Shown here piece after piece: positions 1 through 64,000 of a stretch of 64,000 bases of DNA. The translations under genes were made by a program, and so were the position numbers. The notes beneath the pieces are model-generated. The model had not been told where the DNA came from and ran no database searches. It worked only from the letters and a program-made list of their open reading frames with translations. This DNA comes from Gallionella sp. (GTDB lineage Bacteria > Pseudomonadota > Gammaproteobacteria > Burkholderiales > Gallionellaceae): contig JBGARW010000001.1 in NCBI GenBank assembly GCA_044230015.1, positions 18,205 to 82,204 on the forward strand, in the 5' to 3' direction. Numbering within the stretch: position 1 is the stretch's first letter; each line of letters opens with the position of its first letter.

Positions 1-518
1 AGATGTGGACTGCGCAATATTACAAGTTCGAGAAGCCGCGCCGCTGGATCACTTCCGGCGGCCTGGGCACGATGGGTTTCGGTTTGCCCGCGGCGATGGG
101 CGTGCAGATGGTCAACCCCGGCGCAACGGTGGCATGCGTGACAGGCGAGGGCAGCATCCAGATGAACATCCAGGAACTGTCCACCTGCAAGCAGTTCCGC
201 CTGCCGATCAAGATCGTCGCCCTTAACAACGGCTATCTGGGCATGGTGCGGCAGTGGCAGGAGTTCTTCCATGGCAACCGCTATTCCGAGACCTATATGA
301 ACGCGCTGCCGGATTTCGTCAGGCTGACCGAGGCATACGGGCATGTCGGGATGCGTATCGAAAAGCCTGCGGATGTCGAACCGGCACTGAAAGAGGCATT
401 CGCGCGCAAGCATGACCTGGTGTTCATGGACTTCAGGACCGACCCGACGGAAAACGTCTATCCGATGGTTCCCGGCGGCAGGGGCTTGTCGGAAATCATC
501 CTGGCGGAGGAGCTGTAA
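1..518 (+). CDS. ilvI: acetolactate synthase large subunit, C-terminal fragment (5' end lies outside the window)
   Basis: The ORF (frame of 3..518) runs in from the window edge. It has the ThDP-binding C-terminal motifs GGLGTMGFGLPAAMG and NNGYLGMVRQWQ. Its stop overlaps the ilvH start (TAATG). Confidence 0.9.
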   Translation, partial: MWTAQYYKFEKPRRWITSGGLGTMGFGLPAAMGVQMVNPGATVACVTGEGSIQMNIQELSTCKQFRLPIKIVALNNGYLGMVRQWQEFFHGNRYSETYMNALPDFVRLTEAYGHVGMRIEKPADVEPALKEAFARKHDLVFMDFRTDPTENVYPMVPGGRGLSEIILAEEL

Positions 519-1009
519 TGCGGCATATCATCTCTTTGCTGATGGAGAACGAGGCGGGTGCCCTGTCGCGCGTGGCCGGGCTGTTCTCGGCGCGTGGCTA
601 CAACATCGAGTCCTTGTCGGTCGCGCCGACCGAAGACCCTACCCTGTCGCGCATGACCATCGTCACCAGCGGTTCGGACGCGGTCATCGAACAGATCAAC
701 AAGCAGCTCAACAAGCTGGTGGATGTCGCTGCGATGATCGACCTGAGCGAGGGCGAGCATCTCGAACGCGAATTGATGCTGGTCAAGGTGCGTGCCGAAG
801 GCGATGTGCGTGAAGGGCTGAAACGCATGGCGGATGTTTTTCACGGACGCATCATCGATGAGACCGATCATACCTACACGATCGAGTTGACCGGCTCATG
901 CGCCGAATTGGACAGCCTCCTGAAAAAGATCGGCCGCGACCTGATCCTGGAAACGGTGCGTACCGGGGCTTCATGCATCGGGTGCGGCGACCGGATTTTG
1001 AAACTTTGA
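518..1009 (+). CDS. ilvH: acetolactate synthase small (regulatory) subunit
   Basis: 163 aa with an ACT-domain N-terminus MRHIISLLMENEAGALSRVAGLFSARGYNIESL. It sits between ilvI and ilvC. Confidence 0.93.
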   Translation: MRHIISLLMENEAGALSRVAGLFSARGYNIESLSVAPTEDPTLSRMTIVTSGSDAVIEQINKQLNKLVDVAAMIDLSEGEHLERELMLVKVRAEGDVREGLKRMADVFHGRIIDETDHTYTIELTGSCAELDSLLKKIGRDLILETVRTGASCIGCGDRILKL

Positions 1010-1023
1010 TTTTGGATTTTTAA

Positions 1024-2060
<1,037 letters not shown>

Positions 2061-2061
<1 letters not shown>

Positions 2062-2148
2062 TGAAGGGTGAAAAGTGAAAGGTGAAATGTTGCGGCATTT
2101 TACCTTTCATGGTCTTTCCATCTCACATTTCACGTTTCACATTTCACC
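2061..2148. repeat. heptad (GTGAAAN) tandem array arranged as a long imperfect inverted repeat filling the ilvC-psd spacer
   Basis: Left arm: GTGAAGG GTGAAAA GTGAAAG GTGAAAT (2061-2088). Inner right arm: ATTTTACCTTTCA. Outer right arm: TCACATT TCACGTT TCACATT TCACC (2121-2148), which is the reverse complement of GTGAAAT/GTGAAAC heptads. The array ends at the psd ATG. Confidence 0.8.
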
Positions 2149-2802
2149 ATGAGCCCATATCCCCATCCCATCATCGCCCGTGAGGGCTGGCCGTTCCTGA
2201 TCGGCTCCATTGTCATCGCGCTGCTGCTATCCGCTCTTGTCGGCGGCGCCCCTGAACTGCTGGCGTGGATCGTCGTGCTGTTCGTGGTACAGTTTTTCCG
2301 CGATCCGCCGCGCGAGATCCCGCAGGATGCCGGTGCGGTGCTGTCGCCCGCCGACGGGCGGGTCATCAAGGTCGAGCGCACGCAGGATCCCTACGGGCAA
2401 CGCGAAGCGATCCTGGTCAGTGTGTTCATGAATGTGTTCAACGTGCATTCCAACCGTAGCCCGGTCGACGGTACTGTGGAAAAGGTACAGTATTTCCCGG
2501 GGAAATTCGTAAATGCAGATCTTGACAAGGCCTCTGCGGAGAACGAGCGCAATGCGGTGGTGCTGAGGACTGCTGAGGGCCGGGTCGTGACTTTTGTTCA
2601 GGTGGCTGGCCTGATCGCACGGCGCATCCTGTGCTACGTCAAGGCCGGCGATACGCTGTCGCGCGGCCAGCGCTACGGTTTCATCCGCTTCGGCTCGCGC
2701 GTGGATGTCTATCTGCCGCTGGATGCCGCCGTCAAGGTCAGCATCGGCGACAAGGTGTCGGCAACCACCACCATCTTGGCAATCCTCCCGGAAAACGGTT
2801 AA
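2149..2802 (+). CDS. psd: phosphatidylserine decarboxylase, short (Asd-like) form
   Basis: 217 aa with an N-terminal TM segment and the C-terminal [12 protein letters not shown] self-cleavage motif. It is adjacent to pssA. Confidence 0.85.
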
Positions 2803-2811
2803 TCTGGCCGC

Positions 2812-3561
2812 ATGGACGAATTCGACATACGCAAGCCGATGAATCTGCGCCGGCGCGGCATTTACCTGTTGCCCAACCTGTTCACGACCGGCGCACTGTT
2901 TGCCGGTTTTTACGCGATCGTTCAGGCGATGAATGTCCGTTTCGAATTTGCGGCAGTGGCGATCTTCATCGCCATGGTGCTGGACGGGCTGGATGGGCGC
3001 GTGGCGCGGCTGACGCATACCCAAAGCGAATTCGGCGCAGAATACGACAGCCTGTCCGACATGGTCTCGTTCGGTGTTGCGCCGGCATTGGTCATGTACG
3101 AGTGGGCTTTGAAAGGGCTGGGCAAGTGGGGCTGGTTCGCCGCGTTCATTTATTGCGCTGCCACCGCGTTGCGCCTGGCGCGCTTCAACACCAACATCGA
3201 CGTGGTCGACAAACGCTACTTCCAGGGCCTGCCCAGCCCGGCTGCCGCTGCGTTGGTGGCGGGTTTCGTCTGGGTGATGCTGGACTACGGCTTCAAAGGC
3301 GGCGAATTGCGCTGGTATGCGGCGGCATTGACGGTGTTCGCGGGATTGAGCATGGTCAGCAATCTGCCGTTCTACAGTTTCAAAGACCTGAACATGCGCA
3401 AGAGCGTACCGTTCATGGTGATCTTCCTGATCGCACTGTTCTTCATCCTGATTTCCAGTTATCCGCCCGGTGTATTGTTTGCCTTGTTCCTCGGCTATGC
3501 CTTGTCCGGCTATGTGCTGTGGCTGCTGCGTCTGCGCAAAAAACAACAGCCCATTGTCTGA
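2812..3561 (+). CDS. pssA: CDP-diacylglycerol--serine O-phosphatidyltransferase
   Basis: 249 aa polytopic protein with the CDP-alcohol phosphatidyltransferase motif DGLDGRVARLTHTQSEFGAEYDSLSD. Confidence 0.9.
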   Translation: MDEFDIRKPMNLRRRGIYLLPNLFTTGALFAGFYAIVQAMNVRFEFAAVAIFIAMVLDGLDGRVARLTHTQSEFGAEYDSLSDMVSFGVAPALVMYEWALKGLGKWGWFAAFIYCAATALRLARFNTNIDVVDKRYFQGLPSPAAAALVAGFVWVMLDYGFKGGELRWYAAALTVFAGLSMVSNLPFYSFKDLNMRKSVPFMVIFLIALFFILISSYPPGVLFALFLGYALSGYVLWLLRLRKKQQPIV

Positions 3562-3581
3562 TGCGATAAAACTGGTAATAT
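3554..3581 (+). promoter_or_regulatory. candidate sigma70 promoter upstream of the leuA leader
   Basis: TTGTCT (3554-3559), a 16-nt spacer, then TAATAT (3576-3581). The predicted start site is at about 3588, next to the leader ATG at 3589. Confidence 0.35.
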
Positions 3582-3588
3582 CTGCCCC

Positions 3589-3669
3589 ATGCATTTCTCC
3601 ACGCACATCGCATTACTTCACTCCACGTTCAGCCTGCTGGCTGCGCTGCTGCTGCGCGGCGCGCGCTAA
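3589..3669 (+). CDS. candidate Leu-rich leader peptide of leuA (26 aa, MHFSTHIALLHSTFSLLAALLLRGAR)
   Basis: This small ORF is absent from the supplied track because it is under 60 aa. It has 7 Leu of 26 residues, including LL-AA-LLL, and lies 84 nt upstream of leuA. No clear intrinsic terminator was found, so it remains tentative. Confidence 0.35.
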   Translation: MHFSTHIALLHSTFSLLAALLLRGAR

Positions 3670-3752
3670 TCACACACTAGATCATCAGAAGTAAGCGGGC
3701 TAACCGTATATCGGTTACGCAGGTTCAACCTATTCGCATTGGAGTTTTCACC

Positions 3753-5288
3753 ATGACAGAGAAATTGATTATTTTCGACACCACCTTGCGCGATGGCGAG
3801 CAAAGCCCCGGCGCGTCGATGACCGGGGAAATGAAGATCCGCATTGCGCGCCAGCTGGAAAAACTGGGTGTGGATGTGATCGAAGCGGGCTTTGCCGCGG
3901 CCAGCTCCGGGGATTTCGAGGCGGTGAAGGACGTTGCAAGAACCGTGAGAAACTCCACGGTGTGCTCGCTGGCGCGCGCTTCGGAGAACGATGTACGCCG
4001 CGCCGGTGAAGCGATCCGCCCGGCGAAGTCGGGGCGTATCCACACTTTCATCGCCACCAGCCCGATCCACATGCAGCACAAATTGCGCATGACCAAGGAT
4101 CAGGTGGTGGAGCGCGCGGTCAGCGCGGTGAAGTGGGCGCTCGAATATACGGACGATGTGGAATTTTCCGCCGAGGATGCGGTGCGTTCAGAGATGGATT
4201 TCCTGGTGCGGGTGTTCGATGCGGTGATCAAGGCCGGAGCCAAAACATTGAACGTGCCGGATACAGTGGGCTATTCCATTCCCGCCGCATGGGGTGAACG
4301 CATCCGGCAACTGATCGCGCGCGTGCCGGATTCGGACAAGGTGGTCTGGTCCACACACTGCCACAACGATCTGGGTCTTGCCGTGGCGAATTCCCTGTCG
4401 GCAGTGATGAACGGCGCGCGTCAGGTGGAATGCACCATCAACGGGCTGGGTGAACGCGCCGGCAACGCCTCGCTGGAGGAGATCGTGATGGCGGTCAGGA
4501 CGCGCCGTGATGTGTTCAACCTGGACACACGCATCGACACCACGCAGATCGTGCCGACTTCAAAACTGGTTTCCAGCATCACCGGTTATCCGGTACAGCC
4601 GAACAAGGCGATCGTCGGTGCGAACGCCTTCGCGCACGAATCCGGCATCCACCAGGACGGTGTGCTCAAGCACCGCGAGACCTACGAGATCATGCGCGCC
4701 GAGGATGTGGGCTGGCATGCCAACAAGCTGACGCTGGGCAAACTCTCCGGGCGCAACGCGTTGCGCCAGCGTTTTGCCGCGCTGGATATCGAATTCGGTT
4801 CGGAAGAAGCGTTCAATGCCGCATTCCAGCGCTTCAAGGAGCTGGCGGACCGCAAGCACGAGATCTTCGACGAGGACTTGCAGGCGTTGGTGAGCGACGA
4901 GGCGGTGGGGCAGGTCAGCGAGCATTATCATCTGATTTCCATGCGCGCCCATAGCGAGACTGGCATCTTGCCGGTGGCAAGGGTGGTTATGGATATCGGC
5001 GGCGCGCAGCACGACGCCGAGGCGCAAGGTGGCGGGCCGGTGGATGCGACCTTTCAGGCCATCGAGAAGATCGTGCACAGCGGCACCGAGTTGCAACTCT
5101 ATTCGGTGAACAACATCACCAGCGGCACCGATGCGCAGGGCGAGGTGACGGTGCGCCTCGCCAAGGGGGGGCGGATCGTCAACGGGCAGGGCGCGGATAC
5201 CGATATCGTGGTGGCTTCCGCCAAGGCCTATCTGAATGCGCTCAACAAATTGCACAGCAAGCTGGAGCGCGCCCACCCGCAGTTGTGA
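3753..5288 (+). CDS. leuA: 2-isopropylmalate synthase
   Basis: 511 aa with the motifs [14 protein letters not shown] and [13 protein letters not shown], plus a C-terminal LeuA dimerisation/regulatory region. Confidence 0.96.
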
Positions 5289-5544
5289 ACTGCCAGTGCG
5301 CAGGCTGGGTACTTCCTGTTTTCGGCCCCGGCTTGTCCGGGTCGGGGTGGCCGAAACCCAAATTCCTTGCAAGCGCCCATTACACGCCCCGTATTTGAGC
5401 GGCCCCTGAATCTTTAGGGTTCCTTAACATTTCGAAACAATTGTTTTTGAACATATTGACGGATGCATAGTCATAATCCTGCATCATGGGTTGCAGGGGT
5501 TTTATGGATCCCTGCCATTTTTGTAAATTTCACTGGAGATCGTC

Positions 5545-6633
5545 TTGAATAAGATTCTGTTAGGTTCCGTATTATTGCTGACCTCGCTGGGAGCCAATGC
5601 CGCCCTGATCGAGTGTTCCATCATTCCCCACTCCCAATGTCCCCATGCGGAATTCTCCGGAAAGAATCTGGCGCAGGCGAATCTGCAGGAGGCGCACCTC
5701 ATCGAAGGCGACCTGTCGCGCGCCGACCTGACCAAGGCCAACCTCAAGGGCGCGAACATCTACCACGGCAAGCTGATGGGCGGCAATTTCACCGAGGCGG
5801 ATATGACCGACATCACGCTGTATAACGCCGACCTGACCGGGGCGAACCTGACCGGGGCGAACCTGACGCGCGCCAAGCTCAAAGGCGCCAACCTGACCGA
5901 TGCCAACCTGACCGATGCCAACCTGACCGATGCAGAGATCGAAAATGCAAAATTCAATAAGGCGGTTTTCTGCCGCACGACGATGCCGAACGGCATCGTG
6001 AACAGCGGCGCGAACTGTCCTGCCAAAAAAACCGAAAGAAACGCCAGGTCCGAGCAGGCCGAGGCTGCGGAGAGCGCCATCAATGGCTGCGTGATCCAGC
6101 CGCGCACGGTATGCACGAATGCTGCGCTGGCCGAGGCCAATCTGGGTTCCGCCAGCCTTTCCGGCGCGCAGCTCTTCATGGGCAATCTGGCGCAGGCCAA
6201 CCTGTTCAAGGCCAATCTCGGCAAGGCCAACCTGACCGAAGCCAACCTGACCCGCGCCAATCTGACCCGCGCCAACCTGTCGCAAGCCAACCTGACCGAT
6301 GCCAACCTGAACAAGGCGGTGCTGCGCGGCGCACAACTTGAACGCGCCAATCTGACCGGCGCGATCCTGCTGAATGCCGACCTGACCGACGCCGACCTGA
6401 GCGGCGCAAATATCGCCGATGCCACGCTGACCGGTGCGACCTTCTGCAATACGGTCATGCCCAACGGCACGGTGAACAACAGCAGTTGCATGGCTGAAAA
6501 AAAAACCCTAGAGGTTACTGAACCGGCAAAGGTCGAGCCGATAAAGGCCGAGCCGGCCGTGGAACAAATCAAACCAGCTGAGCCTGTTAAGACCGCCAAA
6601 CCGGCGGCCAAGGCAAAGACCAAGAGCAAGTAA
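5545..6633 (+). CDS. exported pentapeptide-repeat protein with two repeat modules and a Lys/Pro/Ala-rich tail
   Basis: TTG start 6 nt after GGAG. Signal peptide MNKILLGSVLLLTSLGANA. There are two runs of A(N/D)L(T/S)x pentapeptides, each preceded by a Cys pair and followed by FC.T.MPNG.VN...C. The tail reads PAKVEPIKAEP...AKAKTKSK. Confidence 0.85.
   Translation: MNKILLGSVLLLTSLGANAALIECSIIPHSQCPHAEFSGKNLAQANLQEAHLIEGDLSRADLTKANLKGANIYHGKLMGGNFTEADMTDITLYNADLTGANLTGANLTRAKLKGANLTDANLTDANLTDAEIENAKFNKAVFCRTTMPNGIVNSGANCPAKKTERNARSEQAEAAESAINGCVIQPRTVCTNAALAEANLGSASLSGAQLFMGNLAQANLFKANLGKANLTEANLTRANLTRANLSQANLTDANLNKAVLRGAQLERANLTGAILLNADLTDADLSGANIADATLTGATFCNTVMPNGTVNNSSCMAEKKTLEVTEPAKVEPIKAEPAVEQIKPAEPVKTAKPAAKAKTKSK
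5887..5931 (+). repeat. perfect 3 x 15-nt tandem repeat (GCCAACCTGACCGAT) inside the pentapeptide gene
   Basis: Direct reading gives three identical consecutive units, each encoding ANLTD. Confidence 0.95.
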
Positions 6634-6657
6634 CCACCCGGTAGGGTGCAAGGACAA

Positions 6658-6686
6658 GGGCACGCTGCGCGTGCCCTTTTGCTTTT
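6658..6686 (+). terminator. rho-independent terminator after the pentapeptide gene
   Basis: Stem GGGCACGC, loop TGC, stem GCGTGCCC, followed by TTTTGCTTTT. Confidence 0.75.
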
Positions 6687-6890
6687 CCGTTATGGAGGCC
6701 GCTTATTTGCCTTGTGCGGCAGTGACAAGCTGCACCATCTGCCGTTTAGCATCCTGCTGGCAGGTTGAGACATCAGGATTTGTTTGTCGGTTATCATGCG
6801 CGGATCACGGGGATATTTGCATAACCGCTGCGCATGGCAATGCTTCGTCGAGAGCGGTTCGGAATCCTTTACAGGCCGGAGTGGTTAACC

Positions 6891-8114
6891 ATGCAAGAGA
6901 ATTTGCGGAACCTTCTGAATTTCATGCGCTTCATCACGGCGCGTTTCAACCAGGACCGCTGCGTGCAGATCGCGGCGAGCCTGACCTTCACCACGCTGCT
7001 TTCGCTGGTGCCGTTGTTCACCGTGGCCCTGGCGATGTTCTCGGTATTCCCGCTGTTCGAAGACTTTTCCAGCCAGATCAGGGCCTATCTGGTCGACAAC
7101 CTGATGCCGGACATGGCGGGGAAGATCATTACGCAATATATGCAGCAGTTCACCGAGAACGCAATGCGCCTGACGGCAGTCGGCATCGTGTTCCTTGCGG
7201 TGACGGCCATGCTGATGATGCTGACCATAGACCATGCGTTCAATGCCATCTGGAGAGTGTCCCGGCCGCGGCCATTGCTCAAACGACTGATTGTTTACTG
7301 GGCGGTACTCACTCTCGCGCCGTTGCTCATCGGCGCGAGCCTGTCATTGACCTCATGGCTGGTCGGGTTATCGATGGGTTATGTCAAACAGATCCCGATA
7401 TCCGGCGTGGGGATATTGAGGATATTGCCGGCGCTGCTCACCACGTCGGCGTTCACCATGTTGTTCAAGTTGGTGCCGAATCGTTATGTGCCGCGCTCAC
7501 ATGCATTGATCGGAGCGATCGTGGCAGCGCTCATCTTCGAGTCCATGAACCGCGTGTTCGGGTATTACGTCAGTCATTTCCCCACCTACAAGCTGGTATA
7601 TGGCGCATTCGCCAGCGTGCCGGTTTTTCTGATGTGGATCTACCTGTCCTGGCTGACCATTCTGGTCGGCGCAGTGATCGCGGCATCATTGTCCCATTGG
7701 CGCGCCCCTGTGGCACAGCAACTGCCGCCTGCCGCCCAACTGCTGGATGCGCTGCGTGTGCTGCGAATCATGGCAAGTGGTTTACAGCATGGCAGGGTGA
7801 GCACCTTCCCGGAGCTGTCCAGGTCCCTGAACCTCGGTTATGACGTGCTGGAGGGAATTCTTGAGAAACTGGTAAGAGCCGATATGGTGCGCAAGGCAGA
7901 AGGGCAAGGCTGGCTGCTGATGCGTGATGCAAGCCATATCCGCACCGCCGAATTGTTGCGTCTGTTCGTGCTGGACCATGGCACATTGTCCGCCGGGCAG
8001 AGTGACGATCCGCTGCAGCAATGGATCCTCGGTTGTGCCGGCCAGCTTGAGCAAGGCGCCGACCTGACCTTGCAGGAGCTCTTTGCGCGCAGCGCGAAGC
8101 ACGAAACCATCTGA
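6891..8114 (+). CDS. yihY: YihY/BrkB-family inner membrane protein with a C-terminal soluble extension
   Basis: I chose the ATG at 6891, which follows GGAG; the track ORF starts earlier, at 6834. The N-terminus NFMRFITARFNQDRCVQIAASLTFTTLLSLVPL is typical of the family. There are about 6 TM segments. The last ~130 aa are hydrophilic and helix-rich. Confidence 0.8.
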   Translation: MQENLRNLLNFMRFITARFNQDRCVQIAASLTFTTLLSLVPLFTVALAMFSVFPLFEDFSSQIRAYLVDNLMPDMAGKIITQYMQQFTENAMRLTAVGIVFLAVTAMLMMLTIDHAFNAIWRVSRPRPLLKRLIVYWAVLTLAPLLIGASLSLTSWLVGLSMGYVKQIPISGVGILRILPALLTTSAFTMLFKLVPNRYVPRSHALIGAIVAALIFESMNRVFGYYVSHFPTYKLVYGAFASVPVFLMWIYLSWLTILVGAVIAASLSHWRAPVAQQLPPAAQLLDALRVLRIMASGLQHGRVSTFPELSRSLNLGYDVLEGILEKLVRADMVRKAEGQGWLLMRDASHIRTAELLRLFVLDHGTLSAGQSDDPLQQWILGCAGQLEQGADLTLQELFARSAKHETI

Positions 8115-8196
8115 ACAGGCTCTTGCCATGGCCGCCGGACAGGCATGCCGGATGCGGCTTGAATGGTGCACAGGGTGGGATCTTGTGACCCGGTGA

Positions 8197-9882
<1,686 letters not shown>

Positions 9883-9973
9883 ACACGGTGCGCGTAGCGG
9901 CGGTGCGGGTAATGCCGCCAGCCGCCGAGATCGCCATGTATGGTATTTCGTATGGCGATAAAGAGGCGGCGGC

Positions 9974-12122
<2,149 letters not shown>

Positions 12123-12123
<1 letters not shown>

Positions 12124-12467
12124 TGCGCCGTCCCGTCACACTGATACTGGCAGTCTTGTTGCTGCTGTTGCAGTATCCGCTATGGCTGGGCAAGGGCGGC
12201 TGGTTAAAGGTGTGGGACCTGAACCGCCAGGTCGAGGCGCAGTATCAGATCAATCAGCAGACACAAGCGCGCAACGCTTTGCTGGATACCGAGGTGCGCG
12301 ATCTCAAACAGGGCACCGAAGCCATCGAGGAGCGTGCCCGCAGTGAACTGGGCATGATCAAGCACGACGAGGTCTTCTTCCGGATCATGGAAAACCCGCC
12401 TGCCCAAATGATAGAGAAACAGGCGGTATCGTTGCCCGCTTCCGCTGTTCCGGTCAATTCCAGATAA
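12123..12467 (+). CDS. ftsB: cell division protein FtsB
   Basis: About 114 aa with one N-terminal TM segment ([17 protein letters not shown]) followed by a coiled coil. Its ATG overlaps the eno stop (TGATG). The eno-ftsB order is conserved. Confidence 0.85.
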
Positions 12468-12605
12468 CATACCCATGACCGATGGCCGGCCCTGTGCCTG
12501 GCGGGGCTGACCGGAGGCGGGTCGTTTCAGCAGTTCCTCTGTCAGATACCGATCAGTCGGACGCGCGGGTTTGCGGCGGATAGTCTACCGTTCAAGGAAC
12601 GCCCG

Positions 12606-13457
12606 TTATTCCGCTGTTCGTTCTGCCGCGCGTACCGTGTTCGCCACCAGCATGGTGATGGTCATCGGGCCGACGCCGCCGGGCACGGGGGTGATCCAGC
12701 CGGCGACTTCCTTGGCGGAATCGAAATCCACGTCGCCACACAGCTTGCCGTCGGGCAGGCGGTTGATGCCGACGTCGATCACCGCCGCGCCGGGCTTGAC
12801 CATGTCACCGGTGATCATCCTGGCCTTGCCGGTGGCGACCACGAGGATATCGGCGTCGCGTGTGTGCCTGGCGAGGTCGACGGTCCTGGAGGTGCAGATC
12901 GTGACAGTGGCGTTATGCTGCAACAGCATCAGCGCCATCGGCTTGCCGACGATGTTGCTGCGCCCGACCACCACGGCATGCTTGCCCTCGATGGGCACGC
13001 CGCATCTTTCCAACAGCTTCATCGCGCCGTAAGGCGTGCAGGGGGCGAAGCGCATGTTGCCGGTGGCCAGCGCGCCGACATTCATCGGATGGAAGCCGTC
13101 GACATCCTTGTCCGGGCTGATGGCCTCGAGCACCTTGCTGCTGTCGATGTGTTTCGGCACCGGCAGTTGCACGAGGATACCGTGGATCTTCGGGTCGTTG
13201 TTCAATGCGGTGATCTTCACCAGCAGTGCGGCTTCCGGCGTGTCTGCCGGCATGACGACGTGTTCGGAATGCAGGCCGAGTTCGGCGCAGGCCTTTACCT
13301 TGTTGGCGACGTACACCTTGGAGGCGGGGTCTTCCCCTACGATGATGACCGCCAGCCCCGGCGTGATGCCGCGCGCCTTCAGCGCATCGGCGCGTTCCTT
13401 CCATTCGGCACGTACCTGCTGGGCGATGGTTTTTCCGTCGATAATCTGTGCTGCCAT
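12606..13457 (-). CDS. folD: bifunctional methylenetetrahydrofolate dehydrogenase/cyclohydrolase
   Basis: 283 aa with the motifs [12 protein letters not shown] and [11 protein letters not shown]. Confidence 0.95.
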
Positions 13458-13481
13458 GATCTTCTCCCGTCTGTTGGCGTG

Positions 13482-14027
13482 TTATATGCCTGTATAGATC
13501 TTTTTTCTATACCGCCCGATGCCCTCCATGATTTCCGCGTGGGCCGCCTCAACCCCTTGCCAACCATTGATCTTCACCCACTTGCCAGGCTCCAGGGCCT
13601 TGTAGAGCTCGAAGAAATGCTTTACCTGCTCCAGTGTGATCTCCGGCAGGTCTTTGTAGGTTTGCACGTTGTGGTACAGGGGGGTCAGTTTGTCCGTGGG
13701 TACCGCGATGATCTTGGCATCGCCGCCGCCTTCATCCTCCATGCTCAACATGCCGACCGGGCGGCAGGGGATGATAGCACCATGAACGATGGGAAATGCG
13801 GTGACCACCAGCACATCCACCGGGTCGCCGTCATCGGCGATGGTTTCCGGGATGAAGCCGTAATTGCACGGATAGCGCATCAGCGACCCGATGAAGCGAT
13901 CCACCACCAGCACGCCGGATTCCTTGTCCACTTCGTATTTTACCGGGTCGGCGTGTTTGGGGATCTCGACGATGACATTGCACTCATGGGGAATGTTGTC
14001 GCCGGGGCGCACATTTAACAGACTCAT
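13482..14027 (-). CDS. ppa: soluble inorganic pyrophosphatase (family I)
   Basis: 181 aa with the motifs YPCNYGFIPET and DGDPVDVLV. Confidence 0.94.
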   Translation of the reverse strand: MSLLNVRPGDNIPHECNVIVEIPKHADPVKYEVDKESGVLVVDRFIGSLMRYPCNYGFIPETIADDGDPVDVLVVTAFPIVHGAIIPCRPVGMLSMEDEGGGDAKIIAVPTDKLTPLYHNVQTYKDLPEITLEQVKHFFELYKALEPGKWVKINGWQGVEAAHAEIMEGIGRYRKKIYTGI

Positions 14028-14142
14028 ACGGTTCCTTAAGGTAAGCGAAATAAAAAGCGCGCAATTATAAGCGAATCAGGGCGGTGGCGCAGGGCCGTAT
14101 TCGGTTTAGAATGGCCCATCTTTATCGCTGGGAGGTCGCGCT

Positions 14143-15336
14143 ATGGCAACGCAAGGGAAACTAATCGGCAAAATGGTCATCGGTCAATCGGGGGGGCCCA
14201 CCGTGGTCATCAATCAGTCACTGGTCGGCGCGGTGCTGGCGGCGCGCCAGCAACCCGGCATCACCGGCATCCTCGGCGCGCGGCACGGCATCGCCGGTAT
14301 CATGAAAGAGGATTTCATCGATCTGACCACGCAGAGCGTCGAGCAGCTCGAGCTGGTCGCCGCGACTCCGGCGGCGGCATTGGGTTCGGTGCGCCTGAAA
14401 CCCGGCAAGGCCGAATGCGAAAAAGTGTTCGAGGTGTTCAGGAAGAACGACGTGCGTTATTTCTTCTACATCGGCGGCAACGATTCCGCCGAGACCGCGC
14501 ATATCATCGCCGAGATGGCGAAGGAGGCGAACTACGATTTCTGCACCGTGCATATCCCGAAGACCATCGACAACGATCTGAAAGTCACTGACCACTGCCC
14601 GGGCTTCGCGTCGGCGGCGCGCTTCGTCGCACTGGCCTTCATGGGCGACGACCGGGACAACCGCGCGCTACAGGGCATCAAGGTCAATGTGGTGATGGGG
14701 CGCAGTGCCGGATTCCTGACCGCCGCCTCGGCCCTGGCACGCCAGGCGGCAGACGACGGCCCGCATCTGGTCTACCTGCCGGAGCGCGTGTTCGACGTGG
14801 AAAGATTCAAGCAGGACGTGCGTGATGCGGTGGCGAAGCACGGCCGCTGCGTGATCGCCGCTTCCGAAGGTATCACCGACAAGGACGGCAACCCGATCTC
14901 GACCAGCGGCGAGCGCGATTCGCACGGCAACATCCAGCTTTCCGGTTCGGGTGCCTTGGGCGACACGCTGGCCGCACTGGTGAAGGACGCCTTCCCCGGG
15001 CAGAAGGTGCGCGTGCGCGCCGACACCTTCGGCTATTTGCAGCGTTCCTTCCCCACCATCGTTTCCGAAGTGGATGCGAAGGAGGCGCGCGAGGTCGGTA
15101 CCGTTGCGGTGAATCACGCCACGAGTACCGGGCAACCCGGCTCGGTGGCGATCCGCCGCCTGAGCAGCAAGCCGTATGCCAGCGAATGCTTCATCACGCC
15201 GCTGTCCTCGGTGGCGAAAGTAGCCACCGAGATGAAGGATGAGTACATCAACGCGGCAGGCAACGATGTCACCCAGGCATGGATTGATTACGTCGCGCCG
15301 CTGGTGGGTGCGTTGCCGAAGATGGGACGGCTATAA
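14143..15336 (+). CDS. pfp: phosphofructokinase, probably pyrophosphate-dependent
   Basis: 397 aa with the motifs GGPTVVINQS, IGGNDS (Asp where ATP-PFKs have Gly) and PKTIDNDL. It is flanked by ppa and hppA. Confidence 0.8.
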   Translation: MATQGKLIGKMVIGQSGGPTVVINQSLVGAVLAARQQPGITGILGARHGIAGIMKEDFIDLTTQSVEQLELVAATPAAALGSVRLKPGKAECEKVFEVFRKNDVRYFFYIGGNDSAETAHIIAEMAKEANYDFCTVHIPKTIDNDLKVTDHCPGFASAARFVALAFMGDDRDNRALQGIKVNVVMGRSAGFLTAASALARQAADDGPHLVYLPERVFDVERFKQDVRDAVAKHGRCVIAASEGITDKDGNPISTSGERDSHGNIQLSGSGALGDTLAALVKDAFPGQKVRVRADTFGYLQRSFPTIVSEVDAKEAREVGTVAVNHATSTGQPGSVAIRRLSSKPYASECFITPLSSVAKVATEMKDEYINAAGNDVTQAWIDYVAPLVGALPKMGRL

Positions 15337-15412
15337 GGGACATCTGCACAATTACTGCGCTCGCCACGTTGTGCTGAGGTCTTCATCGAGCAAAGTAACC
15401 GGACGAGCAAAT

Positions 15413-15449
15413 AAAAAAACGGGGCGGAATTTCCGCCCCGTTTCTGTTT
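15413..15449. terminator. bidirectional rho-independent terminator between pfp and hppA
   Basis: AAAAAAA, stem CGGGGCGGA, loop ATT, stem TCCGCCCCG, then TTTCTGTTT. It lies between convergent genes. Confidence 0.85.
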
Positions 15450-15462
15450 CTGCCAGTCCAGA

Positions 15463-17502
15463 TCAGATCAGCGGCACGATCATCAGCGCGACGATGTTGA
15501 TGATCTTGATCAGCGGGTTCACGGCGGGGCCGGCGGTGTCCTTGTAGGGATCGCCCACGGTGTCGCCTGTCACGGCTGCCTTGTGCGCTTCCGAGCCTTT
15601 GCCGCCGAAGTTGCCCTCTTCGATGTATTTCTTGGCGTTGTCCCATGCTCCGCCGCCGGTGGTCATGGAGATCGCGACGAAGATGCCGGTGATGATGGTG
15701 CCGACCAGCACGCCGCCGAGCGCCTGTGCTCCGAGGGTCAGGCCGACGATCACGGGTACGGCGATGGGCAGCAACGACGGGACGATCATTTCCTTGATCG
15801 CCGCCTTGGTCAACATGTCCACGCAAGTTCCATATTCCGGTTTGCCGGTGCCTTCCATGATGCCGGGGATCTCCTTGAACTGGCGGCGCACTTCCACCAC
15901 CACCGAACCGGCGGCGCGGCCCACCGCTTCCATGCCCATCGCGGCGAACAGGTAAGGCACCATGCCGCCGATGAACAGGCCGATGATGACCATGTGGTTC
16001 GACAGGTCGAAGGCAGTGGTCATGCCCAGCTTGGCGTCCAGCGCGTGGGTATAGTCGGCGAACAGCACGAGTGCGGCCAGGCCTGCGGAGCCGATGGCGT
16101 AACCCTTGGTGACGGCCTTGGTGGTGTTGCCCACCGCGTCCAGCGCGTCGGTGATGACCCGCACGTTCTCCGGCAGGTGGGACATCTCGGCGATGCCGCC
16201 GGCGTTGTCGGTGATCGGGCCGTAGGCGTCCAGCGCGACGATGATGCCGGCCATCGACAGCATCGAGGTCGCGGCGACGGCGATGCCGTAGAGTCCGCCC
16301 AGTTCGTAGGCTCCCCAGATCGCCAGGCACACCGCGATGACCGGCGCCGCAGTGGCCTTCATCGAAACACCCAGTCCGGCGATGATGTTGGTGCCATGTC
16401 CGGTAGTGGAGGCTTGGGCGATGTGGCGCACCGGGCTGTATTCGGTGGCCGTGTAGTACTCGGTGATCCATACCATAGCGGCGGTCAGCGCCAGACCGAT
16501 CAGGGATGCCAGGTACAGATTCATCGATGTCACCAGCTCGTCGCCGATCATCACACCATCGCCGAGCATCCAGGTGGTCACCGGATAGAACACAATCAAC
16601 GCCAGCACGGCGGAGACTGCCAGACCCCGATACAGCGCGTTCATGATCTTGCCGCCTTCGCGCGCCTTGACGAAATAGGTGCCGATGATGGACGCGATGA
16701 TGGATACGCCGCCGAGCACCAGCGGGTAGATCACCGCCTCGGGAGAGCCGCTGATCAGCAGCCCGCCCAGCACCATCGTGGCGATGATGGTCACGGCGTA
16801 GGTCTCGAACAGGTCGGCTGCCATGCCGGCACAGTCGCCGACGTTGTCGCCGACGTTGTCGGCGATCACCGCCGGATTGCGCGGATCATCCTCGGGGATG
16901 CCGGCTTCGACCTTGCCCACCAGGTCGGCGCCGACGTCAGCGCCCTTGGTGAAGATGCCGCCGCCGAGACGGGCGAAGATGGAGATCAGCGAACCGCCGA
17001 ACGCCAGCCCGACCAGCGCATGAGTGGCCTGTGCCGTAGTCGAACCGGTGCCGGTCAGGAAGGCGTAATAGCCGGCCACGCCCAGCAGCCCCAGTCCCAC
17101 CACCAGCATGCCGGTGATCGCGCCGCCCTTGAAGGAGACATTCAGCGCCGCATTCAGATTCTCCTTCGCCGCTTCGGCGGTGCGCACATTGGCGCGTACC
17201 GACACATGCATGCCGATGAAGCCTGCCGCACCGGAGAGCACCGCGCCTATCGCGAAGCCGATGGCGGTCTGCCAGCCCAAGGTGAAGAGGATGACGACGA
17301 ACAATATGGCGCCGACGATGGAGATGGTCGTGTATTGCCGGTTCAGGTAGGCGGAAGCGCCTTCCTGCACAGCAGCAGCGATTTCCTGCATCCTTGCGCT
17401 GCCGGTCGATTTGCCCAGAATCCATTTGATTGAAAGCGCACCGTACAAGAGCGCCGCGATTGCACATAACAACGCAAATCCCAAACCACCTGACATGACC
17501 AC
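15463..17502 (-). CDS. hppA: membrane H+-translocating pyrophosphatase (K+-independent type)
   Basis: 679 aa polytopic protein with the motifs DNVGDNVGD and [15 protein letters not shown]. The GNTTKA motif has Lys, which is the K+-independent signature. Confidence 0.95.
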
Positions 17503-17710
17503 CCTCCCTGATAAAGATAAATCAACAGACTGTTTCGATAATGAAGCGCGTGTTTAGAGCACCCATGATATCTGTTCCGGTGAGCCGGAGTGCTTTAAGC
17601 GCCGCGATGATAGCACGGATTTTTTGAAATACTCTTTCCGGGAGTAGGGGCTTGCAGGCGGGTGTTCCCCGCATGTAGGCAGAGAACGGGGGATTATTGG
17701 CGAAGCCGGT

Positions 17711-19099
<1,389 letters not shown>

Positions 19100-19122
19100 C
19101 TAAAGTGCGTATTTTACGCGAA

Positions 19123-20208
19123 TCAGTTCAGCCCTTGTTCGATGATCGCACCGCCCAGGCAAACCTCACCGTCATAAACAACCATGGATTGTCCCGGTGT
19201 GACCGCCCATTGCGCCTCGTCAAAGGCGATTTCGCAGCAGCTAGCGGCGAGCCGGGTGAGATGGCACGGTGCATCGGTCTGCCGGTAGCGCGTCTTGGCG
19301 GCGTAAGGGTGGTCGGGCAGCGGCGCCGCACCGCCGATCCAGTGACTGTCCAGCGCGCTCAGCCGTTTGCTCAGCAGCATCGGGTGATCGTGCCCCTGCA
19401 CCACAGTCAGGCGGTTATGCGCCATATCCTTGCCTGCCACGAACCACGGCTCGCCGGACGATTCTCTCGCACCGCCGATGCCCAGCCCTTGCCGCTGGCC
19501 GATGGTGTAGAACGACAGCCCGATATGCCGGCCGAGCACCTTGCCTTCCGGCGTGACCATATCCCCCGGCTGGGTGGGCAGGTAGCGGTTGAGGAATTCG
19601 CGGAACGGGCGTTCGCCGATGAAGCAGATGCCGGTGCTGTCCCTCTTGGCATGATTGCACAGGCCGTGCTGCTCGGCGATCGCGCGCACTTCGGATTTCA
19701 GCAGTTTGTCGAGCGGGAACATCGCATGGCCCAGCTGCACCTGGTCCAGGCGATGCAGGAAATAGCTCTGGTCCTTGCTGCCGTCGGTGGCCTTGAGCAA
19801 CTGGAAAAGGCCGTCCGCCTCGCGCACCTGTGCGTAGTGTCCGGTGGCGATGGCATCCGCACCGAGCTGCAGGGCATGGTCGAGGAACGCCTTGAATTTG
19901 ATCTCCGAGTTGCACAGGATGTCCGGGTTGGGCGTGCGCCCGGCCTGGTATTCGCGCAGGAAATAGCCGAACACGCGCTCCCTGTATTCCGCGGCGAAAT
20001 TCACCGCCTCGATCGGGATGCCGATGGTGTCGGCGACCGACACCGCGTCCAGCAGGTCCTGGCGCGACGAGCAGTATTCGTCGCTGTCGTCGTCCTCCCA
20101 GTTCTTCATGAACAGGCCGACCACATCGTAGCCCTGCTGCTTGAGCAGCAGCGCGGTGACCGATGAATCGACACCGCCGGACATGCCGACGACTACGCGC
20201 CTAGCCAT
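19123..20208 (-). CDS. mnmA: tRNA 2-thiouridine(34) synthase
   Basis: True start is [17 protein letters not shown] (PP-loop) at 20208. The track ORF continues upstream out of register into the Nudix gene. Confidence 0.94.
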
Positions 20209-20647
20209 AGTGGGTGATGAGCTCCAGCGGGTAGTGTTTGCCGGCGAGGTGATCTTCGATGCAGCGCAGAACCAGCGGGCTGCGATGCCGCTCCTGCACG
20301 GCGCGGATCTCGTCGGGCAGCAGCCATACGGCCTGCAGGATGCCGGTATCCAGCTTGCGGGTCGCATCATGCCCGGTGATCGCGCCGGTGAAGGCGAAGC
20401 GCAGGTAGGTCGTGTCCGATTCCGGCGCATGCCAGCGGTAGATGCCGAGCAGATGCTGCGGGGTGAACGAATACGCCGACTCTTCCAGCACCTCGCGCGC
20501 CACCGCGGCGAGCAACGACTCGTCGGCCTCCAGATGCCCGGCAGGCTGGTTGAAGCGCACTCCCTGCGAGGTTTCTTCCTCGACCAGCAGGAATTTTCCA
20601 TCGCGCTCGATGACGGCGGCGACGGTGACGTTCGGTTTCCAGATCAT
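20201..20647 (-). CDS. NUDIX hydrolase
   Basis: 148 aa with the Nudix box [22 protein letters not shown]. It overlaps the mnmA start by 8 nt. Confidence 0.88.
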
Positions 20648-20715
20648 GTGTCGATCCCCGAAATAAAAGTAAGGCCAGAAAGAAAAAAGGCAGGAAGACC
20701 TGCCTTCTTGCTATG

Positions 20716-20800
20716 TGGTGCCGGGGGGGGGACTCGAACCCCCACGCCTTGCGGCACCGGATTTTGAGTCCGGCACGTCTACCAGTTCCATCACCCCGGC
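20716..20800 (-). tRNA. tRNA-Leu (anticodon CAA)
   Basis: The reverse complement folds as a cloverleaf: acceptor GCCGGGG/CCCCGGC, anticodon arm CCGGA-CT-CAA-AA-TCCGG, a long variable arm, T arm GGGGG-TTCGAGT-CCCCC, and an encoded CCA. Confidence 0.92.
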
Positions 20801-20881
20801 TAAAGAGGCGCGAATTATCCATGAAACGATGGGCCCCATCAACTACAATCGCGGCATTGCTAAAGTCTTGCATCGTTGTTT

Positions 20882-23006
<2,125 letters not shown>

Positions 23007-23066
23007 AGCCGCCCCGCGCTTCGTGGTAGAATGCGCGCCTTTTGATTTATCCTCGGAGATTGAACA

Positions 23067-23393
23067 ATGTTTATCAGTAATGCTTATGCCGAAGCACCCG
23101 TACCGGTACAGGGTGCCGGCATCATGGATTTCCTGCCGCTGATCGTCCTCGTCGCGGTGTTCTACTTTTTCATCCTGCGCCCGCAAAGCAAACGCGCCAA
23201 GGAACTCAAGGCCATGATCGACGCGTTGCAGCGCGGCGACGAGGTGGTGACGGCTGGCGGCGAGGTGGGCCGCATCAACAAGATATACGAACAATACGTG
23301 GGCGTGGAGCTCGCCGAGAACATCGAAGTGACGGTGCAGAAGTCCGCGATCCAGGCCGTGTTGCCCAAGGGAACTCTCAAGTCCATCAAGTAA
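23067..23393 (+). CDS. yajC: preprotein translocase subunit YajC
   Basis: 108 aa with one TM segment and the motif FYFFILRPQSKRAKE. It is followed by secDF. Confidence 0.93.
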   Translation: MFISNAYAEAPVPVQGAGIMDFLPLIVLVAVFYFFILRPQSKRAKELKAMIDALQRGDEVVTAGGEVGRINKIYEQYVGVELAENIEVTVQKSAIQAVLPKGTLKSIK

Positions 23394-23445
23394 TCCAGGC
23401 TATTTCCCGGCAGGAATAGTTGCGCGCGCCAACCAAGAGGTTTCA

Positions 23446-25257
23446 ATGAACCGTTATCCATTGTGGAAATATCTGCTGATTCTGGCCGTGCTGCTGGCCG
23501 GGCTGATCTACACCCTGCCGAATCTCTATGGCGAATCGCCTGCCGTGCAGGTGTCGCCGCTGCGCGCCAGCCTGAAGGCGGATGCCGCCTTGCGGGAGCG
23601 TGTGGAAAGTGACCTGAAGGCAGCCGGCCTCGACCCGGAAGTGGTCACGCTGGACGGCAACAGCGTCAAGGCGCGCTTCGCCGATACCGATAACCAGCTG
23701 AAGGCCAAGGATGTGCTGGCCGGTCAGCTGGGCGAGGACTACATGGTCGCGCTCAACCTCCTGTCGCGTTCGCCGCAGTGGTTGACCAGCCTCAACGCGT
23801 TGCCGATGTACCTCGGCCTCGACTTGCGCGGCGGCGTGCACTTCCTGCTGCAGGTGGACATGAAGGCCGCGCTGGGCAAGGCGCTGGAGGCCGCTACCGG
23901 CGATATCCGCAGCGCGCTGCGCGAGCGGAACATCGCCTATTCCGGCGTCACCCGCGAAGGCGATATGCTGCTGGTGAGGTTCCGCGACGCGGACGCACGC
24001 AGCAAGGGTGAAGAGGAGATCAAGCAGCGTTTCACCGACTTCGCGTTGGGCGCCAGGGAGGCCGGCGGCGAGTTCGTGCTGCAGGCCACGCTCAAGCCGG
24101 AAGCCGAACGCCGCATCCAGGAATCCGCCGTGCAGCAGAACCTCCTGACGCTGCGCAACCGCGTCAACGAACTGGGCGTCGCCGAGCCGGTGATCCAGCA
24201 GCAGGGTGCTGACCGCGTGGTGGTGCAACTGCCCGGTGTGCAGGACACGGCGCGCGCCAAGGATATCCTGGGGCGCACCGCGACGCTGGAAGTGCGCATG
24301 GTCGACGACGAGCATCAGATCAGCCCGGGTGCGGCCGCACCGTTCGGCACCGACATGTTCAAGGATCGTGACGGCAACATGCTGCTGGTCAAGAAGCAGG
24401 TGATCCTCACCGGCGAGCGCATCAACGACGCCCAGCCCGGCTTCGACAGCCGCAACAACGAGCCTGCCGTGCATATCAACCTGGACGGCGTGGGCGCGCG
24501 CAAATTCAAGGAAGCGACGCGCGAGAACGTCGGCAAGCGCATGGCGATCATCCTGTTCGAGAAGGGCAAGGGAGAGATCGTCACCGCCCCGGTGATCCGC
24601 GAGGAGATCGGCGGCGGGCGGGTGCAGATCAGCGGACAGATGAACACCGTGGAAGCGCAGGATACCGCGCTGCTGCTGCGTGCCGGAGCGCTGGCGGCGC
24701 CGATGGAGATCATCGAGGAGCGCACCGTCGGTCCCAGCCTTGGCGCGGACAACATCAAGCGCGGTTTCGATTCCACCAAGATCGGCTTCATCATGGTGGC
24801 GGTGTTCATGATCGCCTACTACCTGATGTTTGGCACGATCTCGATGCTGGCGCTGGGGGCGAACCTGCTGCTGCTGGTCGCGCTGCTGTCCATGCTGCAG
24901 GCCACGCTCACCCTGCCCGGCATGGCGGGTATCGCGCTGACGCTGGGGATGGCGATCGACGCGAACGTGCTGATCAACGAGCGCATCCGCGAGGAGCTGC
25001 GCAACGGCGTCACGCCGCAGGCCGCGATCCATGCCGGGTATGACCGCGCGTTCGGCACCATCCTCGACTCGAACGCCACCACCCTGATCGCCGGGGTCGC
25101 GTTGTTCATGTTCGGCTCCGGCCCGGTCAAGGGATTCGCGGTGGTGCTGTGCCTGGGCATCCTGACGTCGATGTTCAGCGCGGTGCTGATTTCGCGCGCG
25201 CTGGTGAACCTGATCTACGGGCGCAAGGCGCGCCTCGCCAGGGTCGCTATCGGTTAG
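23446..25257 (+). CDS. secD: protein translocase subunit SecD
   Basis: 603 aa with a large periplasmic domain followed by 5 C-terminal TM segments. The motif GIALTLGMAIDANVLINERIREE is present. Confidence 0.95.
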   Translation: MNRYPLWKYLLILAVLLAGLIYTLPNLYGESPAVQVSPLRASLKADAALRERVESDLKAAGLDPEVVTLDGNSVKARFADTDNQLKAKDVLAGQLGEDYMVALNLLSRSPQWLTSLNALPMYLGLDLRGGVHFLLQVDMKAALGKALEAATGDIRSALRERNIAYSGVTREGDMLLVRFRDADARSKGEEEIKQRFTDFALGAREAGGEFVLQATLKPEAERRIQESAVQQNLLTLRNRVNELGVAEPVIQQQGADRVVVQLPGVQDTARAKDILGRTATLEVRMVDDEHQISPGAAAPFGTDMFKDRDGNMLLVKKQVILTGERINDAQPGFDSRNNEPAVHINLDGVGARKFKEATRENVGKRMAIILFEKGKGEIVTAPVIREEIGGGRVQISGQMNTVEAQDTALLLRAGALAAPMEIIEERTVGPSLGADNIKRGFDSTKIGFIMVAVFMIAYYLMFGTISMLALGANLLLLVALLSMLQATLTLPGMAGIALTLGMAIDANVLINERIREELRNGVTPQAAIHAGYDRAFGTILDSNATTLIAGVALFMFGSGPVKGFAVVLCLGILTSMFSAVLISRALVNLIYGRKARLARVAIG

Positions 25258-25290
25258 GCCGCTTTGAACGGCTCTTAAGGAACAGACAAC

Positions 25291-26223
25291 ATGGAATTCT
25301 TCAAGATCAAGAAAGACATCCCGTTCATGAGCTACGGGAAGATCACCACCGCCATTTCGCTGGTGACGTTCCTGTTCGCGGTGTTTTTCCTCGCCACCAA
25401 GGGGCTGAATTTCGGCGTGGATTTCACCGGCGGCACGGTGATCGAGGTGCATTACACGCAGCCCGCAGACCTCCACAAGGTGCGCGAACAGCTCGCCGCC
25501 ACCGGCCTGCCGGATGCGCTGGTGCAGAACTTCGGTTCCAGCCACGATGTGCTGATCCAGGTGCCGCTCAAGCAGAATCTCGCCGGAGCGAAATTGAGCG
25601 AGCAGGTGATGGACGGCCTGCGCAAGCAGGATGCCGGCGTGGAGATGCGCCGCGTGGAATTCGTCGGCCCGCAGGTCGGCAAGGACCTGGTGGATAACGG
25701 CGCGCTGGCCCTGTTGCTGGTCAGCCTGGGCATCGTCGGCTATCTGTGGCTGCGCTTCGAATGGAAGTTCGGGCTGTCCGCCATCATCGCCAACCTGCAT
25801 GACGTGGTGATCATCCTCGGCTTCTTCGCCTTCTTCCAGTGGGAATTCTCGCTGTCCGTGCTGGCGGCGGTGCTGGCGGTGCTGGGCTACTCGGTGAACG
25901 AGTCGGTGGTGGTGTTCGACCGGATCCGCGAGAACTTCCGCACCATGCGCAAGGCCGAGGTGGCGGAGATCATCGACAATGCGATCACCCGCACCATGTC
26001 GCGCACCATCATCACGCACGGCTGTACGCAGATGATGGTCGGTGCGATGCTGTTCCTCGGCGGCGAGACGCTGCATTACTTCGCCATGGCGCTGACCATC
26101 GGCATCCTGTTCAGCATCTATTCCTCGGTGCTGGTGGCCAGCCCGCTGCTGATGCTGCTCGGCGTGTCGCGCGAGGATTTTATCAAGCCGGAGAAGACCG
26201 AGGCCGAGGAAGTCCTTCCGTAA
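25291..26223 (+). CDS. secF: protein translocase subunit SecF
   Basis: 310 aa with the motifs GVDFTGGT and LGYSVNESVVVFDRIREN. Confidence 0.95.
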   Translation: MEFFKIKKDIPFMSYGKITTAISLVTFLFAVFFLATKGLNFGVDFTGGTVIEVHYTQPADLHKVREQLAATGLPDALVQNFGSSHDVLIQVPLKQNLAGAKLSEQVMDGLRKQDAGVEMRRVEFVGPQVGKDLVDNGALALLLVSLGIVGYLWLRFEWKFGLSAIIANLHDVVIILGFFAFFQWEFSLSVLAAVLAVLGYSVNESVVVFDRIRENFRTMRKAEVAEIIDNAITRTMSRTIITHGCTQMMVGAMLFLGGETLHYFAMALTIGILFSIYSSVLVASPLLMLLGVSREDFIKPEKTEAEEVLP

Positions 26224-26226
26224 CCC

Positions 26227-26865
26227 ATGGATCTGCTCGCCGCGTTCATCGACATCATCCTGCATCTGGATGCCCACCTGCTGGCGCTCACCCAGCAATA
26301 CGGCGTGTGGGTGTACGCCATCCTGTTCCTGATCATCTATTGCGAGACCGGACTAGTGGTGATGCCCTTCCTGCCGGGCGATTCGCTTCTGTTCGTGGCG
26401 GGCGCACTGTGCGGCATGGGCGCGCTGCAACTGGAATGGCTCGCGCCGCTGCTGATGCTGGCGGCGTTCGGCGGCGATAACACCAACTACTGGGTCGGCA
26501 GGCTGGTCGGGATGCGCCTGCTGCGTGCCGATACCCGGCTCATCAAGCGCGAGCATATCGACAAGACCCATGCCTTCTATGAGAAACATGGCGGCAAGAC
26601 CATCCTGTTCGCGCGCTTTCTGCCCATCGTCCGCACCTTCGCGCCGTTCGTGGCGGGCATCGGGCTGATGCGCTACCGCCTGTTCGTGCTGTTCAGCGCG
26701 CTGGGCAGCCTGATGTGGATCGGCAGCCTCACCGTGGCGGGTTATTTTTTCGGCAACATTCCGGTCATCAAGGATAACCTCACCCTGATGGTCCTCGGCA
26801 TCATCGCCATCTCGTTCCTGCCCGCCATCCGTGAATTCATCCGCCACCGCAGACAGGCTGCGTGA
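26227..26865 (+). CDS. DedA-family inner membrane protein
   Basis: 212 aa with the motifs LPGDSLLF and FARFLPIVRTFAPFVAG. Confidence 0.88.
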   Translation: MDLLAAFIDIILHLDAHLLALTQQYGVWVYAILFLIIYCETGLVVMPFLPGDSLLFVAGALCGMGALQLEWLAPLLMLAAFGGDNTNYWVGRLVGMRLLRADTRLIKREHIDKTHAFYEKHGGKTILFARFLPIVRTFAPFVAGIGLMRYRLFVLFSALGSLMWIGSLTVAGYFFGNIPVIKDNLTLMVLGIIAISFLPAIREFIRHRRQAA

Positions 26866-26930
26866 TGGGCAGGGAGCGGCAGCCGGCCAACATTTTGAAA
26901 CAATTTCCCCTGAACGTTCGGATGGATGCC

Positions 26931-26948
26931 GGGTCATAATGCCGTCAC
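26931..26948 (+). promoter_or_regulatory. candidate Pho box upstream of the glycine-zipper lipoprotein gene
   Basis: GGGTCAT-AATG-CCGTCAC in a 7-4-7 arrangement, 33 nt before the ATG at 26982. CCGTCAC recurs in the pstS and porin boxes. Confidence 0.3.
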
Positions 26949-26981
26949 GTAAATAGCGTGAGATTCCCAGAGGAGCGAAAC

Positions 26982-27692
26982 ATGAAGAAAAGTCTGTTGG
27001 TAGTGAGCCTGATTTCCCTGTATGGCGGTGCCTATGCGGCGGATTTCACCGATACCGCGCGTGTGGTTTCCAGCACGCCGATCTACGAGCGCGTGGCGGA
27101 ACCGAAGCGTGAATGCTGGATGGAGACCGTGCAGGTCACCCCAAAGGAGCGCTCCATCGGCGGTGCGGTGATCGGCGGTGTCGCGGGCGGTTTGCTGGGC
27201 AGCCAGGTCGGCGGCGGCAGCGGCAATACAGCGGCGACGGGCGCGGGCGCCGTGGCCGGCGCGGTGATCGGCGATCGCGTCGCCAACCCGGACAGCAACC
27301 GTTCCGCAACCGGCGCGGTGGTCGGCGGTGTGGCCGGCGCGGTGCTGGGCAGCCAGGTCGGCGGCGGCACGGGGAACAAAGCCGCGACTGCGGTGGGCGG
27401 TATCGCCGGCGCGGTGATCGGCGATCGCGTCGCCAACCCGGACCAGCCGCGCACCGAACAGGTCGAGCGTTGCCGCGAGGTGCAGGCCAGCCGCGAAGTG
27501 ATCAAGGGATACACCGTGGTCTATCGTTACAACGGCCAGGACTTCACCACGACCTTGCCCTACCAGGTACAGGCAGGCGAGACGTTGCGCGTGGGGGTGA
27601 GCGTATCGGTCGAGGAGCGGCGCGACGGCCGCTATGACGACTCGCAGAAACGCCGTTATGAGGATCGCCGGGACAGGCCCAGTTACCAGTGA
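26982..27692 (+). CDS. glycine-zipper (Rick_17kDa/Slp-like) outer-membrane protein with an internal ~50-aa duplication
   Basis: ATG at 26982 follows AGGAGCGAAAC. Signal peptide MKKSLLVVSLISLYGGAYA. There are two copies of GAV(I/V)GGVAG.LLGSQVGGG.GN.AAT...AGAVIGDRVANPD. Confidence 0.8.
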   Translation: MKKSLLVVSLISLYGGAYAADFTDTARVVSSTPIYERVAEPKRECWMETVQVTPKERSIGGAVIGGVAGGLLGSQVGGGSGNTAATGAGAVAGAVIGDRVANPDSNRSATGAVVGGVAGAVLGSQVGGGTGNKAATAVGGIAGAVIGDRVANPDQPRTEQVERCREVQASREVIKGYTVVYRYNGQDFTTTLPYQVQAGETLRVGVSVSVEERRDGRYDDSQKRRYEDRRDRPSYQ

Positions 27693-27707
27693 TCCCCGCC
27701 CTACGCG

Positions 27708-27737
27708 AAAAAGCCCGGCACAAGCCGGGCTTTTTCT
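27708..27737. terminator. bidirectional rho-independent terminator between the glycine-zipper gene and pstB
   Basis: AAAAA, stem GCCCGGC, loop ACAA, stem GCCGGGC, then TTTTTCTTT. Confidence 0.85.
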
Positions 27738-27818
27738 TTGGCGACTTGCGAGGCCGACCGGAGCGGCCAGTGATGTGGTGGCTTCAGCACGCCGCTACGC
27801 CGCTATATCACCGGATGA

Positions 27819-28613
27819 TTAACCAAAGCGGCCAGTGATGTAATCTTCAGTCTCCTTGCGTTTCGGGTTGGTGAACACCGTGCTGGTGTCGCCGAACTCG
27901 ATCAGGTCCCCCAGGTACATGTAGGCGGTGTAGTCGGAGACGCGCGCGGCCTGCTGCATGTTGTGCGTGACGATGACGATGGTGAAGTCTTCCTTCAGTT
28001 CGTCGATCAGCTTCTCGATGTGCGCGGTCGAGATCGGGTCGAGCGCCGAGGTCGGTTCGTCGAGCAGCAGCACCTGCGGCTTGACGGCGATGGCGCGCGC
28101 GATGCACAGGCGTTGCTGCTGCCCTCCGGACAGGCTTGTGCCGCTCTGCTTCAGCTTGTCCTTGGCCTCGGTCCACAGCGCGGCCTTGCGCAGCGCCCAT
28201 TCGATGCGCTCATCCATGTCGTTCTTGCTGAGGTTCTCGTAGAGTTTCACGCCGAACGCGATGTTGTCGTAGATCGACATCGGGAACGGCGTGGGTTTCT
28301 GGAACACCATGCCGATCTTGGCGCGCAATGTGTTCAGATCCTGCTTCTTGTCGAGGATGTTGGCACCGTCCAGCAGGATCTCACCGGTGGCTTTCTGTCT
28401 GGGGTAGAGCTGGTACATGCGGTTGAAGGTGCGCAGCAGGGTGGATTTGCCGCAGCCGGACGGACCGATGAAGGCTGTCACCATCTTCTCGGCGATGCTC
28501 AGGTTGATGTCCTTGAGCGCGCGGTCGTTGCCGTAATAGAAGTTGAGGTCTTTGACGGTTATCTTCGGGACGATTATCTTCGGATCGATGGTGTTTTCTG
28601 CGGTCATTTGCAA
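27819..28613 (-). CDS. pstB: phosphate ABC transporter ATP-binding protein
   Basis: 264 aa with Walker [10 protein letters not shown], signature LSGGQQQRL, Walker [12 protein letters not shown], and the C-terminus EDYITGRFG. Confidence 0.96.
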
Positions 28614-28619
28614 GCCCTG

Positions 28620-29465
28620 TTAATGAGAGGCGACCTTTTGCCGGAACAGCACACGCGCCAGGATGTTGAGTGTCAATACGCTGAGGGTGATCAGCAATGC
28701 GCCTGCCCAGGCAAGCCGCTGCCAGTCTTCATACGGGCTCATCGCGAACTGGAAGATCACCACCGGCAGGTTCGCCATCGGCTGTTCCATGTCGCTGCTC
28801 CAGAACTGGTTGTTCAGCGCGGTGAACAGCAGCGGTGCGGTTTCGCCGCTGATACGCGCGATGGCCAGCATCACGCCGGTGACGATCCCGGCGCGTGCGG
28901 CGCGCAAAGTGACGAAATTGATGATCTTCCACTGCGGGGCGCCGAGTGCCGCGGCCGCCTCACGCAGCGTGGTCGGCACCAGGCGCAACATGTTTTCGGT
29001 GGTGCGGATGACGATCGGGATGACGATGATGGACAGCGCCAGCGCCCCCGCCCAGCCGGAGAAATGCTTGACGTGAACGACATATATCTCGTACACGAAC
29101 AGCCCGATCACGATGGACGGCGCGGAAAGCAGCACATCGTTGATGAAGCGCGTGATCGGGGCGAGCCAGCCGCGCTGGCCGAATTCTGCCAGATAGGTGC
29201 CGGCCAGGATGCCGATCGGCGTGCCGATCAGCGTGCCGACCAGGGTCATCGCCAGACTGCCGGCGATGGCGTTGAGCAGTCCGCCACTGCTGCCCGGCGG
29301 CGGGGTCATTTGCGCGAACACCACCGGGGTGAGCGCGGGCAGACCGTGCACCAGCAGCGTCCACAGGATCCAGCATAGCCAGAACAGGCCGAATGCCATG
29401 GTCAGCATCGAGACGGCGAGTCCGGTTGCGTTGATGATGCGGCGGCGCGTATAGAGATTCAGCAT
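28620..29465 (-). CDS. pstA: phosphate ABC transporter permease PstA
   Basis: True start is [15 protein letters not shown] at 29465, 2 nt after the pstC stop. It has the EAA-like motif [15 protein letters not shown]. The track ORF extension overlaps pstC out of frame. Confidence 0.93.
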
Positions 29466-29467
29466 GA

Positions 29468-30430
29468 TCAGGTGGCCTGCCCTTCGCGCAGCCCGAGCTT
29501 GTAGAGCATGTAGCGCGCGAGCGACAGGACTACAAAGGTGATGAAGAACAGGATCAGGCCGAGCTCGATCAGTGCAGAGGTATAAAGCTCCCCGTAGGCC
29601 TCGGTGAATTCGTTGGCGAGCGCCGAGGCGATGCTGTTGCCCGGCATCAGCAGCGATCGGGTCAGCTCGTGCGCATTGCCGATGACGAAGGTGACGGCCA
29701 TGGTCTCGCCCAGCGCGCGCCCCAGCCCGAGCATGATGCCGCCGACCACGCCGATCTTGGTGTAGGGCAGCACGATCTGCCACATGACTTCCCAGGTGGT
29801 CGCGCCCAGGCCGTAGGCAGATTCCTTCAGCAGCGTGGGCACTATCTCAAACACGTCGCGCATCACCGAGGCGATGAACGGGATCACCATGATGGCGAGG
29901 ATGATGCCTGCGGTCAGTATGCCGATGCCCATCGGCGGGCCGGAGAAGAACGGGCCGATGTACGGCAGCGTGCCGATATGATCGTTGAGCCACGGTTCGA
30001 CATGATCGGCGAACAACGGGGCGAACACGAACAGCCCCCACATGCCGTAGATGATGCTGGGGATGCCCGCCAGCAATTCGATGGCGATGCCGAGCGGGCG
30101 GCGCAGGATGCGCGGCGACAGTTCGGTCAGGAACAGGGCGATGCCGAAGCTGACCGGGATGGCGATGGCGAGCGCGATGCTCGAGGTGACCAGCGTGCCG
30201 ACGATCGGGATCAGCGCGCCGAACTGCTCGTTGACCGGATCCCAGTCCGGGCTGACCAGGAAGCCGAAGCCGAACGCGCGGATGGCGGGCATGCTGCCGA
30301 CGATCAGCGAGCCGATGATGGCAGCCAGCAGCACCAGCACACCGAATGCGGAGACCCGCGTCAGGTTGCGGAACAGCAGGTCGAGCACGGTGTGCCGTTT
30401 AAGGCTGGTTTCGCGTAAAAACGTCGGCAT
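29468..30430 (-). CDS. pstC: phosphate ABC transporter permease PstC
   Basis: 320 aa with 6 TM segments and the motif [14 protein letters not shown]. Confidence 0.94.
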
Positions 30431-30499
30431 AGATTCAGCTTGTCAGGGAAAAAATAACGGGGGCGCAAACCCCCGTCATTATAGCCCAATAGGGGCGTT

Positions 30500-31552
30500 C
30501 TATTTCATTACCGGCGAGGCGGAGGTGTCATGGATCTGACTCTTCCATGCCTTGCGGATCAGATTCTGCACGTTTTCCGGCAGCGGCACGTAATCCAGGT
30601 CGGCAGCCAGTTTCCCGCCATTGGTGTAGGCCCAGTCGAAGAACTTCAGGACTTCCCTCGCGGTATCCGCGTTCTCTTGCATCTTGTGCATCAGGATGAA
30701 GGTCGCGCCGCTGATGGGCCAGCTTTCCTTGCCTGGCTCGTCGGTCAGGATCTCATAGAAGCCCGGTGCCTTTTCCCATTGCGCGTTTGCCGCGGCAGCC
30801 TTGAAGGAGATGTCGCTAGGCTCGACGAACTGGCCGTCGCGGTTCTTCACTTTCACGGAGGCCATCTTGTTCTGCAGCGCATAGGCGTACTCCACATAAC
30901 CGATGGAACCCTTGATGCGTTGCACATAGGAGGCCACGCCCTCGTTTCCCTTGCCGCCGGTACCGGCCTTCCATGAAACGGCGGTGCCTTCGCCCACGGC
31001 GGACTTCCACTCGGGGCTGACCTTGGACAGGTAGTTGGTGAAGATGAAGGTGGTACCGGAACCGTCGGAACGGTGTACCACGGTGATGTTGTCGTCAGGC
31101 AGCTTGAGTTCCTTGTTCAGCGCCGCCACGGCCGGATCGTTCCATTTGGTGATCTTGCCGAGATAGATGTTGGCAAGGGTCGCGCCGTCCAGCTTCATCT
31201 TGTTCGCCGATATGCCCTCGACGTTTATGACCGGCACCACGCCGCCGATCACGGTCGGGAACTGTATCATGCCGTCCTTCTCCAGTTTTTCCGGTGTCAG
31301 CGGCATGTCGGAGGCACCGAAGTTCACGGTCTTGGCGGTGATCTGCTTGATGCCGCCGCCGGAGCCGATGGACTGGTAATTCATCGCAACGCCGGTGCCA
31401 GCCTTGTAAGCCTCGGCCCATTTCGAGTAGATCGGATAGGGGAAGGTCGCGCCCGCGCCGGTGATGGTGGCGGCCGCATGGCTCGCGTTCGCGCAGGCCA
31501 GGGCGGCGGCGGTGGTGATACCGATGATGAGTTGCTTGAATTTGCTGTTCAT
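30500..31552 (-). CDS. pstS: phosphate-binding protein PstS
   Basis: 350 aa with a signal peptide ending ...ASHAAAT, then GAGATFPYPIYSKWA, SIGSGGG and SDGSGTT. Confidence 0.95.
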   Translation of the reverse strand: MNSKFKQLIIGITTAAALACANASHAAATITGAGATFPYPIYSKWAEAYKAGTGVAMNYQSIGSGGGIKQITAKTVNFGASDMPLTPEKLEKDGMIQFPTVIGGVVPVINVEGISANKMKLDGATLANIYLGKITKWNDPAVAALNKELKLPDDNITVVHRSDGSGTTFIFTNYLSKVSPEWKSAVGEGTAVSWKAGTGGKGNEGVASYVQRIKGSIGYVEYAYALQNKMASVKVKNRDGQFVEPSDISFKAAAANAQWEKAPGFYEILTDEPGKESWPISGATFILMHKMQENADTAREVLKFFDWAYTNGGKLAADLDYVPLPENVQNLIRKAWKSQIHDTSASPVMK

Positions 31553-31637
31553 TTCGTCTCCATTTGGTTGTATCGCTTCAGGGATGCCGGTTAAATCAAC
31601 AACGTTCTGTTGCGGACGTGCATGTTAGGGTAGTCAT

Positions 31638-31655
31638 GTGACGGGATTATTACAG
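31638..31655 (-). promoter_or_regulatory. Pho box of the pstSCAB promoter
   Basis: The minus strand reads CTGTAAT-AATC-CCGTCAC. Ten nt further on is TAACAT (31622-31627), a -10 candidate. The box lies 86-103 nt upstream of the pstS ATG. Confidence 0.6.
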
Positions 31656-31731
31656 AGCGTACTGAAGTTTGCGGTTCCGCGACATCCCGGTCAACCCTCC
31701 TTCTGTCATGCCGCTCGCAAGCTGCCGGCAC

Positions 31732-31760
31732 AAAAAAAGCGGGCATCCGGGGATGCCCGC
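31732..31760 (-). terminator. rho-independent terminator after the porin gene
   Basis: The minus strand reads GCGGGCATCC-CC-GGATGCCCGC followed by TTTTTTT. Confidence 0.85.
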
Positions 31761-31783
31761 CAGTCCTTCCAGCCGACGGGAGG

Positions 31784-32935
31784 TCAGAAGTTGTGCTGCA
31801 TGCCCAGGGAGATCACCGACGGGGAGGCGCCGATGCCGTTGACGGATGCCGCTCCCGCAGTGCTCTGGCTGAAGCCGTAGTCGCTGGCGGTGTTGTTGTT
31901 GATGCGGGAATAGATCGCATACAGCTTGGTGCGCTTGCTCAGGCCGTGGTCATAACCGAGGCTGAACTGGTTCGCGCCGGTATTGACGCTTGCGCCGTGC
32001 TGATTGGCCTTGCCATAGGCGAGTTTGATGGCATCCATGCCCATCTTGTAGTTGCCGGTCAGGTAGTAGGCGTTGTGGCCAAAGCGGTCGGCACCGACTG
32101 CCGGGCAGCCACCCACCACCACGGCGGTACACAGGTTGTCGCTGGTGTTCTCGTAGGCGAGGCCGACGGTGAAATCACTCATGGTGTAGCCCATGCCGAG
32201 CTTCCAGGCCGATTCCTTGCCACCGACGCGCGTCACATCGAGCTTGTGGTCTTCATAGGCCAGTGAGCCAAAGAACGGGGCGACATCATACGTGGCGGCC
32301 AGGCTCATGAGGCTGTTCTTGGCTGCGGCTGCCGTGGTGTTGGTCTCGGTCAGGTTGGCGTAGGCGATCATGCCGGTGAAGCCGCTCATGGACGGGGTGG
32401 TGTAAAGAACGAGGTTGGTCTGGCGGCCGTCGAAGGCGGTGTTGGCGGAATCGACGGTCGTGGGGCTGGTGACGCCGCCCATCAGCGCGCGGTTATCGGC
32501 GACGCTGTCGGCGAACGGGTCCAGCCTGCGCGTGGCCAGCTTGTAGGGGGTGTCGTGACGGCCCAGCAACACGGTGCCCATGCTGTTGCTCTTCAGTCCC
32601 AGGAAGCTGTTGCGCGTGGCCAGGGTGCCGGTGCCGCCTGCTTCGGTGGTGTTGTCGATGTTGATCTGCTGCTCGATCTGCCAGATTGCCGACAGGCCTT
32701 CGCTTAACACTTCCGCGCCCTTGAGGCCGAGACGCGACACGTTGCTTGAGACCTGGCGCTTGCTCGCACCGGCGACGCCGGCTGCAGAGGTGGCGGTGTT
32801 GAGGAGGTCGTAGGACATGTCGACCCTGCCATAGACGCTCACATTGCCGGTCTCGGCCAGTACGGGCGCCGAGAAGACTGCTGCCGCCAGTGCGGCAACG
32901 ATGAGTTTCCTTTGTTGCGTGAATGCTCTTTGCAT
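31784..32935 (-). CDS. Gram-negative general-porin-family outer membrane protein, likely Pho-regulated
   Basis: 383 aa with a signal peptide ending ...APVLA. It shows alternating beta-strand patterns and the C-terminal ISLGMQHNF ending in Phe. A Pho box lies upstream. Confidence 0.88.
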   Translation of the reverse strand: MQRAFTQQRKLIVAALAAAVFSAPVLAETGNVSVYGRVDMSYDLLNTATSAAGVAGASKRQVSSNVSRLGLKGAEVLSEGLSAIWQIEQQINIDNTTEAGGTGTLATRNSFLGLKSNSMGTVLLGRHDTPYKLATRRLDPFADSVADNRALMGGVTSPTTVDSANTAFDGRQTNLVLYTTPSMSGFTGMIAYANLTETNTTAAAAKNSLMSLAATYDVAPFFGSLAYEDHKLDVTRVGGKESAWKLGMGYTMSDFTVGLAYENTSDNLCTAVVVGGCPAVGADRFGHNAYYLTGNYKMGMDAIKLAYGKANQHGASVNTGANQFSLGYDHGLSKRTKLYAIYSRINNNTASDYGFSQSTAGAASVNGIGASPSVISLGMQHNF

Positions 32936-33009
32936 CGTTAAATCTCCCAGTAATTGAAAAGCCGCCCTAGTGCGACCCCGGCAGCTTAAGCAGCGAATGT
33001 GAAAAATTG

Positions 33010-33038
33010 ATTAAGGAAAGATGACAGATTTGTGACGG
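33010..33038 (-). promoter_or_regulatory. Pho box of the porin promoter
   Basis: The minus strand reads CCGTCAC-AAAT-CTGTCAT-CTTT-CCTTAAT: three heptamers in 11-bp phase, the middle one matching the CTGTCAT consensus exactly. It lies 75 nt upstream of the ATG. Confidence 0.65.
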
Positions 33039-33122
33039 GAAGGTCGTTGTCCGGGGGGATGTCTGACATGGCGCGCCATGGCCGTCATGCGTCACGCTGA
33101 TGCCGGCGCAGCCGGCCGGGCA

Positions 33123-33677
33123 TCATGTGAATACGGGGTAAGCCGGCTTTCCGGTGGCGGATGGGTAGTTGTTGCACCCGCATCCGGCGATGCCCGAGGC
33201 TGCAAGCGCAAGGCCGCGATCCGCCATGGAGGCGTGGCCGGCTCCGTCACCGCGCCAACCCGGCCAGAAATTGTAGTCATGCGCCTGCAGCATCGGTTTC
33301 ATCGGCATATCCACCTTGGTGATATGTTTGATCATCCAGATCTCCAGAAGGCGGGAGAAATGCCTTGCCGCACCTTCCGACCACATGCCGTATTTGGCTT
33401 CCATCTCATCCTTCAGGCGCCGTAGCTCATCCAGCGAGCATTGTTGCGCCAGCCTGAGTCCGGCAGAAGGGAAATCGACCGCCTGCGCGATCCTTTCCTC
33501 GTTGGCAAAATGGATGCACAGCCAGTTCTCGAGATGTTCCAATTCCTGCGGCAGGGAGAGGCTATCCCTCGCTCCGATCGCGCGGGTCGCGTTGTTGATC
33601 ATGCATACCAGATTCCTGTGTTCGGAATCGATGATCACATTCCCGACGCTTAATTGTTTTGTGCATATCAGACACAT
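33123..33677 (-). CDS. hemerythrin-like metal-binding protein with a C-terminal extension
   Basis: 184 aa with the motifs IIDSEHRNL, HFANEE and IKHITKVD (HxxxxD). A ~50-aa tail contains GCGCNN. Confidence 0.75.
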   Translation of the reverse strand: MCLICTKQLSVGNVIIDSEHRNLVCMINNATRAIGARDSLSLPQELEHLENWLCIHFANEERIAQAVDFPSAGLRLAQQCSLDELRRLKDEMEAKYGMWSEGAARHFSRLLEIWMIKHITKVDMPMKPMLQAHDYNFWPGWRGDGAGHASMADRGLALAASGIAGCGCNNYPSATGKPAYPVFT

Positions 33678-33736
33678 CTGTTTTACCTGCCCGGTGTTCC
33701 CTTAATGACTGCCAATGTTCCGGATACGGCTTCCGC

Positions 33737-34489
33737 TCATGCCTTGAGAAAGTGTTTCGCATAGCGGCTGCTCAGGCGTGACATCGGCAGCAGGATCAGC
33801 AGGTCGGCGGTGTTGAATTCCGCGTCCCAGGCCGGTTCGCCGCAGATGTAGGCGCCCAGCCGCAGGTAACCCTTGATCAACGGCGGGATCGGCGCATCCA
33901 GGTATTGGTTCAGCGCGTGCAGCGGCAGCGGGTTGCGGGGGAACACGCTGTACTCGACGGGGGCCGCGTAGATGCGGTGCAGCTTGCGGTAGACGCTGGC
34001 CGCGACATGGCCGCCGTCCGCCATGCCGATGCTGGCGCAGCCGATCAGGTATTCGTGACGGTGTTGCTGTATGTATTGGGCAAGGCCGCCCCACAGCTGG
34101 GTGATGGTCGCGCCGTCGCGGTAGTCCCAGTGCACACAGGAGCGCCCCACCTCTGCCATGCGGTCGCCGAGGTGCAGCAGGCGGGTCAGGTCGAATTCGG
34201 TCTGCGCATAGTAGCCGCCGATCTTCCGCGCCTGTTCGGGAGAAAGTATGCGGTAGGTGCCTACCACCTTGTTCCCGTCGCTTTCGCGCACCAGCAGATG
34301 ATCACAGTATTTGTCGAAGATGTCGCGGTCGATCCCTTCGCCTGCGCTGGGCAGGTTCGCCCCCATTTCCTCGGCGAACACCTTGTAGCGCAGGCGTTGC
34401 GCCTCCAGTATCTCCGCCTCGCTGTGCGCCATGCTGGTTATCAGGCGGCGTTGGGTCGCGGGTTGGGTTTGTCGGTCAAGCTCCAGCAT
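33737..34489 (-). CDS. olsB: GNAT-family N-acyltransferase, probable ornithine-acyl-ACP N-acyltransferase
   Basis: 250 aa with the N-terminus AQRLRYKVFAEEMGA, typical of the OlsB/hemolysin-like acyltransferases. It sits immediately downstream of a PlsC-family gene (olsA). GAGGAG lies 5 nt before the ATG. Confidence 0.75.
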   Translation of the reverse strand: MLELDRQTQPATQRRLITSMAHSEAEILEAQRLRYKVFAEEMGANLPSAGEGIDRDIFDKYCDHLLVRESDGNKVVGTYRILSPEQARKIGGYYAQTEFDLTRLLHLGDRMAEVGRSCVHWDYRDGATITQLWGGLAQYIQQHRHEYLIGCASIGMADGGHVAASVYRKLHRIYAAPVEYSVFPRNPLPLHALNQYLDAPIPPLIKGYLRLGAYICGEPAWDAEFNTADLLILLPMSRLSSRYAKHFLKA

Positions 34490-34537
34490 TGCATCTCCTC
34501 GGTTGGTTTGAAGATGTGTGCAGATTATTTAATTCTT

Positions 34538-34577
34538 GTTGCAGCGCCATGACGGGAATATGAAGAGTTTGTGAAAC
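34538..34577 (-). promoter_or_regulatory. Pho box array upstream of olsB
   Basis: The minus strand reads GTTTCAC-AAAC-TCTTCAT-ATTC-CCGTCAT-GGCG-CTGCAAC: four heptamers in 11-bp phase. TAATCT follows 10 nt downstream, then GAGGAG and the ATG. Confidence 0.55.
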
Positions 34578-34579
34578 CG

Positions 34580-35449
34580 TTACCTGGGCGGCTGGTCCGG
34601 CAGCGGGAGGAGGAGCGGCGCATAAGCGGATTGTGCCGAGAGCAGCGTTTGGGGAATGGCGAAGGTCGCTTCCTGCCCCGGCTTTTGCTGCATCGCGGCG
34701 ACATGCTGCAATCCCTGTGAGATGGCTTCCTGGGCGGCGCGTGCCAGCACCCGGCGATTGTTGCCGGTGGTCGCCAGCGCAGGCGTGAACACCAGCAAGG
34801 CATCGAAACGCGGGCTGCGCAGGATGCGCCAGATGGATCGGGCCAGCGTCATGTCGCCGGTGAAGACGGTGGCGTTGCTGCGTTTTCCGTTCTTGTCCTG
34901 GTAGCGCAGGGCGATCGGGCAGAGCATTGCGCCGGCATCGATCGCCGGCTGGATGAGTGCCGAATGGAAATGTCCGACCTGTTGTCCGTCTGTCGTGGTG
35001 CCTTCCGGGAACAATCCCACACAAACACCCTGTTTGAGCAGGAGGCTGACATGCCGGTTGATCGATACGGCATCCTGGCGCATGGCGCGCTCGATGAAGA
35101 TGGTGTTGCTGCGTTTGCATAACCAGCCGATGAGCGGCCAGTTGCGCACCTCCGCCTTGGCAATGAAGCGCGATGGGTATATTGCGTTCAGCACGAAGAT
35201 ATCCAGCCACGAGACATGGTTGGCGACCACCAGATAGCCGCCCTCGCCGCGCACGGACCATTGCCCCTCGGTACGGATGCCGATGTCGAGGATGTCCAGC
35301 AGTTGCCGGCTCCATGTTTTCAGGGTCCGGCGCCGTCCGGTCCGGCTCAGGTGCGGGTAGAAGACCGCCAGCAGCACTGCATAGAGAAGATGCACGACGA
35401 GGCGGGCGCCCCTGAACAGGCCGATCAGCTTCGGCAGACGCTCATCCAT
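34580..35449 (-). CDS. olsA: lysophospholipid/lyso-ornithine-lipid O-acyltransferase (PlsC family)
   Basis: True start is MDERLPKLIGLF at 35449. It has the HX4D motif NHVSWLDI and FPEGTTTDG. Its start overlaps the stop of the upstream EAL gene (ATGGATGA). Confidence 0.78.
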   Translation of the reverse strand: MDERLPKLIGLFRGARLVVHLLYAVLLAVFYPHLSRTGRRRTLKTWSRQLLDILDIGIRTEGQWSVRGEGGYLVVANHVSWLDIFVLNAIYPSRFIAKAEVRNWPLIGWLCKRSNTIFIERAMRQDAVSINRHVSLLLKQGVCVGLFPEGTTTDGQQVGHFHSALIQPAIDAGAMLCPIALRYQDKNGKRSNATVFTGDMTLARSIWRILRSPRFDALLVFTPALATTGNNRRVLARAAQEAISQGLQHVAAMQQKPGQEATFAIPQTLLSAQSAYAPLLLPLPDQPPR

Positions 35450-37232
35450 GGTAGGCGCTCGGGAAGGGTTGGGAATCGGCCATTTCCGGCTGCTGTGATT
35501 CGCGCCGCTCGATGAACAGGCTGTTGCCTGGTCTCTTCTTGGCCATCTTCTTCGCGATCGCGGCGGCCTCGGCCACTTCATGGTGCGAGTGGAACGACTC
35601 TGCGGAAGCGCTGATCACGCCGATCGAGAGCGTGGGCAGGGGGTGGTGGACGATGCGGCCCTGGCGGTCTTCGCTCGGGTAGCCGCCGACAGAACGATGC
35701 TTCTGTTCGAACAACACCAGGGATGTTTGCGCAAAGGAGGTGAGGGCCTGGTTGCAGCGTTTTTCCCAGTCCGCGCTTTGCATGACCAGGATGAAGTCGT
35801 CGCCGCCGATGTGCCCGATGAAGTCGCGGCGCAGGTCGCAGACATTGTTGAGCAGCTTGCCGGTGAACTGGATCATCTCGTCGCCCTTGCGGTAGCCGTA
35901 CACGTCGTTGTAGGGCTTGAAGTTGTCCAGATCGCAATAGCAGACGGCGAATGAAGCCCCGGACTGGAGCAGGTGGTCGATGTGCTCGTTGATCGGGACA
36001 TTGCCGGGCAGCAGGGTCAGCGGGTTGGCGTAGCGTGCAGTCTCGATCTGCATGTTCGTGATCTCGCGCAACAGGTCCTGCCCGGTGCCGAGCCCGATAT
36101 AACGCCCCTGGTCGGTGATGATGAAGCCGTCAACGAAATGCTCGATCCCGGACTCGCTCAGGAAATTGCTCAGTTCGTGGATGGGGGTGGACTTCTCCAC
36201 CAGCAGCGGTTCGGCGTTCATCATGCCATTGCATGGCTTTTTGCCGAGCAGTTCACGCTGGAACGGCTTGGCGAAGCAGTCGATGAACTCGGTGCGCATG
36301 ATCAGCCCGACGGGACGCCCGTGCCTGACGACCGGGATGGCGCGCAACTCGCGGTTCGCGGAAAAGCTGGCAAAGACCCTCTCGGCCTCGGTATCCGGCT
36401 GGAACGGCTCCACATAACGCAGCAGCGACTCGACCGTGATATTGCGTTTGTTCTTGTACGGCTGCTCGGCAAAGTAGCTGGCGCTGCTCATGCGGCCGAC
36501 CTCGGCGGGCGCGGTCAGCGGCGGGACGGGGTTGGGGCGGGCGATGAAATAGCCCTGCCCGCAGGCGATGCCGAGATCCCGTATCACCCTGAATTCCGCA
36601 CCGGTCTCGATCCCTTCCGCGATCACCCGTGTGCCGGAGCTCAATGCGATGCTCTGGATCGACCTGATGAACTGCTGCTTGAGCGGGTCGGTGTTCACGC
36701 CCTGCACGAAATGCATGTCTATCTTCACGAATTCGGGGCGCAATTCCGACCACAGCCGCAGGCTCGAGAAGCCTTCGCCGAGGTCGTCCATGGCGATCTG
36801 GAACCCCATGTTGCGGTAGTGCAGCAGCGCTTTGCGCATCCCCTCGAAATCGAAGGTGGGCTGGTTCTCGGTGATCTCGATGATGACCCGCTCCGGGGCG
36901 ATGCCGAGGTCCTCGAGGTAGATCAGCGTTTGTCCGTCCTTGAAGCTCGGGTGGGTCAGTGCATCCGGGCTGACGTTCAGGAACAGGTTGCCGGGCAGGT
37001 TCTGTGCGGCAAAGGATTCCAGCACGATCTGCCGGCACAGCATCTCCACCTCCAGGGAAAGCCCCTGTTGCCTGGCCGCCGCGAACAGATTGATGGGCGA
37101 ATGCAGCGGGCTGTCGGCCGGGCCGCGGATCAGCCCCTCGAAGCCGAGGAACGTGCCGTCGGAGATATTCATGACCGGCTGGAACAGCGCGTAAAGATTG
37201 CGTTGGTTCAATATGTCCTGGAGCGTTTTCAT
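35442..37232 (-). CDS. EAL phosphodiesterase - CBS pair - GGDEF-like (GGDDF) signalling protein
   Basis: 596 aa. EAL-domain residues: FEGLIR, EITE, DDLGEGFSSL, KIDMHF, EGIETG, GQGYF. The central part looks like a CBS pair. The C-terminal cyclase-like domain has DLDNFKPYND and HIGGDDFILVM. Confidence 0.88.
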   Translation of the reverse strand: MKTLQDILNQRNLYALFQPVMNISDGTFLGFEGLIRGPADSPLHSPINLFAAARQQGLSLEVEMLCRQIVLESFAAQNLPGNLFLNVSPDALTHPSFKDGQTLIYLEDLGIAPERVIIEITENQPTFDFEGMRKALLHYRNMGFQIAMDDLGEGFSSLRLWSELRPEFVKIDMHFVQGVNTDPLKQQFIRSIQSIALSSGTRVIAEGIETGAEFRVIRDLGIACGQGYFIARPNPVPPLTAPAEVGRMSSASYFAEQPYKNKRNITVESLLRYVEPFQPDTEAERVFASFSANRELRAIPVVRHGRPVGLIMRTEFIDCFAKPFQRELLGKKPCNGMMNAEPLLVEKSTPIHELSNFLSESGIEHFVDGFIITDQGRYIGLGTGQDLLREITNMQIETARYANPLTLLPGNVPINEHIDHLLQSGASFAVCYCDLDNFKPYNDVYGYRKGDEMIQFTGKLLNNVCDLRRDFIGHIGGDDFILVMQSADWEKRCNQALTSFAQTSLVLFEQKHRSVGGYPSEDRQGRIVHHPLPTLSIGVISASAESFHSHHEVAEAAAIAKKMAKKRPGNSLFIERRESQQPEMADSQPFPSAYHG

Positions 37233-37389
37233 GGCGGGCGGCCTGTGAGTGGCAGGGTACGGCAGGGTAGTCGCCGAATGTTTCAGTCCGGTTAAGGCGA
37301 TGTTGCAGATTGGTTACGGCGTGCCCGGCCGGAAAATGGTTTTGCGTTCGCGCGGGATATCTGCTCCAATCGCGGCTGACATTTTAATA

Positions 37390-37402
37390 ATTGTTTAACA
37401 AT
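37390..37402. promoter_or_regulatory. palindrome ATTGTT-T-AACAAT, candidate ArsR operator
   Basis: Perfect 6-1-6 inverted repeat ending 11 nt before the arsR ATG. Confidence 0.4.
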
Positions 37403-37413
37403 GGAAACGTAGC

Positions 37414-37737
37414 ATGATGAAACCGGCGCAGGTGGTAAAGGCATTGGCGGCATTGGCGCAGCCCACGCGCCTGGCGGTTTACCGCCTGCTGGTGGCGCGC
37501 GGCCCGGAAGGCATGGCGGCGGGGCAGGTGGCCGAAAGGCTGAAAGTGTCCCCGGCCACGCTGTCGTTCCATCTCAAGGCGCTCAGCCATGCCGGGCTGC
37601 TGGACAGCCGGCAGGACGGGCGCTTCGTTTATTACGCGGCGAATTTCACGGTGATGAACGGCATGGTGGATTATCTGACCGAGAACTGTTGCGGCGGCGA
37701 TGCGGACCAATGCCGTACACCCGTTAAGAAATGTTGA
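37414..37737 (+). CDS. arsR: ArsR/SmtB-family metalloregulator with a C-terminal Cys cluster
   Basis: 107 aa with the wHTH segment LAQPTRLAVYRLL...LSFHLKALSHAGLL. The C-terminus reads ENCCGGDADQC. No CVC is present in the helix, so it resembles the Acidithiobacillus-type As(III) site. Confidence 0.9.
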   Translation: MMKPAQVVKALAALAQPTRLAVYRLLVARGPEGMAAGQVAERLKVSPATLSFHLKALSHAGLLDSRQDGRFVYYAANFTVMNGMVDYLTENCCGGDADQCRTPVKKC

Positions 37738-37759
37738 TGACATCGGAAGGGAAAATGAA

Positions 37760-38257
37760 ATGAGCGAAAAGCAATACAACGTGCTGGTGTTGTGCACCGG
37801 CAATTCCGCGCGCAGCATCCTCGGTGAAGTGCTGTTCAATACGCTGGGCAGGGGCAGGTTCAAGGCCTACAGCGCGGGCAGCAGGCCGGCGGGAAGGGTC
37901 AATCCGTTCGCGCTGGAATTGCTCCAGGAGCGGGGACACGACATCGCTGGCCTGCGCAGCAAGAGTTGGGACGAATTCGCCGCACCCGGCGCGCCCGAGA
38001 TCGATTTCGTCTTCACCGTGTGCGACAACGCGGCCGGCGAAACCTGCCCGGTCTGGCCGGGCAAACCGGCGACTGCGCACTGGGGGATCCCCGACCCGGC
38101 GCATGTCGAGGGTGATGAGGCGCGCCGCGCGGCCTTCAGGAAAGCCTATGAGCAACTGGCGCGGCGCATCCAGCTGTTCATGAGCCTGCCCATCGGGAAG
38201 CTCGACAAGCTCATCCTGAAAGAAAAGCTTGCCGAGATCGGGCGCATTCAGGATTGA
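37760..38257 (+). CDS. arsC: arsenate reductase, LMW-PTPase (thioredoxin-coupled) type
   Basis: Start at MSEKQYNVLVLCTGNSARS (P-loop CX5R). A downstream Cys pair is present in VCDNAAGETCP. Confidence 0.9.
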   Translation: MSEKQYNVLVLCTGNSARSILGEVLFNTLGRGRFKAYSAGSRPAGRVNPFALELLQERGHDIAGLRSKSWDEFAAPGAPEIDFVFTVCDNAAGETCPVWPGKPATAHWGIPDPAHVEGDEARRAAFRKAYEQLARRIQLFMSLPIGKLDKLILKEKLAEIGRIQD

Positions 38258-38267
38258 GGAGGCCGCC

Positions 38268-38645
38268 ATGGGCAAGATACAGGTCTTCGACCCGGTACTC
38301 TGTTGCAGCACCGGTGTCTGTGGTACCGAGGTCGATCAGGATCTGGTGGATTTCAGCGCGAATGTCGACTGGCTGAGGCGTGCCGGCGGGCAGGTCGAGC
38401 GGTTCAATCTCGCGCAGCAGCCAATGGCCTTTGCAGAGGATCCGGTGGCGAAGGCTTTTCTGGAACGCTCGGGAGCGGAAGGATTGCCCTTGATCCTGCT
38501 GGATGGAGAGATCGCCATGGCAGGAAGGTATCCCACACGCAAAGAGCTGGCTCGATTCGCCGGGATTCGCGACGCATCGGGTGAGATCGCCGTTCCGGAA
38601 GTAAAGGCCGGCGGTTGCGGCTGTTCAGACAGCAAGTGCGGTTAG
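38268..38645 (+). CDS. arsD: arsenic metallochaperone / trans-acting repressor ArsD
   Basis: Start at MGKIQVFDPVLCCSTGVCG, matching the Cys12-Cys13-Cys18 pattern. Immediately upstream of arsA. Confidence 0.9.
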   Translation: MGKIQVFDPVLCCSTGVCGTEVDQDLVDFSANVDWLRRAGGQVERFNLAQQPMAFAEDPVAKAFLERSGAEGLPLILLDGEIAMAGRYPTRKELARFAGIRDASGEIAVPEVKAGGCGCSDSKCG

Positions 38646-38665
38646 CCAGCCCATGGGAGATCGCC

Positions 38666-40420
38666 ATGAAATTCATTGACCAGCCGCCACGTTTTCTGTT
38701 TTTCACGGGCAAGGGGGGCGTGGGCAAGACCTCCATTGCTTGCGCAACATCGATCCAGTTGGCTGAAGCCGGAAAGCGCGTGCTGCTGGTCAGCACCGAT
38801 CCGGCTTCCAATGTCGGGCAGGTGTTCGGCATCACGATAGGCAATCGCATCACTGCCATTCCCGCCGTCCCCCGCCTGGCCGCGCTGGAGATCGATCCTC
38901 AAGCAGCGGCGCAGGCCTATCGCGACCGCATCGTCGCCCCGGTGCGGGGCGTGTTGCCCGATGCGGTGGTAAGAAGCATCGAGGAACAACTTTCCGGAGC
39001 TTGCACAACGGAGATCGCCGCGTTCGATGAATTCACCGCGCTGCTGGTCGATTCGGCGCTGACCAAGGATTACGACCACATTATTTTCGATACTGCACCT
39101 ACGGGGCATACGATCCGGCTGCTGCAACTGCCGGGCGCATGGAGCGGCTTCCTGGCAGAAGGCAAAGGCGATGCGTCATGCCTCGGCCCCCTGGCCGGTC
39201 TGGAAAAACAGCGGGAGCAATACAGGGCCGCTGTCGATGCGCTGGCCGACGGCAGCCGCACCAGGCTGATCCTGGTCGCCCGTGCGCAGCAGGCGACCCT
39301 GCGCGAAGTCGCCCGTACGCATGAAGAACTCGCTGCCATTGGCCTGCAACAGCAGTACCTGGTCATCAACGGCATCCTGCCCCATGCGGAAACCGCAAGT
39401 GACCCGCTGGAGGCTGCGATTCACGAACGCGAACAGGCAGCCCTCGGCGCCATTCCCGAAGTCCTGAGGGGGTTGCCTTTCGATCAGGTCATGCTCAAAC
39501 CCTTCAATCTGGTCGGGCTGGAGGCGCTGCGTCAGCTGCTGATGGACAACCCGCCACAAGACCGAGTGAATATCGACTCTCCGATTGAATTGGATGAGCC
39601 CGGATTGACCGAGCTGGTGGATGGCATCGCGGCCGATGGGCATGGGCTTGTCATGTTGATGGGCAAGGGCGGTGTGGGCAAGACCACACTGGCAGCGGCG
39701 ATTGCCGTGGAGCTGGCGCACCGGGGCTTGCCGGTGCATCTCACGACATCCGATCCTGCTGCGCATCTGACGGAAACGCTGATCGGTACTCTTGGGGATC
39801 TGACGGTAAGCCGCATCGACCCTCATGCGGAAACCGAACGCTACCGGCAGCATGTGCTGGACACCAGGGGCGCGCAACTCGATGCGCAAGGCCGCGCACT
39901 GCTGGAAGAGGATCTGCGCTCGCCCTGCACCGAGGAGATCGCGGTATTCCAGGCGTTCTCCCGCATCATCCGCGAGGCAGGCAAGAAGTTCGTCGTCATG
40001 GATACTGCGCCGACCGGGCACACGTTGTTGCTGCTCGACGCGACGGGAGCCTATCACCGGGAAGTTTCGCGACAGATGGTCGACAAGGGAATGAACTTCA
40101 CCACCCCCATGATGCAATTGCAGGATCCCAGGCAAACCAAAGTGCTGGTCGTGACGTTGGCCGAAACCACGCCGGTGCTGGAAGCAGCCAATCTGCAAAG
40201 CGACTTGCGTCGGGCCGGCATCGAGTCCTGGGCATGGATCATCAATACAAGTGTCGCAGCGGCTTCCGCCCGATCGCCGTTGCTGCGGCAAAGGGCAGCG
40301 AATGAACTGCGCGAAATCAATGCTGTTGCCAGCCAGCATGCACAGCGTTATGCGGTCGTTCCCCTTCTCGGGAATGAGCCTGTCGGCGTGACGCGCCTGC
40401 TGGAACTGGTTGCCGGTTAA
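38666..40420 (+). CDS. arsA: arsenite-stimulated ATPase ArsA
   Basis: Two homologous halves with P-loops FTGKGGVGKTS and MGKGGVGKTT. The DTAPTGHT motif occurs twice. Metalloid-site cysteines are seen in GACTTE, ASCLGP and SPCTEE. Confidence 0.95.
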   Translation: MKFIDQPPRFLFFTGKGGVGKTSIACATSIQLAEAGKRVLLVSTDPASNVGQVFGITIGNRITAIPAVPRLAALEIDPQAAAQAYRDRIVAPVRGVLPDAVVRSIEEQLSGACTTEIAAFDEFTALLVDSALTKDYDHIIFDTAPTGHTIRLLQLPGAWSGFLAEGKGDASCLGPLAGLEKQREQYRAAVDALADGSRTRLILVARAQQATLREVARTHEELAAIGLQQQYLVINGILPHAETASDPLEAAIHEREQAALGAIPEVLRGLPFDQVMLKPFNLVGLEALRQLLMDNPPQDRVNIDSPIELDEPGLTELVDGIAADGHGLVMLMGKGGVGKTTLAAAIAVELAHRGLPVHLTTSDPAAHLTETLIGTLGDLTVSRIDPHAETERYRQHVLDTRGAQLDAQGRALLEEDLRSPCTEEIAVFQAFSRIIREAGKKFVVMDTAPTGHTLLLLDATGAYHREVSRQMVDKGMNFTTPMMQLQDPRQTKVLVVTLAETTPVLEAANLQSDLRRAGIESWAWIINTSVAAASARSPLLRQRAANELREINAVASQHAQRYAVVPLLGNEPVGVTRLLELVAG

Positions 40421-40431
40421 GGATACAGGCC

Positions 40432-41460
40432 ATGAATCTGTTCGAACGTTATCTGACTCTCTGGGTTGCTCTGTGCATCTTTGCCGGCGTGCTGCTCGGA
40501 CAATTCCTGCCCGGCGTGTTCCAGGCCATCGCCGGCCTGGAAGTCGCCAAAGTGAACATCCCGGTCGGCGTGCTGGTGTGGGTGATGATCATCCCGATGC
40601 TGCTGAAAATAGACTTCGGCGCGCTGCACCAGGTCAGGGCGCATGTGCGCGGCATCGGCGTCACGCTGTTCGTCAACTGGGCGGTGAAGCCGTTCTCGAT
40701 GGCCTTCCTCGGCTGGCTGTTCATCCGCCAGGTGTTCGCCGGCTACCTGCCGCAGGACCAGCTCGACAGCTATGTGGCCGGGCTGATATTGCTGGCCGCC
40801 GCGCCGTGCACCGCGATGGTGTTCGTGTGGAGCAACCTGGTGAAAGGCGATCCCTACTTCACGCTGTCGCAGGTGGCGCTCAACGACACCATCATGATCT
40901 TCGCCTTCGCGCCGCTGGTGGCGCTGTTGCTCGGCATCGCCAGCATCGCCGTGCCGTGGGACACGCTGTTCGTCTCGGTGGTGTTCTACATCGTGATCCC
41001 GGTGGTCATCGCGCAACTGCTGCGCCGCCGCCTGCTGGCCGGCGGCGAGGCCCCGTTCAGGCAGGTGATGGAGCATATCGCGCCGTATTCGATGGGCGCG
41101 CTGCTGGTGACGCTGGTGCTGCTGTTCGCGCTGCAGGGCAACGCCATCGTCGCGCAACCGCTGGTGATCGCCATGCTCGCCGTGCCGATCCTGATCCAGG
41201 TGCTGTTCAATTCCGGGCTGGCCTACTGGCTGAACCGCCGCCTGGGCGTGGCGCACTGCGTCGCCGCCCCGTCCGCGCTGATCGGCGCGAGCAACTTCTT
41301 CGAGCTGGCGGTGGCCACCGCCATCAGCCTGTTCGGCTTCCAGTCCGGCGCGGCGCTGGCCACGGTGGTCGGGGTGCTGATCGAGGTGCCGGTGATGCTG
41401 CTGGTGGTGAAAGTCGCCAATGCCTCGCAGGGCTGGTACGGCAACACATCGGGAAAATAG
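40432..41460 (+). CDS. acr3: arsenite efflux permease, ACR3 family
   Basis: 342 aa with ~10 TM segments and the motif LLAAAPCTAMVFVWS, which contains the conserved ACR3 Cys. Confidence 0.92.
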   Translation: MNLFERYLTLWVALCIFAGVLLGQFLPGVFQAIAGLEVAKVNIPVGVLVWVMIIPMLLKIDFGALHQVRAHVRGIGVTLFVNWAVKPFSMAFLGWLFIRQVFAGYLPQDQLDSYVAGLILLAAAPCTAMVFVWSNLVKGDPYFTLSQVALNDTIMIFAFAPLVALLLGIASIAVPWDTLFVSVVFYIVIPVVIAQLLRRRLLAGGEAPFRQVMEHIAPYSMGALLVTLVLLFALQGNAIVAQPLVIAMLAVPILIQVLFNSGLAYWLNRRLGVAHCVAAPSALIGASNFFELAVATAISLFGFQSGAALATVVGVLIEVPVMLLVVKVANASQGWYGNTSGK

Positions 41461-41553
41461 AGCTTTCCCGCTGCGGTTGCCAAAATTCAGGTTGAACATT
41501 CCGCATTACTTCGGTAGAATCCGCGCTCTTTTGAAATCGGTTGGAGTAGAACC

Positions 41554-41790
41554 ATGGCACGTGTATGTCAAGTGACGGGCAAAGGCCCGATGGTCGGGAA
41601 CAATGTTTCCCATGCCAATAACAAAACCAAGCGCCGTTTTTTGCCGAATCTGCAACGCCGCCGCTTCTGGGTTGAAAATGAGAACCGCTGGGTCAGCCTG
41701 CGCCTGAGCAATGCGGCGCTGCGCACCATCGACAAGAACGGCATCGACGCGGTGCTGTTCGAGATGCGCGCCCGCGGCGAGAAAGTCTAA
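41554..41790 (+). CDS. rpmB: 50S ribosomal protein L28
   Basis: 78 aa beginning [34 protein letters not shown]. Confidence 0.96.
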
Positions 41791-41801
41791 GGAGAACGAA
41801 C

Positions 41802-41969
41802 ATGGCAAAAGGCGCACGCGAAAAGATCAAGCTGGAGTCCTCCGCCGGTACGGGGCACTTCTACACCACCAACAAGAACAAGCGCACCACCCCGGGAAAG
41901 CTCGAATTCATGAAGTTCGACCCGGTGGTCCGCAAGCATGTCGCCTACAAGGAAACCAAGCTGAAGTAA
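41802..41969 (+). CDS. rpmG: 50S ribosomal protein L33
   Basis: 55-aa ORF, absent from the track because it is under 60 aa: [63 protein letters not shown] lies upstream. Confidence 0.93.
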
Positions 41970-41994
41970 TCCAGCAAGGTTTTGCAGCACAAAC

Positions 41995-42020
41995 AAAAAA
42001 CCCGCTTCGGCGGGTTTTTT
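41995..42020. terminator. bidirectional rho-independent terminator between rpmG and phoU
   Basis: AAAAAA, stem CCCGC, loop TTCG, stem GCGGG, then TTTTTT. Confidence 0.9.
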
Positions 42021-42037
42021 GCTGGGTATCGGTCCGG

Positions 42038-42757
42038 CTATCCCGGCGTCCCGGATTGCAGTTCCTGTTCGACCTCTTCCACGCTGATGTGGCGTGCATT
42101 GCGCCCCTTGATTATGTACACCATGTGTTCGGCGATGTTCTGCGCATGGTCTCCCATGCGCTCGACCGATTTGGCGATGAACAGCATCTCCAGCGCGTTG
42201 GAGATGGTGCGGGGATCCTCCATCATCAGGGTGATGAGGTAGCGCAGGATGGTGCGGAACTCGTCGTCCACCAGCTCGTCCTGGCGCATCACGTGGGCGA
42301 CGTTGGAGATGTTCAGGCGGGCGAATGAATCCAGCGACTGGTGCAGCATATCCAGCACCAGCCTGGTGGCGCGCAGGATCTCGGTATAACGCGGGGAATA
42401 GAAATGTTCCCTGTGCGACAGCAGTTTTCCCATGCGTGCGATCTTTTTCGCCTCGTCGCCGATGCGCTCGATGTCGGTGATGGTCTTGATCACGGCCATC
42501 ACCATACGCAGATCGTTCGCTGCCGGTTGGCGGCGGGCGATGATCCGGACGCATTTCTCGTCGATGGTGACCTCCATCCCGTTCACGCGGTGATCGTCCT
42601 CTATGATGCGATCCATCAGGGCGACGTCGTTGCTGGCCAGGGCGTCCATGGCCAGCTGTATCTGGCTTTCCACCAGGCTGCCCATCACCATCACCTGTCT
42701 GCGCACCTCCTCTAGTTCGGCGTCGAACTGTGTCGATGTGTGTATGCTGTGGTTCAT
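42038..42757 (-). CDS. phoU: phosphate signalling complex protein PhoU
   Basis: 239 aa with two PhoU repeats containing the motifs IERIGDEAKKIA and VERMGDHAQNIAE. Confidence 0.94.
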   Translation of the reverse strand: MNHSIHTSTQFDAELEEVRRQVMVMGSLVESQIQLAMDALASNDVALMDRIIEDDHRVNGMEVTIDEKCVRIIARRQPAANDLRMVMAVIKTITDIERIGDEAKKIARMGKLLSHREHFYSPRYTEILRATRLVLDMLHQSLDSFARLNISNVAHVMRQDELVDDEFRTILRYLITLMMEDPRTISNALEMLFIAKSVERMGDHAQNIAEHMVYIIKGRNARHISVEEVEQELQSGTPG

Positions 42758-42913
42758 CCGATCCTCCCCGGTAAATTTTGCTTCAACGTCCCATGCTACC
42801 GGTGGATCGTGACGGAATTGTTACGTGCCGGCGCCGGGCTAAGGCGCGCTTCCGGGAATCGATGCGCCCGGCTCGCCATGGGACGTTCCGGGGAATCGCC
42901 GGTGCGGGTCATG

Positions 42914-42953
42914 CTGTCACAGTAATTTCATCCGAATGTCACTAAAGTTTTAC
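42914..42953 (+). promoter_or_regulatory. Pho box array upstream of the Zn-phospholipase-C-family gene
   Basis: CTGTCAC-AGTA-ATTTCAT-CCGA-ATGTCAC-TAAA-GTTTTAC: four heptamers in exact 11-bp phase, ending 22 nt before the ATG at 42976. Confidence 0.55.
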
Positions 42954-42975
42954 GGTATGCGCGGAAACTGCCCGC

Positions 42976-43878
42976 ATGCGAGATATCCTTGGGCATTGGC
43001 GTTGGCTCGTTCCGCTGCTGTTGTTCAGTGCAGATGCTCACGCATGGGGGTTGTATACCCACATCTATTTCGCCCAATTGCTGTTATGGGCTGTTCCATT
43101 GACCGATCCGCGATTCCGCCGTGCCGTGGCGGCGCATCCCCGTCTGGTACTGGCCGGAGCCTGCCTGCCCGACCTGTCGCTGTTTGGGTCCCATCTCGGC
43201 GCGGCGGAACTTGGCGGGACGCATCGCTGGGAGAGCGTGCACAGGCAGGTTGTCCATGCCCGGACTGACGAGGAACGCGCGCTTGCACTGGGTTTTGCCA
43301 GCCATCTGCTGTCCGACGTGATCGCGCACAACCATTTCGTTCCGGCACATGAGCGCATGTGGCCGAACCTGCCGATGGCGACGCATGCGGCGGCGGAGTG
43401 GGCGATGGATATGCATATCAGCCGGCACTTGTTCGTTGTGCCGGCAGGGTTGCTCGACCAGCACCGCCATGAGCTCGCCGCCCATATGGTGCGCCATTTC
43501 GGTTGTACTGCGGCGGGGGCGTGGCGCAGCATGCGCCTGCTGGCCAGGGCCGAGTCGCTGCTGCGCACCAGCCGTTTGCCGCAGCTCTGTTATCGGGGCG
43601 CCCTGCTGCTCGACGAGCGGTTGCACCATCGCTTCAATCATTACCTGCGCGAGATGACCGGCAAGATGGGGCATATCAACCGTATCCTGTCCGGCGAGGT
43701 GCCGCGCTGGCATGCCGAACCGCCCTGCATGGAGGCCACGCGGGCACTCATCGGCTCGTGCATGCCGCACCAGCTCAGGGGCAGGATGCCGCTGCCGCAG
43801 GACCTGTTTCAGATCGATAACGATGCGCTGGCAAGCGTCGCGCCGATCGCCGCGCCGGCCAGCACATCACTGGGGTAG
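42976..43878 (+). CDS. zinc-dependent phospholipase C / S1-P1-fold family protein, exported
   Basis: 300 aa. The signal peptide ends ...SADAHA|WG, so the mature N-terminus would be Trp, as in Zn-PLCs. His/Asp ligand-like positions are seen in THIYF, LPD, THRW and HLLSDVIAHNH. The C-terminal ~70 nt overlap the convergent PAP2 gene. Confidence 0.65.
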   Translation: MRDILGHWRWLVPLLLFSADAHAWGLYTHIYFAQLLLWAVPLTDPRFRRAVAAHPRLVLAGACLPDLSLFGSHLGAAELGGTHRWESVHRQVVHARTDEERALALGFASHLLSDVIAHNHFVPAHERMWPNLPMATHAAAEWAMDMHISRHLFVVPAGLLDQHRHELAAHMVRHFGCTAAGAWRSMRLLARAESLLRTSRLPQLCYRGALLLDERLHHRFNHYLREMTGKMGHINRILSGEVPRWHAEPPCMEATRALIGSCMPHQLRGRMPLPQDLFQIDNDALASVAPIAAPASTSLG

Positions 43879-44339
43879 TGCAGCCCCAGTATCGGGCGCG
43901 ACAGGGCGACCAGCACGGTGAACGGCAATACCAGCCAGAGCAGTGACGGGAAGTAGGCGACGGCGATGATGCTGAACGCGACGGCATGCAGGGTGTGGCC
44001 CGAAGGGAAGCTGAACTGGTCGAGCGTCTTGCCGGTGCAGACGATGGATGGGTAGACGTTGAACGGGCGCGGGCGCAAGGCTTTGCCCTTGATCAGCTTG
44101 TAGATCGGCGTGCAAACCATCCCGACGATGAGCATGTGCGTCACGGCGGGCAATGCCCCGGACTGGTAGCGCAACAGCAACCCTGCCATGAGCGCATACC
44201 AGAATATGCCGTCACCGAGCCGGCTGACGGTGCGGAACAGGTTGCGTACCGACAGATAGCGGCTCTGCCGGTTGCAGAATCGGCATAGCTCGGCATCCCA
44301 CTGGTTGATCTGCTGCAGCGGAAAACCCGGCTTGGACAT
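43809..44339 (-). CDS. PAP2-family lipid phosphatase
   Basis: 176 aa membrane protein with the three PAP2 motifs: KGKALRPRP, FPSGHT and SRPILGLHYPSD. Confidence 0.88.
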   Translation of the reverse strand: MSKPGFPLQQINQWDAELCRFCNRQSRYLSVRNLFRTVSRLGDGIFWYALMAGLLLRYQSGALPAVTHMLIVGMVCTPIYKLIKGKALRPRPFNVYPSIVCTGKTLDQFSFPSGHTLHAVAFSIIAVAYFPSLLWLVLPFTVLVALSRPILGLHYPSDVLAGAAIGATLASASLSI

Positions 44340-44368
44340 TCTCTACTCCTTGCGTGCCACGGCGACAG

Positions 44369-45586
44369 TCACCATGTGGGGCGGTCCGCAGCGGAAAGCC
44401 CGGCCCGGGCATCTTTCACCCCGTCCGCGCGCGCGATACCGGTAAGCACTGTCTCCATCTGTTCCATGATGTGATCCCAGGTCAACGATTCAACCGTCTG
44501 GCGCGCGCCGCTGCGGATGCGCCTGATGCGCTCCATGTCGGCGACCAGGCCGCTCGCATGGGCGATGAACGCCGCAGTGTCATCGAACGGCGCGAGCAGC
44601 CCGTTCACTTCGTGGCGGATATGCTGGCGTGCCGCGGCATAATCGTAAGCGATGGTCGCCAGGCCGCTGGCCATCGCCTCCACCGTCACGTTGCCGTAGG
44701 TCTCGGTCAGGCTCGGGTAGAGAAAGATGTCGCCCGAGGCATAATGCCTCGCGAGGTCCTCGCCGGTGCGCATGCCGGAGAAGATCACATGCGGATGCTG
44801 TTTTTCCAGCGCGGCACGCGCCGGGCCGTCACCGACCATTACCAGTTTCGTGTCCGGCCGGGCCGCGCGCATCTGCTCGAATGCCTGGATCACCACCTGC
44901 AGGTTCTTTTCCGGCGCAAGACGGCTGACGATGATTGCCACCGGCGTGTCTTCCGCTGCACCCCACGCATCGCGCAACCCCATGCTGCGTTTTGCCGGAT
45001 GGAACAGCTCCGCGTCGACGCCGCGCGACACCACTTTCACATCCCGGTAGCCGCCGCGCAGCAACTCCTGTTTCAGCGAAGCGGTCGGCACGATGGTGCA
45101 GTCGGTGCGGTTGTGGAAGCGGCGCAGATAGGATGCGATCGGCTTGCCCAGCCAGCCCACCCCGTAGTGCTGGCTGTAGTTGTGGAAGTTGGTGTGGAAA
45201 TCCGTGCTGACCGGGATACCCAGCTTGCGTGCGGCCGAGCAGGCCGACCAGCCGAGTGGGCCTTCGGTGGCGATATGCACGATGTCCGGGCGCCGTTGCC
45301 GCCATAGGCGCAGCAACTGGCCCTTCGCCGGGAATCCGGCTTTCAGTTCCGGATAGCCGGGGATCGGCATGCCAGCGACCAGTGTCTCTTCGAACAGCCC
45401 CTCCTGTCGCGGCATGTCCTGCCTGTTCTGGCGCGGACGAACCAGGTGGATCCTGTGCCGGCGCCTGGCCAGTCCCTCCACCATGCGGCCGAGGGTGATG
45501 GCGACGCCGTTCACCTCGGGCAGGTAGGTTTCGGTTACCAGTGCGATGTGCAGCGGCGTATGGGTGGTCTGGTCTGGTGTCTTCAT
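44369..45586 (-). CDS. GT4-family (GT-B) glycosyltransferase, candidate diacylglycerol glycolipid synthase
   Basis: 405 aa. The N-terminus IALVTETYLPEVNGVA is typical of SqdX/Agt-like GT4 enzymes. The C-terminal part contains the E(T)YG motif in SLTETYGNVTVEAMASG. Confidence 0.8.
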   Translation of the reverse strand: MKTPDQTTHTPLHIALVTETYLPEVNGVAITLGRMVEGLARRRHRIHLVRPRQNRQDMPRQEGLFEETLVAGMPIPGYPELKAGFPAKGQLLRLWRQRRPDIVHIATEGPLGWSACSAARKLGIPVSTDFHTNFHNYSQHYGVGWLGKPIASYLRRFHNRTDCTIVPTASLKQELLRGGYRDVKVVSRGVDAELFHPAKRSMGLRDAWGAAEDTPVAIIVSRLAPEKNLQVVIQAFEQMRAARPDTKLVMVGDGPARAALEKQHPHVIFSGMRTGEDLARHYASGDIFLYPSLTETYGNVTVEAMASGLATIAYDYAAARQHIRHEVNGLLAPFDDTAAFIAHASGLVADMERIRRIRSGARQTVESLTWDHIMEQMETVLTGIARADGVKDARAGLSAADRPTW

Positions 45587-45609
45587 GCGGCGTATCCTGC
45601 CGCGCGTAT

Positions 45610-45638
45610 ATGAAGGTTGAATGAAAGTTTTTTGAAGA
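45610..45638 (-). promoter_or_regulatory. candidate Pho box upstream of the GT4 gene
   Basis: The minus strand reads TCTTCAA-AAAA-CTTTCAT-TCAA-CCTTCAT in 11-bp phase. It ends only 23 nt before the ATG, which is tight for a promoter, so confidence is moderate to low. Confidence 0.35.
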
Positions 45639-45730
45639 ATTGATTACTGTTTCGATGCCGCAGTGCGCTTGCGATCCGTGTTGCAATATAACGGTAGCAT
45701 TTGTCACGTAGACTGAAGCGTTCACATACG

Positions 45731-47617
45731 ATGCTGCAGCTGCCCGATATCATGCGCCTGCCGGAAGAATACCTGACCGTAACCCTCATACCCGCGCTGA
45801 AGGCATTGCGCGCTGCCGCAATCTCGATGGAGCATGAATACCGCGAAGCGCTGCAATGCGTGGTTCCCGCATACCGGCACAGCGCAAGAAACCTGCTGCA
45901 TTACCTCGCGTTGCGCCAGGGCGATATGCGCGATTTGCAACGCGACCTGGCGCTGCTCGGCCTGAGCCGCCTTGGGCATGCCGAAGCGCACGTGCTGGGC
46001 AGCATCGATGCGGTGCTGGATGCGTTGCACGCGCTGGCTGGGCAGCGCATGCCGCGTACCGGCGATGCGGTGACCGCCATCAATCTCAGGAACGGCGCAA
46101 CGCATCTCAGCGCCCATGCCCATGCCTTGCTCGGGCAGCCTTGTTCCAGGCACGCGACCCGCATCATGGTGACGATGCCCTCTGAAGCGGCAACCGACGC
46201 GCGTCTGGTGCATGACCTGCTGGCGGCTGGCATGAACATCATGCGCATCAATTGCGCGCATGACGGGCCGGATGCCTGGCTCGCCATGGTACGCAACCTG
46301 CGTGCCGCAGAGCAGGAGTTGGGGCTGGCATGCAAAATATACGCCGACCTTCCCGGCCCCAAGCTGCGCACCGGTGCGATACGCGCGATCGGGCGCCTGG
46401 TCGAATGCAAGGTCAGGCGCGACGCATGGGGACGCGTCACCGCGCCAGCCAGAGTGTGGCTGACGCCAGCCAGCCGCCAGGAAGCCGCCGCGTTTCCAGT
46501 CGACGCCGTGTTGCCCATGGATGAAATCCTGCTGGCCGCTGCGCGTTCCGGTGACGCCATCGAGGTGGAAGACGCGCGCGGCTCGACGCGCACCCTGCTG
46601 GCAAAAGAGAAGTTCGGTCATTCATGGCTGGCGCATTGCCAGCAACATGCTTTTTTTGCCGAAGGGGCGGGCTGCCGGCTGCAGCGCAACGGCAACCTGC
46701 TGGTGCAGGCCAAGGTTGGCGCGCTGCCGGAAGTTTTTCAGCCCATCATGCTCAAGGCCGGCGACGATCTGGTTCTGACGCGCGACGCTCAACCCGGTAT
46801 GCAGGCGCAGTACGATGAGGGGGGCAAGCTGCTCCATCCGGCCTTCATCCCCTGCACGCTGGAGGCCGCATTCGATGCGGTCGAGGCAGGGCAGCCGGTC
46901 TGGTTCGACGACGGCAAGATCGGCGGCGAGGTGCTATCGAACGACGGCGTGTCGATTGCCGTGCGCATCACGCAGGCCGCGCCGCAAGGCAGCAAGCTGC
47001 GCGCCGAGAAGGGCATCAACCTGCCGGAAACCGACCTCGGCATTCCGGCGCTGACCGAAACCGATGCGGCGGCTCTGCGCGTGCTGGCGCCGCATATCGA
47101 CCTGGTGGGATTGTCGTTCGTACGCACGCCTGACGATGTGCTGGCGCTGCATCGCGAGCTGCATGAGATCGGTGCGGACAACCTGGGCACGATACTCAAG
47201 ATAGAGACGCGCCGCGCGTTCGAAAACCTGCCGATGATCCTATTGGCCAGTCTTTGCCGCCCACCCGCCGGCGTCATGGTGGCGCGCGGCGACCTTGCGG
47301 TGGAGATCGGTTTCGAGCGCCTGGCCGAAGTGCAGGAAGAAATACTCTGGCTGTGCGAAGCGGCGCATATCCCGGTGATCTGGGCGACCCAGGTACTGGA
47401 GAGCATGGCCAAGAACGGTGTCCCTTCGCGCGCCGAAGTGTCAGATGCCGCGCTGGCCATCCGCGCCGAATGCGTCATGCTGAACAAGGGGCCGTATATC
47501 GTGGAGACGGTGTGCTTCCTGGGCGGCGTACTGGAGCGCATGAGCGGCCATCAGTCCAAATCGAGGTCAACCATGCGCCGCCTGTCGGTTTCGCACATAC
47601 CGAAAATGGCGCAATGA
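45731..47617 (+). CDS. atypical long pyruvate-kinase-family protein with an N-terminal extension and no recognisable C-terminal allosteric domain
   Basis: ATG at 45731; the track gives a TTG at 45701. PK barrel motifs are present: TRIMVTMPSEA, MNIMRINCAHDG, DLPGPKLRTG, KIETRRA, MVARGDLAVE, ATQVLESM, PSRAEVSDAA. About 160 aa precede the first PK motif. Confidence 0.75.
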   Translation: MLQLPDIMRLPEEYLTVTLIPALKALRAAAISMEHEYREALQCVVPAYRHSARNLLHYLALRQGDMRDLQRDLALLGLSRLGHAEAHVLGSIDAVLDALHALAGQRMPRTGDAVTAINLRNGATHLSAHAHALLGQPCSRHATRIMVTMPSEAATDARLVHDLLAAGMNIMRINCAHDGPDAWLAMVRNLRAAEQELGLACKIYADLPGPKLRTGAIRAIGRLVECKVRRDAWGRVTAPARVWLTPASRQEAAAFPVDAVLPMDEILLAAARSGDAIEVEDARGSTRTLLAKEKFGHSWLAHCQQHAFFAEGAGCRLQRNGNLLVQAKVGALPEVFQPIMLKAGDDLVLTRDAQPGMQAQYDEGGKLLHPAFIPCTLEAAFDAVEAGQPVWFDDGKIGGEVLSNDGVSIAVRITQAAPQGSKLRAEKGINLPETDLGIPALTETDAAALRVLAPHIDLVGLSFVRTPDDVLALHRELHEIGADNLGTILKIETRRAFENLPMILLASLCRPPAGVMVARGDLAVEIGFERLAEVQEEILWLCEAAHIPVIWATQVLESMAKNGVPSRAEVSDAALAIRAECVMLNKGPYIVETVCFLGGVLERMSGHQSKSRSTMRRLSVSHIPKMAQ

Positions 47618-47628
47618 CCTGATCGCGG

Positions 47629-47997
47629 TTATCCCCAGAGCACCAACCCCCAGACTACCGCCACATTGACCAGGCTGACCAGCACGGCGGCGCTGCCGAT
47701 GTCCTTGGCGCGCTTGGCGAGATTGTGGCTGTCCAGCGAGATGCGGTCCACTGCGGCTTCGACGGCTGAATTCAGCAGTTCGACCATCAGCACCAACAGC
47801 ACGCTGGCGATCATCAATGCCTTGCCAAGGCCGGCAACCGGCAGCCACATCGCCAGGGGAATCAGCAGCGCGGCAAGCAGGACTTCCTGGCGAAAGGCGT
47901 CTTCATGCCGGTATGCGGCGCGAAATCCGTCCAGCGAATAACCGAACGCATTCCACAAACGCCGCAAACCCGTCTTGCCTTTATATGGACTTTCCAC
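47629..47997 (-). CDS. dgkA: diacylglycerol kinase (DgkA family)
   Basis: A GTG start at 47997 gives about 122 aa beginning VESPYKGKTGLRRLWNAFGYS. It has the motif ELLNSAVEAAVDRI and 3 TM segments. The start choice is tentative. Confidence 0.85.
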   Translation of the reverse strand: MESPYKGKTGLRRLWNAFGYSLDGFRAAYRHEDAFRQEVLLAALLIPLAMWLPVAGLGKALMIASVLLVLMVELLNSAVEAAVDRISLDSHNLAKRAKDIGSAAVLVSLVNVAVVWGLVLWG

Positions 47998-48015
47998 TGG
48001 GCAACCCCTGAAATG

Positions 48016-48043
48016 ACTCGACCCGCGATTGTGCGGGTCGAGT
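48016..48043 (-). terminator. stem-loop between the STAS-like gene and dgkA
   Basis: ACTCGACCCGC, loop GATTGT, GCGGGTCGAGT: an 11-bp perfect stem. There is no strong U-run, so it may be a processing or attenuating hairpin rather than a terminator. Confidence 0.4.
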
Positions 48044-48076
48044 ATGACAACAGTGTTGCAGGCCTCCGGGGATGTC

Positions 48077-48424
48077 TCAGGCCGCCACCCAGGCCTGCGC
48101 CTCATCGTAGTCCGTGAACACCCGGATATCGGCGTCGATGAACAGGCGCGACAGCCATGCCTGCCAGGTGAGCCACTGGTCGTCGGTGACCACCGCGATC
48201 TTGCTGAAATCGTGGTTGTGTTCGCGGCTGAAGAACTTGATCTCCTCCCACGCCACGTCCACGGTGTAATCGATCATCGCACGCAGGTCGAACAGCAGGT
48301 TCACCGTGCCGGGCGACTGGAGCTTGTACAGCGACTGCTCCTCGAAGGTCTTGAAGTCGGCCAGGGTGAATTCGCCGAGCACGGCGGCGTTGACGAGGTT
48401 GTCGGTTTGTTCGATGGTGATCAT
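48077..48424 (-). CDS. small STAS/SpoIIAA-like (DUF3478-type) protein
   Basis: 115 aa beginning MITIEQTDNLVNAAVLGEFTLADFKTFEE. This is the in-frame C-terminal part of the 430-aa track ORF, whose upstream part is an out-of-frame shadow of the EamA gene. Confidence 0.65.
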   Translation of the reverse strand: MITIEQTDNLVNAAVLGEFTLADFKTFEEQSLYKLQSPGTVNLLFDLRAMIDYTVDVAWEEIKFFSREHNHDFSKIAVVTDDQWLTWQAWLSRLFIDADIRVFTDYDEAQAWVAA

Positions 48425-48441
48425 TTCCTTGGTTTTCCTTA

Positions 48442-49281
48442 TCAATGCTTTGGACTCAAGCGCAAGCTTAACACACCGCTGGCGATGATGAACGCCATGC
48501 CCAGCCAGCTGGCCAGGCCCAGGGTCTCGTCCCACAGCAGCATGCCGAACAGGCTGGCGAACACGATGGTGCTGTAGGCCAGGCTGCCGACCACCAGCGT
48601 CCGCCCGGTGCGGTAGGCGCGCGTCATGGCGAGTTGCGCAAGGGTGGCGGAGCCGCCCAGCCCGAGCAGGATCGCGAAGCCCCCGGGCGTGACCGCATGC
48701 ACGGCGTCGAACAGCATCCAGACGCCGCTGCCGAGGGTGGCGATCAGGCTGAAATACAACACGGTGCGCGCGTCCGGCTCGCCGATCAGGGCGAGCTGTT
48801 TGACGTTGAGGTAGGCGACCCCGGCGAGGAAGCCGGAGATCAGGCCGAGCAGGCCGGGCAGCAGTTGTTCGCGTTCCAGCGTCGGCTGCAGCAGCAACAC
48901 CACGCCGCAGAACCCCAGCGCGATGGCGGCAGTAAGCGACAAGTGGAACCTGTCCTTGAACACCAGCATGGTGAGGAGGGTGAGGAACAGCGGCGCGGTG
49001 TAGTTGAGCGTGACGGCGGTGGCGAGCGGCAGCACGGTGATGCAGTAGAAGAACAGCGCGAGGGCCACCGAACCGGAGATGCCGCGCCATAGGTGGTTGC
49101 GCCAGTACCGTGTGGCAACACCGACGTGTTGCTGGCGCATGATGCCGTACACCAGCAGCAGGCCGAAGAACGAGCGGTAGAACACCAGTTCGATATATGA
49201 GAAATGCGCTGCGCCGAGCTTGACGAACACGCCCATCAGGCCGAACAGTAGTCCGGCGACCAGCATCCATGAAGACCTCAT
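48442..49281 (-). CDS. EamA/DMT-family transporter
   Basis: 279 aa with 10 hydrophobic segments arranged as two EamA halves. Confidence 0.85.
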   Translation of the reverse strand: MRSSWMLVAGLLFGLMGVFVKLGAAHFSYIELVFYRSFFGLLLVYGIMRQQHVGVATRYWRNHLWRGISGSVALALFFYCITVLPLATAVTLNYTAPLFLTLLTMLVFKDRFHLSLTAAIALGFCGVVLLLQPTLEREQLLPGLLGLISGFLAGVAYLNVKQLALIGEPDARTVLYFSLIATLGSGVWMLFDAVHAVTPGGFAILLGLGGSATLAQLAMTRAYRTGRTLVVGSLAYSTIVFASLFGMLLWDETLGLASWLGMAFIIASGVLSLRLSPKH

Positions 49282-49441
49282 GGGAGCCTGTCCATAAGCG
49301 GTTCCTTGGTGTGTGGCATTCCGTGAAAGCGGCAGAAAGGGGCGCGGATTCTCCCCGAATTTCCCGCATGGGGCAACATTAAAGTGGCTCAGTCATGGCG
49401 GGTTGGGTAAAATGGCGGCCTTTCGCAACACAGAGATGTCT

Positions 49442-49684
49442 ATGGCCGGTAAAGCGCAAAAGAACATTGATTTCGAGTCGGCCATGGCCGAGCTGGAGAA
49501 GATCGTCGCCGACATGGAAGCGGGCAAGCTGTCGCTGGAGGATTCGCTGGCGGCCTACCAGCGCGGCGCGGAACTTCTGGCGTTCTGCCGCGGCCGTCTC
49601 GAGAGCGCACAGCAGCAGGTGAGCGTGCTGGAGAACGGCGTGCTGAAGGATTTTTCCGCCAGTGGCGAAGCAGGGCAGAGCTGA
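49442..49684 (+). CDS. xseB: exodeoxyribonuclease VII small subunit
   Basis: About 80 aa beginning [42 protein letters not shown]. The xseB-ispA-dxs order is conserved. Confidence 0.9.
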
Positions 49685-50574
49685 TGAGCGTTGATTTCCA
49701 GGGCTGGGTCGCCGCCCATCAGGCGCGCTTCGAGGAGGTGTTGCGCAAGCTGTTGCCGCGTGCCGACATCGCGCCGCAGCGCCTGCACGAGGCGATGCGC
49801 TACGCGGTGCTGGACGGCGGCAAGCGCGTGCGCCCGCTGCTGGCGTTCGCCGCGGGCGAACTGGCCGGAGCGGAAGGAGCGCGGATGGATGTCGCCGCCG
49901 CTTCTGTCGAGCTGATCCACGCCTATTCGCTGGTGCACGACGACATGCCGTGCATGGACGACGACGTGCTGCGCCGCGGCAAGCCGACCTGCCATGTGCA
50001 ATACGACGAGGCGACCGCGCTGCTGGTCGGCGACGCGCTGCAGACGCTGGCGTTCCAGTTGCTTGCGGAGCACCGCCTGAACGACGACGCGGCGCGCCAG
50101 CTGGAGATGGTCAGGCTGCTCGCGGCGGCGTCCGGTTCGCGCGGCATGGCCGGCGGGCAGGCGATCGACCTGGCCAGCGTCGGCAAGTCGCTCACGCTCC
50201 CCGAACTGGAATTCATGCACATCCACAAGACCGGCGCGCTGATCCGTGCCGCCGTGTTGCTGGGCGCGCATTGCGGGTCGGTCTCTGCGGCACAACTGGA
50301 CAGGCTGGATCATTTCGGCAAGCTGATCGGCCTCGCGTTCCAGGTGGTGGACGACGTACTGGATTGCGAGGCGGACACCGCGACGCTGGGCAAGACCGCG
50401 GGCAAGGACGCGGATAACGACAAGCCGACCTATGTCAGCCTGCTGGGCATCCAGGGCGCGCGCGACATGGCGCAGCGCCTGCACCGCGAGGCGCTGGAGA
50501 CTTTGGTTGGGTTCGGCGATGTGGCGCAGCGGTTGCGCGAACTGGCCGATTTCATCGTATTGCGGAAATTCTGA
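49684..50574 (+). CDS. ispA: farnesyl diphosphate synthase
   Basis: 296 aa with [16 protein letters not shown] and [13 protein letters not shown]. Confidence 0.95.
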
Positions 50575-52436
50575 TGTATTCGCTGCTTGACACCATCGAT
50601 TCTCCCGAAGATCTGCGCAAGCTGGAACGCGCGCAGTTGGCGCAACTCGCCGGCGAGCTGCGCCGTTTCCTTATCGAGTCGGTGAGCAAGACCGGCGGGC
50701 ATCTGTCTTCCAACCTCGGCACGGTCGAGCTGACCATCGCATTGCATTACATCTACCACACCCCGGACGACCGCCTGGTATGGGATGTGGGACACCAGAC
50801 CTATACGCACAAGATACTCACCGGGCGGCGCGAGGCGATGAGCCGGCTGCGCATGGCGGGCGGTATCGCCGGTTTCCCCAGGCGCGACGAGAGTCCCTAC
50901 GACGCCTTCGGCACCGGGCATTCCAGCACCTCGATCTCGGCGGCGCTGGGCATGGCGGTGGCGGCGCAACTGGAAGGTTCGGGGCGGCACGCGGTGGCGA
51001 TCATCGGCGACGGCGCGCTGACTGGCGGGATGGCCTTCGAGGCGCTCAACAACGCCGGCGCGCGCGATGCCAACCTGCTGGTCATCCTGAATGACAACGA
51101 CATGTCCATTTCGCAGCCGGTCGGCGCGCTGAACAATTACCTGGCCAGGCTGATGTCGGGGCGCTTCTATGCGGCGATGCGGCGCGGCAGCGAGAAGATG
51201 CTCAAGGGTATGCCGCCGGTGCTGGAGTTCGCCAAGCGTGCCGAGGAGCACGTCAAGGGCATGGTGACCCCCGGCACGTTGTTCGAGGAATTCGGCTTCA
51301 ACTACATCGGGCCGATCGACGGGCACGACCTGGATGTGCTGCTGGACACGCTGGGCAACATCCGCAAGCTCGACGGCCCGCAGTTCCTCCATGTCGTCAC
51401 GCAGAAGGGCAAGGGCTACGCGCATGCCGAACGGGACAGCGTGCTGTACCACGGCGTGAGCAAGTTCGACCCGGTCAACGGCATCGCCCCTGCCAAGTGC
51501 AACGCCGGGGAGGAGGCAGGCAGGCTCACCTATGCCGGGATATTCGGAAAATGGCTGTGCGACATGGCGGCGCAGGACGAAAAGCTGGTCGGCATCACGC
51601 CGGCGATGTGCGAAGGCTCGGGAATGGCGGAGTTCGCCCGGGGCTTCCCGGAGCGCTATTTCGATGTCGGCATCGCCGAACAGCACGCGCTGACGTTCGC
51701 CGCCGGCCTGGCTTGCGACGGCTACAAGCCGGTGGTGGCGATCTATTCGACCTTCCTGCAGCGCGCCTACGACCAGTTGATCCACGATATCGCCCTGCAG
51801 AACCTGCCGGTGGTGCTGGCCATCGACCGCGGCGGGCTGGTCGGCGCGGACGGTGCGACCCACGCGGGCAGCTTCGACCTTTCCTGCCTGCGCTGCATTC
51901 CCAACATGACGGTGATGGCGCCCGCCGATGAGGACGAATGCCGCCAGATGCTCTACACCGCATACCGGTTGGGCACGCCGAGCGCGGTGCGTTATCCGCG
52001 CGGCTGCGGCCCCGGCGCGGCGGTCAGCGGCGAGATGCGCGCCCTGCCGGTCGGCAAGGGCGAGGTGCGGCGCAGCGGTCGCAAGGTGGCGATCCTGGCG
52101 TTCGGCACGATGCTCGCCCCGGCATTGGCGGCCGCCGAACAACTGGATGCAACGGTCGCCAACATGCGCTTCGTCAAGCCGCTGGATGCCGGATTGGTGC
52201 TGCGCCTGGCAAGCGAGCACGAACTGCTGGTCACGGTCGAGGAAAACACCGTGCAGGGCGGTGCGGGGAGTGCGGTGGCGGAATGCCTGCAACAGCATGG
52301 CATCGCCGTGCCGCTGCTGCACCTCGGTTTGCCGGATGCTTTCCTCGAACAGGGTGAACACATGCAGATGCTGGCGGATTGCGGCCTGGACGCGAATGGA
52401 CTGGCCGCGGGCATCAGGAAAAGATTGAACGGCTGA
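50574..52436 (+). CDS. dxs: 1-deoxy-D-xylulose-5-phosphate synthase
   Basis: 620 aa with the motifs [14 protein letters not shown] and [15 protein letters not shown]. Confidence 0.96.
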
Positions 52437-52491
52437 ACCTGCCCGTATTGTTTACAATCCCGCACACCCGCAACCCGAGAGGAGCCTCTCC

Positions 52492-53298
52492 ATGAATGCC
52501 GCCAAACCCAGGCCCATCGCTGATGTGCAAAACTCGCCCGATATACGCCATCTGGCGATCAACCGCGTCGGCATCAAGGGTATCCGCCATCCGGTGAAGG
52601 TGAAGGACCAGAGCATCGGCGTGCAGCACACGGTCGCCACGTTCAACATGTACGTGCATCTGCCGCACAATTTCAAGGGCACGCACATGTCGCGCTTCGT
52701 CGAGATACTCAACGAGCACGAGCGCGAGATCTCCGTGGAGTCGTTCGGCAGCATCCTGCGCGAGATGGTGGCGCGGCTGGAAGCGCAATCCGGCTTCATC
52801 GAGATGAACTTTCCCTATTTCGTCAACAAGACCGCGCCGGTGTCCGGCGTGAAAAGCATGCTGGATTACGACGTGACGTTCATCGGCGAATGCAACGGCG
52901 GGGATCCGCGCTTCACGATGAAGGTGGTCGTGCCCGTCACCAGCCTGTGCCCCTGCTCGAAGAAGATCTCCGAGCGCGGCGCGCACAACCAGCGTTCGCA
53001 CGTCACGCTCACGCTGCGCACCAACCGCTTCGTCTGGGTCGAGGAGGTGATACGCATCGCCGAGGAGCAGGCGTCGTGCGAACTGTTCGGCCTGCTGAAA
53101 CGGCCCGATGAGAAATTCGTCACGGAGCATGCCTACGACAATCCAAAATTCGTCGAGGACATGGTGCGCGACGTGGCTGCCGTGCTGAATGCCGACGATC
53201 GTGTCGATGCCTACATCGTCGAGTCTGAAAATTTCGAGTCCATCCATAATCATTCCGCCTATGCGTTGATTGAACGTGACAAGACACAGGAAAAGTAA
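52492..53298 (+). CDS. folE2: GTP cyclohydrolase I type 2 (FolE2/MptA family)
   Basis: 268 aa with the motifs [14 protein letters not shown] and [19 protein letters not shown]. Confidence 0.9.
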
Positions 53299-53353
53299 TG
53301 CAGGAAAGCGACGACATGAACTCGAAACTACAATCTGACTCCTGAATCCTGAC

Positions 53354-54070
53354 ATGAAACCCATCGCCATTTTCCGCCATGCACCCCAGGAAGGCCCCGG
53401 CTACCTGGCCGAGTTCTTCGACGAGCGGCTGCTGCCGTGGGAGTTGATCGCCATCGACGCGGGCGATGCCGTGCCGCGTTCCGCAGAGGCTTATTCCGGA
53501 CTGGTGTTCATGGGCGGGCCGATGAGCGTCAACGACGACCTGCCGTGGATCCCGCCGGCACTGGCGCTGATCCGCGAGGCGGTGGCCGGCGACATCCCCG
53601 TGCTGGGGCATTGCCTCGGCGGGCAGCTGATCTCGAAGGCATTGGGCGGCACGGTATCGCGCAATCCGGTCAAGGAGATCGGCTGGGGCGATGTGACGAC
53701 GGCGGACAACGATGCCGCGCGCAGCTGGTTCGGAGAGCTGCGGCATTTCAATGCCTTCCACTGGCACGGCGAGACCTTCACGCTGCCGCAAGGCGCGACG
53801 CTTCTGCTGTCCAGCGCCCATTGTGCCAACCAGGCCTGGGCCATCGGCAGGCACCTCGCGCTGCAATGCCATGTCGAGATGACCGCGGAGATGATCGTTG
53901 ACTGGTGCGAGGTTGGCGCGGAAGAGATACTCGCCAGCCGGAGCAGCCCGGCGGTGCAATCCGCCGGCGCGATGCAGCAGCGGATGACGGACGAATTGCC
54001 GCGCCTGCGGGAAGTCGCGGCGCGGCTCTATACCAGGTGGATCGGCGGGCTTCCCGGCAGCCGGGATTAG
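53354..54070 (+). CDS. class I glutamine amidotransferase-like protein
   Basis: 238 aa with the nucleophile elbow GHCLGGQL and FHWHGETF. Confidence 0.85.
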   Translation: MKPIAIFRHAPQEGPGYLAEFFDERLLPWELIAIDAGDAVPRSAEAYSGLVFMGGPMSVNDDLPWIPPALALIREAVAGDIPVLGHCLGGQLISKALGGTVSRNPVKEIGWGDVTTADNDAARSWFGELRHFNAFHWHGETFTLPQGATLLLSSAHCANQAWAIGRHLALQCHVEMTAEMIVDWCEVGAEEILASRSSPAVQSAGAMQQRMTDELPRLREVAARLYTRWIGGLPGSRD

Positions 54071-54178
54071 CCGGGCTCCGGCATATTGACCGTGCACCGG
54101 GTACAGGTTAAGGTGCGCCGCGGGGCGTGATGTACCCATCCCCGTCGATTCACCGCCACCAACTCCAAGGAGGTTCCC

Positions 54179-54517
54179 ATGAAGAAGACGATCGTGCTGG
54201 CTTGTCTGGGTCTTGCATTCACCGTTTCCGCCCCGGCATTCGCCGCCGGCGAGAAGATGAAGGGTTGCAGCAAGGAAGCGACAGGCATGAAGGGCGATGA
54301 ACGCAAGGCGTTCATGAAGAAATGCCTGTCCAGGGATTATGTGTTGAAAGCCGATGCGGCGACCCCGGCGAAGCCAGCCGCTCCGGCAACTCCGGCAACT
54401 CCCGCGGCCCCGTCTGCACAGCAGGACAAGATGAAAAGATGCAATGTCGACGCAAGGGCCAAGGGGCTGAAGGACGACGAGCGCAAGAGGTTCATGAGCT
54501 CCTGCCTGAAAGGCTAG
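54179..54517 (+). CDS. psiF: PsiF-family (phosphate-starvation-inducible) periplasmic protein
   Basis: 112 aa with a signal peptide ending ...APAFA. The motif K(M/R)C...A...(G/L)KGDERK.FM..CL appears twice. Confidence 0.85.
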   Translation: MKKTIVLACLGLAFTVSAPAFAAGEKMKGCSKEATGMKGDERKAFMKKCLSRDYVLKADAATPAKPAAPATPATPAAPSAQQDKMKRCNVDARAKGLKDDERKRFMSSCLKG

Positions 54518-54626
54518 GCGTTCATATCGCACCGCGAGCGCGCCGCAAGGCGCGTTCTTCGCAGGTCCACGCGGTGTATAATCCGCGCTCTTTTGCGCGG
54601 CCGTGCCGCATATTCCCCGTTAATTC

Positions 54627-55973
54627 ATGATCAAAAAACTCCTCAAGCGCGTATTCCGCAGATCGGCGAAAGTCAGGTCGTCCGGAAATGCCCAAGTGAT
54701 CCCGTTCGAACTGCATGGCGTGGCCCGCGAGCAGATCAGCTACGGCGCGCGGAAAGTCACCGACGGCCTGCAGGCGGCCGGCTACCAGGCCTATGTGGTG
54801 GGCGGCGCGGTGCGCGACCTGCTGCTGGGCCGCGCGCCCAAGGATTTCGATATTGCGACCGACGCCACGCCGGAGGAGGTGCGCCGCGTGTTCCGCCGTT
54901 CGCGCATCATCGGGCGGCGCTTCCGCCTGGTGCATGTGATGTTCGGCGAGGAGGTGGTCGAGGTCTCCACCTTCCGCAGCATGATCGAAGCCGAAGACGC
55001 GCAGACCGACGAGCACGGCCGCCTGCTGCGCGACAACCAGTTCGGCGACCAGGAGCAGGACGCGGCGCGCCGCGATTTCACCGCCAACGCGCTGTTCTAC
55101 GATCCGGCCACCCAGGAGATCCACGACTATCACAACGGTCATGCCGATACCCGCAAACATCTGCTGCGCATGATCGGCGATCCCGCGACGCGCTACCGCG
55201 AAGACCCGGTGCGCATGCTGCGCGCGGTGCGTTTGTCCGCCAAGCTGGGATTCCGGCTGGATGCGGCAACTGCCGCGCCGATCGGCGAGATGAAGGATCT
55301 GCTCGACAACGTGCCGCAGTCGCGCCTGCTCGATGAAGTATTGAAGATGCTGCTGTCCGGCCATTCGGTGGAGTGCATCCAGCAGTTGCGCAAGATGGAT
55401 CTGCACCACGGTCTGCTGCCGTTGCTGGACGTGATCTTGGAGCAGCCGATGGGCGAGAAATTCGTCATGCTGGCGTTGCGCAACACCGACGAGCGTCTCG
55501 GCCAGGACAAGACGGTCTCGCCGGCGTTCCTGTTCGCCGCGCTGCTCTGGCATGAGGTGCTGGCAGCGTGGAATTCGCGCGTGCAGCAGGGCGAGCGTCC
55601 GGTGGGGGCGATGCATGAGGCGATGGACGAGGTGCTCGGCAGGCAGAAGGCGCAACTTGCCATCCCGCATCGCCATGACGCGGTGATGAAGGAGATATGG
55701 CTGTTGCAGCAACGCTTCGAGCAACGCGGCGGACAGCGCCCGTTCCGTTTGCTGGAGCAGCCGCGTTTCCGTGCCGGTTTCGACTTCCTGCTGTTGCGTT
55801 GCGCCAGCGGCGAAGTGGACCCTGAGCTCGGGCTATGGTGGGATGAATTCCAGGACGCCAGTGCCGAACGGCGTCTGGAGATGCTGCAACCGGAATGGGC
55901 CGGAGACAAGAAACGCCGCCGCAGGCCGCGCAGGAAGCCGGGAGCTGCCGCAGCGGAAGATCCGGCGGCATAA
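54627..55973 (+). CDS. pcnB: poly(A) polymerase I
   Basis: 448 aa with the motif GGAVRDLLLGRAPKDFDIAT and a basic C-terminal tail. Confidence 0.94.
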   Translation: MIKKLLKRVFRRSAKVRSSGNAQVIPFELHGVAREQISYGARKVTDGLQAAGYQAYVVGGAVRDLLLGRAPKDFDIATDATPEEVRRVFRRSRIIGRRFRLVHVMFGEEVVEVSTFRSMIEAEDAQTDEHGRLLRDNQFGDQEQDAARRDFTANALFYDPATQEIHDYHNGHADTRKHLLRMIGDPATRYREDPVRMLRAVRLSAKLGFRLDAATAAPIGEMKDLLDNVPQSRLLDEVLKMLLSGHSVECIQQLRKMDLHHGLLPLLDVILEQPMGEKFVMLALRNTDERLGQDKTVSPAFLFAALLWHEVLAAWNSRVQQGERPVGAMHEAMDEVLGRQKAQLAIPHRHDAVMKEIWLLQQRFEQRGGQRPFRLLEQPRFRAGFDFLLLRCASGEVDPELGLWWDEFQDASAERRLEMLQPEWAGDKKRRRRPRRKPGAAAAEDPAA

Positions 55974-56464
55974 TGTCGCACACCGCCTTCATCGGGCTGG
56001 GCAGCAATCTGGAAGACCCGCACGGCCAGCTGCAGCGCGCCTTCGCCGAGCTTGGCAGCCTGCCGGACACGCGCCTCGTCGCCCGTTCTTCGCTGTACCG
56101 CAGCGCGCCGCTGGGCTATCCGGACCAACCGGAGTTCGTGAACGCGGTGGCGGAAGTCGCCACGGCGCTGACCCCGCAGGACCTGTTGCAAGCGCTGCTG
56201 CAGATCGAGCGCAAGCACGGCCGCGAGCGCACCTTTCGCAATGCGCCGCGCACCCTGGACCTGGATGTGCTGCTGTATGACGATGTGCAGATGCATGAGT
56301 ACGGTCTGACCATCCCGCACCCGCAGATGCACTTGCGCGCCTTCGTGCTGCAACCGCTGCTGGAGATCGCGCCGGATGTCGGCATACCCGGCATAGGTCA
56401 GGCCGAGATGGTCTTCAGGAGATGCCGGGATCAGGTGTTGGAGGCCATCGCCGATGCTGCTTGA
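55973..56464 (+). CDS. folK: 2-amino-4-hydroxy-6-hydroxymethyldihydropteridine diphosphokinase
   Basis: Start at MSHTAFIGLGSNL overlaps the pcnB stop (TAATG). It has the motif RTLDLDVLLYDD. Confidence 0.93.
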   Translation: MSHTAFIGLGSNLEDPHGQLQRAFAELGSLPDTRLVARSSLYRSAPLGYPDQPEFVNAVAEVATALTPQDLLQALLQIERKHGRERTFRNAPRTLDLDVLLYDDVQMHEYGLTIPHPQMHLRAFVLQPLLEIAPDVGIPGIGQAEMVFRRCRDQVLEAIADAA

Positions 56465-57098
56465 TAGATGTCGCTATGTGGTCATAGAAGGGCCGATTGG
56501 CGCAGGCAAGACGAGTCTGGCGCGCCGCTTCGCCGAGCATGCCGGCGCGGTGGCGCTGCTGGAAAGGCCCGACGAGAACCCCTTTCTTGCCCGGTTCTAC
56601 CGGGACCCGCAGCGCCACGCGCTGGCGACGCAACTGTTCTTCCTGTTCCAGCGCGGCAACGAAGTGCGCGACCTGGCGCAGATGGATATGTTCAGCTCGA
56701 ATACCGTGGCGGATTTCCTGTTCGACAAGGACCCGCTGTTCGCGCGGCTCAACCTGAGCGACGCGGAGTTCGCGCTGTACCAGCAGATCTACCGCACCCT
56801 GCAATTGCAGGCTCCCGTGCCGGACCTGGTGATATACCTGCAGGCCGCGCCGGAAACGCTGGCGGAGCGCGTGCGCCGCCGTGCCAAGCCTTACGAACAG
56901 GCCATCTCGGATGATTATCTGTCGCGCGTGGCACAAGGCTACAGCGATTTCTTCTATCATTACGACGCGGCCCCGGTGCTGACGGTGAACACCGAACGCC
57001 TGAACTTCGGCGAGGATGCCGGGGATTTCGCCCTGCTGCTGCAACGCATCGGGGAGATGCGCGGGCCGCGCGAATTCTTCAGCCGGGGGCAGGATTGA
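56454..57098 (+). CDS. deoxynucleoside kinase family protein
   Basis: 214 aa with the P-loop [12 protein letters not shown] and an (E/D)R motif region. It lies between folK and panB. Confidence 0.85.
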
Positions 57099-57112
57099 AA
57101 CAGGGGGCTTTG

Positions 57113-57904
57113 ATGAGAACAACGCTAACCACACTGCAAGCGATGCGCGGCAAGGACGAGAAGATCGCCGTGCTGACCTGCTATGACGCGAGCTTTGCCG
57201 CGCTGCTCGAGGCGCAGGGCGTGGACGCGCTACTGGTCGGCGACTCGCTCGGCATGGTGCTGCAGGGGCACGAGACCACGCTGCCGGTGACGCTGGACGA
57301 GATGGCCTACCACACCGCCTGTGTGGCGCGCGGTGCTGCGCAGGCGTTCATCATCGCCGACATGCCGTTCGGCACCTTCCAGGTCAGCCCGCAGGAGACT
57401 TTTGCGCATGCCGCGCGGCTGATGGCGGCGGGCGCGCAGATGGTCAAGCTGGAAGGCGGCGCGGCGATGGCCGGGACGGTGGAGTTCCTGACCGGGCGCG
57501 GCATCCCGGTGTGCGGGCATATCGGCCTGACGCCGCAATCGGTGCACCAGATGGGCGGCTATCGCGTGCAGGGCAGGGAGCCTGCCGTGGCGCAGCGGTT
57601 GCTGCAGGATGCGGTGGCGCTGGAGCAGGCCGGCGCGGGGATGCTGGTGCTGGAGACCATGCCCGCGCTGCTGGCGGCGGAGATCACCGCGCAACTGGCC
57701 ATACCCACCATCGGCATCGGCGCGGGCGCGGCCTGTTCCGGCCAGGTGCTGGTGCTGTACGACATGCTGGACATCTACCCGGGCAAGAAGGCGCGCTTCG
57801 CGAAGAACTTCCTGCAGGGCGCGGACAGCATCGCGGCGGCGGTGAAGAGCTACGTCACCGAGGTCAGGAACGGCAGCTTCCCGGCGCCGGAACACGGTTT
57901 TTGA
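57113..57904 (+). CDS. panB: 3-methyl-2-oxobutanoate hydroxymethyltransferase
   Basis: ATG at 57113 gives [25 protein letters not shown]. The motifs GDSLGMV and KLEGG are present. Confidence 0.94.
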
Positions 57905-58746
57905 TGCAGGTCATCCAGACCATCGCCGAACTGCGCGCCCGGCTGGGCACCGAACATGCCGTCGCCTTCGTGCCGACCATGGGCAACCTGCATGAAGGCC
58001 ATCTTGAACTGGTGAGGCTGGCGCGCGGGCAGGGCAGCTGCGTGGTGGTGAGCATCTTCGTCAATCCGCTGCAATTCGGGCCGAACGAGGATTTCGACCG
58101 CTATCCGCGCACCCTGGAGGCGGATTGCGCCCAACTGCAAAGTCTGGCAGACGTGGTGTTCGCGCCTTCGGCCAGCGAGATGTATCCCGCACGGCAGACC
58201 GTGTATGTCGAACCGCCGCCGGTCGCCGGCGAGCTGTGCGGCGCGTCGCGCCCCGGTCATTTCCGCGGCATGGCGACCGTGGTGCTGAAGCTGCTCAACA
58301 TCGTGCAGCCGCAGGTCGCGCTGTTCGGCAAGAAGGACTACCAGCAACTGCACATCATCCGCCGCATGGTTTCCGAGTTGAACCTGCCGCTGCGCATCAT
58401 CGGCGGCGAGACGGTGCGCGCGGCGGACGGCCTGGCGCTGAGTTCGCGCAACCAGTACCTGAACGCGGGCGAGCGCGGCGAGGCGGCTTTCCTGTACCGC
58501 ACGCTGCAAGGGATGGGGCAGGCCATCCTGCAAGGCGGGCGCGATTTTGAACGATTACAGGAACGGGCGGTCGAAGCCCTTGCCGCAAGGGGCTGGGAGG
58601 TGGATTACGTGGCGGTGCGCAACCAGTCCGACTTGTTGCCGGCCAACCCCGTACAAGGCGATCCGGTCCAGCGCGAACTGGTGATCCTGGCGGCGGCACG
58701 GCTGGGCAGAACCCGCCTGCTGGACAACCTGGAAGTTGTTATATAA
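57904..58746 (+). CDS. panC: pantoate--beta-alanine ligase
   Basis: Start at [11 protein letters not shown] overlaps the panB stop (TGATG). It has the motif [11 protein letters not shown]. Confidence 0.95.
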
Positions 58747-58777
58747 TCCGCGCCCTGTTCGAAAGGGAAGTACCACA

Positions 58778-59158
58778 ATGCAAAGAACCATGCTCAAATC
58801 CAAACTGCACCGGGTGCATGTCACGCACTCCGAACTGCATTACGAGGGCTCCTGCGCGATCGACGACGATCTGTTGGATGCCGCAGACATCCGCGAATAC
58901 CAGCAGATCGACATCTACAACGTCACCAACGGCGAGCGTTTCACCACCTACGCGATCCGCGCGCAGCGCGGCTCCGGCGTGATCTCGGTGAACGGCGCGG
59001 CCGCGCACAAGGCCAACCCGGGCGATATCCTGATCATCGCCAGCTACGCCATGTACAACGAGCTGGAACTGCAGAAATTCCACCCGCAGCTCGTCTACGT
59101 GGACGAGCACAACCGCATCATCGCGCAACGCGACCGGATCGCCGTGCAGGCGGCCTAA
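58778..59158 (+). CDS. panD: aspartate 1-decarboxylase
   Basis: 126 aa beginning [16 protein letters not shown], with the YEGSCAID Gly-Ser self-processing site. Confidence 0.95.
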
Positions 59159-59189
59159 CCTGACCGGGCGGGCATCGTGAAGCTGCGCG

Positions 59190-59574
59190 ATCTCCGCCTT
59201 TCCACGCGCATCACCCTCGGTGCCCTGGCCGTTTCAAGCATACCGACGTGGCCATGTACTAGGCCAAGGCGGCGGGGCGCAACGTCATCCGCTTCTTCGA
59301 TCCGCAGATGCGGGCCGTGCTGGAGAATGTCGATGACACCATCGCCAAGATGCGCGAAATAAGACTGCTCGGCGTGAGCTTCTCGATGGACGACTTCGGC
59401 ACCGGCAATTCTTCGCTGCAATACCTGAAGCGCCTGCCGCTGGACCAGCTCAAGATCGACTGTTCCTTCGTGCTCGACATCACCAGCGACCCCAACGATG
59501 CCGCCATCGTCCAGGCCATCATCACGATGACGGGCGCGGCAAGGCACGATCCCTGTCGATCCCATGAGGCATAA
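59190..59574 (+). pseudogene. decayed remnant of a GGDEF-EAL signalling gene
   Basis: The reading FKHTDVAMY*AKAAGRNVIRFFDPQM has an in-frame TAG where the conserved YQAK Gln belongs, and there is a frameshift just upstream. It then jumps straight to the mid-EAL segment LGVSFSMDDFGTGNSSLQYLKRLPLDQLKIDCSFV...AIVQAII and stops. Most of the GGDEF domain, the first EAL half and the EAL C-terminus are missing. Confidence 0.8.
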
Positions 59575-59687
59575 CTTGCGCGGAGCCATGCCTCAGATCT
59601 TCCCGGTCGTTGCCCGGGGCTTTTGTTTCGTTGACCGTTGTCCCGTTCGCAGGTAGCATTGTGCACCTTAATTACTCGGGATTAATC

Positions 59688-60446
59688 GTGGTACGCCGTA
59701 AACTGGTCGCTGGAAACTGGAAGATGAACGGCGGACTGGCCGAGAATGCTGCGCTGCTGGATGCAGTGCGCGGCGGCATGGAGCAGATCCAGGGTGTCGA
59801 TTGCGCGGTATGCGTGCCATTCCCCTATTTGTCGCAGGCGCAGCAGAAGCTGTCCGGCAGCAACGTGAGATGGGGCGCGCAGGATGTGCATCAGCTGGAC
59901 AAGGGCGCCTATACCGGCGAGGTGTGCGCCGCGATGTTGCGCGATTTCGGCTGCAGTCATGTGATCGTCGGGCATTCGGAGCGGCGCGCCTACTATAACG
60001 AGAGCAGCCATCTGGTGGCCGAGAAGTTCCTCGCGGCACAGCGCGCCGGGATTACGCCGGTTCTGTGCGTCGGGGAGACGCTGGAGCAGCGCGAGAACGG
60101 CGCCACCGAGGAGGTGGTTGCCGGACAACTGGATGCGCTGATCCAGCTGGGCGGGGTGCGGGCGTTGGGCGATGCGGTGGTAGCCTACGAGCCGGTATGG
60201 GCGATCGGCACCGGCAAGACCGCAACCTCCGCGCAGGCACAGGCGGTGCATGCGTTCATCCGCGGGCGCGTGGCATCCCATGATGGTCAGATCGCTGCGG
60301 AGTTGTGTATACTCTATGGCGGTAGCGTGAAGGCGAACAATGCGGCGGAGCTGTTTGCGATGCCGGATATCGATGGCGGATTGATCGGCGGGGCTTCCCT
60401 GGTGGCTGACGAGTTTCTGGCGATCTGTCGCGCCGGTCAGGTTTGA
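59688..60446 (+). CDS. tpiA: triosephosphate isomerase
   Basis: A GTG start at 59688 gives VVRRKLVAGNWKMNG. The motifs GHSERR and AYEPVWAIGTG are present. The start choice is tentative. Confidence 0.93.
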   Translation: MVRRKLVAGNWKMNGGLAENAALLDAVRGGMEQIQGVDCAVCVPFPYLSQAQQKLSGSNVRWGAQDVHQLDKGAYTGEVCAAMLRDFGCSHVIVGHSERRAYYNESSHLVAEKFLAAQRAGITPVLCVGETLEQRENGATEEVVAGQLDALIQLGGVRALGDAVVAYEPVWAIGTGKTATSAQAQAVHAFIRGRVASHDGQIAAELCILYGGSVKANNAAELFAMPDIDGGLIGGASLVADEFLAICRAGQV

Positions 60447-60464
60447 TTTTTTCTTTGGTTCAGT

Positions 60465-60824
60465 ATGCAGGAGCAGGGTGTGGAGACATTGGTTTGGGTA
60501 GTGCATGTTCTGACGGCGGTGGTGCTGATCGGCCTGGTGCTGATGCAGCACGGCAAGGGCGCCGACATGGGGGCGGCGTTCGGTTCCGGTTCGGCCGGCA
60601 GCCTGTTCGGCTCGAGCGGCTCCGCGAACTTTCTCAGCCGCAGCACGGCGGTCGCCGCGACGCTGTTCTTCATCACCAGTCTGTCGCTGACTTATATTTA
60701 TTCCCATCCCGCGCAGCAGCAGGGGGTGATGGACAGGGTTGCCCCGGCAGCCACCCAGACGGCCCCGGCCGCTTCCGCGGATAACGCTCCAGACGATTCA
60801 AAATCCAGGGATATTCCGAAATAA
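60465..60824 (+). CDS. secG: preprotein translocase subunit SecG
   Basis: 119 aa with two TM segments and a Gly-rich loop GADMGAAFGSGSAGSLFGSSG. The tpiA-secG-tRNALeu order is conserved. Confidence 0.92.
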   Translation: MQEQGVETLVWVVHVLTAVVLIGLVLMQHGKGADMGAAFGSGSAGSLFGSSGSANFLSRSTAVAATLFFITSLSLTYIYSHPAQQQGVMDRVAPAATQTAPAASADNAPDDSKSRDIPK

Positions 60825-60839
60825 TCCCGCAGTTGCATT

Positions 60840-60924
60840 GCCGATGTGGTGAAATTGGTAGACACGCTATCTTGAGGGGGTAGTGGCGAAAGCCGTAGCA
60901 GTTCGAGTCTGCTCATCGGCACCA
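60840..60924 (+). tRNA. tRNA-Leu (anticodon GAG)
   Basis: Acceptor GCCGATG/CATCGGC, anticodon arm CTATC-TT-GAG-GG-GGTAG, a long variable arm, T arm AGCAG-TTCGAGT-CTGCT, and an encoded CCA. Confidence 0.92.
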
Positions 60925-61013
60925 GACAGGCTGGCGCGGTTGCGCCGGCAAAAAACATAAAAAGTGATTCCGGGTATGTCAATGGATCACGACAAGCATG
61001 AGGGGAAAGCTAG

Positions 61014-61370
61014 ATGTTGGAAAATTATTTTCCGGTGCTGCTGTTCATCTGTGTCGGCATCGCGATGGGCGTGGCTCCCGTGGTGCTGGGCAAACTGGTA
61101 TCACCCAGCCGTCCCGACAGCGAGAAGCTCTCTCCCTACGAGTGCGGTTTCGAGGCATTCGAGGATGCGCGCATGAAGTTCGACGTGCGTTATTACCTGG
61201 TCGCCATCCTGTTCATCCTGTTCGATCTTGAGATCGCCTTCCTCTTCCCCTGGGCGGTCGTGCTCAAGGAGATCGGCACCTTCGGCTTTGTTTCCATGAT
61301 GATCTTTCTGGCCATCCTCGTGGTTGGCTTTATCTACGAATGGATGAAGGGGGCGTTAGAGTGGGAATAG
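61014..61370 (+). CDS. nuoA: NADH-quinone oxidoreductase subunit A
   Basis: 118 aa with 3 TM segments and the motif [20 protein letters not shown]. Confidence 0.95.
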
Positions 61371-61837
61371 AGGGAGTTCTGGAAAAGAGCGTCGTCACCA
61401 CGACACTCGACACCATCATCAATTACACCCGCACCGGATCGCTGTGGCCGATGACTTTCGGGCTGGCCTGTTGCGCCGTGGAAATGATGCACGCCGGTGC
61501 GGCACGCTACGATCTGGATCGTTTCGGCATCGTGTTCCGTCCCAGCCCGCGCCAGTCGGACGTGATGGTGGTGGCGGGGACGCTGTGCAACAAGATGGCG
61601 CCGGCGTTGCGCAAGGTGTACGACCAGATGGCCGAGCCGCGCTGGGTGATCTCGATGGGTTCCTGCGCCAACGGCGGCGGTTATTACCACTATTCCTATT
61701 CGGTGGTGCGCGGCTGCGACCGCATCGTGCCGGTGGACGTGTATGTGCCGGGCTGCCCGCCGACGGCCGAGGCGCTGCTGTATGGCATCATACAGTTGCA
61801 GAACAAGATCAAACGAACCAATACCATTGCGCGTTAG
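61361..61837 (+). CDS. nuoB: NADH-quinone oxidoreductase subunit B
   Basis: A GTG at 61361 overlaps the nuoA end. N2 cluster ligands are seen in [18 protein letters not shown] and GCPP. The start is tentative. Confidence 0.94.
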
Positions 61838-61846
61838 GGTTGAACT

Positions 61847-62437
61847 ATGGCTGCTGATTTGAGCGCGTTGCGTACCACCCTGGCGGACCTGCTTGGCGAC
61901 AGGCTGGCCGGCATGGAGGAAAGACTGGGCGAACTGACCGTGGAGGTCAGGGCGGCCGGGATGCCGGACACGCTGGCGCGCCTGCGCGACGCGGCGGGTT
62001 TCGGGCAGATGATCGACCTGTGCGGCGTGGATTACTCCGCTTACGGTGATGGCGCTTGGGAAGGCAAGCGGTTCGCTGTCGTCTATCACCTGCTGTCGGT
62101 GGCGCACAACATGCGCCTGCGGGTGCGCATCTTTGCCGAGGATGACGATTTCCCGGTGCTGGAATCCGCCACGGAGATCTGGTCTTGCGCCAACTGGTAT
62201 GAGCGCGAGGCTTTCGACCTGTATGGCATCGTGTTCACCGGGCATCCCGACCTGCGCCGCATCCTGACCGATTATGGATTTGTCGGCAACCCGTTCCGCA
62301 AGGACTTCCCGCTGTCCGGCCACGTGGAGATGCGCTACGACCCGGAGCAGCGGCGCGTCGTGTACCAGCCGGTGTCGATCGAGCCGCGCGAGGTGACGCC
62401 GCGCATCATCCGTGAAGAGAACTACGGTCGCGTTTGA
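61847..62437 (+). CDS. nuoC: NADH-quinone oxidoreductase subunit C
   Basis: 196 aa with the motifs [31 protein letters not shown] and [10 protein letters not shown]. Confidence 0.95.
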
Positions 62438-62447
62438 GGATAAAGAC

Positions 62448-62573
62448 ATGGCGGAGATCAAGAATTACACGATGAACTTTAGTTGCGGCCGCCCTGCGGG
62501 CTTAACTTGCCTGCGCAAGTTAGCCTTCACTGAAATTCATGGTGAACGCGCACTGAACCTGGTGTCGAGATAG
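62448..62573 (+). other. 41-codon uORF made of a duplicated nuoD start (11 codons) fused to a 101-nt structured insert
   Basis: GAGGA-N7-ATG at 62448. The translation is [41 protein letters not shown], ending at TAG (62571-62573), 8 nt before the genuine nuoD ATG. A hairpin TAACTTGC-CTGC-GCAAGTTA lies at 62503-62522. Confidence 0.7.
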
Positions 62574-62581
62574 GCGGAGTT

Positions 62582-63835
62582 ATGGCGGAAATAAAAAACT
62601 ACACCATGAATTTTGGGCCGCAGCACCCCTCCGCGCACGGCGTGCTGCGCCTGGTGCTGGAGCTGGACGGCGAGGTCATCGAACGCGCCGATCCGCATAT
62701 CGGCCTGCTGCACCGTGCCACCGAGAAGCTGGCCGAGCACAAGACCTTCCTGCAGACACTGCCCTACATGGACCGGCTCGACTACGTCTCGATGATGAGC
62801 AACGAGCACGCCTACGTGATGGCGGTCGAGAAGCTGGCGGGCATCGAGGTGCCGCTGCGCGCGCAGTACATCCGCGTGATGTACGACGAGATCACCCGCA
62901 TCCTGAACCACCTGCTGTGGCTGGGCGCGCACGGGCTGGACATCGGCGCGATGACCGTGTTCCTGTACTGTTTCCGCGAGCGCGAAGACCTGATGGACGC
63001 CTACGAGGCGGTATCCGGCGCGCGCCTGCATGCGGCCTATTACCGTCCGGGCGGCGTGTACCGCGACCTGCCGGACAGCATGCCGCAATACCAGGCATCG
63101 AAGATCCACAATGCCGCAGCGGTGAAGAAGCTCAACGAGAACCGCCAGGGCTCGCTGCTCGATTTTCTGGAGGATTTCACCGATCGTTTCCCCGCTTACG
63201 TCGATGAATATGAGACGCTGCTGACCGACAACCGCATCTGGAAACAGCGCACCGTGGGAATCGGTGTGGTCTCGCCGGAGCGTGCCCTGGCGCTGGGCTT
63301 CACCGGCCCGATGCTGCGCGGTTCCGGCGTGGAATGGGATCTGCGCAAGAAACAGCCCTACGAGGTCTACGACCGACTGGATTTCGATATCCCGGTCGGG
63401 AGCAACGGCGACTCCTATGACCGTTATCTGGTGCGCGTCGAGGAGATGAGGCAGAGCAACCGCATCATCAGGCAATGCATCGCCTGGCTGCGCAGCAATC
63501 CGGGCCCGGTGATGACCGACAACTTCAAGTTTGCGCCGCCCAGACGCGAGGCGATGAAGCAGAACATGGAAGAGCTGATCCATCACTTCAAGCTGTTCAG
63601 CGAAGGGATGCATGTGCCGGCCGGCGAAGTCTATGCGGCGGTGGAGCATCCCAAGGGGGAGTTCGGTATCTACCTGGTCTCCGACGGCGCGAACAAGCCG
63701 TATCGCATGAAGATACGTGCGCCGGGTTTCGCCCACATGGCTGCGCTCGACGAGATGGCGCGCGGCCACATGATCGCCGATGTGGTGACCATCATCGGCA
63801 CGCAGGACATAGTTTTTGGTGAAGTTGACCGTTAA
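62582..63835 (+). CDS. nuoD: NADH-quinone oxidoreductase subunit D
   Basis: 417 aa beginning [31 protein letters not shown] and ending with the C-terminus [13 protein letters not shown]. Confidence 0.96.
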
Positions 63836-63846
63836 GGGTGTCATAA

Positions 63847-64000
63847 ATGCTATCCGAACAAATTCAGGCCAGGGTCGACCGCGAGCTGAAGAAGTATCCG
63901 GCGGACCAGAAGCAGTCCGCGGTGATGGCCGCGCTGCGTTTCGTGCAGGACGAGAAGGGCTGGATCTCCACCGAGGACATGGCGGATGTCGCGGCCTACC
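63847..64000 (+). CDS. nuoE: NADH-quinone oxidoreductase subunit E, N-terminal fragment (continues past the window)
   Basis: The ATG at 63847 gives MLSEQIQARVDRELKKYPADQKQSAVMAALRFVQDEKGWIS. It follows nuoD. Confidence 0.88.
   Translation, partial: MLSEQIQARVDRELKKYPADQKQSAVMAALRFVQDEKGWISTEDMADVAAY

Follow-up and report, generated by a model that had tools for sequence, protein, structure and literature searches.

The gene nuoD begins twice in the window, the whole 64-kb stretch of DNA that was analysed: a displaced original start lies beside nuoC, and a second, functional start is joined directly to the rest of the gene. The duplicated start is real. It is probably the product of a small, non-autonomous structured insertion cassette that lies inside nuoD and brings its own replacement gene end, and a relay open reading frame (ORF) that crosses it would keep the operon working. 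That the cassette may be mobile we infer from its distribution alone.

The doubled nuoD start

The two copies, here called L (upstream) and R (downstream), encode one shared 11-residue peptide (Table 1). They are identical at 27 of 33 positions, all six differences being synonymous and located at the third codon position, and the 417-aa NuoD continues from R only. An earlier reading made from the sequence alone had described this doubled peptide with 6/33 synonymous third-position differences and a continuation into NuoD from the second copy only. The description was correct in every point, as was its placing of the nuoC stop at 62437 and of a 41-codon upstream ORF (uORF) that terminates with the TAG at 62571, 8 nt before the real ATG. 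None of 20 dinucleotide-preserving shuffles of the window gave a 33-mer pair with 27/33 identities within 300 nt (best values 22-25). The window contains seven other such 33-mer repeats, all of them within repeat-protein genes.

The Shine-Dalgarno (SD) sequence of the upstream start, GAGGA at 62436-62440, overlaps the nuoC stop. The spacer that follows resembles the 10-nt spacers of insert-free relatives (Table 1). In homologous loci, the position of nuoC is held by a Complex1_30kDa gene. An exact look-up of the NuoC and NuoD sequences of the window in public assemblies returned no record, and the nearest contig was 85% identical. For the region 62300-62750, a scan with Rfam 15 gave nothing significant, only sub-threshold chance matches (for example CRISPR-DR28 with 23 bits, compared to a gathering score of 35), and promoter and terminator scans of the same region found none.

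An assembly or chimera artefact, a general possibility for MAG-like data, has next to no probability, because the same junction occurs in independent NCBI, ENA, JGI and Logan assemblies. Dozens of assemblies made independently show this architecture, which excludes an artefact on comparative grounds.

Table 1. Features of the nuoC-nuoD junction in the window. Paired segments of a helix are separated by a colon.
Feature	Position	Strand	Remarks
nuoC	61847-62437	+	196 aa; stop TGA 62435-62437
Native nuoC-nuoD spacer	62438-62447	+	10 nt, GGATAAAGAC; in insert-free relatives GGATAGCGTC, GGATGTAGTC, GGATTCAGTA
L copy, displaced original nuoD start	62448-62480	+	ATGGCGGAGATCAAGAATTACACGATGAACTTT; ATG + 10 codons; now opens the relay ORF
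Relay ORF (uORF)	62448-62573	+	41 codons + TAG (62571-62573); crosses the core, the anti segment and the spacer; stops 8 nt short of the nuoD ATG
Conserved core	62481-62532	+	52 nt; four helices H1, H2, P1, P2
H1 outer stem	62477-62483 : 62530-62536	+	pairing, backed by covariation
H2	62487-62489 (GGC) : 62523-62525 (GCC)	+	pairing, backed by covariation
P1 hairpin	62491-62494 : 62498-62501	+	pairing, backed by covariation
P2 hairpin	62503-62510 : 62515-62522	+	8-bp stem, loop CTGC; pairing, backed by covariation
Anti segment	62533-62545	+	AAATTCATGGTGA; reverse complement of nuoD codons 7-11, downstream copy (62602-62613)
Spacer	62546-62581	+	fast-evolving; holds the relay-ORF stop 62571-62573 and SD-like GGCGGAG/GGAG 62573-62579 for nuoD
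R copy, functional nuoD start	62582-62614	+	ATGGCGGAAATAAAAAACTACACCATGAATTTT; joined directly to the rest of the gene
nuoD	62582-63835	+	417 aa; Complex1_49kDa in homologous loci

Architecture of the insert and its occurrence at other genes

The inserted unit comprises positions 62481-62614 (approximately 134 nt) and is placed in nuoD after codon 11 (...AAY TTT, followed by GGG). It consists of a conserved four-helix core, an anti segment of about 13 nt, a variable spacer with an SD sequence, and the replacement start R; the resident start L is left beside nuoC. The covariance model R1 matches positions 62477-62536 with 74.6 bits (E 1.6e-23). The four-helix model was built from position-anchored pair tables and tested afterwards: paired cells make up 96.4% compared to 90.9% after shuffling, and its covariation score is 0.186 compared to 0.091, neither value being reached in any of 500 shuffles. 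Compensatory pairs include G:C 69 / A:T 36 and G:C 89 / A:T 19, and the P1 stems are highly variable. P2, which had already been recognized by eye as an 8-bp stem with a 4-nt loop at 62503-62522, was the only helix recovered by RNAalifold on a MAFFT alignment. The base preceding the core is a T in 110 of 112 units, mostly as part of TTTT; some targets end with GTAGT, GTAAT or GTTGT instead. Core position 5 (GGCTN) is not conserved.

The pairing of the anti segment with R was found as inverted repeat I2 (12 nt, 100% complementary). At the 155 positions that discriminate between the two copies in the family, the anti segment matches the downstream copy at 116 and the upstream copy at 20. It follows R even in lineage-specific Leu codons, and a compensatory AAC/AAT change distinguishes unit a of locus L030 from the unit of L193. 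The sequence-only reading had missed this segment, its complementarity to nuoD codons 7-11 and its co-variation with the downstream copy.

The comparison of the junction in relatives, which the same reading had proposed, revealed the insert in 13 of 80 species-level related genomes (15 units); it is absent from the closest relatives L001-L003, where the nuoC-nuoD junction is an empty 10-nt spacer. About 31 metagenome contigs carry the insert at this junction, in some cases as tandem units. In 609 kb of flanking sequence from the species-level genomes, matches are confined to the nuoC-nuoD junction. Searches of the 64-kb window by pattern, BLAST and covariance model yielded no further copy, which leaves one copy in 64 kb.

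The inner hairpin alone matched at least 120 metagenome contigs. The targets among these are ftsW-murG (37), nuoC-nuoD (31), tails of VWA-protein genes (6), REP-like palindromes (4), tRNA (4), argF (3) and others (35), and tandem units occur at 13 of the loci. In argF and in NorD/CbbO-like genes, the core is located at the C-terminal end. Units are 98-150 nt in size and contain no enzyme gene; their flanks consist of housekeeping genes. They share a common layout of displaced gene-end copy L, core, anti segment of about 13 nt, spacer, and functional R joined to the gene body; in all coding targets examined (nuoD, ftsW, argF and VWA-protein genes), the gene body is on the R side. Of the 124 units that could be analysed, most show a direct target duplication of 33-80 nt, the end of which coincides exactly with the left boundary of the core. 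At some loci (L004, L116) an extension of the duplication into the nuoC tail is suggestive; the window is not among them.

Locus L030 has the order H - unit a - M - unit b - H. In L193, unit a is found singly and its R is M-like; L133 has unit b singly. A simple target-site-duplication model cannot yield the L030 arrangement and was therefore rejected. Judged from these occurrences, the cassettes form a low-copy family that is dispersed through many Betaproteobacteria. This bears on a choice that the sequence-only reading had left undecided, namely a decayed duplication or a foreign insert. If the 5' region of nuoD had been duplicated locally in tandem and a hairpin had arisen in situ, this would account for the 33-nt direct repeat and for a weak second repeat (62548-62564 / 62640-62656, 13/17 identities, at an offset differing from that of the 33-nt repeat). 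However, the faint echoes of nuoD codons 12-45 that had been seen in the spacer do not exceed chance (26/101 identities), the core is a conserved element at unrelated genes, and L is under coding constraint without decay. A decayed duplication is thus very improbable, and the family at ftsW, argF and other loci refutes it in practice; the insert is judged to be foreign. The one-off recombination patch that had also been considered gave way to a family dispersed at many other genes, and an integrating element with its own replacement 5' end, another of the options listed, fits best.

No copies of the core were detected in searches of plasmids, phages and IMG/VR (viral contigs). In the hunt for mobilising genes, 2,102 ORFs within 2.5 kb of cores were clustered, and the recurrent clusters were mainly housekeeping genes of the target loci; ten cluster representatives compared to Pfam gave FtsW, MurB, NuoB and a VWA protein, and six were without a match. 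Inverted core pairs flanking a gene were not found, nor was a mobilising enzyme, a circle junction, or an empty/filled polymorphism within a single population seen.

Selection on the two gene-end copies and a proposed mechanism

In a clade of nine genomes, the minimum numbers of changes at the first, second and third codon positions are 1/0/11 for L and 0/0/7 for R. The neighbouring spacer shows 9/11/12, or approximately 0.89 changes per site, without codon periodicity. The earlier claim that the synonymous-only pattern reflects coding constraint and not decay is borne out by the difference between L and the spacer. L-R differences in the NuoD N-terminus amount to about 82 synonymous and 17 non-synonymous ones; the corresponding values are 8:0, 10:0 and 9:1 for FtsW tails and 9:0 for a VWA tail, and stop codons are exchanged between L and R for other stop codons. 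On this comparative evidence, L-R divergence is overwhelmingly synonymous at unrelated coding targets.

The relay ORF is open in all 31 nuoD-site units, with a stop that ends between -15 and +8 nt from the next ATG, and is conserved in 24 of 25 ftsW-site units. Relay ORFs are kept in both orientations and make up 45 protein clusters named 'hypothetical protein'. The uORF layout for termination-reinitiation that the sequence-only reading had postulated is therefore a conserved property of the homologous units.

These data also bear on a programmed translational bypass, in which L would be the true NuoD N-terminus and ribosomes that initiate at 62448 would detach at the UUU at 62478-62480 and land on the UUU at 62612-62614. 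The AAY-UUU codons on either side of the structured gap are matched, the hairpin begins directly after the take-off codon, and L is protein-constrained. However, a bypass of the T4 gene 60 type was rejected: the gap measures 134 nt, whereas that of T4 gene 60 has 50 nt, UUU is followed by AGU (or AGC) rather than a stop, and a conserved SD and ATG belong to R itself, all 11 codons of which are constrained. Furthermore, bypass would not require the ORF that all 31 units keep open as far as the next start, and the L/R pattern also exists at C-terminal gene ends, where bypass would be pointless. This explanation is consequently most improbable.

Conservation decreases from the core (0.91) to the spacer (0.72) and to adjacent third-codon positions (0.61). 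Within the clade of the window, the divergence of the spacer correlates with the synonymous divergence of the host (r 0.47), and R follows the neighbouring gene at ftsW sites (r 0.75). Both correlations argue for a mostly vertical inheritance, which is compatible with an old, fixed insertion too. L and R always encode the protein variant of the host lineage itself; any transfer would therefore have occurred between close relatives.

It is accordingly conceivable, if rather unlikely, that one or a few ancient insertions were converted into a permanent translational-coupling device without ongoing mobility. The protein-level constraint on L would then come from a need of the relay ORF for the native peptide or codons (N-terminal ones at nuoD, C-terminal ones at ftsW) in efficient re-initiation, and compensatory evolution would keep the anti:R pairing, so that initiation at nuoD depends on relay translation. 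The conservation of relay ORFs throughout agrees with such a fixed leader, as do the few non-synonymous changes of L beside a near-neutral spacer while cassette and host co-diverge, and the R copies that follow the adjacent gene at ftsW sites. The same is true for the third positions, which are nearly invariant in the pairing region of R and variable in L. A fixed leader leaves unexplained, however, the near-identical cores at many unrelated loci, the stacking of two different units at L030 with a middle copy foreign to both outer ones, and the patchy presence in close relatives together with tandem arrays. Moreover, a constraint on initiation efficiency alone would not be expected to freeze all of the ten amino acids, or Arg residues whose codons swap between AGA and CGC.

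For the favoured insertion cassette, the following mechanism is proposed. Ribosomes finishing nuoC would re-initiate at L and translate across the cassette, thereby opening the anti:R helix; termination of the relay ORF 8 nt before the nuoD ATG would then pass translation on to nuoD. Due to this hand-over, the insertion would be nearly harmless. The cassette may move, or may once have moved, as a folded single strand, and a candidate mover is an enzyme that acts in trans and recognises hairpins, of the type of HUH/Y1 transposases or tyrosine recombinases. Pairing between the anti segment and the end of the target might steer insertion to one and the same conserved end of a gene. If the cassette were lost precisely, L would be reunited with the gene, so that L and R would alternate as the working gene end; this might explain why their differences are synonymous only. 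We tentatively suggest, as a possibility that is less probable than the insertion itself, that such enzyme-less, single-stranded 'homing cassettes' represent a new type of mobile element. It would choose its target by pairing of about 13 nt, insert into essential conserved gene ends, and combine a recoded replacement fragment with a neutralising read-through frame and a coupling hairpin; a trans-acting hairpin-recognising enzyme would be retargetable by changes of anti and R.

If the insertion-cassette reading is correct, tiny selfish or domesticated DNA can live harmlessly within the ends of core genes, such as those for complex I, cell division and cell wall, and arginine synthesis, and brings along a spare gene end and a translational relay. 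The cassette accounts for several annotation oddities, such as 'hypothetical proteins' of 39-48 aa between nuoC and nuoD, duplicated starts or stops, and overlong gaps within operons. The cassettes are natural test cases of termination-reinitiation coupling, and they provide a well-defined case of a gene fragment whose two copies are both kept under protein-level constraint. The suggested enzyme, which would recognise a four-helix junction of DNA or RNA and might be guided by base-pairing, could be of interest to genome engineers.

Comparison with known systems

The cassette family is apparently undescribed so far. Literature searches by hairpin sequence and by concept found no published description and, except for work on BRE and REP/REPIN, unrelated matches only. 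According to Hot et al. 2011 (PMC3110155), BRE is a Betaproteobacterial repeat of about 90 bp that is often tandem, sometimes overlaps ORF ends, and is transcribed. In its small size, host group, tandem occurrence and location at ORF ends it is similar to the cassette. BRE begins with a T-run followed by GGCCGCGGGCCGCCC, which is close to the TTTTGGCTNCGGCCGCCC of the cassette, a likeness limited to the first approximately 18 nt. The rest is unrelated: the GCTTAACTTGC...GCAAGTTAGCC hairpin is absent from all listed BREs, which have T-runs at both sides. Based on the BRE supplementary sequences, the cassette is a different repeat, and a keyword search of the main text (PMC3110155) returned no 'duplication', complementary segment or relay ORF.

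Like IS200/IS605 elements, PATEs and REP/REPIN (RAYT = TnpA-REP), the cassette is small, structured and enzyme-less and has conserved imperfect hairpins. As in the IS200/IS605 type, insertion is immediately 3' of a short motif, and as with IS608 guides, a segment of the element base-pairs with the cleavage or target site; the pairing segment of the cassette is, however, about 13 nt long and target-specific instead of 4 nt. In contrast to IS200/IS605 elements and PATEs, it has a single conserved hairpin set, no separate left- and right-end hairpins, and a long target duplication. An assignment to PATEs was rejected: insertion is not at a fixed motif without duplication (targets include GTAGT, GTAAT and GTTGT, and the duplication is long), and related subterminal hairpins do not bound the unit on both sides, since its right-hand end is formed by the anti:R helix, which is specific to the target. 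REP/REPIN elements are extragenic, high-copy and tagged, whereas the cassette lies inside gene ends, lacks a GTAG/CGTC tag and is low-copy, with one copy in 64 kb and one junction in 609 kb; no candidate RAYT gene was seen in the flanks of cores. The MITE/REP idea of the sequence-only reading thus holds loosely, failing on copy number and on the position inside rather than between genes. H1 (TTTT-GG[C/T] : [R]CC-G-AAA) resembles short MITE-type terminal inverted repeats and co-varies, but continues into target-derived sequence. The target-site duplications of MITEs are identical and 2-10 bp long, compared to 33-80 nt and usually diverged copies here, and L030 is incompatible with a simple target-site duplication. 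An integron attC site, with R''/R' boxes of the form RYYYAAC ... GTTRRRY and cassette boundaries at G|TT, was rejected: GCTTAAC...GTTAGCC is present, but the boxes are 12 nt apart instead of the required 40-120 nt, the duplication boundaries are at the outer stem and not at GTT, and there is no integron context.

Termination-reinitiation coupling is matched by the relay stop close to the next start with an SD just upstream, and by a downstream start within a hairpin that takes its 5' arm from the upstream ORF. In contrast to usual coupling, the ORF was created by the insertion and would travel with it, and this ORF opens with 11 codons that duplicate the gene downstream. Rickettsia palindromic elements and other intra-ORF MITEs are small palindromic repeats that are tolerated in coding regions and translated. 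Such repeats join the host protein in frame, whereas the cassette splits the gene and adds a new start or stop and a relay ORF.

Integrative elements that restore a gene end comprise islands and prophages targeting tRNA or tmRNA genes, islands at the dusA 5' end, and XerCD-dependent IMEX such as CTX-phi; the latter are integrated in the form of folded single strands and form tandem stacks. The cassette shares with them flanking direct repeats that contain the gene end, the element-side copy becoming the functional one, and a hairpin of the single-stranded form that mimics the target duplex (anti:R here). In both cases the target is regenerated, and tandem stacking is therefore possible. These elements are of kb-scale size with their own or an adjacent integrase; the cassette, in contrast, is about 100-150 nt long (98-150 nt among the units found), recombinase-free and without any enzyme gene, and serves many targets with one core. 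It further differs in its 33-80-nt repeat with deep synonymous divergence and in a relay ORF that is kept open.

The doubled nuoD start in the window and in relatives

The doubled nuoD start, which lies in the gene order tpiA-secG-nuoA-nuoB-nuoC-nuoD-nuoE, belongs to a family of structured cassettes with low copy number. Its members are located at the ends of conserved genes and bring along a substitute for the gene end; a short relay ORF reads through the cassette and stops at the next start. The family is apparently undescribed. In the window, the unit follows codon 11 of nuoD and consists of a conserved core with hairpins P1 and P2, a segment named anti, a spacer and the functional gene-end copy (R); the displaced copy (L) precedes it. 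The sequence-only reading had claimed two nuoD starts with synonymous differences only, and indeed all six differences are at third codon positions and synonymous. It was also correct that only R continues into full-length NuoD (417 aa) and that the first ATG opens a 41-codon ORF, which ends 8 nt short of the second ATG. In dinucleotide shuffles of the window, pairs of 33-mers at most 300 nt apart reached a maximum of 25 matches. The alleged echoes of nuoD codons 12-45 in the spacer are at chance level (26/101).

Features of the window, with minimum changes at codon positions 1/2/3 in nine genomes that contain the window's unit without indels
Feature	Position	Description	Minimum changes
nuoC stop	62435-62437	TGA, + strand
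L, first nuoD start	62448-62480	ATGGCGGAGATCAAGAATTACACGATGAACTTT; 10 nt past nuoC stop; 11-residue peptide	1/0/11
Relay ORF	62448-62573	TAG at 62571-62573
Core	62481-62532	52 nt	3/7/3
Anti	62533-62545	13 nt, right of core; reverse-complementary to the final codons of R	0/0/2
Spacer			9/11/12
R, second nuoD start	62582-62614	ATGGCGGAAATAAAAAACTACACCATGAATTTT; peptide identical to that of L	0/0/7
TGCGGCC	62484-62490	complementary to GGCCGCA
GGCCGCA	62616-62622	nuoD codons 12-14
15-nt-period repeats	5826-6400	GCCAACCTGACCGGN...
150-nt-period duplication	27186-27400	up to 33/33 identical

The 15-nt-period repeats are typical of a pentapeptide-repeat protein gene and account for several other local direct repeats of the window. 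The 150-nt-period internal duplication belongs to a glycine-rich (GxxxG-type) coding region.

For comparison, 80 species-level genomes were gathered by NuoC similarity; the top matches are Gallionella/Gallionellales MAGs with 83-86% identity. The nuoC-nuoD gap is -8 to 22 nt in most of these genomes, and the closest relatives possess a 10-nt spacer, GGATNNNGTC, which resembles the one ahead of the window's first ATG. A homologous insert plus second nuoD start is present in 13 of the 80 genomes. Two of them (L015, L030) contain two units in tandem and consequently three nuoD starts, and the units of L048 and L063 are decayed. The remnant at L028:4648-4722 has retained anti, spacer and functional start but is missing L and the greater part of the core, which shows that both are deletable. 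The upstream copy mirrors the NuoD variant of its own lineage (for instance MPEIK in L015 and MAEIRNYT in L074).

Layout, targets and dispersal of the cassettes

In window orientation, the order of a unit is L (usually ending in TTTT), core, anti, spacer, R and rest of the gene. The core is made up of GGCT/AGTT-N-CGGCCGC, the variable GC hairpin P1, the hairpin TAACTTGC-NNNN-GCAAGTTA, GCC and TNCRCYG. In most of 124 analysable units, the left edge of the core coincides precisely with the end of a 33-80-nt duplication. At the coding targets examined (nuoD, ftsW, argF and VWA-protein genes), R is the copy that borders the gene body; accordingly, the element severs a terminal gene fragment (L), for which R substitutes. 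The severed fragment comprises the N-terminal 11 codons of nuoD, with the core in sense orientation, and the C-terminal 10-17 codons plus stop of FtsW, OTC and VWA proteins, with the core in antisense orientation.

Metagenome contigs were scanned with the inner hairpin GCTTRRCTTGCNNNNGCAAGTYAGYC alone, a query free of nuoD sequence. At least 120 contigs matched; nuoC|nuoD contributed a minority (at least 31), ftsW|murG at least 37 and further loci at least 35. Among the matches listed, other targets were the C-terminal ends of ornithine carbamoyltransferase and NorD/CbbO-like VWA-protein genes, and other core sites were tRNA and the interior of REP-like palindromes. Tandem units were found at no fewer than 13 of these loci. 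Counting the genomes L015 and L030, arrays consist of three (L087, L126, L187) or two units (L015, L030, L110, L119, L141, L145, L147, L159, L162, L168, L175, L180) with a period of 105-146 nt. In L175/L179, all units of the array share one anti, whose best match is the terminal, functional gene-end copy. The earlier idea of a multi-copy MITE/REP family applies only loosely: a covariance-model search detected one core in the window (74.6 bits; next-best match 13 bits), and no further core occurred elsewhere in the 609 kb that flank nuoC in the 80 genomes. In plasmid, phage and viral collections, no core was found.

At four loci (L101, L163, L166, L190), the cassette adjoins a Phe-like tRNA (5' half GGCCTGGTAGCTCAGTCGGTAGAGC). 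Here, 38 nt of the tRNA 5' end are duplicated at a distance of 39 nt from the core, a layout unlike that of coding targets. Near the cores of L095 (~3040-3400), L118, L153 and L173, a second repeat family was noted, a GTAG-tagged REP-like palindrome (GTAGGTCGGAAAAGC...TTCCGAC). The core is at the palindrome apex and the arms stand in place of target copy and anti, which fits insertion at a hairpin apex.

Core fold, anti segment and relay ORFs

Position-anchored pair tables support four helices (formal count on 44 cores). The proportion of paired cells is 96.4%, compared to 90.9% in shuffles (0/500) and 25-56% with partners slid; the covariation score is 0.186 versus 0.091 in shuffles (0/500). 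Compensatory pairs occur in the outer stem (G:C 69 / A:T 36) and in the 3-bp helix enclosing both hairpins (G:C 89 / A:T 19). P1 stems are diverse (CCC/GGG, GCGC/GCGC, CCAC/GTGG, CAGC/GCTG and longer ones), and the divergent nuoD-site units L048, L052 and L063 have kept the inner hairpin via double changes. Rfam contained no family matching the window element. Because the fold is near-palindromic, the covariation data are compatible with a role of DNA, RNA or both.

At 155 positions discriminating L from R (69 non-redundant units), anti agrees with R in 116 cases and with L in 20. Anti follows lineage-specific R, for example in Leu codons (CTG/CTC/TTG), and a compensatory switch (AAC-TTT/AAGTTC versus AAT-TTT/AAATTC) distinguishes unit a of L030 from L193. 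Furthermore, in the window's clade third positions of R are nearly invariant in the pairing region and those of L are variable. These sequence comparisons argue that the anti:R helix, which is present in the predicted minimum-free-energy fold of the window (z = -2.4), has been either selected or templated. That TGCGGCC and GGCCGCA are also paired in the predicted fold is probably fortuitous, given that relatives do not keep this complementarity (TTACGGCC, GCGACC and TCCGGCC variants).

At nuoD sites, the ORF starting in L is open across bodies of 80-121 nt in 31 of 31 non-redundant units and stops at -15 to +8 nt relative to the ATG of R; the layout proposed for the window, a uORF stopping beside the real ATG, is kept in all of them. 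The remaining two frames are interrupted within the hairpin by TAA/TAG. The ftsW|murG cassettes have the antisense orientation, and 24 of 25 units there possess a relay ORF, which starts at an ATGA overlapping the ftsW stop, passes through the cassette and ends in the duplicated FtsW tail. If the unit is single or the last of an array, the stop of this tail overlaps the murG ATG (ATGA); in the other array units it overlaps the point where the following relay ORF starts, such that relay ORFs are chained in tandem arrays. A downstream start was undetected in three of the 24 relay units. Existing gene calls list the nuoD-site relay ORF as a 39-48-aa 'hypothetical protein' (45 clusters), at every locus inspected between Complex1_30kDa and Complex1_49kDa genes. 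Its spacer-encoded part lacks codon periodicity, which indicates that the relay ORF is held open and is not a conserved protein.

Proposed cassette turnover and comparison with known systems

Counted in the true frame of the gene, L and R of nuoD sites differ by approximately 82 synonymous versus 17 non-synonymous changes. The ratios are 8:0, 10:0 and 9:1 for FtsW tails, AGA/CGC arginine swaps included; a VWA-protein tail has 9:0, and stop codons are swapped for other stops. The codon-position counts of L and spacer imply that L has remained under protein-level constraint while the spacer changed by about 0.9 per site. Decayed L copies occur in L082, L107, L133, L129, L048 and L063. As an explanation we favour cassette turnover with mostly within-lineage transmission, where L would be the host's gene end, working at the empty site, and R that of the cassette, working when inserted. 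Turnover is supported by the arrangement H - unit a - M - unit b - H in L030, whose units a and b are single elsewhere and whose M travels with unit a, and by the tracking of R by anti, patchy presence, tandem stacking and the near identity of cores from unrelated loci. If the insertion were instead fixed and the relay required the native peptide or codons, L would likewise be constrained; this reading is supported by the co-divergence of cassette and host within the window's clade (r 0.47) and by R following the neighbouring ftsW (r 0.75), but we consider it the less favoured one.

We infer that the cassette is or was mobile: it would have moved, now or formerly, as a folded single strand by means of a putative hairpin-recognising enzyme, with anti pairing with the target end and positioning the cut after the T-run. 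Precise loss would rejoin L to the gene. A search for a mobilising enzyme yielded none; recurrent ORFs near cores are mostly housekeeping targets. Translation would proceed from nuoC via the relay ORF to nuoD, and the relay ribosome would open the anti:R helix and terminate beside the nuoD SD and ATG.

Literature searches by sequence and concept found no published description of the cassette, and it fails defining features of MITEs, REP/REPINs, PATEs, attC sites and gene-60 bypass. The Bordetella BREs of supplementary list S1 (Hot et al. 2011, PMC3110155) start with TTTTTTTTTGGCCGCGGGCCGCCC, which is close to the start of the core, TTTTGGCTNCGGCCGCCC; as far as this list goes, the likeness is limited to the first ~18 nt. 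Both families may rely on a common recognition motif or enzyme. In its way of working, the cassette resembles, on a miniature scale, integrative elements that restore the interrupted gene; its logic is also that of uORF-mediated coupling and of the single-strand systems IS200/IS605 and REP.
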